This document shows positions 1-64,000 of a stretch of 64,000 nucleotides of DNA, in pieces. Origin of the DNA: Paecilomyces variotii (Eukaryota); assembly GCA_004022145.1 (NCBI GenBank), contig RCNU01000002.1. One strand, written 5' to 3'. Positions within the stretch are counted from its first letter, which is position 1, and every line of letters begins with the position of its first letter. Both the position numbers and the translations under genes were made by a program. The notes under the pieces are model-generated. The model did no database searches. It was given only the letters and a program-made list of their open reading frames with translations, and had not been told where the DNA came from.

Positions 1-890
1 AGTTATTCTATCGCATTAAACAAGCGATCCTTAGCACCGGCGGCCCCGGTTATCTCGAATACGAGTCTATTCTTCCTGATACCGGTTACGAAGTCGCAAG
101 GATGCTCGCCCTTGACGGTGACGTTGAACGAGAGTCCCCTAGAATATCATACAATCCAAGCACTCGCATTCTTTCCGTGACCATGCCCACTCGATTCCAC
201 AACTGTCATTTGAATTGGGCTCACCTGGAGATGTCTGCATCATTGCACCTGCATGGCTTCTTTGCATGGAACGAGTTCATACAGCTAGAGTTTGGCTCAA
301 ATTCTGGTAAGTCTCTTTAAGTAGGATTCCATATACGCAACATGTTAATCAAAGTCGATAGGTTTTCATAGTTTCCCATTTCCCTGGCAGAACATCTGCA
401 AGGAACCAGATTGCTATATTACGCCAAGAGGAGCTGCGTTCCCGACGATTGTCTTCGAAGCTGGGTACTGGAAATTGTATCCGCAACTTCTTGCCGACAA
501 AGACCTGTGGTTCAATGGGACCACCATGGTCAACGCTGTCGTTCTGGTGAAGTGGTCCAAAATATCTAACGATAGTGTTAAAGGCTTTGTCGAACTTTGA
601 CGCAGAGGTGTCCCAAGCCCTGAGACTATTGTAAGTATTACTTGCTCTAGGAACTTATACTTCCCTTGCCTGCCTATAAACTCACTCACCTGGTATAATT
701 ATAGGAAATCTTCCCAGCTCCTGCGCCAGGAACACCGCCACAAACCCTCACATTTTACAGGGGAGATTTCTATGTGGGAGGTGCGGTGCCTGTGGGCAGG
801 AATCCCCTTGACCCTTGCCCATGGAGTATGGACTCCTTTTGACGTTCGGCGGATGCTGCAATCAGAAAGGAGGGCCTTGTGCCGGCATTA
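1..890 (+). pseudogene. Pseudogene (5' end outside window) of a fungal protein resembling PD-(D/E)XK/Uma2-type restriction-endonuclease-like proteins
   Basis: The frame is open from nt 3. GT-AG introns at 307-361 and 631-704 join to ...KEPDCYITPRGAAFPTIVFEAGYW...DKDLWF...VVLVKWSK. In-frame TGA stops interrupt exon 2 (598-600) and exon 3 (840-842). The 3' end is approximate. Confidence 0.6.
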
Positions 891-1093
891 GGGCGGACAA
901 GTAGTCAAATCAGAGTTTGATATTCTAGAGAAGCTGCTATAGATGGTATGTCTCATGGTAAGAATAGTCCCGGCATGGTTAATGATCTTTTGTCTCAGTT
1001 CTTGGATCAGCCTACATTCCCCTTTGTATAAGTGGACCACATTTACCGTTGAAGAAGCAGTCTATTTAGCCGATGCGTTGGGTCTGCTGCGAT

Positions 1094-1153
1094 AATCTCG
1101 CACCTCAACGCGGTGCTGGAGTCTAGTAGCCATATCGGCAAAGCTAAGATGAG
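1094..1153 (+). repeat. Degenerate ~60-bp direct repeat, copy A (copy B at 4577-4637)
   Basis: AATCTCGCACCTCAaCGcGGTGCTGGAGTCTAGTAGCCaTAtCGGCaAAG-CTAAGAtGAG aligns to copy B with 6 substitutions and 1 gap. Confidence 0.85.
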
Positions 1154-2343
1154 CTCAATTTATCTTTAAATCTCGAAAGGTAAAGGTCTATCACATATAT
1201 GATAATGATGATAAGTAATAGCTAATGGAATAGTTAAATACCATATCCAATAGAGATCTTGTCGAATCCTAGTGGCGCGGAAGTGACAATACGATTTAAA
1301 CCTTCTGGCTATAGCTAGGTTGCTTGTTTGACCCGAGATTAAGGGGAGGTTGATGCTATACTTATCTCTCTATTATATAAAGAATCTAGATCCGAAAGAT
1401 TTAGCAGATTATATCCTATAATTATAATTTGATGAAAATGGATGATGAAATAGCCTTTGTGCGCCAACGCATCGGTAAGATTGTGTCTCGATTAGACTTG
1501 TGTCAAGTAGGCATCCCCAAGTGATTATGACATAAGTTAGTTACAATAGTAGTTAATTAGTCAGACAAACTGCTAACTAACTAACTAACTATCTAACACT
1601 ATCAAGTGTAATTCGATACTATACAAAACTACCTACTAATGTAGCCCATGGGTGACTCGGCCAGCGCGGTAATTATTCCATACAAAATAGGCCATTTTAG
1701 AAATTTAAATATCTCAACGAATAACAGAAACCAACTTAACACTCTAGGATTCTCCGCTTGGCCAACTCATATAGCATTGAGTGGGGTATGAGTGTTCAAA
1801 AATCAGATATGCATTGGAGGGAGAACGGAGAGATATGTATGGTAGAGACAGGGATGTTAAGCGGGTTGTGCAACCAAACAGCAGGGCACTAACATAGGAA
1901 GCCTGCAGCGTGACTACTGACAGGCCTCTGCATAATGTATGCTTATATGAATTATTTTATTAGTTACTCGTAGTGATGGTTCTTCTTTTCTTGCAGATGT
2001 ATACCCCGCTATCAAGTGGTTTGCGCACACCAGGACAAGCAAGTCATCCCAGATTGGTGTCTTTTTCCGAGAGAACCATTCAACAGCTAACCATAAATGC
2101 ATACTGTCCCCCGATATTTGTGGTTAGGGGATCAACTCCCCAATTGACAACGCTGGCTGTCAGGGATATTGATGTATTAGTCCGAACGAGGGGGGAGCCT
2201 TATATTTCCAGCAGGGAGGGTCAAGATCGAACCGGGATGAGGGACTGGGGATAAAAGAACTCTTATTGTGTCGGGTCCCTCGGGCTTGGATCTTTAGCTC
2301 ATCTTCAGCATTGTGACGCCAGTATACTCCGATATCAACCAAA

Positions 2344-4105
2344 ATGCAGATATGTTTGAATTTGGCAGGGTTGTTCAATATATTCTCCCAGAGTTGCCGT
2401 CCCGTGGACCTGGAGCACTGTGTATGTCCCTTTGGTCAATTATATGGTCAAGGCTAATCGTAAGGGTAGTGCACAGCATTGGAGTCAACGACCCTTCGGG
2501 AAAAGGTCTTGTATCCAGCTACAGCAGCCTACTACAGCTCGGTTGAGTCATACTTTGCTGTCAACGCGAGATTAACACCTACTTGTATCGTACAGCCAGA
2601 GACAGCAGACGATGTAGCTCTTGCGGTTTCAACTCTCACAGCACCAAATCGGATACAGAAATGCCAGTTCGCTATCCGCAGCGGTGGCCATACCAGCTGG
2701 GCAGGAGCAGCAAATATCGAACAGGGTGTGACTATCGATCTATCCCATTTGAATTCAACTACATTCCACCCGGAGAATTATACAGTGTCTATTCTTCCAG
2801 GAGCTAGATGGGGGTCCGTTTATAAGACACTTCATCCGCTAGGTGTGATGGTAACAGGAGGCCGAGCCAGTCCGGTCGGCGCAGGAGGCATCACTCTGGG
2901 AGGTATGTTATCTTCTCTCTATTATCGACACTGCTGACCTGCTCAAGGTGGAAATTCTTTCTTCGCTTCGCGATATGGCCTTGTCTGTGATAGTGTGGTC
3001 AACTTTGAGGCAAGAGATCCCTTAACTGCACTTGGTATCTACGCTAATACTTTATAGGTCGTCCTGGCCAATGGTGAAATCGTCAATGCAAACAATGAGA
3101 CAAATGCCGATTTGTTCAAAGCTCTCAAAGGCGGCTCTAATAATTTCGGCATCGTGACCAAAATCGACTTTGCCGCCTTTGAACACACTGGAGTCTGGGG
3201 CGGAGTCATACTTCACGACATTTCGACTACCTCCCAGCAGATCCCAGCATTTGTCAACTTCACCGATCATGTGGTAGATGACCCTTATGCGTCATTGATA
3301 ACCTCCTGGGATTACTCCTCTACTCGGGGAAAAAGTGTGATTTCCAATATACTCGTGCACACGAAGCCTATAGAACGCGCATCAAGCTTTGATGAAGTCC
3401 TAGCCATCCCGAGCCTCAGTAGTACGATGCGTCTCACAAATATGCATGACTTAACTGAAGAGCTACACCTGCCGCCTGAGATGCGGTGAGTTCAACTACC
3501 ACTTCAGGTCTCTTTTCATCGAAATTATTAACTCATCGCCAGGGGTCGGTTCCTCACACTGACTTTCAAGAACGATCCACGTCTCATACAAAAGGCACTT
3601 GACCTGCGTGACAGTTCGATCAAGATAGCAAAGGCAAAAGCCCGGAGCAGCGAGTGGCTTTTCACTGCCTTTTTCCAACCCTTACCAAAACTCTTCTCAC
3701 AACACAGCGTCGCCAAAGGGGGCAACGTTATCGGTCTTGATCGCTTCGATGAGAATCTTTTGTGTACGTCTGATTCTATTCGCTACTGCTCAGCTTACCA
3801 CCTACTAACGATATCATTACGAAATTCCAGTATTCCTTGTTGCTATCGGATGGAAGGATACCGTTGATGATTCACTGTTCGACTCTCTCGGGAAGGCCAC
3901 AATCGAGCAACTGGACGCGTACGCTAAAGAACTAGGTGCTGATAACGAATGGATTTACCTCAATTATGCCGACGTATCTCAGAACCCTCTCCGCAGCTAC
4001 GGTGAGGAGAATCTTGCGGAAATCCGACGCGTTGCCGAGAAGTATGATCCCGAACACGTCTTTCAGTATCAGGTTCCAGGAGGCTTCAAAGTGGGAAGGA
4101 CATGA
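2344..4105 (+). CDS. FAD-linked oxidoreductase (FAD_binding_4 / berberine-bridge-enzyme-like), possibly secreted; multi-exon
   Basis: Motifs PTCIVQP, FAIRSGGH (covalent-FAD His motif), TIDLS, GGITLGG, ALKGGSNNFGIVT and C-terminal YLNYA...KYDP..VF...PGGFK. ATG 2344; first intron 2422-2469; GC-AG intron 3010-3057; TGA 4103-4105. Confidence 0.88.
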
Positions 4106-4339
4106 TGAACCAATCCTTCTTCTAGTATGGAGTAAGTGAAGTCAAATCCCAATACCGTTAGCCTTGGGATCAGAAACTTGAAATAAGATAGATATAGTTA
4201 AAAACTTGGATATCTCTATTATAGTATAAAGAATGACTTGACTGTAGCATTTGTGATGCTCATTATGCCACTGCTAGATCATGACTGAGAACTGCAGGCG
4301 TCGCCTTGAGCTGGAGGCTCTGGTAAACAATAATTATCA

Positions 4340-4660
4340 GAACTCGTCCTGTGCTATGATAAACCTCACGTGTTCTGCTACAGAGTAGATTCCGTCTAGA
4401 TGCTTAATACGCGCGCGCAAGATCGCCGTCGGGAATGGAGACAGCAGCGCGAGCAGTTGCTGCAAGAGCAACAGGGGCAACAGACTAACCCAGCCGCCGA
4501 AGAAGCGGATAATAAGTAAGACTACAGTAAGAAAGAGGCTAATGAGCCGGGCACTGAAGAAGTTCCCACCTCCAGCAATCTCGCACCTCACCGTGGTGCT
4601 GGAGTCTAGTAGCCGTACCGGCGAAGGCTAAGACGAGTTTTATCTAACGCAAGGCATCCA
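4340..4660 (+). pseudogene. Decayed coding relic containing copy B of the direct repeat
   Basis: One frame reads ...RVDSV*MLNTRAQDRRREWRQQREQLLQEQQGQQ...DNK*...GAGV**PYRRRLRR. The stops are TAG/TAA in a Gln-rich context, consistent with CAG/CAA mutated to TAG/TAA. Confidence 0.45.
4577..4637 (+). repeat. Degenerate ~60-bp direct repeat, copy B (copy A at 1094-1153)
   Basis: Direct alignment with 1094-1153. Confidence 0.85.
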
Positions 4661-5154
4661 TAATTCTCGCAAAGCCGTTCGACGCGACGAGATTGCAATT
4701 TGGCAGCGCATTGATGGAACAGAGAGCAGTCGATGTCGGTGAAGAAAGCGGAGGTGAAACTAGAGTCTCGGCGCGGCAGGAACATCAACTTGGGGAACTC
4801 GACCATATGATTCCATCGCACAATGCCTCAACAGTAACCTGCGCCTCCAAAATCACTTTAGCCATTGGAGTTGATTTGCGGGGTCAGAATATCTTTCCTG
4901 CAACAAAATGGCGAGGCTTCATGGACGAGGCTGTGCTGTGCGCACTTCAACAACAATGTGCTCTCAGCCTTGCGACGCATCATTTCCATTTAGAGACATA
5001 CAGCAACCGCTTTTTTTTGGGGGCGTATTTACGGAGTAGATCGTACTCGAGGAGGGGTTTTTACAGCCTGATCGCTCGTTGACCCCCTAACACCTCAGTT
5101 CTTCGATCGAGGGGATAATGTCCTTCATGTTACTTCCTTGCATCTCCTCATTGC

Positions 5155-7370
5155 ATGACAATGAAGAAACCTTCGTTTCATATCTATTTGCCTGCCCCGG
5201 CATCGATGCTACTGGCATTGATCGCCGGGGTAATTATGACGCTTGTCCACCACTTCTTTTACCAACGTCTAAACGGCAAACGTGTCCCAGATGTCGATTA
5301 TCAGGTCTTGAATGTTCCATATACGATTTCTGATCAGCAAATCAACATATCGGCCGGGACGGTGTGGGCATATTTGGTAAAAGTCCTTCTCGGACTCGCT
5401 GCGACGACTGCCTACGAGCAATTGTTTTGGAAGGCCATTAAATCTCGTACCACTAAGGTTGCCGTAATTGACGATATATTCTCCGTCGCGGAGAATGTCT
5501 TTTCTCTGCTCATATGGTCACTATGGAGAAACTACCCGCTGATAATGCTTCTAGGCCTGATCGGCTGGTAAGTGTTGCATACTGGTTGCAAAGTTGATGC
5601 TAGAGACTTTTCTTACGATGATCTCCTTTAGGCTTCTCCCAGTTGCATCTGTTATTACGTTAGCAACTTTATCGGTTGAGCCAACACTATCGTCTACTTC
5701 CAGCTTGATGCGGGTACCCCGAGTCAACTTTACAAACCTCGATTTCTCGCATATCATGTGGGGAAGTCAAGACATAGAATATCTCGGCCCACAGGATTCT
5801 ATACGAAGAGTAGCCGAAGTCGCAGCTGCAGAGGGTGAACTCCTTTCTATTCCCGCTCCCAATGCCAATTCATCATGGCAGGTGAACTTTCACGGGCCTG
5901 CTTTGAGCTGTAATGCTGTCAACGACTCCCTCCGAAGTGATATCGCGCAGAATATTCTTCAGACCAGCAAAGGGCAGATGGGTATTGGTTACGCGTATAT
6001 AGCTTGGACACCAACCAGCAATAGCTCTGTGCCATTTTACCAGAACGGCAGTGATAGCTATGTTCTGAAAGCTAATCCAGGTGGTTCATTTAGCGAAGTT
6101 CGGACTGCTCCATTGTCACTATTTGTGGGTGCATTTCCGACAATAGCCACTCAACATCCAGTCTGCAGTTATGTCCTCCCGGGGAATGAATGCAGCCCGG
6201 CACCATGCAATAGCACAACATGTTTACTTGAGAAGTCGACAATCCTACAATGTTCTTTATACAATACGTCTTATAACACCAATTTCACCTACGTCAATGG
6301 GGAGCAAACTGTGAACATTTCGCTTGGTGGAGTTTTGAATAGTATTCCCTACTTAGGGGGACTTCTCTACAGCTGGACTGGCCCTACCATAGCTACCTCA
6401 CCCAACATGTTCTCGTCTCTGGAAACGTTTGCATATCAGTCTGTGATGGAATCTTTTAACAGGCTGCTTGTTGGAAGTATCAGCTACTCCTTCCTCGGCA
6501 CTGCGGATTCTCTTAGTGGCGTGTATCAGACCGCCCCTAACACGAGTGTGTTGTCGACAGCTTTATCGGAAACACCAGAACTTTCGTTCTTGAATGGCAA
6601 CGGATCAACATCTGTCCCAAATACTCAATCATTGTCAGATGCGATTGAGCATATGTTCCAAAATATCACAGTCTCTCTGATGAGTTTATCACAACTACAG
6701 TAAATGCGCCCTCGAGTCTATCATTCCATATACACTGCCCAGGTTGCTAATAACATAATATGACAGACCAGACTATTCATCTCCCTATGCTCCTTCAGAT
6801 ACCAATGTGACGATCATCGAAAATCGCAATACCTATGCCTACTCCCGGGCTATTCTGTGGATAACTTATGGCATTGCGATCTTTTTAACTCTACTCAGCG
6901 TCTTGCTTGGCATGCTTGCAAATCGAGCAAATCATGGATCTTACAGTTCGACGTTCTCTACGATTATGAGAACAACTCGAAATGCCACTCTTTCCTCGGA
7001 GATCCGCCTAGCTGATTGCAGTGGCAAGGATCCACTTCCGGAATATGTTTCGGATGCTACAATCTCATTTCTGAATCCTGGGAAGTTCAACATCGAAGCA
7101 GTTAAGGAGCTACCCAAAGGATCTAGAGAGTCGGAAGACCACCATGATGCATCTAGCCAACTGCTGCGTGAAAACAACAATGAAGCAGTTGGGGATCTCC
7201 GTGGAGAATCTAGACGGTCAGAAGACGGTCCCGAGACGCCTCGTCAACGGTCGCATAGAGATAGTATTGGCGCGGCTAACGAGGTATCCGATGAACCCAG
7301 ACAACGGGAAGTCAGCCCCGAGGCGCCTAGCCGACCGTCGCATGAAAATGACGAAACGAACGACACATGA
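5155..7370 (+). CDS. Uncharacterised fungal multi-pass membrane glycoprotein
   Basis: Three ORFs join through GT-AG introns 5568-5631 and 6700-6766. There are N-terminal hydrophobic helices (HHFFYQRLNG, AYEQLFWK), a lumenal region with many N-x-S/T sites and GPALSC, then a C-terminal TM (ILWITYGIAIF) followed by SFSTIMRTTR-like sequence. Confidence 0.8.
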
Positions 7371-8923
7371 AAAGATCTGGTTTTGGGGGATAATTTACGG
7401 TGCGTTTCCTTTGAGCTATGACATTTGTCGTGTATATCAGCCGCTGGGTTTCCCATTCCAGATGAACGGAGCATCGAGCAAGAATTGGGTTATAGATAGA
7501 CGGAGTAATATAGACATAATAGGTACTTAGTAGATGCAAACAGTTCTTTCTGCACGTCCATCTTTTATGTATGTATAATAGCGACATCATAAGCTGTCAA
7601 GGCCTCATGGAATCTGTACATGATATCATCATGTATTGTTATGTGTTTCTGCGACAGAACTAGCGCAGTATTCAATTACTTCATGAGGAGGACCAGTGCA
7701 TAAAATTATGTAGACTTAATGTCACTGCTAGACGATCACGTGCCTTAACTCCGGGACCCCTTTCTTTTTTCCGAGTCGGTAATTCGTCGGTCCGCGTTTA
7801 ATACGAGAACGCAAGGGGGCATTTCTCGATATTTTAATTAGATAGAATAGAAGATCCGTTAAGTTGCTGGTAGAGTAATAATAGTCTTTTTTTCTTTTTT
7901 TTTCAATAATGAATAATGGGTTCTGATGAGTTACTTGGTGGAGTACGATACTTGAAGAGGCATGTCGTATTCGTATCTGAATGCAAGTACGGAGTACCTA
8001 GGTATCTAATAGTTAAGTAACGCAACGCTAGTTTTGGGCATGATTAGGCCCCCCCAGCCTGACGATTCTTAGCGATGCATGAGGCAATCTGCGTGTTCGC
8101 AGGCCCTGTCTTAGCAATGTAAGAGTATTGATTATTGATCAGTATGGGGATAGATGCCTTGTGATGGATCTGAGAATGTTTGCTAGACAGCATATTGCGA
8201 GCGAGACAGTACAGTAAGTATATCTATGGGGAGTGTGCTCCAGAACGTTCAACGAGCCGCTATAAATATCCGTTTGCAGACGCAGCAATCTTTTCAGATC
8301 AGAACTAGTACTCTAACTACACTACTACTATTTACTCCGTGAGATCCGTCCTCCCCACCAGGAGAACTCAAAATTATGGTAAGTTAGAGAGGCCTGACGC
8401 TTACGTGAGAAGTCGAGCCAGACCCCCAAACAACAGCTGAGACAGACAGAGCTGCATCCGATTCACCTTCACCAGCAGAAGGGCGTGATTTAATCAAACC
8501 ACTAGTAGTACCAAGATCCGTGGATATCGAGAGGCAGTGACAACGCGCACAGTGACCATTGGCCCTGAGGATAAAGCTGACAGCATCACACATATCTCTA
8601 GCTGAAGTGAGCCGGCTGTACCGAACCCATCAGATTCGCAAAGAGTGCAACGAGTGGGAGTTTGACATCATCCACCGTGAGAACTGCTGCATTCCACGGA
8701 TTGATAGCGTGGCTTGGCCGTCCGTCGCTTCCGCTACCGGGAATTCAAGGGCAAGTCAATAAGCTGCTAGTTCCAATCCCTTGTTCCACCGCAGCGAGTC
8801 TATCTCAAGGTCTTAAAATTCGAGAGATGGTTCTTCTTTCTGTTCCCTTGTTGTCCACCGTGCTGCTGTTTTCTCGTCTTCTCGTGCTGGCGCTCTGAGC
8901 AGCGCCTTCAAAAGTTCTCCAAG

Positions 8924-11011
8924 ATGCGCTTCCTCGACGCTATTCTTGGCTCTGTCGCTCTGGCGGGACTGTTTCCTGGTAAGGCTGAAAGTGTTTTCCC
9001 CGCGAGTGGCCGGATCATCGCCTCCGTATCGTTCTTCCCCCAAGCCGCTGCTAACTCACTTGAGCATAGATGCCATCGCAACGCCACTGGACTCTCTGGC
9101 CTTGAATGCTGCTGTTGAGGTAGCTCGTCGCGCGCTCCCCAATGCGCCTAATGGGTATACTCCTACCAATGTCTCGTGTCCAGCGAACCGCCCGACGGTG
9201 CGCAGCGCAGCGACCTTGTCCCCGAATGAGACTTCATGGCTGGAGAAGCGAAGGAACAACACCGTCCAGCCGATGAAGGATTTCTTCGGTCATGTCACCG
9301 TTGCGAACTTTGACGCCGCTGCTTACATCGACAAAGTCGCGAACAATGTGTCAGCACTGCCCAATATTGCCGTTGCGGTGTCCGGCGGTGGCTACCGCGC
9401 GCTGATGAACGGCGCCGGTGCAATCAAGGCCTTTGATAGTCGGACGGAGAATGCAACGGCGTCTGGTCATTTGGGAGGACTATTGCAGTCGGCAACCTAC
9501 GTGGCTGGTCTCAGTGGAGGCAGCTGGCTGGTAGGTTCGATCTATGTCAACAATTTCACGACCATCTCAGCGCTGCAGACGACAGTAAAGGGTTCATCAG
9601 TTTGGGAGTTTGGCAACTCGATCTTCGAGGGCCCGGATGATGGAGGCCTCCAGATTCTGGATACGGCCGATTATTTCAAACAAATTCGCGATATGGTTGC
9701 CGGTAAGGCTGACGCTGGTTTCCCGACGTCCATAACGGATTACTGGTAAGTTTCGCGTTGTTGCGAGTTGTATACGATCGCCATTGACATGTGTTCAGGG
9801 GACGTGCTTTGTCCTATCAGTTGATCAACGCTACCGATGGAGGCCCGAACTACACCTGGTCGTCCATCGCGTTGACCCAGGATTTCCAGCAGGGCAACAT
9901 GCCAATGCCACTCGTCGTGTCGGATGGCAGAAACCCAGGTGAGCTGCTGGTTGGAAGTAACTCCACCGTTTTCGAATTTAACCCATGGGAGTTTGGATCA
10001 TTTGACCCAACGCTCTATGGCTTTGCGCCGCTCGAGTACCTGGGGACGAAGTTCGTGGACGGAGAAGTGCCGAGCAACGAGAGCTGCGTGCGAGGCTTTG
10101 ACAATGCTGGCTATGTCATGGGCACCTCGTCTACCCTTTTCAACCAATTTCTTCTGCAGATCAACTCCACCGGTCTTCCCAGCTTTCTGAAGGATATCTT
10201 CACGAAGATACTGGAGGATATTGGCCAAGACAACGAAGATATCGCCGAGTACGAGCCCAACCCTTTCTACGGATTAGGAAACCGCACGTCCCCCTTTGCC
10301 ACCCAGCAGTCTTTGAACATGGTCGACGGTGGTGAAGATCTGCAGAACATCCCACTCCACCCCTTGATCCAGCCGGAGCGACATGTCGATGTCATCTTTG
10401 CCGTCGATTCCTCCGCCGATACGGACTATTCCTGGCCCAATGGAACCTCTCTGGTGGCTACCTACGAGCGAAGCCTGAATCGCACCGGTATCGCGAACGG
10501 TACTGCTTTCCCGGCCATCCCGGACCAGAACACTTTTGTGAATCTGGGGTTGAATACACGGCCCACTTTCTTCGGTTGTAACAGCTCGAACATTACTGGC
10601 ACTGCGCCGCTGATCGTCTATATCCCCAACTATCCTTACATGGCCTTCTCGAACGTTTCCACTTTCGACCCGAGCTACAACAACACGCAGCGAGATGCGA
10701 TCATCCTGAACGGCTACAATGTTGCAACCATGGGTAATGCTACTCGGGATTCGGACTGGCCTTCCTGTGTCGCGTGCGCCATCCTGAGCCGATCGTTGGA
10801 ACGCACCAACACTGCCGTGCCAGATACCTGCAACCAGTGCTTCTCGAGGTACTGCTGGAACGGAACCGTCAACAGCACGACCCCATCTAACTTTGACCCG
10901 ACCCCTGATTTGACCGTTCAGAGCTTGAGCGATGCAGCCGTTGGCAACGTTCGTCCTAGTCTCATGTTGATGGCAGCCTTTGCAGTCGGTGCTGTCTTCC
11001 TGGCAGTGTAA
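8924..11011 (+). CDS. plb: Lysophospholipase / phospholipase B (PLA2_B), secreted, probably GPI-anchored
   Basis: Signal peptide [16 protein letters not shown]. Catalytic motifs [14 protein letters not shown] and VDGGED. Hydrophobic C-terminal GPI-type tail. Introns 8979-9069 and 9746-9798. Confidence 0.95.
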
Positions 11012-11773
11012 CTGGTCTGAACAAGCCTACAGGCCAATTTCTCCTTCTTCAGCTTATAGTGGGCCGGCCGTATTAGCTCAGTCATCTTTTCCACTTACTT
11101 TTTTATTTCCTTTCTGCCCGCGGTTTTTTTGCTTAGGTCGGGCCCGTTATGTGTAAAATGGTATGGTTTCCGTACATAATTTGAATTTTAGAAGGCTATC
11201 CAGTGCAATTATCTTCACTATACAGTAAATAAGTAGTAACTAGTTACTGCCTGAAGGCTAACTGATAGTACTGGAGTCATAATGATAAAGGTACATACTT
11301 CTATACATGTAATAATGATGATAATTGTTATATTATTTCTCTTGCATTCCTGCAGACAAGACCCCGCACGTGACATTTCGCCTCGGCTAAATGTTGTCGG
11401 GGCAACGACCCGTGATCGCCGTCCCAAAACGGAAAGACAAACAAACGCCAATCCTCGTGCCCGCTTGACGTTTGTTATCACCAGCTCCACGATTTCAGTT
11501 TTAGCTGCATCCTTTGTACTTTCAGCTATCATATCACGCCAATGCAGCTGATCACTACGGCTGCGAGAGCTGAAATCGACAACCAACTACGCCATTTCGT
11601 CTGATACTTTCTATCTATCCAGAAGAAAGGAATGAATCGAATAACAACGACCTCCTGATTTCTGACGCTTCGACGATTTTCAACAACGCCCGATGCCCGA
11701 CGAAACCGAGTCGGCGATTGTATACTAACCGACATTCCCCAGCGATATTGAAATCAGAATATAACGGACCAAA

Positions 11774-14700
11774 ATGGCGCGCGCAGCGAATATACCCGCG
11801 TCCTCGTCGCCCCCGCGGGCAGGTCGTGGTAGACCGCGCGCTACGGAAACTGCAACAACGGCAGCAGCAGCAGATGCGAAAGCTGCTGCGCTTTCGAAAC
11901 CACGGAGAGGGAGACCACCCAAGGCACGCACTACTGCGGAACCGAAGAAGAGTACGGTGCTGAAACCGACGGCGTCTAGCGTTGCGAAGAGGAACAATGT
12001 GGTGGTTAATAATGACAATGACGATGATGATATGACGGATGATGAGATTGGGTCGATTGTCGCGAAGCAGAAGACGAAGCCTGCTTCTTCTACCGTGGGA
12101 AGGGCAGCTGCTACGACTACGAAGGCGACTAGTCGGGTTACGAAGACTGCGAAGAGCAATGCGCAGATTGACAGCGATGATGATGACGAATTGGCACAAC
12201 CGGAAATTCCGAAGAGGAAAGTTGGTCGACCACCGAAAACGAAGCCTGTTGAGAAAGAGAGCAGTACACCACCAGAAGTGGCTGCCCCTAGACCGAGAGG
12301 TCGCCCGAGGTTGAATGCACCGAAGGCTCCTGCGGCCGGTGCTGGCGCGGGCACGCAGCGAAAGGTTACGACGACGCGGACTGCAGCGACTGCAAATACT
12401 GAAGCAAGGCAAACAGGCCGTGGGACTACGCTGAGCTCTTTGTCCAGTGTGAAGTCGAGTTTTCTGAAGGAGCCAGCAAAGAAAAAGAAGGTTACTTTCC
12501 AGGACCTTATCGATTCCGATGATGACATCCCTGTGGTGGCTGAATCTGTCCCGGCAAAGAAATCAACTGCGGCTTCAACTATGCAGTCAGGGTTGAAAGC
12601 AAAGCCTGTCCGCAAGGCAGCTGGTTCTGGCCGGGGACGCAAGCCTGCAGCTGCCAAGGACACTGTCCAGCCTCTGTCACCAAAGAAGGCTACGCAGGTT
12701 GCCAAGTCAAGCTCTCATGCTGGCTCTGATAACCCGGACGATGACGAGTTGAGCAGTGCAAAGGTCGAGGAGAAAGCGCTTGTCAAATCTCCTATTAGGC
12801 ACTCTGAAAACACAGTGCTTGCTTCTCCCATTAAAAGAATCAACTTTGCCGCTCCTGCCTTTTCGCCAAGGCCCAGGGCTTCTGAAGACATTGAAAACAA
12901 TGAAAATGCCACCCTGAGATCGAACCGCCCTGTCGAATTTGGCGATGCGCGCTTCATGGCCAGTCCTGCTAGGAGGCTTCCATCTTCACCCTTCCACTTC
13001 ACGATGAAGGAGACCCCTCGCCGAGCTATGATTTTGAACAAAGATCAGGCTGACCCTAGCGCTCATCCGGAGCCCGCTGCTTTACGGGCTTCGCCCCTGA
13101 AGGCCTCCCCGAAGAAAGGTCCCCTCTTCAAACAGCCCGCCGGCAACTCTCCTAGCTCTTCGCCATTCAAGCTGTCTCTCTTGAAGAGCCCGGCTAAGCG
13201 TGTATGCTCTCCATTTAAACTGGCCCTGTCACCTGAAAAGGACCGTTTCCACAAGATGGGAGACAACGAGGACGCTGCGGAAACTGATATGATTTCTGGC
13301 CATCGCGACGATGGATCCCCTCGTCCAATCGGTTATCGAAGAAGTGAATCGGTTCAAGCGAAGACTTCTGATGGTGAAGTCTGGCTCGATGACCCATTTG
13401 TGGATGCCCCTGTGGAGACTGAAGAGGAGGCACTCAATATGGAAGATGAAGAAATGCCACAACAGCAGCATGTCACTACTGAAGCAGAAGAAGAGGATTT
13501 GGAAGAGCCAGTCGAGCCCGCTGAGGTGGAAATGCAACAAAATGAACTCCGCCACCATCACTTTGAAGTCGAGGAAGCGCAGGACGAACAAGACACCGAA
13601 GAACCATACCAAATAATAGAAGTGCCGCTTGAGACCAACGGCGAAAATGAAAATGTCGTCATTGAAGAACTACATCTCTCATCGCCGTCCCTCAATCTTG
13701 AGGTGTTCGAGGGACAGGAGCATCTCATAGACCGCAATAGCCCTGCAAGAGGAGGACCCGCCCAAAAGGATGGCGAAGAAGGGCAAGAAGAGGAGCGGGA
13801 GGAAGAAAATGAAGAAACAAATGGACCCGAGGAATTGCATGAGCTAGCAGCTGAAGAACCATGCCTTGATGATGCAGTCGACCGTCCCGTTGAGCAACAT
13901 GCTAGGTCATCGCCTGAGCCTGAGATGGAAATGCAAGAAGATGTACCGGAGCGTCAGAGCCTCACAAAGGAAGAGATGCTTCAGGAGGAACAGCACGAAG
14001 ATGAAGAAGCTGTTGAACAACCTGAGCAAATTACGGAAGAGTCCATGGATGTCGAAGACGCAGGGGATGATGCTGTCATGAGTGACTCCGGTATCCCTTC
14101 ACCATATCGTGAACCCACGACATTTGAAATCGAAGAAGGCGTCGACGACAACGAAGGCTCCGAAGAACAGGAAGTGATACAGGCCGAGGAAGAAGGCGAA
14201 GAGCCGTCCCTAATCCTAGAAAAACACCTAGAGAATCAGGAAAACATGAGCCCGGCCGTTGAACAGACAGGTTTTCCCTCGCCATTCTCTGAGGCCAGAA
14301 TGATTCACCTCAGCTCCCCTGCCTCATCTGTGCACCATTCCTACGAAACAGAGGAAAACATGGAGGAGGTACAACATGAGCCTCAACATATTCAGCCCTC
14401 ACCGACCATGTCTCCTGCTAAGGAAGTTACATATGAGCCTCGTGAGGAAGATGATGCAGAGTCTGACACCGACCCTGTTGTGGATACCTTGCTGTTTGAT
14501 GCCAAACGGGCTCGCCGAAGCCAAGTCTTTGTGCAACCGGCAACGCCTGGTTCTGTTCGCCAGAGATATAATGAAGACACCATCATCCAAGGAGACGAAG
14601 ACGGCGCAGATTTAGGATTTACTCCGTTGGCCGCGCAGCTCAGCGAGTGGAAAGCCAGCACCCCAGTGGAGTCCCAGCCCAGACGTCCTCGGCGCCGAGG

Positions 14701-16531
14701 AGTTTTCTCTCTTGCTGGAAACTCAAGAAGTTCTTTAGCATCTACTCGGAAGTCGACACACGATCATCGATACCGACTGAGGAAGAGCTCGTCAACTTTC
14801 AGGAGATCTTCGCTCGGGCTTTCTATGTTTAACTTGGAGTCGTTGGAAGTTGAGCAAGAGGCTACGAGCGCGCCTTCTGTGGCCGAAATCCCAGACGCCC
14901 CTTCTCCGGTCCGTGAGCTCGACAATACGGAGTCTCTAGACAAGGCTGAGGCCGATAACGCACCCAGCGATGCACACGTTTACTCAGATGCAGATGAGGC
15001 ACCAGAACTAGAGAATGAGGACCTTCTCCAAGAACCTGAGGAACATATCACTGATGAGCTAGTGCACTCTATCCAGGAGTCATTAAACCAGGACATACTT
15101 CTACAGTCCGAGGAGAACGTGGAAGCTTGGGACAAAGATACAGCTTCTGAACAAGAAGATGAACCGGCAGAGCCTCTCCCGTCTGCTGAGGAAGACAAGG
15201 AAAATGATGAAATGGCTGCGTTATCGCTTCCCAGTACTCCAAAGAGAGCTACTCCTGGTCATTTGCGCACAGTGCACACTGTGTCCAAGGTTCCTTTGAG
15301 ACCAGAAGGCGTGGTGTCGCCGCTGAAGGTATCCAGGAAAAGAGCGAGGTCACTTTCCTCTGGACCGGCCACTCGAGCGTCCCCGAGAATTCGGGCTGCA
15401 ATGACCAAAAGCCAGACTTCTCCGGCTGTGTCGCCTCGTAAGCACAGCCTTGCTTTGAGACCATCTCAACCGGAGTACTGTGATCAAACCGACGAGCCGG
15501 CCCGTGCCGACGACCCACCAACCAGTGCAAAGTCAAGAAGAGTCAGCTCTCCGGTCGACCCTTTCCAGGATGCTGCAGACGTACCACAAGTCCTCAAGGG
15601 CGTCACGGCGTTCGTGGATGTCCATACGACTGAAGGAGAAGACGCGAGTGGTATATTCATTGAACTCCTCACCCAGATGGGTGCTAGATGTGTCAAATCT
15701 TGGTCTTGGAATCCCAGAGCTAGCTTGTCCCCGGTCGACGGAGCTGAACCAAAGGAAAACAGGGTCGGCATCACGCATGTCATCTACAAGGACGGCGGTG
15801 TGCGGACTCTCGAGAAGGTGCGACAAGCAGGCGGCCTTGTGAAGTGTGTTGGCGTATCCTGGGTCCTTGAGTAAGTCTCCCTTATCGGTTCCTTCTAGCC
15901 GCAAGAAGGAAATCTGGGGTAATCGAAAGCAAAATGCTAACTATTCTTTAGCTGCGAGAGAGAGAATCGATGGCTGGACGAGGCCCACTACCTTGTTGAT
16001 AGTTCCATCATTCCCCGTGGTGGTGCCAAACGGAGAAAGAGCATGCAGCCTCGAAGCTTGAGCAACGTCAATGGAACCTTGGTGAAAGCGGATGGACCTA
16101 CCTACCCTCGCGCTGGTCGAGTTTCCGGTGTAGACCGGGAGTCAGTGCGGGAGTTCATCAGGCTCACTCCCCCTTCACCAGCCAAGCAGTCTCCTAACTA
16201 CCAAGACACTTTCTCGACACCAGCCAAAGATACCTTCTCAGGATCCAGCCGGAGACTATCGCAGCAACCTAGCACTCCGGGGCAAAGCGGGTTCGATTTC
16301 AACTTCGACTTTGATCCGAGCAGCTTCTCCCCAACCACTCCGTATTACCTCTCCAAGGGAGCAAAGCTGGTCCAGCAGACCTGCCCACCCAAGCAGACGC
16401 GAGAGGGTCTATTCCCGATCAGTGGACGAATTGAAGACGAATCTAGCTCGAAACTGAGAGCCAAACTGGAAGCTGCTAGGCGGAAGAGTCTAGCCTTCAA
16501 ACCGAGACGCGAAAGTCCTCTCAAGAAATAA
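11774..16531 (+). CDS. Large disordered nuclear protein with N-terminal AT-hooks and one C-terminal BRCT domain (microcephalin-like architecture)
   Basis: GRP cores (GRGRPR, RGRPPK, VGRPPK, RGRPR). BRCT-like segment VLKGVTAFVDV...GARC...THVIYKDGG...WVLDC across intron 15871-15951. Acidic central region and many S/T-P sites. Confidence 0.82.
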
Positions 16532-16929
16532 GAGTCTTCTTTCTCTCCCTGTGTGTGTACTACATTACTTCTTTTGTTCAGATCTTCCGTTGATACCCGC
16601 TCTGGCGCGTGCTCTAAGGTGTCTATATCATGTTTTGTGTTGAGACATGGGTTGTTTCGAGTACTTGTCCCTCCACAGTGCAAAGGATTTGGCGTTTCAG
16701 GAAACAGCAAGATGTGCATTGGATTAGATTAGATTGGTTAGGACCTAGGGGTTGGATTACGGGGCAGGGCTTGGTTTTTCACTAGTTTTGGTAATCAATT
16801 TAGACAAACAGCTGTTTTATGTCTCTATCATATCTTCATTTTTCATAACTTTTCCCACTCGCCTTCCTCTTTTCTTTTTTAATAGAACGTATACAAACAG
16901 ATCCAAGAGATAGATGACAATATTCTCTC

Positions 16930-18709
16930 TTAAATAGGATTACTCTCTTCCATCTCCTCGCGATAGAACCCAGCAACAAGGAACGCCAGCTCCAAAGCCT
17001 GCTTCTCATTCAAGCGCGGATCACAGAATGTCGTGTACCTCTCACTCAGACCCTCCTCAGTCAAACCACCCGCACCACCCACACACTCCGTGACGGCCTC
17101 ACCGGTCAATTCGAGATGCATACCGCCGAGGAAAGAGCCCGCTTCACGATGGATAGCGAGCGCCTGCTTCAATTCAGAGAGGATATCGCTAAAGTGGCGC
17201 GTCTTCACACCCGACGGGGTCGTCTGGGTGTTTCCGTGCATGGGATCGCATTGCCAGACGGGTATGTGGCCTGATTTCTGAACGGCGGCGATATGAGCGG
17301 GGAGGTGGTCGGCGATTTTCTTTGCGCCGTAGCGCGAGATGAGGGTGACTTTTCCGATTTCCTTTGTTGGATTGACGACGTCGAGGAGAGCGACGAGTTC
17401 GTCGGGAGCCATGCTGGGTCCGATCTTGATGCCGATTGGGTTACATAGACCGCGGAAGAACTCGACGTGGGCGCCTGTGAGCTGGCGAGTGCGGTCGCCG
17501 ATCCAGAGGAAGTGAGCGGAGGTGGCGTAGTAGCCTCTTGGTGGAGGGGTTCCGGATGTTGAGGCGATAGAGGCCTTGCGAGTGGATGGGGATGTGAGAT
17601 CGGATTCAGGCAGAGCGTTGGGTGGGTGGCGGAGGAGACGGGTTAGGCTCTGTTCGTATTCGAGAAGGAGACCTTCGTGACTTGTGTAGATGTCGACGGT
17701 TTCGATGCCTCTGGCTGTGTCGAGGCCGACTGTGCGCATGAACCGTAATGAGTCCGTGACGCGGTTGACTATCCGTTCGTACTTCTCTTTGATTGATGGG
17801 CTGGCCACATGGCCAAGGCCCCAGTCTAGGGGAGAGTGCAGGTCCGCAAGACCGGATGTCAGGGACGCGCGGAGGTAGTTGAGTGTTGCGGCGGAGTGGA
17901 AGTATGCAGAGACCAGTCGGGATGGGTCTGGTCTTCGAGAAATGGCGTCTGCGGGATAGCCGTTGATATTGTCTCCTCGGAAAGAAGGCATCGTGACACC
18001 ATTGATGGTTTCCATGGGGCTCGAACGAGGTCTTTGAATGTATTTAATTAACCGTGTGTGATATCAGGGCTGGTTTGGCTACTCACTTGGCAAACTGGCC
18101 TGCAATTCGAGCTATACGGACCACAGGTTTGTTGGCTCCTAAGGAGATATTATTAGCTTAGCTCCAGACCGAATAGTCATTATTTTCAGGGCTTGAATTG
18201 AATTACCCCAAATCAAAATCAGACTCATCTGTAACAGGAGTTTGACCTTGGCCTCGATCATCTCCTGGTTGCAGTAGTCGAATAGTTCAGCGCAGTCTCC
18301 TGTATATCCGCACATAGCCGTAAGTATCCGGACGGGGATTTGTAGGGCGACAATGGAGTCACAAGAAGACGACGACTAGACGAACCTCCCTGAAGAACGA
18401 AGGCTTTTCCCAAAGCGACATTCCTTAAACTCTTCTTAAGATTGACGATCTGTTCCACCACACTGTAAGCCTTTACAATCCACATCTGCTGCTTTTTTGA
18501 GGACAATAGCGCACCTCCTGCGGGGTTACCAGCGGCGGTAGTTGCTGCAGCTTCGTGAGCGCAGTCTGCACGCCTTCGGCGTCTTCGTATGTGACATCTT
18601 GCTTGATTGGCTTCGTAGTCCACGCTGCAGAAGCGATACATTAGTATGAGAGGGCAATGGGTGTGATTGCTGAGAAAAGCGACGTACAAGTTGGGTTCCA
18701 GTCCGCCAT
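16930..18709 (-). CDS. Class II DAHP synthase (3-deoxy-7-phosphoheptulonate synthase); multi-exon
   Basis: MADWNP start at 18709. Motifs LQGGDCAE, IAGQFAKPRS, FRGDNING, YTSHEGLLLEYE, HFLWIGDRTR, CDPMHGNT and CDPRLN. Confidence 0.95.
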
Positions 18710-18715
18710 GACTCA
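18709..18715. promoter_or_regulatory. Perfect Gcn4/CpcA element TGACTCA at the DAHP synthase start codon; second copy at 19237-19243
   Basis: Exact TGACTCA matches at both ends of the DAHP/HYPK divergent intergenic region. Confidence 0.4.
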
Positions 18716-19308
18716 AATCGGCCGATGAGGGGCACTCGTTTCCTTCTGCTGCAATGAAACCAATTCGAAAGTTGATGGTCCTCTCTCAAGCAACAGTTAT
18801 AATGCGCAAAATGACAGATCTCAGCAGGTAAGGCCCAATTCTTCAGAACCTGAGTTCTGCAAACGGTCACCAGGGTTAACTAAACCCTGGAATTTTTTCC
18901 GCGACCAAAAAGTACGACACAAGATACTATGAAGGTGTAGCAAGGAGTTGGCAACGGGGCTTTCGTCTCGCAATAATGAAGCCACGAATGCGACTCGGAA
19001 TATTCGACCGTCCAAGTGCAAAGACCTCCTGAGATCTGGAGAGATGCAATGCGCGCAAAGAATGTGTAACTTAACTAGAGAATTAATTAATTAATGACGG
19101 CGATTTGGAGAGCACCACTTATCGGAGGAGCTAACCCGATATGGTAATTTCGAGCTTCTCCCCGCCCGCTGCGCTCATCGAAGGAGCTTCTTAGCAACTA
19201 CTATTACTTTACTTACTTACTATCTTGTATGCCCATTGACTCATTTCCACCTCCCACATCTCTGCATAAGATACAAGAAGCATATTAATCTCTCATACTA
19301 CATCCAAT

Positions 19309-19878
19309 ATGGCTGAACCAATCCCCTCTGCCGCTAGACCCGACCCCGAAGCTGCGGAGGTCCCCAGCAACGCGGAAGACCGCAAAGCCGCCGCCGCGCT
19401 CTCTTCCCTAAACGACAATGAGATCTCCCAAGCAGACACCGATGCGGGCTCCAAGCTTCCTTCTTCCGCGGACCAGGAGGCCCTTGGTAAGGCGATGAGT
19501 CGGCTAGAGATCGTTGCAGGAGGAGGAACAGCTGCGAAGAGCACGGATACTGCGAAGAAGGCAGACGCGCAGAAGAAAGAGGCGGAGGCTCAAAAGAAGA
19601 AAACAGTCAAGGTTGCGGCGGAGGATGTGAATTTCTTGGTGAGTGTTATATTCCGAGTTCCTCTCAATCGTGTGAAAGGTGGAGGTCGATTGCATAGTGC
19701 CTGTTTTATCTGTCCATTGAGCTTGTTGATCATACTGTTACTGACTGGAGCTTTTTATTATCAGGTCGCAGAACTGGACCTCAAGAAGAACAAGGCTACG
19801 GAGCTTCTCCAGGCCCACGATGCCGATGTCATCAAGGCTATCAAGGCTTTCGTCTCTCCTTCCGTCACGGCAAACTGA
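19309..19878 (+). CDS. HYPK-like protein (NatA/NAC-associated, C-terminal UBA-like domain)
   Basis: After removing intron 19639-19764 the C-terminus reads VKVAAEDVNFLVAELDLKKNKATELLQAHDADVIKAIKAFV, the HYPK UBA-like pattern. Confidence 0.8.
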   Translation: MAEPIPSAARPDPEAAEVPSNAEDRKAAAALSSLNDNEISQADTDAGSKLPSSADQEALGKAMSRLEIVAGGGTAAKSTDTAKKADAQKKEAEAQKKKTVKVAAEDVNFLVSVIFRVPLNRVKGGGRLHSACFICPLSLLIILLLTGAFYYQVAELDLKKNKATELLQAHDADVIKAIKAFVSPSVTAN

Positions 19879-20253
19879 TTTCCATATACAATGTCCCATA
19901 CAAATAGACGCCTACACGAAAGGGATATCGAGCGACCAGGTGGACAGGGACAGCGAATGTTTTATAAAATGTTCGCAGATACAATGAGGATGAAATGAGC
20001 GTACAGGATGTCATTAAATTAGCAAGCGACTCTTTACCAACTTGGTTTATCAAGATTGTTGGCGTTTATTGGTTATAGTATAGCTACCAAAAAGATTAAT
20101 TGATTTACGGCCAAGCGATTCAACAATGTGAAAACGTAACTCATCATCTATTCGTTTCGATCGCTAATACCAAGGTAGGTGACCCATTTATATACATATG
20201 TACATATATGTCCAGGGCAAAAAGGCATAAACGGCACAGAAGTGAATTCTCTA

Positions 20254-22260
20254 TTACCTCTGCTCCTCAGTTGTTGGCTTTCTCTCAATCCCTTTCCCTT
20301 CTTCGATAGTCCATGTGAATACCCAACCCAGCAGTGCTTCTGCTGCCAGCGCCCACCAAATAGCGCCGATAATATTGTGCTTCAATCCCATTCCCAGTCC
20401 CCAACCTCCAATGACCGGGCCCATAGTGCGTGCAGCACTCGAGATACTTTGCGCAATGCCGTGCAGTGTCCCGAGGACCGCACGTTCCGAGACAGAGTTA
20501 TTGACAAGGATGATGTTAGCAGGGAGAGCAAATGTTCTCGAGATCACCTGCAAGCCGACAACGATTGTAAAGGCTGGCCAGACTAGCCATGGCTTGGTCG
20601 GTATGAGCACGAGGAATGGCATGAGCATGTACGCAACAGGCGAAAAGGGGAGAAACGTGCGGTACGACTTCAACGTTCCAAGGTATGACTGCACTCTGGG
20701 ATACACGAATATCTGCAAAGGCAGACCGATGAGCCCAATAACAGCGGTGGCAAGACCAACACGCTCACTAGACAGTCCAAGACCGCCGCTGAAGTGCAAG
20801 CCATGTCTGCTGCTTGGGGGCATGCGTGGCATCGGTAAGAAGACGAAAATCATATTATTGAATGCACTGGTGTGAAACGCCAGCAGGAAATGCGTTAGGA
20901 GGGTTAGAAGGACGTTCTTCCTCCGTAGCTCACGTAAATTGCGTTTCTTAGGTTGAGTGTGCCTTGGTTGGGCAGGACTGGGTGGCACAGATCTATAGCC
21001 CGTACTACCTTCCAAGTCGATGGACGTCGTAGCATCAGCTTCAGTTGCAAGAGGTTCGTAGTGGCGAGGATGCCTGCGAAAGACACGTCTCGCTATGATT
21101 TTACCCAATTTACGTCCGGGGTCGGTCTTATACCTTGCAACTTCATGTGTCTAATGCTGGTTAGGGGTTTGCAGACTGAGATTGAAAGCTGGTGCATAAC
21201 CTACCTCGTCGAGCCCAAGCAGAATGGCTAGGAACGATGCGAATATGAATATCGCGCTGACGACATTTGGCAGAGCATACGGCCAATGCTGCATCCACCA
21301 GACACCATCCTTCCCCCCAAGCAGCGATCCGGGGCCGAGTAGTGAACCATATCTTTTCACTGGATCTGCCAGGATACCACCGAGGATGGGCCCAATGATT
21401 ACGCCGACATTAAAGCACATGGGCAAGATCAAGAATGCTCGTGACTGGTACCTGTCCTCAATTAGCTTCTTGCGTATTTGGAATGAAATGGCTTGTCTGT
21501 AAGAGTCGAGAGCATTTCCTCTTGTCACAGACGGCAAGACGTACTTTTTTTCTTGAATGATTTCCGCTATCATTGTCCTCATCACTCCAACATTACTGTT
21601 GAGGGCGCCACCGATCGTACGGAAGACAGCTGCTGCAATGAACGACCTCGAGAAGCCAAATCCCAGACACGAAACACACGTCCCAAATAGGCCTATCATG
21701 AGAACTCTCTTTCTCCCCATCCAGTCCGAATCCGCTAGACGTCCCCAGAAGACCGCTGTCAAGAATTGCGCAGCTGTGAAGCATCCCTGCAGAATACCAG
21801 CTTGAGAGGAAATAGTCGAATCCGGCAGAGATGGATCAAAGGACCGCAGCTGGTAGAACATATACGCCTGCAGGGACGTTTGAGTCAATGGCTCCGACAG
21901 ACGCGCAAATGTGAGGATGGCAAGCTGGCCCTTCTTCGGGAGTGATGACCATGTTACCGGCTTCTCCGTCTGCGATCGATCTGTTGCTGCTGCCGCTGTC
22001 TGTGCCTCATCTTGTTCTGTAAAAGAAGAACGGCGCGGGCTGTTCGGGTCGATTGCTGGAGAGAGACGGAGCAGCCTTCGTCGCGGAGACGACTCCGCAG
22101 CATTGAGTGTGAAGGAGTCATCACTGTCATAGCTATTTCCGTGATCTGAAAGGTCAAATCCTTGGGAGTCGGTATCGGAGTCCTGCGGTATTACAGTATG
22201 AGGTTCATTCTCGCGATCATCTGTATTTTTGAGGACTGAGGTATTCCTGGTCATGCTCAT
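20254..22260 (-). CDS. MFS transporter (ZIFL/YCR023C-like)
   Basis: Motif A-like WGRLADSDWMGRKRVL, GGALNSNVGVMRTMIAE and multiple TM helices. Intron 21452-21544 plus a second intron near 21.11-21.20 kb. The start codon is uncertain. Confidence 0.88.
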
Positions 22261-23353
22261 AGAATTGGATTCGACGCCGTCCACCGCCAGATCCGACCGG
22301 GTAGATAGCAATGAGTGGGTGGGGTGTGCTCTTGGGCAAGTTCAATACACGTTGGTAAACGGATAATAATTCTTTATCAAAATCGACTCGGGTATAGATA
22401 GGTAGGCTAAATGCACATTCGTCACATGATATAATTTTTCAGTACGCAGGAAAAATCCAGGACAAACGAATAGAAATGGCGCCTTTGGGCGTCAAGATGT
22501 TGCGAGAGGGGTCCAAAGGCTATTACCGACTAAACCCGAAGCAGGATCTAGTTCAAACTAAGTATTTGGTTAGCTATCGTGGAAACCGAAAGCAAAGAGG
22601 AACTCGCTAAAGCAGTGGAGAACCGCTTTCACGGATCTATTTGCTTCCTCCATTCCGCTTTTGATTCAATCCTCTTAAACACGCAGAGGTGATCTCATTC
22701 AGCAACCAGCTTCTACGCAATATAATCATCGCGAGGAACATCGTAAGGCACTTGTAGCAATCTCTGTGATAATCGATTATCAATAACTTGGAGAAAATCT
22801 CTGTAATTGGGTTCTAGTCCAGGTTATCACAACGATGGGAGTATATCAACTGCTTCTCTACTCATGGATAGACTCGTTCTGTTCTCTAAAACTGGCAGAA
22901 AAAAGAGCTCTGTCCAGCTGCTGTTTACGCTGTATCGGTGGTCCCCTTTCTATGATACTCACTATAGAATCGAAGTCAATGCAGGTCTTACATACTATAT
23001 CAGCCACTCTGCTAGATAGAGCCCAGCTCATGTAGATTAAGGGGAAGAAGATAAATGATTATGGTCAACACGATGAGATATCACACGATGTTATTTCTTG
23101 GAGCGAAGCTCGCTGAGCATGAATTCTATAGCAACTAGCTCAGCCTATTTATCTCTGTGTGTGGAGCCAGAAGGCGTGGGAGATTCCCGACAGGAGGCCT
23201 GTCTGTAGGCAGGCTCCGACATTATTCACTTCCAAGACAACACTTCAGGTGAAGGAGGGCAAAGCGTCCTTCCTTTGTCTTCAACCATCCATCTCTTCAT
23301 CCTGTTTCAAAGGTGACGGATATCGAGCTTTCTTAGCTGAAAGCATCCTCACC

Positions 23354-24276
23354 ATGTCATCAGAAATGGCTTTCGAGGAATCAATGAAAAAGCTCCTCTT
23401 ACATGGGGACTACTCAGACATGAAAGTGACTTGCCAGGGGTTCACTTTCAATGTCCATCGTGCCATCGTCTGCAGCCAGTCACATTTCTTTGCAAGTGCC
23501 CTGAACGCTGGTTTTGAAGTAAGTTAACAAAACTGGCATTTCTTCCAACTTTCACGACTTACCTGTTCAAGGAATCAATGACGCGTATTGTCAACCTGCC
23601 TGATGATGACCCTGGGACGATTGAACGTGTGCTTTCGTTCCTGTACCTGCAGAAGTACAATCAAAATGGACACATCGTTCCAATGGACGATGATGCAGAA
23701 CCGAAGAAGCCTGAAACTGAGCTCAGTGAATCCGACATCGAAAACTCAGTTTCCGAGGACTATGCAGGCTGCTCGGCAGACGTTGAAGACAAAAGGGCTA
23801 TCGCATACAACAACATACGAGTCTACATAGCCGCTGACAAGTATGGCATTGCTCCTTTAAAGTCTCTTGCCGGTAAGCAGTTCGCAAGCTGGACAAGTTC
23901 CAATTGGAACTCCGAAGCTTTCGACGATATAGTGCAAGAAGTGATGACCTACGTACCTCCACATGATTTACATCTTCGGGACGTCGTTATCGAAACCATA
24001 TCAAAGAACATTATTTCCCTTGTAAAAAAGGGGAGTATTTTCCAACTTATGGATACTCACGGCAGCCTTGGATCCGCGGTTATCGCGAAACTAGTGCAAA
24101 GTGATAGAGTCATGGCTACAGAAACAGAAAAACACGCTGTGCTCGACAAATTTGCGCAAAAGTTGAACGGCCGTCGCTCCTGCAGACATTGCGGTGGGGC
24201 TATGAATGTGAGGATAGAAAAAGGGGAGTGTCTAGATGGCATTATCCGTTGTGCTTCGTGTAATACAAGGCATTGA
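23354..24276 (+). CDS. BTB/POZ-domain protein with C-terminal CxxC...CxxC
   Basis: YSDMKVTC...FNVHRAIVCSQSHFF, then (after intron 23519-23571) LPDDDPGTIERVLSFLY...VYIAADKYGI. C-terminal CRHC...CASC. Confidence 0.88.
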
Positions 24277-24884
24277 GGTGAGATCTCGAATCATTCCATT
24301 GGAAGTCTAACCGTTCATCTGCTTATTTCACAATAGCCTACGATATCAGTTATTGGCGGTACATTGCGAATATACTTGATAGACGGGAGCCGTCTGACGA
24401 GATTGGAAAACCATGCGGGTAATAAGGGTCAAGGGGATGGACATAGTTTACTGGGACTGAAAGGCTTTCAATACCCCAAACAGAGCTCGAGTCTGTTTTC
24501 AGGACCTGTTGGGAAGCATCTGTGTTTATTGCCATTCAGTATCTTACCATCCATTAAGATCGGAACCTAGTCTCAATATCATCATTCTAATGACAATTTG
24601 CAATCCGTACACTCACACAACTGACAATATTGCCGCGTGTTTGAACCTTTCCAAGAGGAACTAGAGCTATACTGGACTATTTGATAGTCTATAGATTCTT
24701 TTGGGCCATGGAGACCCCTTTATCGCTTTCTATAGCTAGTAGTATACTCTTCTAAACAAAAACAAGGTCCCCCAAGTGGAGACATTCCTCTTTTTCAACG
24801 CAATATAATTCCACACAGCCCCCTCCAAAAAAACAACTCCATCATCAAACACGATGAAAAAAAAAAGTAATTTCTACTTTCAAT

Positions 24885-24974
24885 TGCGCCGACCGGGATT
24901 CGAACCCGGGCCGCAGTCTAGTCCAGCTAGAAGACAATGGGAGGACTGCATCGTAACCCCTTGACCATCGGCGC
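24885..24974 (-). tRNA. tRNA-Gly(CCC) with an 18-nt intron at canonical position 37/38
   Basis: Minus strand reads GCGCCGA TG GTC AAGGGGTTAC GAT G CAGTC CT-CCC-A [intron 24937-24920] A GACTG CGGC CCGGG TTCGAAT CCCGG TCGGCGC A. A downstream T-run (A-run on + at about 24857-24866) fits a Pol III terminator. Confidence 0.93.
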
Positions 24975-25550
24975 TATTTTGTTCCATTATTTCTTTTATT
25001 CCAATTCACAATCCTTATCATTCCTCTCCATTTGAGGACGGCAAGAGAAAAGGCCGAATTCAAAGGGAGAAGTCCTGTCCCACATCGGAGTCCGGGTAAG
25101 AGCCCACATTAAATACTTTTCCATCAAAGTACTTTTTTTTCTTCCTTCGTAGCAGTGGCGAAAATTTTCTTTTAGCTAGGTATGATCCACTTGAGAAACT
25201 GTGTGTTCAATAATCTTTGAACCGTGGATGGAGGAACCCCACTTGATTCTGGATAATTTCATTTGCATACAAGAGATCTGGGCTTTTCATGATAATCTTC
25301 AACGCCTCTACTCTAAGGAGAAATATTACAAGATCATCTTGACTCTATGAGGTATTTGGTAGACCATAGTTCTCTTACAGCTGACCACATAAATTATTAT
25401 CCGTTGACATTAATTATAAAGATAAAGAGACTGCTTTTATAGCTAGCCAGGCTGCTTGAGATGCTCTAAGTGAGTTATGTCTCCATAAAGAGGAGCTCAC
25501 AGTTTATGGAAACCCGTCCCTGGGCCCATTGCGCCGGAGATATCAACTAG

Positions 25551-26809
<1,259 letters not shown>

Positions 26810-27517
26810 CTAGATTGCCTGTATGAAGCTTTATTGCCCACTGTTTATCTGGACAGATCAGTGATTTTATAAGGTAGCAGAACAGAGAGACGATTGACGG
26901 CGGGGTTGCTGTTGCTGAAACGCCAGCGGTGTCAGAGAGTTTGGCTGCGGGGCTCGACATCATAGTTCCGTTCCAGGCACGCAAGACGCGAGGCAGCAAA
27001 ACGATCCCTATTATGCGATCTAGATATCAGAATACTAGTTTCTCTTTCTTTCAGATCATATTCCCTGAATCAGTAATATAGGCCGGTTTCTGCGCAGCTG
27101 TCCCGCTTGTCTACTCATTGATAATCACTCGATCATCTTCCTCGAGCTTCCGGCCCCGCCATCACGTATCCGGCTCGGTCAGGTACACTTCGAGATCCAC
27201 AAAGTGCATGTTTAGAGGCCTGTACCTATTTTTGTCATCTTGAGGGAACTCGCAACTTGTCTCTTCAATCCCGCAAGTAGCGCTTTGAGAGTAAGTATCC
27301 ATGACAGAGACCAACAGTTCATACTCATGCGGGTATTATTGGCGATTTAGTTCCGTTCTCAAGCGGAACTACTGTACATATAGATCCACTGACGGATTTA
27401 TGACATTTGGATATACATACTCCTGCCTCATAAAATGTTAGTCATCGAGACAGTGAAGTGCACGGAGAATACTCACAGGAATCAATGCATGCATGCGCTA
27501 TACATAATGCCCAGTAT

Positions 27518-28624
27518 TCACCCATGCTGCCAGAGAAAACTCGTCCCACCTTCGAAACTGACACCTTCAATACGTCGAATCTCTTCCTGTGACAGTCTCC
27601 AACCCAGAGCTTGTATATTCTGTTGTACTTGCTCGGAATTCCGGATCCCAACAATAGGAATCGCGCCCTTATTGATATTATAATTCAGCGCCACCGCAGG
27701 AATAGTAACTCGTCTTGCCTCTGCGATTCGTCTGAGGACCGCAACAACGGGCTCAAGTTCATGTATAGGGTAGCTGCTGAAGCGGTACGTCCGTGGTGGT
27801 TCATTCCCTTGAGAGTATTTACCCGTTAGACGACCCTCTGCGAGCGGTGCATAACTCTGGAAAACAATCCCTCTCTCGCGACAGGTTCGTATCAGTCCGT
27901 GTGACTCTGGATGTCTTCGTAGGATCGAGTACTCGCACTGGTTCACCGCAAGTGGAATACCATGTTTCGCCAGAGCATCCGCCATTTTGATCATCTCATG
28001 CGCATCATAATTCGACACACCAACCGTTCGAGCCAGTCCAGATCGAACACACTCAGCAAGACCTTTTGCGACAGTCGATATCGAACTCGAATGTATAGGC
28101 CCATGCACAAGATAGACATCAACATACTTCAACCGTAAACGCTCCAAAGACCCTCGAAGCTTCTTGACAATAGCATGCCATCGCAAAATCACATTAGTCA
28201 TATCCGGAATAGGAAACCACTTTGTCTGAACAATGAACTCCGATCTGTTAAGTCCCTCAAACAGATCCCCACAGATCTTCTCACTCTCACCACTCCCATA
28301 CGCCTGCGCGGTATCAATCCAATTGAGCCCCTCATTCCGCAACATCTCCCAAGCATCCTTGATACGAGGCAACTCATCCGGAGTATAATGCCAAGTAGCT
28401 TTATCACCCCATGCCCATGCTCCTACACACATATACGGAACGAGGATATCTTCAGATGATCCTCTCAATCTCAACTTGCTGTGCGCATCGGGTATGATGT
28501 CCTCTGATAAGACGTATGCATCTTCGCTGCGTATTGCGTCAACCGGTTTCGGATGCGGGTGATGTATACCCTCTGTGGCGGACATGCCAATGGTAAGGCC
28601 ACATTGTAAGACTCCTTCTGCCAT
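27518..28624 (-). CDS. Aldo/keto reductase (intronless)
   Basis: Motifs GAWAWG, IDTAQAYG, VQTKW, VDVYLVHGP, VGVSNY, NQCEYS, YAPLAEG and PIVG. Confidence 0.93.
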   Translation of the reverse strand: MAEGVLQCGLTIGMSATEGIHHPHPKPVDAIRSEDAYVLSEDIIPDAHSKLRLRGSSEDILVPYMCVGAWAWGDKATWHYTPDELPRIKDAWEMLRNEGLNWIDTAQAYGSGESEKICGDLFEGLNRSEFIVQTKWFPIPDMTNVILRWHAIVKKLRGSLERLRLKYVDVYLVHGPIHSSSISTVAKGLAECVRSGLARTVGVSNYDAHEMIKMADALAKHGIPLAVNQCEYSILRRHPESHGLIRTCRERGIVFQSYAPLAEGRLTGKYSQGNEPPRTYRFSSYPIHELEPVVAVLRRIAEARRVTIPAVALNYNINKGAIPIVGIRNSEQVQQNIQALGWRLSQEEIRRIEGVSFEGGTSFLWQHG

Positions 28625-29623
28625 GGATCTGATGATATCGCTCAGATTAAAAAATCAACGTCCGCGTACCCGTATTCTATCGATGGGAAGACCATACAAC
28701 AAAAACTCGTAGCGGAAGGTTGTAAAAGGGGGTTAGGAAGGGTCCCCCTAATACCTTATGAACATCGAGTGGCTCATGGAGGCGACGTTTTCACTATTCA
28801 GGAAAATATGTAGTCATAATACATCATTCCTGGAGGCAATCTGGACTAGTACTTAGACCATGCCATACCCCCCTTCTGACAACGGATCTGATTGAGCCAG
28901 CGGGAGAGAATGCGAGATAGCGCCACAGAGGTATATATATTGAAATACATGTACTAACATGAAATGTGACTCCGACCTTTCCCTCGGGTGAAGATTCAAA
29001 AGTTGGCTGTACTCTGAAGTAATAATCTGGGGCAAATACCGGGGGTACTAGAAGGTTACGGGAACGGATTCCGACTTGCTGTTGCCGTTTGGCCACGGCA
29101 TTTTGATAATATCGTTTTGGAGAACAATCCGTTGCTCGGTTGACTTGGGAGACAGGCGAAATTTCCTGTTCACCACTGAGTAAGAGACTATTAACAGAAA
29201 AGAGTCGTTTGGCATAGTTCCATCGAGCTGGGCCCTCGTGTGGTATCCCCACGGATATTTGTTACACCATGTCTATACGACAGAGAGGATTTTAACTATG
29301 CAACTAGATCAATGACATTCCTTGTAATTACTAGTCTTTATACAATGGTATCTTTGTCTGATATACACGCCCATGCTCAGTAGCGGAACCGGCTGATATT
29401 CTACCCACTACTGCCGTATAACGAACAATAATGGTCGTTTCTATCCTGGTCAAATAGTGCGCTATTATCCACATAAAACATGCAGGGAATCAGATCCACA
29501 ACCAAAAAAAACTACATAAAGGATACGGCTATGCTCGCTGACGCATTTGATATGCGCTACCAGTCACATAATACATGCCCTTTTCCCATTGCGCCATCGC
29601 TATGCAGAAAATAACCTTGTTCC

Positions 29624-32600
29624 TTATCCAACGTGCCTCCTTGCTGCCTCGTGCGTTTCCACCCGGATATCAAACATGACATCATCCATCTCTCTAAGAG
29701 CCTCTCGGCTGAATGTGGTTGATTTGATATTTCCCAAGATGCGCCGAAGGGAGTTCAGAATACCATCCGCACTCGTCTCGTCTTGGTAGGCTGGGGTGTC
29801 GGTCTGGGCTTCACCACAGACATACTGCGCATCTACCGCCATGGGCAACCCCGGCTGCGCTGTGTCGGCTTCCACCTCTTCTACCTGCCCGCATGGTTGA
29901 ACATCACTGTTCTCTTCATTATGCACCTTGGCTTCCCCAGTTCTGTCAAGGTCATCCGTTCGAGAATCCTCAGGCTCCTCATCTTCCACCAGCACTTCCT
30001 GTTCTAAAGAATTTCGAATCGCCTTAGCACCCTTTTCTTGAGGGACATGCGTTATTTCAGGCACGCTCTCAAGCTGCGACCGTTCGGCCGCGCCTGACGA
30101 TGTCTGGTGATCTGAAACTTCTGTCGCATGAGCACGTGAATGTTTAGAGGATTTCTTCTTCGGTGTCTCCCCGCCAGCCAGAAGAGGTGATGCTGCAATT
30201 CCACTGAGACGCCTCGATTTTCTCTTCTTTTTGGGTGATTTATTGGAAGAACTCGGGCAAATGGGCGAGGACTGGACCGGTGCGTCGGGTCTGACTTCCC
30301 CAGCCTCGTCGGAGGTGGTCGCGGCTTTAGTATCCCTCGACTCGCCCTTACGTTTCTTGGATGAGGATGGGCGTTTTTCTTTGCTGGGTGTCTCTTGCGT
30401 TTGGCTGTGAGACGTAGATTTTCGCTTTTTGGAAGTTTGCGGCGTCAGAGATTCGACTTGTGCAGCCGCTCTTGTGACCATGGAGGAACTGATGGAAGAT
30501 CGACGCTTCGATCTGTCAGACGGGGTGACGGACTCAGCCATTTCTCTCTTCCTCTTCCTCGTGACTGGAAAGCTCTCGGAGATACCCTCGGCTTGTTGTT
30601 CCTTGCCCACGTCGTCTAGATCCACAGCAAGTTCTAGGTCTTGTTCAAGCTGGGAGGCAACCTGAAATTCCAAATCATCACTGAAAGAGTCTGGAATGAA
30701 TTCTGTAGGTGTGCCCGTAACTGAGTCGTTTCTCTGTGTCAGCTTCTGACGTTCTAGCGAACGGTCCTTCGGTGTCCCTGACTTGGATCTGTTCCGTTTT
30801 GATCGGGACTTTCTCTTGCTAGGACGAGTGGGGGTGAAAGACGAAGTTTGTTCATGAGACACCGTCTTCTCGTCCGATAATTCAGTGCCTTGCATATTGG
30901 CTTGGGCGGCATTAGGAACACTCAATGGTTGCTGTTCTGAGGCTCCAGCAGCATTATCTGCATTCTCTGGCACCGCAACAGCTTGATTTACGTCCTCGAT
31001 CAGCTCCCCGGGCGTATCGGTGGTAATATCATGAGGGCAAATTTCTGTTGAAAGGCCCAGCCCCTTTGGGCTCTCCCTTGAGGAGTCCATTTCCGGAGGA
31101 GAAGATGGGGGATCCGAGTAGGCATCAAGATTTTGGAATGCTGCAGAACGGTTATTAACCCTATCGAACTGCGATTGACTCTTGGACCCGGGTGTAGGAG
31201 ATGACCCTGGGAAAACATCATCACTTTCAGCAACAGCTGGAAGTGGCGGGGTTAATTGTATTCTGGCCACCAGTTCTGCATCACTTAAGTGCCGAAGATG
31301 TGTAGGAGTATCAAGACCAAATTTGCTGACTTCATTGATACGAGCGTATCTGAAACCTTCCGGTAAGTCAGGGTCATGCAAATTGTTTTGGGCGAGCTCT
31401 CGCTGGTCATCAGTAAGAGATTGTGATTGGGGTTCTGTTGGCTGAGCAGGCGATGAATCGACAGGAATGAACTGCGCTCGAGAGTCATCGTCTTCTGTCC
31501 CTTTCTTCGGGGTAAGGTTGTCAGCATCGTTCGGTAACTCAGGAGGACCGTCTATGATGACAATCGGAGAAGAACTAAAACAGGTTCTTCGGTCGTTGTT
31601 CTTCAACGAATTCTCTAATGACTTGCTTCCATCCATCCCGTCCATCTTCGGAAGGGGATCTGTGGTGGCAGCATCATCTTTTGACACAACCGGGTGTGGA
31701 GCGATCTGTCCTATATTAGCCGGAGAGCCACGCACACAGATCATATCGTTGGCACATACCTCGTGGTCGACAGATGTGGGTAGGCAGGGAAGATGCAAGT
31801 CGATCTGAGACTCTAATTTTCTCAACGCACTTAGCACGGAATCTGGATATTCCAGGGACTCTTGTAGGCCGAAAGTAGCGTTCCATAATTGTATAAACCT
31901 GTTCTTTGTGGACTTATGCGATGAATCAAGCCCAGAAGAGATGATGGTACTGAATTTGCGCAAGGCATATGTGTCGTGGGTCACACATGTTCGCAGAATG
32001 TTTGGAACGGTGGAAGAGAGTGTACGGTACTGTCTAAGGTTAGCATGTACAAGGCGCGAGATATAGTTATTAAGTGTACGTACAGCTGCTGCGAGGCTGC
32101 TGGCCAGGAAGCGGTCACTACTGAATCGCTCCTGTTCATCCTTTATCCACAATGCCAATGGTTCCTGGAGAGCCTCCAAAGCAGCGGAGCGGCAAGTCAG
32201 GATGCCGCTTTCGAGGAACGTAATTAACGACTCCATGAACCGTGCGATATGCGCAATCTCTTCCTGCTCAGTTGTTATGTAAGATGCCCGGACAAGCTTG
32301 TCAACTAGTTGAACAAGCTTATCAGGGGCGATAGCTCGACTCGTAGAGTTCTGCAAGGCCGGACTGTTCCCAATCTCAGTTGGCACTGCAGGAAACGCAT
32401 CGGGGGACTGACAATATAACGACAATGTATGATCCAGAAGTCTGCCAGATGCGGAATAAACCTGGCTAGCCTGCAGATGCTGCATCTTTTCCGCCAGTGG
32501 ATCAATAATAATGGGGGGAATGGCACGATCTCCCAATTCTGTTCCTAGGACACGAACAAAGGCATCGAGGAGTTGACCCCAGGCTGAAATACTGTCGGGG

Positions 32601-35065
32601 AATTGCAGCCCAGAGATGAGTATCTCAATTACATTATCACGATCGTGAGATACAGAACCATCCCTGTCTCTAGCGGATCCATCTGGAAAAGCGGTAAGGG
32701 AAGTTTCAGTAAGTTTGGCAATAGTCTCCCAGATGAACCGTGCAGTATGGGGGATGGTGGGTTGAGAATCCGACGCAGAAGGGTACAGAGCTGTACATTG
32801 TCGAAGGAGATCCAGACGAGATGCCCTTGAAATTCTTCCATCCAAGGATGCCTCAAGGGTGCTCTCGATCAGACGAAGGTACGAGGCACTGGGTTCTAAA
32901 CCAGGAGCGGGAGAGCCGATCAGTCGGAGGAAGTGTAGGATAGGCGTGTCAATGCTGGTGTCATTGCGTGGCCGACGGTGCATAGGCGTACTAGCAGTCT
33001 GGTAAGTTTCCTGCGGAGTCTTCAGCAGTAGTTTCTCGGTAAATGGGATGGTGCCGATGGACAATATGATCGTGGTAGACAGGGACCGGAATCGACCGAA
33101 AAAGGCGTCTGCGTTGCGACTGTCGTTGGCATTGAGAGAACGAGGGCCAGCTTGCCAGACAAGTTGGAATAGGCTGAGAATATTCGCAACAGCTTGCATT
33201 GTCTCCGCAGAAGTCTTCACCTCCTTGCTTGAAGCGTTAGACAAGGCCTTGGATAGATTCATCCAAGCAGCTCCGATATTAGAAAGACTACCATCTTTCC
33301 AGATAGCCACTCTGAAAAGTATTTCGAATACCTTCAGAACCGAAGAGACTCGAGATCGAACCCACTTGGAATCTAATGAAGGCAGCTCTTCTGGATCAAG
33401 CTTTGCGACTTGGTTCACCTTGTCTTCAGACCAGACTTTTGCCTGCGGGCTCCACAGTAAGGAGGATAAAACCTGGCATAGTCTGTCAGACAGACGCGGA
33501 TTCGTGGAGAAGATGTTATTCAGAGGCTGCACAATGTATTCCTCCCAGACAACGTCCAGATGGCGGAAGGACACTGAGGGTCTAAAAGCATAATAAAGCA
33601 GGTTGTAGTAACTTGACAACGCTAGTTGACCGGCCTGGGATCCCAGTTTATCGTGTTTCCGTCGCTCGAATTGAGATAAGATGGGTTTGCTGAGCATTCT
33701 TATAAGGGACAAACTCGTGGACTCGTCCGGATTGATCACATAGACGAATCTATTCCATGCCAGAATGGCCTGTGCTTTTATGGCCGGCTCACTGCAGTTA
33801 AAGCACTTCTGCAGGACTAGTACCCACTCCTTGAAGTGCTCCCATTGATCAACACTGAATCTCTTGCTTCGCAAAAGCAGGATGATAATGCTCCAGACTT
33901 GTGGTACATGTACACCACTATCGAGCGTAGACATCATTCGTGACATTCGTTCACATATTTCTGATACTAGTCTTCCGCCTTTCTCGAGCGGTCGATCGAA
34001 AATGTCGCTAAGAGTGTTTGATATAGTAGAGTTGGGCCCTAATGAAACAGATGTCTGCAACCCTAACGAAATGGCCTTTGACCTGGTATCTTTGATATGA
34101 TGAAGCAACCCTGAGACCAGATGTTCAACCCACAATGCTGAGTGAGATGCCATAGCTGACTTTGATTGGTTGAGCAGGCGTTGATAAATACTCAATCTCT
34201 GAGAGACGACCGCATTTCCCTTGACACGCTCTGTGACATCCTGGAGAACGAGGAGAATTCGGTTTAACCTAGCATTGGTCATCACCTTCGGATGGAAATG
34301 TTGCGTTGAAAGCACAAGCATATAATGAGTCAAGACCGATTTCGGCAGCTTGGCCTCTTGTAGACAGGTGACTGAATGGTCGACAATAAAAGTTTTAAAG
34401 TCGTCCGATAGCTGGGCCATTAGGCTTGGGTTCCATATGAGAGTGATGCACAGCTTGAGAGCATGAATGGTGAGATTGATGTCCAACGGTCCAGCCTCCC
34501 CAAGGTCTCTGCAAATATCCCGCTGTATAAACTGCGTAATGAGACCCAGCTTGCCGGCCAATTCTTGTTCTCCTGGAACCCCTTCATATGCCTTTAACGC
34601 TCCCAAAAGATGCGTGTATGCATCTAACCTTGAACTAAGAGACTCGCCAGCTAGCTGCTGGGTAACAGATTCCACCAACATCGCGAGAGATTCCGCCGTC
34701 TGAGGTGTGGTATTTGAGGGGTCAACGGGAACATTGGCATTGGTCATCTTGAGGATCGATTTCGATGGCTTGAGTTCATTTGAAGGTCGTAAGGCCTTGA
34801 GTTCCGCCGCAGATTTCGAGGTTGAAGAGTCGAAGCTCGGAGGTTTGATGTAGTTCGTCCACGGAGAGAAATTCACTCTTTTGGAGTGTCTACTCGAGGA
34901 ACGCAATGTTGATCCATTTGCTGAAGCGGGGGAATCACCGGGGGTTTCAAGGAGAGCCTGCTGTCCTTGCACCCGATCTCTCTCACTGTGAGGAGTCAAG
35001 ACATGAGATACTGTCCTCGGTGGAGTTGGCGGACGAGCATGGAGTGTGCCGAGGACCTCCACCAT
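29624..35065 (-). CDS. rif1: Rif1 (telomere length / replication-timing regulator)
   Basis: N-terminal PP1-docking motifs KRVNF and KSILK, a helical-repeat Rif1_N-like region (WVLVLQKCFN...AWNRF) and a long disordered C-terminus. Probable in-frame introns at 32030-32083 and 31706-31759. Confidence 0.9.
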   Translation of the reverse strand: MVEVLGTLHARPPTPPRTVSHVLTPHSERDRVQGQQALLETPGDSPASANGSTLRSSSRHSKRVNFSPWTNYIKPPSFDSSTSKSAAELKALRPSNELKPSKSILKMTNANVPVDPSNTTPQTAESLAMLVESVTQQLAGESLSSRLDAYTHLLGALKAYEGVPGEQELAGKLGLITQFIQRDICRDLGEAGPLDINLTIHALKLCITLIWNPSLMAQLSDDFKTFIVDHSVTCLQEAKLPKSVLTHYMLVLSTQHFHPKVMTNARLNRILLVLQDVTERVKGNAVVSQRLSIYQRLLNQSKSAMASHSALWVEHLVSGLLHHIKDTRSKAISLGLQTSVSLGPNSTISNTLSDIFDRPLEKGGRLVSEICERMSRMMSTLDSGVHVPQVWSIIILLLRSKRFSVDQWEHFKEWVLVLQKCFNCSEPAIKAQAILAWNRFVYVINPDESTSLSLIRMLSKPILSQFERRKHDKLGSQAGQLALSSYYNLLYYAFRPSVSFRHLDVVWEEYIVQPLNNIFSTNPRLSDRLCQVLSSLLWSPQAKVWSEDKVNQVAKLDPEELPSLDSKWVRSRVSSVLKVFEILFRVAIWKDGSLSNIGAAWMNLSKALSNASSKEVKTSAETMQAVANILSLFQLVWQAGPRSLNANDSRNADAFFGRFRSLSTTIILSIGTIPFTEKLLLKTPQETYQTASTPMHRRPRNDTSIDTPILHFLRLIGSPAPGLEPSASYLRLIESTLEASLDGRISRASRLDLLRQCTALYPSASDSQPTIPHTARFIWETIAKLTETSLTAFPDGSARDRDGSVSHDRDNVIEILISGLQFPDSISAWGQLLDAFVRVLGTELGDRAIPPIIIDPLAEKMQHLQASQVYSASGRLLDHTLSLYCQSPDAFPAVPTEIGNSPALQNSTSRAIAPDKLVQLVDKLVRASYITTEQEEIAHIARFMESLITFLESGILTCRSAALEALQEPLALWIKDEQERFSSDRFLASSLAAAVRTLNNYISRLVHANLRQYRTLSSTVPNILRTCVTHDTYALRKFSTIISSGLDSSHKSTKNRFIQLWNATFGLQESLEYPDSVLSALRKLESQIDLHLPCLPTSVDHEVCANDMICVRGSPANIGQIAPHPVVSKDDAATTDPLPKMDGMDGSKSLENSLKNNDRRTCFSSSPIVIIDGPPELPNDADNLTPKKGTEDDDSRAQFIPVDSSPAQPTEPQSQSLTDDQRELAQNNLHDPDLPEGFRYARINEVSKFGLDTPTHLRHLSDAELVARIQLTPPLPAVAESDDVFPGSSPTPGSKSQSQFDRVNNRSAAFQNLDAYSDPPSSPPEMDSSRESPKGLGLSTEICPHDITTDTPGELIEDVNQAVAVPENADNAAGASEQQPLSVPNAAQANMQGTELSDEKTVSHEQTSSFTPTRPSKRKSRSKRNRSKSGTPKDRSLERQKLTQRNDSVTGTPTEFIPDSFSDDLEFQVASQLEQDLELAVDLDDVGKEQQAEGISESFPVTRKRKREMAESVTPSDRSKRRSSISSSMVTRAAAQVESLTPQTSKKRKSTSHSQTQETPSKEKRPSSSKKRKGESRDTKAATTSDEAGEVRPDAPVQSSPICPSSSNKSPKKKRKSRRLSGIAASPLLAGGETPKKKSSKHSRAHATEVSDHQTSSGAAERSQLESVPEITHVPQEKGAKAIRNSLEQEVLVEDEEPEDSRTDDLDRTGEAKVHNEENSDVQPCGQVEEVEADTAQPGLPMAVDAQYVCGEAQTDTPAYQDETSADGILNSLRRILGNIKSTTFSREALREMDDVMFDIRVETHEAARRHVG

Positions 35066-35295
35066 GTTTCAAGAGAAAGAGGGTGAAGTAACAGGTGTCG
35101 ATAAAAGGAAACAGAGAATCATAGGGCATCTCTGTGCAGAAATTGGCGTGAGTTCACAACGAGGTGCCCATAACCATTTTTCGCGGAGAACATCCAGGGC
35201 GATTGGATCCCCTTGGGGCCCGTGAGATACTTTCTCCGAAGGCACGCCAACAACTCTGACGCGCAGCGAGTCCAGATCGCGACAGTGGCTGGCGG

Positions 35296-35301
35296 ACGCG
35301 T
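35296..35301. promoter_or_regulatory. MCB-like ACGCGT upstream of rif1, with additional CGCG cores nearby
   Basis: Exact motif about 230 nt upstream of the rif1 ATG. It fits G1/S (MBF) regulation, but the motif is short. Confidence 0.35.
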
Positions 35302-35881
35302 TAAGTGGCAGTGGCGCGATTTTGGCCTCAGGCAGTAAGCTGACAAAGCAGACACAGGCACAGGCATCAATGGAGTATCGATTCTTTCCTTTGCGTTACG
35401 ATGATGCTTCTGCTAAGATACATGGGCAGTGTCCTATAGATCATAATTCCCATGCATTCTATATCTAGTAGTATACGTAGCAAGGCACCACCCTATGTGT
35501 AACCAATTGTTGTTTCGGCTGTCGTTGAAGTCAACTGTGCCAACTCCGTACTAGCTACCTAAGTAGTAGCTCTTCCAGACTAGGTGGGGTTTCCCCGTAC
35601 GTACAGCTATTGCTCCGTACTGTCGTTTACGGACCAACCTACAGTTCGGAGACCAATTTCGAAGGTCCTTGGTTATGGCAATCCTAATATTCTCCTAGTA
35701 GCTCATTTTTTGCATGGTTACTTGTCAACGAATACTCGCGTGTGTGGCAGGTATGCAAGCATCGTGATGCAACCTAACTGCGGTCAGTCTCTAGCGGATG
35801 CTAATTCGTATTGCAGTTTATTACAGGTCAGCTACTACTACAGCTGTGCAGAACGCCTAAGGGAGTCTGTTCTAAGGCAAT

Positions 35882-37610
35882 ATGAACTTCCTAGGGCTGC
35901 AAGGCCCCGGTAGGTGCAGCTACACTTGCCCATTGAAGAGCTCGCTCATAACTTGAAATTTCCCCAGAGAAGCTGAAAGATGTCACTCAAATTTTGGACG
36001 GCTTGAGACAGGATTTGACAGCAAAAAGTCTCTCTTCAACTGGTAAGTCTCACTGAATGCTAGATACATCTTCTATGTTCCGCACCTAACTTACATACGA
36101 CCCTGTATAGAGCGCACGCAATTACTCCTGAAACTACGGCAACATGGCACAAATCCCGTGAATGCGGATCCCATATACTCGAAAAGCGCACGTACTCTTC
36201 GAACTGAAATAAGTAGTCCTTTCTGACAACTCAGGCAGGGGATTGAGACCTTGATGAGATATGGCGTCGACGGGGAGACTACGGATGAACGCCGCGCAGC
36301 GTTGCGATGCGTCGCAAACTCTCTTCTTCTGGATCCGAAGATGCGCCAAATATTTGTGGATACGGGTTATGGCGGGAAACTAGCCGAAATGCTTAAGGTG
36401 GGCGTCGACTGAAGTCTCGAGACGTTTTGCAGGAGTTAACGAGCTCGCATGTAGACCGATTCTTCGGATGATGAGATGATCATCAGTCGGATCCTCTTCC
36501 TTTCTACATATGACACAACTATGGATTTCGAGAAACTCATCAACGCCCATGGTCTGGGTGACAATATTAACTATGTGAGTTGATGTTGGTATCAGTGCAT
36601 GGGCCCATCGTTTCCTAACAATTGCAGCAAATTTCGCGTCACGCAGAGCAATTTGTGAAAGGAGGAAAAGACCCTCTTTCACAGATGGATGAGATGGCAT
36701 TGACAGACACCCTCAAACTAATATTCAACATTGCAAAACTTCATCCGGATTTGATGCCCGCCTTCAGCCCTTCAATCCCGCACATCCTAGAAATCTTAAG
36801 TCGCATAGAGATACCGAAACGGCCTCTCGATGGCGTGGTCGGCTACTCGATCAATTGTCTGTCAGTTCTGGATCTTGACGGGAACAAGAGCAAAGACTAT
36901 GAGAGCAGTCAACTCTTCCCGGCTTCTAACCAGAACCGCAACGTAGACAGCCTGATCAACATTCTGAAAAAGGCCGTCGCTACGTACAAGACGGATGACC
37001 TCGACTCACAGGCAATAACACTTCTGCATCTGCTTATTATCATTTATGAAGTTGCCCCCGAGGGCCCGAGAGAACATATGCGAGCTTTGATTCTTCCCGA
37101 GAAGTCAGACCGCAGTGTACCGATTGGACAAACTGATACTCTGTCGTCAAAATTGTTGAAGCTGTCAACTACGCCTTCACTCAACTTAAAGACTGCCATC
37201 TCCGAGCTGATGTTCGTTCTCTCCGGGAAGGATGCAGAGACACTCACAAAGAACATCGGATACGGGTTCGCTGCAGGCTTCCTCTCATCTCGCGAATTAG
37301 GAGTGCCTCAGAATACAGAGGAAAGTGGGCTTGATTCCGAAATCAACCCAATAACCGGTCAGAGGTGGGATGCAGAACCAGTGGATACGGGACCACCTAT
37401 GACACAGGAGGAAAAGGAGAGAGAGGCAGAAAGACTATTTGTTCTCTTTGAGAGGTACGTATGCCCTGTTGATTCAGATGCATTACAGTTCTGCTCATGT
37501 TAGATTATAGGGCGAAAGCAAATGGCCTTATCAACGTCGAGAATCCTGTGGTGCAGGCGGCTCGGGAAGGCAGGCTGGAAGAGCTGCCTGATGATGCTGA
37601 CAGTGATTGA
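35882..37610 (+). CDS. ric8: Ric8/synembryn G-alpha GEF/chaperone; multi-exon
   Basis: Motifs ALRCVANSLLL, RILFLSTY, TLKLIFNI, NIGYGFAAGFL, INPITGQ, MTQEEKEREAERLFVLFER and VENP. Confidence 0.92.
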
Positions 37611-38123
37611 ATATCTCCTATGATATACTCCAACATTGTGTTTCATGATTATGATTCCCTCATGTCCTAGGTCCATTTCGTATCTGCACGACGGTGGAAG
37701 AAATTTCGCCAGCGTAAAATTGTAGCCGCCAAATCGCGATGTATTCCGATGTACAGATTATTGATCTAGAAGTAAACACGCTGTTTGCAATCTTTAATTC
37801 TGACTCAGACCTACAAATCCATGTAGAAATTGCCTCCTCAATAATAATCTCGAATGAACAATAATATACATTGTCCGGACACCTGCTCTATGGAAGTTTC
37901 CCGTTCAGGCTAGTAGATGATGTAATGGGCTCCCCGCGGCTCGAACCTTCGGCGGGGTTCACCAAAAATTGTTCCGCTGCGAAAAGAAATTATAGTGAGC
38001 CACATATATACTGTACATTCGAGTGAGAACTTCCGCTCAACATCGTCGCACGCTTTATCCTTTTGAAACTGTATCATATCAACACTCCAGAAACAACACA
38101 TTTCTCCGACACATCTGCCCACC

Positions 38124-38839
38124 ATGTCTCAGCCATTTGACCCCGAGAAGGCGGAGAACCTTGACGATGTAAATGCTCAAATTACTCGTTTCCCCGCTGC
38201 ACAATCTGAAATACCAGGCATACTGACAGTCTATCTGATTTAGATCGAGAAGCAATTTGCAGTGAAAGGTCAGTACCTGGCTCGCGAACCTACGCGTCTA
38301 TCAAAAACTGAAATTCATTCGAAATAGCCGTCGAACATTTGATGACCTACTGGTCAATCCTCGAGAAGGTGCGGGGCTCTCAGTTGCGACTGACGAAAAT
38401 GGACGATGAGATCTATGAACACCTGAAGAAAGAATTCCCTGATTTCGATCCCGCGGCCACCATTAATGAGGATGATATGAAGAGCAAAGAAGGAAAGGAG
38501 AAGTGGCGCAACTTCATGAACCAGTACGAGAAGAAAGTTGCCGACTTCAACTTCGGTACAATCTTGAGAGCGAACCCCAAGTTTGAATATGAGCAAGATA
38601 CGACAATCTTCGGTAGGGCGCCTTTGATAGATGGCGCCACATCGTGGCATAGCTTGGGCCTGGATTGGCTAACATTTCCGACATAGTACCCCGCATGCAA
38701 TTCTATGCTGTCGAGATCGCACGGTAAGTAGAGCCACGGAAGAGGAAAATTATGAAGCGTATCTGACTCGAGACAGAAACCGCGCGGGACTGAACGACTG
38801 GATATACGAGAGAGCACACCCTGAAGAAAAGTCATCGTG
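38124..38839 (+). CDS. PBDC1 / YPL225W (Chp1)-like protein; multi-exon
   Basis: AENLDD|IEKQFAVK|AVEHLMTYWSILEK...LTKMDDEIYEH...KEKWRNFM...DFNFGTILR...PRMQFYAVEIARNR.GLND. Confidence 0.9.
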
Positions 38840-39623
38840 AATGTGACTCACCTAAGATGTCAGCGGTGGATGAGAGCATACTCTTAGCAGACGCGAAGTA
38901 GCCCAGGGAGTGCTCTTCGCCCGAGATACCAGCTTCGACAGTATACGATAGCCCCAGACCCAGATTCCTGTTCATGCCTGGGTGATGAAGACAATGCCAG
39001 GCATCTGCTCGAAAGGTCGTGGACGAAGTTTAGACTCGTGTCAATAAGATTCTGATTGAATACCAATATTCGACCGATCCTATCCAGAGGAGGCTCACGA
39101 CATATGGCATAATGGTGGCGTTAGGTCTTTGTTGCGGTTACAGTTATGGAAGTGATTAGTCGACTGTCTCGTCATCTGGATGGGACTGTCATGAACGGAT
39201 AGGCAACTCTGGCTTTATTTTGCAGTTACATAGATTTTGAGAGACGCCCTGGTATTGGAGAACAAGGGACAGTGCCTCCCACGTGACATAATCAAGTTAT
39301 TTTCTTGAAGACAATAATACTAAAAGAGTTCATTCATAATTTCAACACTTTTACTCTACGCGCTTTGTAAATCTGGTTTATTTGACAAACTTCTATGATC
39401 TAGTGGTCAACTTCCAAGCCCTTCTCAAAGATGCCCCTGACTCGTGTCTGCATCGTCTAGATTCGATATGGGTGTTCATTCCCTCCTATTTTTGTTTTGA
39501 ACCGACTCGCGAACTGCTTTGTTGATCTCGAAGATGGGCCACTCCGCTAAGTTGTCGAGACATTTTTTCTCTATATGCAACAGGGCGAAGAAATACTTTC
39601 TTGACTCTGCCGGCCAGTACAGA

Positions 39624-42600
39624 ATGGAAGGAGGAAACGCAACTATGTCATGTCATGAGAACACCAGACGTGGCCGAGTAAACACTCTGTCACTATTCGG
39701 ATTCACAACACGCAAGCATATCCCTACTCTTATAGTAGCGGTGCTTACAACGATAGCTGCTGCGATGATACAGCCTTTATCCGCGATATTCCTTGGTAAC
39801 ATATTCGACACACTCACGAAATTTGGGGCTGGACATTTTTCCGGCGAAGAACTGCTTAGCAGAACTTCTGAAAGTTGTGGCATATTGCTGAGCCTTGGCG
39901 TCGCAAACTGGATACTGAGTGGCCTTTGCTTGATGTTTTGGTTAACATTTGGGGAACTGCAAGCCAAGAGCGGTCATGATGCTCTCTTTCTAGAGTTGTT
40001 GAAGAAAGATATGGCGTGGTTTGAAGGTCAAACGGATGGTGTTGGGGCCCTCTTAGTCCATATTCAAGGGTGAGTCTCTTGCGGACATTGTTATAGCATG
40101 TTCTAATCTGGACTTTAGAAAAATACGTGATCTACAGAGAGCTACATCTGAGCCTTTGGGCTTTGCAATGCAATTCTCTATCCGGGCATTGGTAGCGCTT
40201 GGTGTAGCATCCTTCACGTCATGGAGACTAACACTGGTAACGCTCGCTGCGGTACCTCCCTGCGCAGCCCTAGTCTCCTGGCTCTCGTCTAGGATACAGC
40301 AAGGAATTGATATGCAGAAGCACGAGCTGGCCACATCGTCGAGGATATCGTACAACGCCTTTTCATTGATCCGCGTTGTGAAGTGTTTTAACGGACAAGG
40401 ATTCGAATATGACAAATATGTCGCCAGTATCAATCGTGCCGCACAATATTATCTATGGCAAGCACATCTGAGCGCTTCTCAAATCTCCTGTGTTCGATTT
40501 ATGAGCTTTGGGATGTTTGTGCAGGGCTTCTGGTATGGTAGCTCGCTAGTTGCCTCTGGATCTCTATCATCTGGTCAGGTTTTAAGGACCTTTTGGGCCT
40601 GTCTGGTCCTTGTGCAGTCGATTGAGCAAATACTTCCTCAGACTGTCATCATCGAAAAAGGGAAAGCAGCCGGTAGCTCACTTAGAGCGATTATGGATCA
40701 ATCGTCCTGTAGTAAGCAGCTAGTGGAGAGGCATTATCCTCGCCGCTGCAAAGGCAGCATCGAGATCAAGAATGTAAGTACAATACAGGCATCTCAAGCT
40801 TCTTTTGGAATCTAACAAGAAAAGATATCTTTCGCCTATCCGTCGCATCTAGAAAGGCTAGCGCTTCAATCCTCAAGTTTCCTCTTCCCCGCTGGAGAAA
40901 TGACATTCATTATTGGGCCTATTGGATCCGGAAAATCTACGCTCGCTTCTCTGCTTGCAAGAATCTATGCTCCAATGTCCGGAAAAATCACGATAGACGG
41001 ATATCCTATGGAAGCACTTGATTCTGATTGGATTCGAGATAACATCACAATTTTCCACCAGCAGAACACGCTTTTCGACGAGACCATATTGACGAATATC
41101 GTATTTGGTTGCCCGGAACACAAAAGGATCACAGAAGGGGACATTCAAGAAAGTATCGATGTTGCTATGCTGCGAAGAACAATTGGGAATTTCCCAGAGA
41201 AATTGGACACTTTTGTCACATCCCAGGGAAATACGTTGAGCGGTGGCCAAAAACAGCGGATTGCTATTGCTCGGGCAAGGCTGAGAGATACCCCGATTTT
41301 GATTCTCGACGAGTGCACCGGCGCCCTTGATTATACAACTAGGAGACATGTTATGGACTCGATCCGTCAATGGCGAGAAGGGAAGACAACTATCGTCATC
41401 ACACACGACTTATCACAAATTCGGCCTTCAGATTTGATTTACGTACTGAAGCAGGGTCGTGTTGTATGTTCCGGCTATAAGCATGAGCTTGGTATGATTA
41501 CTCCGGCTGAATCCCAGGAGGAAAAAGCGACAGACACGTTAGACACGCTCAATAAAGACTACGATATTCCTGAGAAGGACAGAAAGTTTCCCCCAGAAGA
41601 CAAAGTCCCTAAATGCAAAAGGAGATTGCCGCGTTCAACATGCCAACGTAGACATAACCCAGCCGAAATCCCGTGTCAGGAAAAGGAACATCATTTGTTA
41701 TCGATAGCAGAAGTGATGATCAGGATACCTACCCATCTAAACGCTCGTCAGCGCCTAATCTTTGTCCTGGCTCTATTCAGTACTGTCATTCATGCCGTTG
41801 CCACTCCTGTTTTCTCATACCTGCTCTCTCGTCTACTTCAGACATTCTACGCTAACGGCCGCCGCTCAGAGAGCACAATGAAGTGGTCGCTTGCAATACT
41901 CGCTGTCGGTATACTTGACACAGCTGCATCGTATCTAATGCATTATATGCTAGAATATTGTGGACAAGTGTGGATCGATTCTATCCGGAAAGTGGCTATG
42001 AGTCGAATTCTGGATCAACCACTATCATGGTTCGAACAAACTGAGAATGAGCCATCTACTCTCGTGACACATCTCACTCAAGATGCAGAGGATATGAGAA
42101 ATCTAATTAGCAAGGTTCTGGGGTTTATCTTGTTGACTATTGCCATCATATCGATAGCAGGTGTCTGGAGTGTCTTCACTTGCTGGGAGCTGTCAGTGGT
42201 TATTTTCGCATGTGCTCCCTTCATATACGCAGTCACAGATGGGTTCGAGAAAATAAGCAAAGAATGGGAGACGCGATGTGATGTGATCAGAGACAGTTCG
42301 TCGTTGATATTCGCGGACACGTTCTCTCGTATCCAAACTGTGAAAGCCTTGACCTTGGAATCATATTTTCGAGTCAAGCACATGAAAGCGTCGACTAAAG
42401 CGGTCAAGGCAGGATTTAAGAGAGCTGGATACTCGGGACTACTTTTTGGCCTTGTTGATTCCATGGTCCTTTTGATCAGTGGTATGTCGTAATACTCCTG
42501 ATGAAAGAACCAGATATCACTGACCTCAATTGCTAGCGCTCATCTTCTACTATGGAGCAGTCCTAGCGTCATCACAAAAATACACAACTCATGATATCTT

Positions 42601-43604
42601 GACAGTATTCTCCGTACTTCTATTCAGCACTGGATATGTTACTATGGTTCTATCGTGGAGTATGTTTCTTTCCGCACATTGGTTGTCTTTGTGACTTGAC
42701 CGCTGACTCCAGAGTAGTCCCCCAGTTGAATTCGAGTCAGCTCTCTGCGAACCGACTCTTGCGTATGGCGAGTCTGGGAGAGAAGGACTCTCACGAGCAT
42801 AGTGGCATATTATACATATCTAACCCCAGTCCGATCTCGTTAGCGAATATTAATTTCGGCTATCCGTCCCGGCCTGGTATACTTGCCGTGCGTGACCTGA
42901 ATCTAAGCATCCCTGCCAACAGCTGCACTACGATTGTGGGACATTCAGGGTCAGGGAAGTCCACATTGGTTTCCTTGCTAATGCGCTTGTATGCACTACC
43001 ACAGTTAAACGATTCAATCCCATGGATCTCAATGAGAGGGGTCGACATTGGCCAACTAGACATTAAAAGGCTTCGATCCCTCATTGCTGTTGTTCCTCAA
43101 CAGCCTGCATTGTTCCCCGACACAATCGCTGCCAATATCGCTTATGGGTTGGACTCACTGTCACCCTTCCACACGGAAGAGAATATCCGATCTGCTGCGA
43201 AGGCTGTCGGAATTGACGACTTCATCTTATCCCTCCCTGAAGGATACTCGACCGTCGTTGGTGATGGGGGTCTGAGCTTCTCTGGCGGGCAAACTCAACT
43301 GCTGACCATTGCTCGAGCACTAGTGCGGCAACCGCGTGTTTTGGTCCTTGACGAAGTTACTGCCAGTCTCGATGCCGCAAGCGCAGGAGTCGTCAGGCGA
43401 ACCGTTCGCAAACTGGTTGCGCAGAGAAGAGGGTTGACGGTTATCATCGTCTCTCACTCAAGGGAGATGATGGACATTGCTGACAATGTTGTGGTCATGG
43501 AGCAGGGAACTATCGTGGAGGAAGGCCCATATCATGCGCTTATGCAACGCGAGAAAGGGAAATTGAGAAGGTTGATAGATGATGCCGATGCCAGGGGCAA
43601 TTAA
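39624..43604 (+). CDS. Full-length ABCB transporter, Ste6-like a-factor pheromone exporter family; multi-exon
   Basis: TMD-NBD-TMD-NBD layout. NBD1 has GPIGSGKST, LSGGQKQR and ILILDE; NBD2 has GHSGSGKST, FSGGQ and VLVLDE. The FGELQAK and MFVQGFWYG segments fit the Ste6-like subfamily rather than MDR1. Confidence 0.85.
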
Positions 43605-45078
43605 AATTGGGGGAGTGGGCAATTGACGATCGTATGTAGGACTAACACATTGCGTTTCTCCTACCTCGAACTGTACAAGATACAAAGCCATTACAGGACT
43701 TTGCGCATAGTATGGTCTAAATACAACGAGTCTCGTCATGTCCATTCAGCACCTGTCTCATGGAACAGCTGCCCCATACCATATGGAGATACTGGGCCCC
43801 TGGTTAGAAGAATAAAGGAAGTGTTGACAGCACAAAGAGTTGGAAGGAGATAGTTACGCCCTAGAGAATGGCACTGACACAATTGCCCATGACCCCACAA
43901 AAGTACAGAAGAGAACAATGAAAAGGCATTCGATAGACAAGACCTATCACAGACGCAAGTTATCTTGCAATGTTGCTAGTAAGTAGTTAGCGATAATCAT
44001 CTTAGTTGAAAGCTGTCTGCAATCATCAATGAAAGGCAAGATCATATTCTACCCGCCGGTGTTACTTAGCGTGGCAATGATCTAAAAATATGTAACTGAA
44101 CCGCCGTGGCTGCATTTGTGGTACGGGGTACGTAAGAAAGCCAGGCTTGAAGTTTATCGTGTGGTAACGCCGGGCAGCATCCATACAGAATAATAATAAC
44201 GAGACCCAGTGCTGGAGTACCCTGGTTCAGCGCTGACATTGTCCCGCGTGTAGGATCAGCCCTATCGAGGGATAGTTCGATATCCATCCAGGCACACGTC
44301 GATTCATAGACCTGTCGAGTATTGCAGAGCATCTGGGCGGCCTGATGGCATCTCACAGAATCTGGCCCTCGTTATTCATATGGCGCTGGGTAGAGTTTCT
44401 GGCACGTTTCCTCGCAGAGAGGTCGTAATACCCGAAGGCGAGAGTTGTGGTGGTTGTGGTGGCAGGGAACGCGGGCTGGAGCGTACTTAGAGTAGAACAA
44501 GTCAGACTGCGATCGACTGGGCTTGTTTCGACTGGTCGCGCAGATAACCAGCCATGCCAGCCGATGGGTTCCCTGAAAAAAAAAAAAAAGTACGACGTTC
44601 TTGTTAATTAATACTCGCGATCTGTTCCATCATTACCTCTTCCAACCTCAACCGCCCCTGGCTCTCCTATTGTCGTTTGCGACAGGCTCCATCTCTGAGC
44701 CAATCCACTGTCCTGCGTCATCTTCTTGGGCCTGCGACAATGTCGTTGCTTCGTTACCTAGTTGCTTAGGGACTCCCGTTAACCAGCAAGAATTGATTAA
44801 TCAATCAGTCTCGGTGGTCGCGCTTCTGACAAAGCTTCCGACGAGGCCCTCGAACAGCTCTTCTCCGTGTTCCGCCTGACGGATCTGCGCGGATTGAACT
44901 TCTCGAAACTGCGCCACAGTCGCCTCATCCACGCGAATTTCAACTGACCCTCACGATTTCAAATCTCGAGGGCATTTCTCCAGGGGAAAGGAAAAACAGA
45001 AAAAAGAAAAAAAAGAAAAAAAACAAATCGCATGCGCTAAGCAGGTATCTCGTCTGCACTCTGCACGACGTTGTGAAG

Positions 45079-46427
45079 ATGTGGATCCCCCACTTAGATT
45101 ATCAACATCTGCAACCCCGTCAGAGCCAAAACAGTGATAAGAACACATCCTTGATTGTCGTAAGTCTTCGCATTGGATCCGATTATTATCATTGTTTCCT
45201 CTTGCTTGCTCTGGATTGCTTTGGATCTGACGTTCATGATGATCATAGGGTGTTACAGTGATAGTCTTTGTTATCTCAAGTTGTGTCGTAACATATACTG
45301 TCCTCCGCGCCCTTCGCAAGAGAGACTATGAGCCAAAACTATTACCGGGAAAATACTTGAAGCAAAAATGGAAGAATTGGAACCCTGGAAAAACCTACGG
45401 TCAAGTATCGGGCGGCTCGACCCCAGATCGCAATCAGGATACTTCTTATAATCCCGTCACTACAGTCAGTTCGGAGATGCGCTCGACGAATGCTCCACGC
45501 CGTGATTCTTCCATCCGCTCCGTAATCACTTTACCCGCTTATTCGGTAACCCCGAAGCCCACGGAGCAGGTCATTGCTAGAGAGGGAGAGAGAGCTGGAA
45601 TGGATGTTGTGGTCGAATTCCCGGAGACAGCCGAGGAGGAGGAATCACGCAGAGAGAGTCAGATGGAGGCACTGTATCAGATCCGCCTTCGTCGACGACG
45701 CGAGCTTGAGGCCCGTGAGGAACGCAGACGAGAACGCCGGGAGGCGCGAAGCCGTGGTGATTTGGCTCGTCTAGAGGAGTTGCGCCGCGAGAGCATCCGC
45801 AGACGTTCCGAAGATGCCAGCAGTCCGACACCCAGCGCGGCGGCCATGCTAGCAGAACAACGATCTCGTAGTCGACAGAGGCGGATATCGAGCGTCAGTT
45901 ATGCGGCTCTTGGACAGGTTCGACATGATGGATCGCGACTGCGCGCGAACTCGGCAGATTCCGATCAGGCTCCGTTGCTGGATTCTGCCGGCGCCATGGG
46001 TACCGAAGCCAGACCTTCTCTCTCGTCCAGTCGAACCAATTCTCACTTTAGAGGCGACTCGGGATCTTCCATGATGTCCGGATCGACTGGTGGATCTGAT
46101 TCCGATACCCTCAACCCCGTGGTTTCTCGGATTTCGGCTGGCCCTGGCGCATCCGAACAGGACGAAGTCGACGTCGGCGAGTCTGAGATCCCGCCACCTC
46201 CTGATTATGAAGAGGTGGGATTGGGTGATGCGCCACCGTATGAGAGCCCGACGAGCGAAAGACGACCAGAAATACCGCAGCTTGCTGGGATCGCAAATAT
46301 CCCGGCCATCCATATCGACGTTGCGACGCCGTTGACTGCTACACCGAACACCCCTCGCTTTCCTCCCGTGGGAGAATCGGAAGACTCGACGCAGTCAGAT
46401 CATGAGAGTATCCATGATCATCAATAG
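45079..46427 (+). CDS. Uncharacterised single-pass membrane protein with an Arg/Glu coiled coil and PPxY motifs
   Basis: Exon 1 plus intron 45160-45248, TM VIVFVISSCVVTYTVL, SIRSVITLPAY, VVVEFPETAEEEE and PPPPDY. Confidence 0.78.
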
Positions 46428-47657
46428 CCTGCCTATCATTTTGACCCCAGTTTCTAACCGCGATGGAACATATGTGTCTTTTCTCCCATACAACGCGGGA
46501 TCCCCAGCGAAGGGATTTACGTGACATGAACACGACATAATGACTGTCTTTTATCTACAGCACGCTCTTTCCCCTCTCACCTGTCTGTCTCTTATCATCT
46601 TCATCTCGATATCTAGCATGGCGTTATTGGGTTATTGGGGGGAGGATGTTCTGACCTAGCTTCTTATCTATACCCGTACAGTTCAAGGGCAGACATGTAA
46701 CCCCTCCCCGAATCGATATTTCCGCTGAAAGTCTCTACATACAAATTGGCTTCGGTACATTTCCTTTCATGTATTCTTTTGTGTCGGGAGTACGGGCATA
46801 TGCGAATTGTACAGAGGCCGGGTCATTGGGGTGGAACTGGCTGTCGCTATTTCCGTATTTTGGACAATTGAAATCAAACTAAGATCAGGATCGAGTAAAC
46901 ATTGTATATTTTGGCGAGATTTTTGATGTTTAAGTCTCTAAGGGTGGGATTGTCTGTGTACTGGACATGCCTTGGTAAAATATATTGATTGCTATTTTAT
47001 TACAGGGCAAGCCTGGAGATTGCGCACTGTATTGTCCGCAGCCAGAACTCATTTACCTATGTGGTATTCATGGCCTACGCCATAAAAGCTTTCTTGATGG
47101 ATGATCCGGATCACTCTTGCTAGCCTGGTTAATAAATAATTAATGTATCAATACAATCCTACGGTGCAGCGTTGTCCACGAGGCAGTGGCCGTCCCGTGA
47201 CCCGTGGTTTCCCTCGCGGCCAGCTCAGCTCGCGCTTGCCCGTTTTGAGAAACTAGTGCCCCGGCCACCGCAGTAAACAAACCGTCTTTCTCGGCGCCCA
47301 TCGTCGATGCTCAATGCTCGATGCTCCATAATACTCCAACACATCCTTGATGCCTCTCCACCTGGAACACTGAAATCCATGGCATCGCCAGCGTGATACG
47401 TGACAGCACAAACATCTTGACTTATCAGGCTGTCTCGTGTATTCTATTACAGCTGGCATACTTCTCCCTGTCTCATCAGACGCGATCTGTCGCGTCGTAC
47501 GACCAGGATCGTCTCTGTTACCACGGACAACGCTTTCGCATCCGTGCTTTGACCTGGTGATATCTAGACGCCAAAATAGACGACAGAAAGGAGCATTATC
47601 TTGCGAAGACGATCTCAAATTCTACCGCGGCTTGCTGCTTGGAAGTTCCAGCGCAAC

Positions 47658-50600
47658 ATGCCTGCTGATTATTATACAAGACATTCGGATGCCACGACGG
47701 CGAGTCGAGATTCCTTTGGCGATTCTACAATTTCGGACTTTGATCCAGAGCACGAAGCTCTCGCGTCAACTAGACAGATCGATAGCAGCCACGAGCTTCC
47801 AGAGATAAGAGGAAGCGCAAGGAAAAACCGCGACAGCGACGCGCAGGACGACGCTGATTTCGCGATCGACACGTCTGCATTGCACCGGGCTTTTCCCGAC
47901 TTTTCCCAGGTTCACTCTTCCGAAGAGGACGACGACATGTCCATTGAAGTCGGACGAGGAGCAAAGACGACGGCTCGACAGCTGGACGACTCGAGGACGT
48001 CAGTCATGAGCTTCGAGAACAGTGTCCGCTCTTCCTCCCCAGCGGTGAAGCTGGACTATCCCTCTCCACAGGCGCAATCAAAGCTGAGAACGCGCACTAC
48101 CAGCAGACGCGTCACTAGCGGTGCTGACAACCTCCGCAAGGATGCTCAGCTCAGACGGGCAAGCCAAGCGCAGAAAGAAAATGTTGAGCCTCAGGTTGTC
48201 CCCAGACCCAGGAATCCTACACCCGCTACTGCTCAGGGTAACGACCAGCGCCGGACCTTGTCAGACATTCACGCCAAGGTTCGTGACACATATGATGGCT
48301 CATTTATCGCCGACGAACGGCCTTCGAATGTCCCTGTGAACAAGCGGACGACGAGATTCGGAAGTGCACGGGTCAATGATATTCAGGCAAGAGTTGCCGA
48401 AGCCGTTGACAAAGCATCCTACGACGTCTATGGAAGGGACAGCCGCGGTGCCAGGATGGACTCCAACACGAGAAACTCCGCGAATTTCACGCAGACATCC
48501 AACACCTTTGCAGACACTGGCACTCACCAATCTTTCCTCCTTCCTGACCTTCCAAATCTCTCAGAGCTCGTGTCGGGTGTGTATGATAATGGGACACCGG
48601 TGTTCCCGGGAAAGAATAAATCGCGAACAACGCGTTTTGTCTCCCCACCACACGACGGTGGTGAGCCATCGTACGTTCACAACCACAGACCAGTGGACGC
48701 TGTTCCTATTCCAGAGGACGAAAAAGCATTATTTGTCTCATTGAGGCTGCTGCAGGATAAGGTGGCGGAGCTGGAGCTTTCCAGGTCAGAGACAGAGAAG
48801 AGACTCGAAGACATGCGCGAAGAAAACGCGATATTGAAAGCAGACAAGGCCCGACGCCAAAAAGACCAGTACAACCGCCTAAGATATTATGGCAGCGACG
48901 AAGACGAATACGGGCACGCCAACCGAAAACTCAGCACCGAAAAGAATCGTATGTGTGATTTGTCTCTGTTTTGAATCCATTTTACTGACTAGACTCAGGA
49001 CTCGAATCTGCCAACTACGCATTGCAGAATAGCCTCGAGATTGCCAACAGAAAAGTCGATGTACATGAAAGCGCTCTTAAGACTCTCAAGCGTGAACACG
49101 ACATGGCAGTCTCCCAGCTGGGAGTTGCGTATCTTAACTCACAGGATTTGAAGGCAGAGAATGAGTCCTTGAGACAGGAAAACGCGGAACTCAAGGCTCA
49201 GGTGACGAAATTGCTTGCTCTCACGCGAAAGGGCAAGGCCCGTGATGAGGGTACTACCCGCTCGGAGCGTGGAATGGACGACGAAGAAGCTGCCGACGAC
49301 GAGGGGATGTATACTCAGCAAAGCGCTGACACGACTAGACAATCTTTGGAAGAGCCGACGAAGCCTGTAGCTCGTAGATCGAGCTCCGCAAACCGACAGG
49401 GCTCTCAGGCAAAGGTGTCGAAGCAGATTGACGAGGAAATTTCCAGACTGGAGAAGGAGCAACAAGATGATGCTCTTTTCTCTCTTGATGCCCCTAGATC
49501 AAGCCATGCGGCATCCACGTCCAAGCCCTCGAAGGCAGCTAGCCGCTCACGGGAGGCCTCCCAGACAAAGAAGCCGAATACGAGCAAGCAAAGAGTCAAG
49601 AGGGTCGTGGTTGAAGACGTGGACATTGACGAGCCAACCTCGGTTAACACGGAAGATACTCGGGACCAGACTGGCGCTGATGAAGACCTGACATTGTTGA
49701 GCTTCATTGATGGCAATGAAATAGCCCAGTTGCGCAAGACACTTGAAGAAGAGAGAGCGGCGCGCAAGCAGCGACTATCTGCTGCCGTGAGAGATCACAC
49801 GGCGGATGAGAGTCGTAACGCTACTCGTCCGGCAGCTATTCCCTCGCGGCCACGTAAGTCGTCGCTGAAGGAGACGAAGCCATCTTTTACCAGACGTGCC
49901 TCTACTGGTGACGCGACGGGGAAGACGATCGATGACGGCAATAAGGAGCTGCGCGTACCGACTGTCTCTGAACGTCACCGCCGCCATTCTGATAACTCCG
50001 TGTCGACTGTGCGACGGCGGCGTCCCACCAACAATGGGGAAATGACTTCCGCCTTCATTATCCCTGATATCACTCTGCATCATTCAGACCCAGAACTCGC
50101 GAGGACTGAGAAACTGTCCGAATCGGCAAAGCGTGTGCTGGATACAGTTGCGAAGCACGACGGGACGAACTGCACTATCTGCAAACGATTTATCCCTAGC
50201 GGTGTCGAGCATTCTCACGGTGATTCGTATCGTCGAGAAAGCGTCACCATACCCAGGCCTGTGCCTGTCAGCGACCGTATTCCGATGTCCAATTCCTACA
50301 ACGAAGAGCACACGTTACGACCGTCACAGCCGCCAGCCATTGCCCTAGCCACTGTTTTGAAGACTCTTGAGGACGAACTCTCGCACCTTAAGATGCTTCT
50401 TGCCAGATACCAAGCTGCATACAACAGAATGGACGCGTCTCTCAGCAAGCGGCAAAGGAAGAAATTGTATGAGAGGATTGAGAATACATTGAAAGATATA
50501 GATTCGAAGTCGGATCAAATCTATGCTCTCTATGATGTTCTCGAAGGCCAGAAGCAGAACGGCCAGCTCATGACGGAGCAGGAACTGGAGGTTACGCTCC

Positions 50601-50800
50601 AGTCTATCGGAATTAACGTCGATCAACCAGCGCCTGGGGCAGATAATACGGGTCTCAGCAATGGATCATCTAAGAGGAACGTTGGTGTGGAAAACGATGA
50701 TGACTATGATCCGGACGAAGACGATGAACTTCCTTGGGAGGGCATTGAGAGTACAGGAGAGGTGACGGGTCGCAGCTTTGGCGGCCGACGTGACATTTAA
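47658..50800 (+). CDS. Ppc89/Cep57-like spindle-pole-body protein
   Basis: QSFLLPDLPNLSELVSG; coiled coil LFVSLRLLQDKVAELE; C-terminal TLRPSQPPAIALATVLKTLEDEL...KSDQIYALYDVLE resembling the Cep57 microtubule-binding domain. Intron 48949-48998. Forkhead-like GTAAACAAA upstream at 47273-47281. Confidence 0.8.
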
Positions 50801-51098
50801 TCTGATTTTTCGATTGCATTGGGCTGATTGCATGGCCCGGTTTTTGTTCTGGATGGGCACATTATTATCTTCTTCAGCGTGCTCTTCTCTTCTAGGACTT
50901 CTTGGTTTTCGTCCGAAGGTGTTGGATTTTCTTGCTTGCCGTTTTTGTTACATTCACGACACAATGGGTCTGACAGTGCGAGGCCACCATAACTTCAGAC
51001 CTGTCTCTCTGGGCCGTGGAAAAATCCTTCTGTGCTTTCTTCATTCGCCGCTGAAACTATACCTGTGTGACATTGACGGGAACCATTCCTATGTACTT

Positions 51099-51390
51099 GT
51101 GCTTCTAGAGCTTGGTTCTATCGGGCGTCGACTGACCTTTTGGTGTATGTCCGCCTACTATGGGCTTTGAGCTCGAAGTGCATCAGTGCAGTTCCTGTCG
51201 TGTTTCTGCTTGCGTTCTTGGCCTTTTGACAACGTCGCGGGGAAAGTCTGTCCGCGTATGGATATGACCTTCGTGTACTTCTTGAGCTTGGTTCTACTGG
51301 GCGTTGACTGACCCTTTGGGTGTATGTCCGCCTACTATGAGCTTCGAGTTCGAAGTATATGCTGAAGGTCCTTGTTGTGTTTCTGTTCAT
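51099..51390. repeat. Imperfect tandem duplication, unit spacing 176-177 bp, between the 3' ends of Ppc89-like and TFB3
   Basis: 51099-~51215 aligns with 51275-~51390. A perfect 21-nt core GGTGTATGTCCGCCTACTATG lies at 51142 and 51319. Confidence 0.85.
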
Positions 51391-51901
51391 CGCGCACTGC
51401 ACTCTGGGTGTTTGGGAGCCATTGGATCCGTTTCTGCACTGCAGGAAGATGTTGTACTGTTGTATCTGGTTGAACTTTGTACCTGTGTGGCTCTTGGTTA
51501 GAGATTCAGTGGTTGTATTTTTACTATCCGCGGCCGAGAAATTTGAATAATCAGCTCATACTCCAATGGAGAGAGTAAAAGTTGGTATGTGGTCCAGCTC
51601 CTATAACAGTAGAGGTATCCTAGTAGAGATCGCAACCGTAGCTCATGAAGTCATCGCCTTTGTTTTCTATATAAGAAGAGTGGGCTAAACCTAGTTAGAA
51701 TATTAGATCCAGTGTCCCTATAGGTAACCGACCCGCAGTAGATCGTCAAAAAGAATGTTCCTTTTTTATTCCCATGAGTGATGCGCCGAAACTCCTCGCT
51801 ATGCTAGAAACGTCCCTCCGGTAATGAAGAAATAACATTTAGAATCCCACCCGAAAGAACGAGCTGGTGCGTAAAGACCGATTACACCCGACGGCCCAAG
51901 C

Positions 51902-53233
51902 TCACTCCACCTCTACACCACCGGTCGAGACAGCAGCAGCAGCAGCTCCCTCCGTGGCGATAGGTTTCGAGGCAGCTAGGGAGTCTGCGTCTCTCTTTGC
52001 GACCTCCTCATCGATGAAACAGCCCAAGCCAGCAAAAGCCTCCAGTAATGTCCTGGAGTAGTATTCTTTGAGGTCGTAGCCACCAGCTTGCATCCTGACG
52101 TCTTTCCGTATGGGTTCCAGATAACTCGATGGGTAGTGGTCTTGTAGTTGGTAGTAATCCCGCTTTCCGGGGAGCAATCCGCCAAACGGGTCGTAAGGCT
52201 TCTCTGGCTCTGGGACCGTGATTTTCTTCAGGCCCTTGATCAAGCCAGAGTCGGCACCGGCTGTATCTGCAGTAGTGATTTGGCCTGCAGCAGCGCCCTT
52301 CTTGGCCTCCAAGCCGCGCAGAGCTGCCTGCTTCGCGCGGATCCTGTCTTCCTCACTCCGTCGCGCAGACGACTTCTTGAGCAAGACCTTCTGTCCCTCT
52401 CGTGCAATAGCTGCCGCGTCTGCAGCGGTGCCTGATGCCAGACGAGCCAGCATATCCTCCCGACCCGCGAGCATCTCACGCCGCTCGTTCTGGTATTCCT
52501 GTATCGCGGCCTGGCGGCGCAGACGTGCCTGTTCCTGATCGAAGGACTGCTGTTCCATGAAAGAGGTGCTCTCCTGCGACTCTAGGGCTCTGTTTGCCTT
52601 GATGGAGTGCGCGTTCTCCGCGGCGTATTTCTGGAGGTCGGCTTCGGTCTTTGCAACGTCGATGCCGGTCACGAGGTTTGCGATGATCTCTTCGCGTTGT
52701 TCGAGGAAGTCATCCCAAGCCCGCTTGGTTGCGAACTCCTCTTCGCGACGATTGAGGCTGTAGATAGACACATGGGTGTTAGCTTATTTATGGTTTGATT
52801 TATTTGGCGCATTTCACAACACATTGCCACAGAAATAGCACCAGGTGTAGAAGATGGGATAGGGATGTAACCTACATCTGCATAACCCTCTTCCGAATAT
52901 CAACCTCTCTCTCCACGCCGATATCCTCGAAGGTCTGTTTCCGGAACCGATTCTTTCGCAACGTCTTATGACAGCCCGCCACCGGACAGGGAGCCGGACC
53001 GGACGAGAAGATCCGATCGACGCAAGACTCGCACATCTTGTGGTAGCATTCTGGATTGATGAGAAAACGCATGTCCGGGTTTAGATATCGGGACGATTTG
53101 CAGACGGGGCAGACCTCTATGATGATCGTGATTAGTTCTAGTTCGTGGTGTAAAGCAATAGCTATAGGTTGAATATAAGAGACTCACCATCTTCGTCCCC
53201 ATGGCGAACAGCTCCATTGCGCAGATGAGACAT
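51902..53233 (-). CDS. tfb3: TFIIH subunit Tfb3 / CAK assembly factor MAT1; 3 exons
   Basis: RING CPVCKSSRYLNPDMRFLINPECYHKMCESCVDRIFSSGPAPCPVAGC, FEDIGVEREVDIRKRV, and C-terminal AGGY...LEAFAGL. Confidence 0.95.
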
Positions 53234-53548
53234 GGTGCAGGCGAGGAACGCAGGGAGCTGTTCGACGGCGGAGGAGAGCTTGGAAGGTCGATCGACTGAT
53301 TGTTTTAACTAAGTAGTACCATACCTAGGTACCTAGTCTTAGACAGGCACTTTACTTACTCAGATGGGGCGGAGCGGAGTTTTGCCTCCGGAACCGAAAG
53401 ATCTCCCCGCGGCTTAGAAAGACGAAGAAACAAAATTCTAACTTAGATAACTAATCCTTTTTCCTCTTCAAAAAATTCCTTAATCTCCGATTTTCCTACC
53501 ACCTGTCTCAAATAGAGCATTCAACCGCCTTGCGCCCGCGTGGTCAAG

Positions 53549-55432
53549 ATGCCCGCTCCCGACGATACTCTCGCTGATCTCGAGCATCAACGCCTCGAGC
53601 TCGAGAAGAACGTCCGCCAGCTCGAGCAATCGCTCTATCACTGGCGCCTCTGGGAAGCCGAGTACGACGCGCTCAAGGAAGAAATCAGCTCACTCAGCGA
53701 CGACAGCACCAAGGCTGATCTTCTCAAAATCAGTCGCGAATTTGACGCCTCCCTCGTCACAGAAGATGAAATCAAAGTTCTCCTCGGGGAGAGACAGGGC
53801 GTGTCGCGAACAAAAGAGCAAATCGTGCAGTTGATCTCACGACGGATCGATTACGTGAAGCAGAACGTCTCGACTGTGGAGAAGAGACTACGCGCAGCGG
53901 AGGATAAGCGCGATGCGTTACTTTCTGGAGAACAGCCTGATATGATGGCTAAGGAGGGGGAAGAATATGCCATGACGGAGATCGTGGAGGAGCTGGATGA
54001 GGAGGGTAGGGTTATTGCTAGTTCTACTTCCACGCCTGGAAAGGAGGCTCCTGAGCTTTTGGAAATGTTGAAGAAGGCGGGTATTAAGGATATACCGGCT
54101 AAGCCCGGGGCAGCTACGGAAGTATCTGGGGAGGGAAAGAAATCTACGGACAAGGAGAAGGAGAAACAGGGGACTCTTGACCATAAGAGTAAGAGTCAAG
54201 CAGAGGATGAAGCGAGGAAGTCAAGTCCTGAAAAGGTTGAAGAGAAAGAGAGTACTGTGGATCAACCGAAACCAGCCCCGTCGCAAACAAATGGGGTACA
54301 TGCGGGGGCTGATAGCAAATCTACGTCTACTATTGCCGAGAGCGTGAAGGAACGAGAGGAGCGCCTGATTCCTGTCACAGATGTTGATGAGCCTCCAGAA
54401 GATGCCAAGCTGCGCCGGGAGATGCTCGCGTACGGGCTCAACGAAGTCGGGGCTGTCGTTGCAGAGCTAGAGCTTGACGAAGACGGCAGTGAGATCTCAA
54501 TTGACGACGACTATGATTCATACTACTATGACTCTGAAGAGGAAGAGGATGAATATGGCCGAACTACCTCTAAAGTTCTCACTGAAGAGTACCACCAGCA
54601 GATGCGGGAGCTCGAGAGGAAGCTGAATGCACGCGGCATGCAGAATATTGGTCGTGATACCAGCTCCCTACCGGAGGAATTGAGACGGGACCTCGAGGAG
54701 CCGATGGTCGTCAAGGTCCAGAAGGAACAGGAACCTGAAGAGAAGACGAAGAAACCGAAGAAGAAGGTCATGTTTGCGGACAAATTAGACATCGCGCCAG
54801 AGCCGGAGCCTGCAGCCAAGGTCGAGGAAAAGAAAAAGACCGCGCCGAGGGCACCAGAGGTTAATCCGATGGCGGACTCTATCGTGGAACGCAAATCAGC
54901 CGTCACTGAAACTCAGCCAGAGACAAAAGCACCTAAGAAGACTTCCCGCTTTAAGAGTGCTCGGTCTTCTGAAGCTGTGCCGCCTCCAGCTGTTGTGCCA
55001 TCCACTATGCTTGGTACCAACATGGCCTCTGCGCCAGTCCGCGAACGGCCAGTCTCAAACCCAGCTCCCACATTGCCCTTGTTCCCCGCAAAGGCTCAAG
55101 AGAAACCGTTCTCAAAACCCATCATGTCTGATATTATCTCTGATGATACCCCAAGAAGCGAGCCCCGTCCACCTGAAGGCAAAACCCTAGCCGATACCCT
55201 TGTTGAGCGTGATACTTCTAAAACTAACGCAGTTCCTCCTGAACCAGACGAGCTGGACGAGCAGTTGCATATGAAGGAAATTGCGACGGAGTTCTACAAG
55301 ATGAGCAACCGGGTGATCCACCAAAACGGTGGCTTCCTGGACGATGATGAGCCGGAAATTGTTCCGCTCGATGATGCCCCGGAACAACCGACCAAGAAGG
55401 TCAGTCGGTTCATGGCTGCTAGAATGAAGTGA
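53549..55432 (+). CDS. bud27: Bud27/URI-like unconventional prefoldin
   Basis: N-terminal prefoldin-like coiled coil (RRIDYVKQNV), EIVEELDEEGRV, an acidic tract, EIATEFYK, and terminal KKVSRFMAAR plus an internal KKTSRFK. Confidence 0.85.
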   Translation: MPAPDDTLADLEHQRLELEKNVRQLEQSLYHWRLWEAEYDALKEEISSLSDDSTKADLLKISREFDASLVTEDEIKVLLGERQGVSRTKEQIVQLISRRIDYVKQNVSTVEKRLRAAEDKRDALLSGEQPDMMAKEGEEYAMTEIVEELDEEGRVIASSTSTPGKEAPELLEMLKKAGIKDIPAKPGAATEVSGEGKKSTDKEKEKQGTLDHKSKSQAEDEARKSSPEKVEEKESTVDQPKPAPSQTNGVHAGADSKSTSTIAESVKEREERLIPVTDVDEPPEDAKLRREMLAYGLNEVGAVVAELELDEDGSEISIDDDYDSYYYDSEEEEDEYGRTTSKVLTEEYHQQMRELERKLNARGMQNIGRDTSSLPEELRRDLEEPMVVKVQKEQEPEEKTKKPKKKVMFADKLDIAPEPEPAAKVEEKKKTAPRAPEVNPMADSIVERKSAVTETQPETKAPKKTSRFKSARSSEAVPPPAVVPSTMLGTNMASAPVRERPVSNPAPTLPLFPAKAQEKPFSKPIMSDIISDDTPRSEPRPPEGKTLADTLVERDTSKTNAVPPEPDELDEQLHMKEIATEFYKMSNRVIHQNGGFLDDDEPEIVPLDDAPEQPTKKVSRFMAARMK

Positions 55433-56474
55433 TGCTTCATCTGGCGGGCAGTCCCTATGATAAAATAGAAGTGAACGTTGTCTTAACGAATCTAATGGTT
55501 ACGCGCCCTTTCTTCGAGATCCCCTCCCTTCCCCAGATAAGCATTCATGATATTCCAACTAGATCCAGAAAACACAGATCCGTACGGATCACAAAAAAGG
55601 AACTCCTCTTTTTTGCTCCGCCTCGGCATGGGCACCGTCCCAGCCTTGGCTCTAGCAAGAAGAGACATGATCGATACAACCCCATTGAATCGATCGCGAA
55701 AGGAGTTCCAAGAGCAATCACAGGCTCTCTGACCGCGCTCCTTGTTCACGACCTGCTTTCTTTTTCCGGACACGGAAAAAAAAGAGGTCTTGGACAGCCC
55801 AATGGAGGCCGTGGTAACGTTTCACCTGGTACATTCATGGTAATATCTGCCATTAGGGAGTTTTGCTTAGCTCTGTCCCTGGCAGATAGGATACTGAGGG
55901 TATGGAGTGTTTCGTAAAAGTATGGATTTGCCTTCCACGGATATCAAGTAGTAAGTGCTCCATCTGAAGGTAAGGCGTCAGAATATCCATCTACATTCCC
56001 TTCTTTCCCTTATCAACAAGATCATATCCAAAACTAGATTTCCAATAACACTCGTATAAGCAATCCTATTCTATTTAGCAATAAAAGTTTTGGGTGAAGT
56101 AAGTTGCTGATCAGGAATTGGCGCTTCGAAACAACCTTGTCATGATATTTATAGACCCCAAAGCGCCGCACAATACGAGATCTATATCATTAGCGCATGC
56201 TCTACTCCGTACAGGGGTAAAAGTGATGATTTGCTGAGGCTATGCGAGGCTATGCTTTGACGCTAGTCCTCCGAATACTTTACTCCAAATTAACTATTTA
56301 ACCCCTGAAATCCGTCGTATATCATGATGCGGCCCCAAGAACGTTTACTTAAACTCACAACCGTTTTGTGGAGACATTAATAAAACAGTGGATCATCTCG
56401 AATTCGCAGGATCCACGAAGTGAAGTTTGGACTTAAAAAGGTTATTGGATTACAAGGATATCTCAGAACTCATC

Positions 56475-57607
56475 ATGCCGAAGGGCCTGCACTCACCGCT
56501 GCCCGCATCTTTGCGAAGTGCGTATTTACGTACCCCGTTCCGCGTCTATAGTTAATACCAGCGCATCTTCATACTGACAGCTTGTTCAACAGGCGAATGC
56601 GAAAAAGCCAGCATGATTCTTGAATCATTCATCACTCCATCTATCACAGGCAATCCGGGCGCGGCACTTCCTCGCCAACTCGCGAATGCCAAGGTACGAG
56701 GAAATCTGTATTCCCCTGAACAGAGTGCTCGAGTCTTGCATTTTCACTAACGTTTCTCACACAGGGCTTCGTGATCCTAACTGGCTTCAGAGCCTCAATG
56801 CTAGGTTCTCTTCGAGTCGGTTCGGGACTCGTAATCTCTCGTCTAGACGATGGCACCTGGTCGGCTCCATCTGCCGTGACAATGTTTGGGGGCGGATTTG
56901 GGGGCCAAATCGGGTTCGAACTGACAGATTTCGTCTTCATCCTCACCACCAGCGGCGCCGTGCGAGATTTCGCACAAGTAGCGAACTTCGCTTTGAGCAC
57001 TCACTTATCAGTCGCCTTGGGTCCAGTTGGAAGAAGCGCTGAGATCACCGCAGTCGCGAGTCACAAGGGCGTTTCGCCTATGTTTGCGTATTCCAAGACC
57101 AAGGGGCTGTATGCTGGGCTCGCTGCCGAGGGGAGCTTTTACATCCAACTCACGCCGACTAATAAGAGACTCTACAAGAGAAAAGTGACGGCGCGGCAAT
57201 TGCTCAGTGGGGAGATCCCTGCGCCACCCGAGGCAGAGTCGCTCATGCGTGTCTTATCCTCGGAGGCGTTTTCTCCTCGATCAGAACCGGTGTCAGCAGT
57301 GACTGGAACGAGAGAAATATCTAAGAGCACGCATACGCCGGATTTGGCTGGGAATCAGGAGCCAGTACCGGAATTGCAATCGCATGCGCTCATGCCACAA
57401 TTGCCTACCTTCGACAGGCAAATATCAGAATTGTCTGCGGACACCCAACCATACGAGCTAGAAGCTGTACCGCCAACAGAGCCTCACTCTGTTGCAGCAC
57501 CAACGCCAACCGAGAATCAGAACGTCTCTTCAAAGACCTCAGCCGGAGAAAAGGCTGCAGTGCAACCTGAAGTGACATCTCAACCGCCTATCGAAGTCTC
57601 ATCCTAG
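56475..57607 (+). CDS. SYLF/Ysc84 actin-binding-domain protein lacking SH3; 3 exons
   Basis: LHSPLPASLRSECEKASMIL...GSGLVISRLDDGTWSAPSA...GGQIGFELTDFVFIL...ALGPVGRSAE...YSKTKGLYAG, followed by a low-complexity tail with no SH3. Confidence 0.88.
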
Positions 57608-57886
57608 GAGGATCAAACGGAGACACATAATCTCCTGTCTTTCCAATCCTCTAATGCGCTAATCATTAATAAACAAACATATGGTCGAATCATTGCGAGA
57701 CCAATGCCTCCATAAACTAAAGGGGACTCTGGAATAATTCAACATTTTCCACATATAAAGTTCAGTAGTACAGACGTAGCCTTGTTCCCTATCAGCACGT
57801 GACACATGTGCCCAGCATCTATATATTCGAGGTTGAAAGCAAATTTAGTTTTGCTCCCAATCAATCATCTCCGAGTTTCTCGAGAT

Positions 57887-58689
57887 ATGAATCCTCGCGG
57901 GTCCGTTTGCGGCCGGACAAAATCGTTGACTAATGACCCAAACGACCCCAAAATCGTTGTCTGGACTAAGCTCCAGGTGCCTCCGGGGGAGGAGCTGGAT
58001 TCCTATTGCCAGCCGTTGCTTCATGCAGTAGGCCACGAAAGCACAGTGTGGGCCAGAGAGCAGGGAAATCCAGATATAGTGATGCTAGCGACGTGTACGT
58101 GATCCTCCAAAGGTCAAATTACTCGTATATATACTAATTTGCACTTATAGTATGGTACACTACTTCAGAATTAAGGGATTTTATGGCGTCCCCTTCAGCC
58201 CAGCTTTATAGAGAGAGCCTTGCCAATGCATCAATAGTACCTCTTATTTCTTGGGAGACTATTCATGGATACGGGTCATGGTTTGGCCCATTATCTCGAT
58301 CATTCACCCAATTATTTTGGGTCTATTTTCCAGCACCTATGACACAAGCCCAACAAGCCGAGATTTCCAGCTTGAGAGGGATTCGCCCGCCCGTTATGGG
58401 ATTCAGTATCCCACAGAGTCAGTTGCGCCAAAGACACCTTCCTGTTCAGTTATGGGCCACCCAGACTGAACATTTGCATGGACAAGAAGCCCAGTTGATG
58501 CTGTGGCCGCATTTCTGGCGGGATGCTGAGAAGGCTAAGTGGAGATTTAGTGGGACAGGCAGCTACTGGGGGTCTCCAACGGAGAGATTCATTGAAGACC
58601 TAGAAAAGGTTGGACCTATAGAATGGAAGGAAGAGTTATATGAATTTCGTCTTGCTGAGAGAAGTGATCCATTGTTATTAGTTACCTAA
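57887..58689 (+). CDS. Hypothetical protein, possibly dimeric alpha+beta barrel (ABM-like) fold
   Basis: Two ORFs join in frame through intron 58095-58150. The segment VWARE..NPDIVMLATLWYTTSELRDFMASP is reminiscent of ABM-type domains; this is weak. Confidence 0.6.
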
Positions 58690-59509
58690 GATACAAGAGC
58701 ACTCCACTGTGCCGATAGATTTTCACAAATAGCAACTTTTTTCCGACAATCTAGAAATTATCAAGATGGATTTCTGGTGTCAAAATAAACCACTTGATAA
58801 TACCATGTTACCTTACATGGGTACATTGTGAACAAACAGAATGATTGCAGACTATGCACCGGGGTTGAGAATCATATGCCTTTGGTCCATCTTCGCACTG
58901 ACACTAGTGAGAGTGTAAGTATGTGTTTAGTTCAATTTTTCCTGGCTTGATTTATGGAAAAGCCTGTGAGAACTTACACAGGTATATAAGTATGGAACCC
59001 ATGTCTGTATTATCTCTCTGTACCTAGGCGTGTGGCATTGAGGACTCTTCCTACTGTATAAGAAGCAGCTGTGCGGGTCCTATTGACGATTAGAATTTTA
59101 ACTTAAACACATTTATTTATCTTTCCATCCTGTCTCCTTTTTGAGGAATAAAGGAGTAACATACGCAATAGCAGCTCTGTTAAGCATCAGTAATTGTAGA
59201 TCTATTGTTATGTTGCTGGAACTCAATACTTACATAGTGAGACTGGCTTGTATAATCTGGGATATAGTCTTCCGAATCTGAAGGAAGATCCATTGTTGGA
59301 GGATGAAGTATCATAAGCCCCTGTTTTCTTAGGAGGCCCAGCGGGGAAACCAGCAACGAAGTACTCGGTGGTTATGATACAGACAAGTCCGATCTTGCAA
59401 AACTAAGTGAACTACGATAGTTATGCACATGCCACTTAAGTAGTGAGTTTGATCACCTGATACTGAACCTTCTCCACCTGCCAACGTATAGTTATTCGAG
59501 TGGATCTGT

Positions 59510-60250
59510 ACTTAGAGCACCAAATTAAATGCGTGGATGAATGATTGCCTTGAAATCCCCCGATCTAAAAAAGCGTGACTTCCTTAGTCACTTCCTGCTT
59601 AGCTGGAATGCTGCTTTTACAACATCGAATATCAATAGTGGATGGGCAACGACAGGTCTTCATCCTCTCAACCCAGACATCGTTCTTAACCGATTTCAGA
59701 AAACCATCGAAGAGAGACCGGAGACTATTTTATCGGCACACAAATGAAGAGAGAGCAGTAAGCTTGTACAAGACGTTGTAGAAATTCTATACGAGAGCAA
59801 GGACACGAAATTTACGAACACCATGCTAGATCTATCAAGCGATAATGTACTCCTTAAACAGTGTTGTAATGCTGAGGCTAATCAACAACTCAAGAGGGCT
59901 TTACAGCATCCTCTTCGTCATCTAGAGGATGGTAACGGCATCCTTTTCAGCCCGACTAAAGTCAAGCAAGCTTGGCTTGTTCAAGGAAAACGTGACGAGA
60001 TCAAAAAAACAGATACAACGGCAAAAACAAGAAAATGGCTTCGTCGTCGGTAGCGGAAAGAAAAACAACATCTTACACAGGGAAAGTCAATATTCGGGAG
60101 GAATACCGATTAGCTAGCTCAACTACGAGAACAAGAAATAAAAAAGCGATTGAGTAGCAAAACAAGCAGCTAGTTATACAACTTCAACAGGATATTAAAC
60201 AGGTCAATAAGAGCCCACGGAAGAAATCTGGACCGAAAAATGAGAAGAAC
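59510..60250 (+). mobile_element. Degraded pogo/Fot1-family (Tc1-mariner) transposase remnant, C-terminal part
   Basis: KRDFLSHFLLSWNAAFTTSNINSGWATTGLHPLNPDIVLNRF and later ILFSPTKVKQA are typical of the post-DDE region of fungal Fot1/pogo transposases. The frame is broken by frameshifts and stops; no TIRs identified. Confidence 0.75.
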
Positions 60251-60279
60251 TCAGTCCAGAATACCACTAATGAAGCTTT

Positions 60280-63200
60280 CTATGAGTTTGAAATATATCC
60301 ACTCAATGAGTGTAACCTCTCTAGTACTTCCTTGGTCTTTTCGTGATTCGATCCCAGTAACTTCTCATAGCCGAGCAGTACTCGATGGTATATCTCTGTC
60401 GCCAGCTTCGCCTCTCCCTGACTATAACAAAGATCGCCAAGGTTATGAACGGCACCAAGAGTAGACACATGATAAAAACCAAATATCTTCTCCCAGCCAC
60501 TGATTGCTTGTTGATATAATTCTTTGGCCTCCTTTACTTTTCCCTGCTCCTGATAAAGAACTCCAAGGTTATTAATAACACCAAGGGTAGAGGTATGGTT
60601 TAGCCCGAATTTCATTTTCAAACCATTGAATGCCTTCTGGTACATATATTCGGCCTTTTCTAAATTACCCTGCTGGTAGTAGAAGATCCCAAGACTATGA
60701 ACTGAGTCAAGAGTAGATATATGATCTGGACCAAGACTGCGTTCACAAGTAAGAAGCGCTCGCTGGTACATCTCCTCAGCTTTATGGAACATACTCTGTT
60801 GCGAATAGAGTATTCCAAGTTTGTGAGCAGTACCAGCAATGGAGAAGTCATCTTGACTGAGAGCTTTTTCTTTACCATTCAGCACTTGCTGGTATATCTC
60901 TTCGGCCTCCTTCAGCTTTCGCTGGTTGTGATATAGCCTACCAAGATTGTAGAGAGTGTCAAGTATAGAAGTATGTTCTGGACCAAGTGCCTTCTTCTTA
61001 CCAGCTAATGCTTGGTGATACATTGCTTCTGCATCCTGAATCTTACCTTGATCATAGTAAGCAACTCCAAGATTGTGAATAGTGTCGAGGGTAGAGGGAT
61101 GGTCTAGGCCAAGAGCGTCTTCTTTACCAGATAGAGCTTTCTGGTACATGATCTCTGCCTCTTTTGGTTTGGACTGATTCCAGTAGAGATTTCCAAGGTT
61201 ATGAATAATATCAAGTATAAAGGTGCGATCCAGATGCAAAACAGTCTCAGAAATATGGAGGATTTTCCGGTATATGTCTTCGGCTTTGTCCATTTCTTTT
61301 GCATCCATATAGATATTCCCAAGATTTTGCATAGTACCAAGAGTGTAGGCATGATCGGAGCCAACGGTCTTTTGATAACCGAGGAGTGCTTTTTGAAACG
61401 TATTTTCAGCATCTTTAAGATCTCCTCGATCATGATAGAGCACTCCGATGTTATGGATAGTGTCAAGAGTAGAGATATGATTGCAACTAAGAGTATCCTG
61501 ACGTCCAATAAGTGCTCGCTGGTACATTTCCCCAGCTTCCTTTAACTTTCCATGATCCCAAAAGAGGCGTCCAATATTGTGAAACGCAGAAAACACTTCA
61601 TTATTCGAGTGTGCTTCCGGCTCGTATTTGATCAACTGATAGATGCGGTTTGCATGAGGAAGGAGACGATGTTGCAGAATCCAGCGATTCTTTTCTAGTG
61701 GCCTTGGCACTCCATAACCTACAGCAACTGTAGATAAAGCCCAATTGGTCGCTTTTGATTTTTCTAAATCAATATCGATTCTGGGCAGCTCGTGCTCGCA
61801 CCAGTCCTGAACCACAGGGTGAAGAGAGTAGCCGCCTGTGTTAAAATGTTGCTGTACGAGTGAAAAATCCAAAAGCACTTTGACTGTCATGGAAAATGTA
61901 ATCTCGTTTGAGATTACATCAGAGAACCATTGTGGTGGATCTTGAATATTTAAGCCATTTTGGAGTAGCTCATACCAGATATCGTTATTGGAGAAAAATG
62001 AAAGCAGGTAGAGAAGTTGTGTTGCGTATGGAGACCTTTTGTTGATTTCGTGATAGGATATTGCCCACGCAGTCAGAATATTTCCATTAGAATATTGTCG
62101 ATGAGGTTCTGCTGCTGCTTGTAGATCACGCCACGCTCTATCGTAATGATCCAAATACTTCGTCAAGCTCATTCCCGTACGACGAATAAATGAGCCAGCG
62201 AGTACTATTGCGAGTGGTAATCCGTCTAAGCGATACGCCAATTCGTTCACGCTTAAATCAATTGGCGGACTGGAACAAGTCTGAGTATAGCCCGAACATC
62301 TTTTCAGGAGCTCTACCCCCTCGCTAAAAGACAATTTGCTCACCGGATATGATATTGTACCAAGTTCTGCGAGTTGTTGTAATCGTGTGGTAATGATGAT
62401 CGAGCCATGGTCTGCAGAGGGAAGGTATTTGTGAATATCATACGTTCCCTGCTTTATATCATTGCCATGAGCACTTTCGTAAGGCGAGTACTGATCGATA
62501 TTATCGTAGATCAACAGCCAGTGAGTGTTATTATCCTGTGAGAGCCATCTTAGGGCCTTCTGCGCATCTTTTTTCAGTTCGTTTTCGTTTTTTGTTCCAT
62601 CAATGGGACCTAGATTAGCTGGCCCCTCTTGAAGTCGGCTAGTGATTCTAGCTAGACACTGAATCAGGGTATATTCATCCTGGCCATTAATCCAGAAAAT
62701 AGCAGTGAATGCATCTTTGTATACCCGCGCAAACTGGATAGCTAACTGCGTCTTGCCCATACCGCCCGTACCATGAAGAATTGCGACCTTTTGCCGATTA
62801 GATGCATTTGGTTGCAAAGCTTTCCACAAATGACCGAGATCAGCTCCACGACCGATAAAATGATTCACGGCAGGCATGTTTGTCAACTCGAATGGAACCT
62901 GAAACTTGTCTAATACCATATTATTAGTCCAGGTATATATATAGCATGCTCATGTATTTACCTTTAGTCATCGATTCTTTATCCATAGAAGGTTTATTAA
63001 CCTCTGTAGCTGCTATTACAGAGAGTAACTCTTTGGCATACGCGGCGGCTGTCAGAGCTGCGTACCCTTGCCACTGCTTGTTCTTATGAGAATCTGCATA
63101 GTCACAAATACCTCGTATGGTAAGACAAGGAAAATGGTCCATCAATCCGGCTGCTTCCATCTCAAAGCATAACACATCTATCTCTTGTTGCAGATGTTCT

Positions 63201-63940
63201 CGCACTCTGCTATCTTTCACCACTTGGTTACCGGAAGCAATGAGACCGTAGTGAACTTCTGGCCTGTTGGGATCCCGCGGAGTTCGTACGATGATTCGAT
63301 TATTGTCACAGTTAACACAATCGAAAGATTCGGCCTGGTGATGGTACAATATATCAAATAATTGGTCTTTTGTGGGACCAGGGGAACTGAACCTAGATCG
63401 GATATCATGGCTGGTTTGAGTTGCATTGAGAATGATCTTGGGAATCGAGGTTTTCCCAATCTGGTGATCCGACTGTACATTCGCAATTGCCGTCAGGAGA
63501 ACCTGTGGTGGTTTATTCAATGACCCAGTACGGCGGAGTTTTCCATCTGCCAAAGCTTTCCCATAGTCATACTGAATAACACCTCCATGTTGATCATTTG
63601 GTTTGCTGACAACAATATCACCCAGATGAATGTCATTGGATGCACTTGGGACACCGCCACCGACACCCACTAACAGGCCAAACTGAACATTTGGAAAGCT
63701 AATCAACATCTGTTGAGCAACGACAGCCGCTGAGGTGGTCCCATAGACTCCCTCAGGAAGACATGCAACCACCACATTATGACCGGCAATCTCTCCAAAT
63801 ACATAACTATTCCGGTCGCTCTGTTGACATCGTGGAAGTCCAGGATGACTCTTGTCAAACATGAGTTTAGCAGCGGCCATCTCTACTGGCAAGGCGCAAA
63901 TCCACCCAACGGTGTAATTATCATGGGTTAGCCCCGCCAT
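60280..63940 (-). CDS. Fungal NLR-like protein: PNP_UDP_1 effector - NB-ARC - TPR
   Basis: Exon 1 has YTVGWICAL, LLVGVGGG, CFEMEAAG and IRGICDYADSHKNK. A phase-1 intron 62910-62961 joins it in frame to exon 2, which has FIGR, P-loop GTGGMGKTQLA, Walker B WLLIYDNID, IIITTR, GLPLAI, SLHPVVQ and ten ~42-aa TPR repeats. Confidence 0.93.
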
Positions 63941-64000
63941 CTTCGCCACCAGCTAACCACGGTAGATAAGTTAGAAGCGTTGCGTCAGAAATATTGCATT

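Follow-up and report, generated by a model that had tools for sequence, protein, structure and literature searches.

The closest described systems are Tpi1, Pgk1, Rpe1 and Art1 of Ustilago maydis, which are alike in having a UGA-CUA(G) stop context, a short extension ending in a PTS1 and a place in central sugar-phosphate metabolism (PMC3798809, PMC4207609). In U. maydis, CUA after UGA is sufficient for readthrough, and the stop codons UAG and UAA are weaker; the first two nucleotides after UGA weigh most, and a G at +4 is common (Stiebler 2014, PMC4207609). [quoted passage not shown] 2C legend of the same paper) resembles what is proposed below. Readthrough of the U. maydis PGK and TPI genes is stated by Ast 2013 (PMC3798809), citing Freitag 2012, and the same source attributes peroxisomal PGK of Aspergillus nidulans and peroxisomal GAPDH of U. 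maydis to alternative splicing. The UGA CUA G context is also found in the mammalian LDHB and MDH1 genes, which have a minor peroxisomal isoform (PMC4359377, PMC5133446, PMC4207609); they differ from the present case in being animal genes with measured readthrough rates that encode unrelated enzymes.

Glucose-6-phosphate 1-epimerase itself is known from peroxisome-type organelles. In kinetoplastid glycosomes and in Naegleria the enzyme has a PTS1, for which the anomer specificity of the enzymes using glucose 6-phosphate (G6P) has been given as the rationale (PMC9512073). That PTS1 is native and constitutive, and the organelles hold both glycolysis and the pentose-phosphate pathway, whereas the tag of the Paecilomyces enzyme would depend on readthrough. 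In fungi, peroxisomal isoforms of 6-phosphogluconate dehydrogenase have been described (PMC7214817), and a study of the Clonostachys epimerase is silent on its location (PMC10381721). The literature searched contains no report of a peroxisomal location or a PTS1 of the fungal enzyme, and Kiel et al. 2009 may list the Penicillium orthologue. The initial annotation had regarded the enzyme as unreported in such a context; this stands for the fungal literature searched but does not extend to kinetoplastids and Naegleria, where the native PTS1 form is known (PMC9512073). Mechanism and motif are established; what is new, within the literature searched, is the enzyme and the lineage.

Here we describe a candidate readthrough PTS1 in the glucose-6-phosphate 1-epimerase gene of Paecilomyces variotii, found in a 64-kb stretch of genomic DNA that we refer to as the window. 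Compared with the U. maydis cases, the enzyme is a different one, the organism is an ascomycete of the Eurotiales, the tripeptide is the rare HKL, and the case is described from sequence data.

Gene structure and enzyme identity

The epimerase gene lies on the minus strand and consists of three exons, all in phase 0, which encode a product of 319 aa. Its parts are as follows.

26438..26683, minus strand: exon 1, ATG at 26683-26681; 82 codons; Pfam Aldose_epim E 3.6e-06
26337..26437, minus strand: intron 1, GT..AG, 101 nt; skipped in the X12 and X17 RNA contigs
26007..26336, minus strand: exon 2, 110 codons; Pfam Aldose_epim E 9.4e-14
25935..26006, minus strand: intron 2, GT..AG, 72 nt; skipped in the X12 and X17 RNA contigs
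25554..25934, minus strand: coding part of exon 3, 127 codons, ending ...GGQTIRSQ; Pfam Aldose_epim E 1e-09

Each of the three exons matches the Pfam family Aldose_epim (PF01263), and profile positions 8-298/299 are covered. An annotated P. variotii protein named glucose-6-phosphate 1-epimerase (P0002) is 100% identical to exon 3. The closest solved relative of this protein is the yeast hexose-6-phosphate mutarotase YMR099C (PDB 2CIQ; E 3.4e-64, residues 36-315) rather than a galactose mutarotase, and the second-best one is 2HTA, a putative aldose-1-epimerase-related enzyme (E 6.9e-29). The YMR099C family is marked by catalytic His/Glu and phosphate-binding Arg residues, and the alignment with 2CIQ shows identity or near-identity in the blocks PQHG[FL]ARN, LxH[ST]Y and IC[VI]E. 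The yeast protein belongs to the same fold family; its alignment ends at residue 285 of 297, short of the end of the chain. The gene is a single-copy-looking glucose-6-phosphate 1-epimerase (hexose-6-phosphate mutarotase) of the YMR099C family. The enzyme had been named as such in the initial annotation, and this identity is now backed by the PF01263 matches, the identity to P0002 and the match to 2CIQ.

Stop codon, extension and terminal tripeptide

The features around the stop codon are listed below.

25551..25553, minus strand: annotated stop TGA, candidate leaky stop; the same in the X12 and X17 (RNA) and the X10 and X14 (DNA) contigs
25547..25550, minus strand: CTAG directly 3' of the stop, giving the context UGA CUA G, a motif described in PMC4207609
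25500..25550, minus strand: in-frame extension of 17 codons, LVDISGAMGPGTGFHKL, from the ORF translation
25500..25508, minus strand: HKL (CAT AAA CTG), candidate PTS1 tripeptide, read from the sequence
25497..25499, minus strand: second stop TGA, followed by GCT, which closes the extension; read from the sequence
25400..25496, minus strand: minimum 3' UTR past the extension; the X17 RNA contig reaches 25400 and the X12 contig passes 25100

The minus-strand bases run from CAG ACC ATT across the stop (CAG TGA CTA GTT) to CAT AAA CTG TGA, and the translation reads ...QTIRSQ-stop-LVDISGAMGPGTGFHKL-stop. The anatomy first described for this site, with TGA at 25553-25551, CTAG behind it and an in-frame tail to HKL-stop, is exact in the sequence, and the TGA-CTA(G) context at 25553-25547, which had been taken for a readthrough signal, fits the published motif (PMC4207609). 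The final 12 residues of the extension, GAMGPGTGFHKL, are rich in Gly and Pro and include zero acidic residues. The GC content of the extension (0.549) is close to that of the exons (0.52-0.56), compared with 0.49 over the following 51 nt and 0.25-0.37 between 25445 and 25242. No stimulatory RNA structure was found 3' of the stop beyond the level of shuffled sequences (z +0.99), and therefore any readthrough would depend on the short motif alone. A search of 24700-25600 against Rfam returned zero families at the gathering threshold.

The tripeptide HKL had been described as a non-consensus, PTS1-like terminus. In Histoplasma, which belongs to the same class, adding -HKL is enough to bring an mNeonGreen reporter into peroxisomes (Brechting and Rappleye 2026, PMC13343957), and supplementary file 5 of that paper includes two HKL-ending proteins. 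Given this import, HKL as a candidate cryptic PTS1 is more than PTS1-like. In plants, a decapeptide ending in HKL failed to target a reporter in onion cells (PMC3487989).

Downstream of the epimerase stop, at a distance of about 520 nt, ARAGORN reports a 90-nt tRNA-like gene at 24885-24974 (minus strand), whose anticodon is an odd one of 4 bases. The acceptor and T arm are clear and a T run comes after them, so that the gene is probably an intron-bearing tRNA.

Transcripts and strain variation

Logan contigs of four coded runs were aligned to 25100-26800, namely X17 (RNA-Seq), X12 (probable RNA), X10 and X14. The X12 and X17 RNA contigs have joints at 25933>26006 and 26334>26436 (cut +2), which confirm both introns. 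Neither a further joint nor a base change at the TGA was found in these RNA contigs; as the RNA evidence consists of contigs, rare isoforms can drop out of it. Both contigs run at least 97 nt beyond the stop of the extension, and because X17 extends to 25400 and X12 beyond 25100, the extension belongs to the mRNA.

The X10 and X14 contigs are ~1% diverged from the window. In both, the CTA after the stop is duplicated, so that TGA CTA GTT becomes TGA CTA CTA GTT, which adds 3 nt in frame and one extra Leu, and the base after the first CTA is C instead of G. They also have a Gly to Ser change at codon 6 of the extension, a synonymous change of an Ile codon just upstream and one change past the second stop. 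The other two indels of these runs lie in the 3' flank (1 nt inserted) and in intron 2 (4 nt deleted), and neither length is a multiple of 3. TGA-CTA, HKL and the frame between them are kept in all four runs. This retention agrees with coding constraint, on the basis of one indel and a divergence of only ~1%. The extension has one nonsynonymous and zero synonymous changes in X10 and X14, which gives no power for a dN/dS estimate, and its conservation is seen in two strains that are only ~1% diverged.

Within 25179-25306 there are six positions at which X10, but not X14, departs from the window, and further up the changes are common to X10 and X14. This mosaic pattern hints at recombination between strains. 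Short contigs of X10 and X17 match just 26526-26686 at lower identity, and from this lower identity their source is taken to be another organism or a paralogue.

C-termini of the orthologues

The initial annotation had pointed to a PTS1 placed directly at the normal C-terminus in other species as a sign to look for. The C-termini of the best 120 of 386 matches were all read, and the window's own protein was excluded, which left 119 orthologues; a native PTS1 was scored as [SAPCNH][KRH][LIM] at the C-terminus. By this definition, 92 of the 119 (best 120 of 386 matches) have a native PTS1, placed 2-3 residues past the conserved GGQTI[RK], and it is gone from Paecilomyces. The tags of these 92, again among the best 120 of 386, are SRL (28), PRL (27), ARL (7), SKL (6), CKL (4), SRI (4) and CRL (3), and the remainder are PKL, AKL, CRI and NRL (2 each) and several singletons. 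The position -3 is variable, and the basic residue at -2 and the L/I at -1 are kept, which is the signature of a selected PTS1. The named bearers among the 92 are mostly Eurotiales and Onygenales, in the genera Aspergillus, Penicillium, Talaromyces, Thermoascus, Coccidioides, Paracoccidioides, Blastomyces, Histoplasma and Trichophyton. Of the 119 (best 120 of 386), 27 lack the motif. Five of these are non-Eurotiomycetes, namely lichen-forming fungi, one Sordariomycete and one Dothideomycete, and several Eurotiomycete groups are among them as well: Aspergillus sections Nidulantes and Usti, Elaphomyces-like sequences, Thermomyces dupontii and Thermoascus thermophilus. Bacterial-type homologues among the metagenome matches listed, about 25 loci by our count, have unrelated ends (AIV, EAG and others). 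The predicted native, canonical PTS1 in most Eurotiales and Onygenales orthologues is a wider and more robust result than the readthrough case.

The Histoplasma orthologues (P0098, P0147 and P0148) differ from one another at the tag alone, which is SKR (no PTS1) in G186AR, SKL in H88 and H143, and SRL in H. ohiense (KAG5298366). Several Aspergillus epimerases are annotated with 560-593 aa and an added class II aldolase/adducin domain (PF00596 and PF01263; P0058, P0066, P0076, P0077, P0096, P0102, P0103, P0105, P0106 and P0110). Their C-terminal ends vary (KSK, SRI, NRL, NKL, NRI and PRLS), and the models may represent either a true fusion or merged neighbouring genes.

Among the 80 metagenome loci listed, no other TGA-CTA case was found in those that have a complete end of a fungal-type orthologue. 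Two loci that lack a native PTS1 have other in-frame tails. In L004 (match end near 1134), ...MISY is followed by TGA CTG AGG and a 9-aa extension ending in EKL, and in L048 (near 3117), ...TISY is followed by TAG CTA CAG and a 14-aa extension ending in NKL; either may be another weak candidate for readthrough or a chance occurrence. Among the matches listed, fungal-type metagenome loci also end in SHL or AHL (eight loci: L003, L005, L006, L016, L017, L021, L023 and L026), in SLL or ALL (nine loci: L007-L009, L019, L029, L032, L038, L039 and L069) and in SYL (four loci: L037 and L041-L043). These ends suggest weak or non-canonical PTS1-like termini outside the Eurotiomycetes. SYM has been described as a non-canonical fungal PTS1 (PMC12316961).

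Loss of the native PTS1 in Paecilomyces

All eight annotated Paecilomyces proteins (the P0002 cluster) lack a native PTS1. They end in RSQ in five P. variotii strains, in RSASQ in one, and in RASSQ in P. lecythidis and in strain No. 5; the cluster members that come from Logan (P0129-P0132) are fragments of exon 2 and do not reach the C-terminus. The close relative Thermoascus crustaceus has kept ARL. For a quick maximum-likelihood tree (IQ-TREE), 47 rows were chosen; fused models of >400 aa were excluded, C-terminal tails were trimmed, and most of the rows without the motif were taken in, a deliberate over-sampling of PTS1-less sequences. The tree joins its four Paecilomyces rows in a single clade (SH-aLRT 100), and the label 'native PTS1' changes at least seven times, a count to be read with the over-sampling of PTS1-less rows in mind. 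Because all eight Paecilomyces proteins share the Q-stop end, including those of another species, the change is old. On these sequences, PTS1 loss is old within Paecilomyces and recurrent in the epimerase family.

Readthrough and its alternatives

The reading that we consider probable is that the P. variotii gene encodes a cryptic PTS1 isoform of glucose-6-phosphate 1-epimerase made by stop-codon readthrough. Most ribosomes would stop at the UGA and release the cytosolic 319-aa enzyme. A minority would misread the UGA, which stands in the weak-termination context UGA CUA G, by means of a near-cognate tRNA (Trp, Arg or Cys). Such misreading would add 18 residues, X-LVDISGAMGPGTGFHKL, and the stop-spanning stretch of the extended product would be SQ-[W/R/C]-LVDISGAMGPGTGFHK. 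The flexible, Gly/Pro-rich tail would then show HKL to Pex5, and that fraction of the enzyme would be imported into peroxisomes, so that a single gene with a single mRNA would supply the enzyme to two compartments. Readthrough in P. variotii, import of the product and its metabolic role in the peroxisome are what we infer from the evidence above. As for that role, the imported enzyme might supply beta-G6P to a peroxisomal G6P dehydrogenase, an idea whose sole backing is the kinetoplastid analogy.

How often such a pattern would arise by chance was estimated from the window. TGACTAG occurs there in 2 copies on both strands, compared with 7.3 expected from shuffles. The 2364 TGA triplets in the window are followed by CT in 122 cases, by CTA in 19 (0.8%) and by CTAG in 2. 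Ends of the type [SAPCNH][KRH][LIM] make up 1.0% both of random stop-to-stop ORFs (39 of 3976) and of dinucleotide shuffles made from the 3' flank of the gene (202 of 19984). The joint chance per TGA-ending gene is ~0.008 x 0.010 = 8e-5, and by our arithmetic from these window rates ~0.3 genes are expected by chance in a genome of 10,000 genes, which means that a scan of genes will meet such cases. The pattern of stop context and PTS1 end alone is not significant; it gains significance only jointly with the evidence from the orthologues.

The other TGACTAG copy, at 48986-48992 (plus strand), is not obviously at a gene end; its context, ...ttttactgactagactcagg..., looks more like the branch site and acceptor of an intron.

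The most serious alternative is that the Paecilomyces enzyme is cytosolic only, and that TGA-CTA-G and the in-frame HKL are coincidental features of the 3' UTR. The native PTS1 has been lost frequently in the family, with at least seven label changes in the 47-row tree and 27 of 119 orthologues (best 120 of 386) without the motif, so that an uncompensated loss is a realistic explanation. The ~0.3 chance matches per 10,000 genes expected when many genes are scanned, the amino-acid change and the indel in the extension between close strains, and the lack of RNA structure 3' of the stop (z +0.99) fit this explanation as well. The same holds for the Histoplasma data. The G217B orthologue KAG5298366 ends in SRL, and it was not found by accession or name in five supplementary files of the Histoplasma peroxisome proteome, of which the copies are possibly incomplete (PMC13343957); its absence from these files leaves even the native-PTS1 form without experimental support there. 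Against mere coincidence, the joint chance is only ~8e-5 for any one TGA-ending gene, and the pattern falls in a family with PTS1-bearing relatives, which is a further factor, given that ~200 proteins of P. chrysogenum have a predicted PTS (Kiel 2009, as cited in PMC7348727). In addition, the one indel of the extension preserves the frame, all four runs retain HKL and TGA-CTA, and the GC content of the extension is exon-like. On balance, we judge a purely cytosolic enzyme to be unlikely, though a contender to be taken seriously.

A second alternative treats HKL-stop as the ancestral native PTS1, which an old event (an insertion or rearrangement of ~50 nt, stop included) would have displaced and which would now be decaying and unused. 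The stop region is indeed prone to indels, as judged from the RSQ, RSASQ and RASSQ ends in Paecilomyces and the duplicated CTA in X10 and X14, and the tail has no counterpart in the orthologues, which end 2-3 residues past GGQTI[RK]. Such a relic would leave the rare TGA-CTA-G context of the intervening stop (2 of 2364 TGAs) unexplained, and the frame and the tripeptide are intact in every strain seen, though the Q-stop end is old. This origin appears very improbable.

The splice consensus has a conserved G at intron position 5, which the sole GT near the stop (GTGACT) lacks, and the possible acceptors would give either a 35-nt intron without a PTS1 product or a GAG acceptor. Alternative splicing, by which a rare mRNA would join the frame to a PTS1-coding 3' exon as in A. 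nidulans PGK, has precedents in that gene and in U. maydis GAPDH (PMC3798809), and a missing splice joint is weak evidence because contigs drop rare isoforms; it was nevertheless rejected as the main route, with a likelihood that we regard as close to nil, since the X12 and X17 RNA contigs show two constitutive introns and no stop-removing or other joint.

Biological implications

Readthrough thus remains the preferred explanation of the P. variotii locus, and it would have consequences for annotation and for metabolism. A standard gene model would hide the isoform. If the reading is true, the epimerase would be the first G6P-acting enzyme among the fungal enzymes with hidden peroxisomal isoforms, and a native PTS1 would have been replaced by a readthrough PTS1 within one fungal class. 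The PTS1s of the orthologues in Aspergillus, Penicillium, Coccidioides, Blastomyces and Histoplasma point to peroxisomal sugar-phosphate metabolism. A broader proposal, which we put forward tentatively and hold to be rather doubtful as a whole, is that Eurotiomycete peroxisomes routinely hold the epimerase, which would imply a G6P pool for an oxidative pentose-phosphate/NADPH module, and that Paecilomyces switched from constitutive import by a native PTS1 to dosed import by way of a leaky UGA-CUA. If this switch did take place, the gene would be a natural example of a cytosol-to-peroxisome ratio tuned by the exchange of targeting mechanisms.
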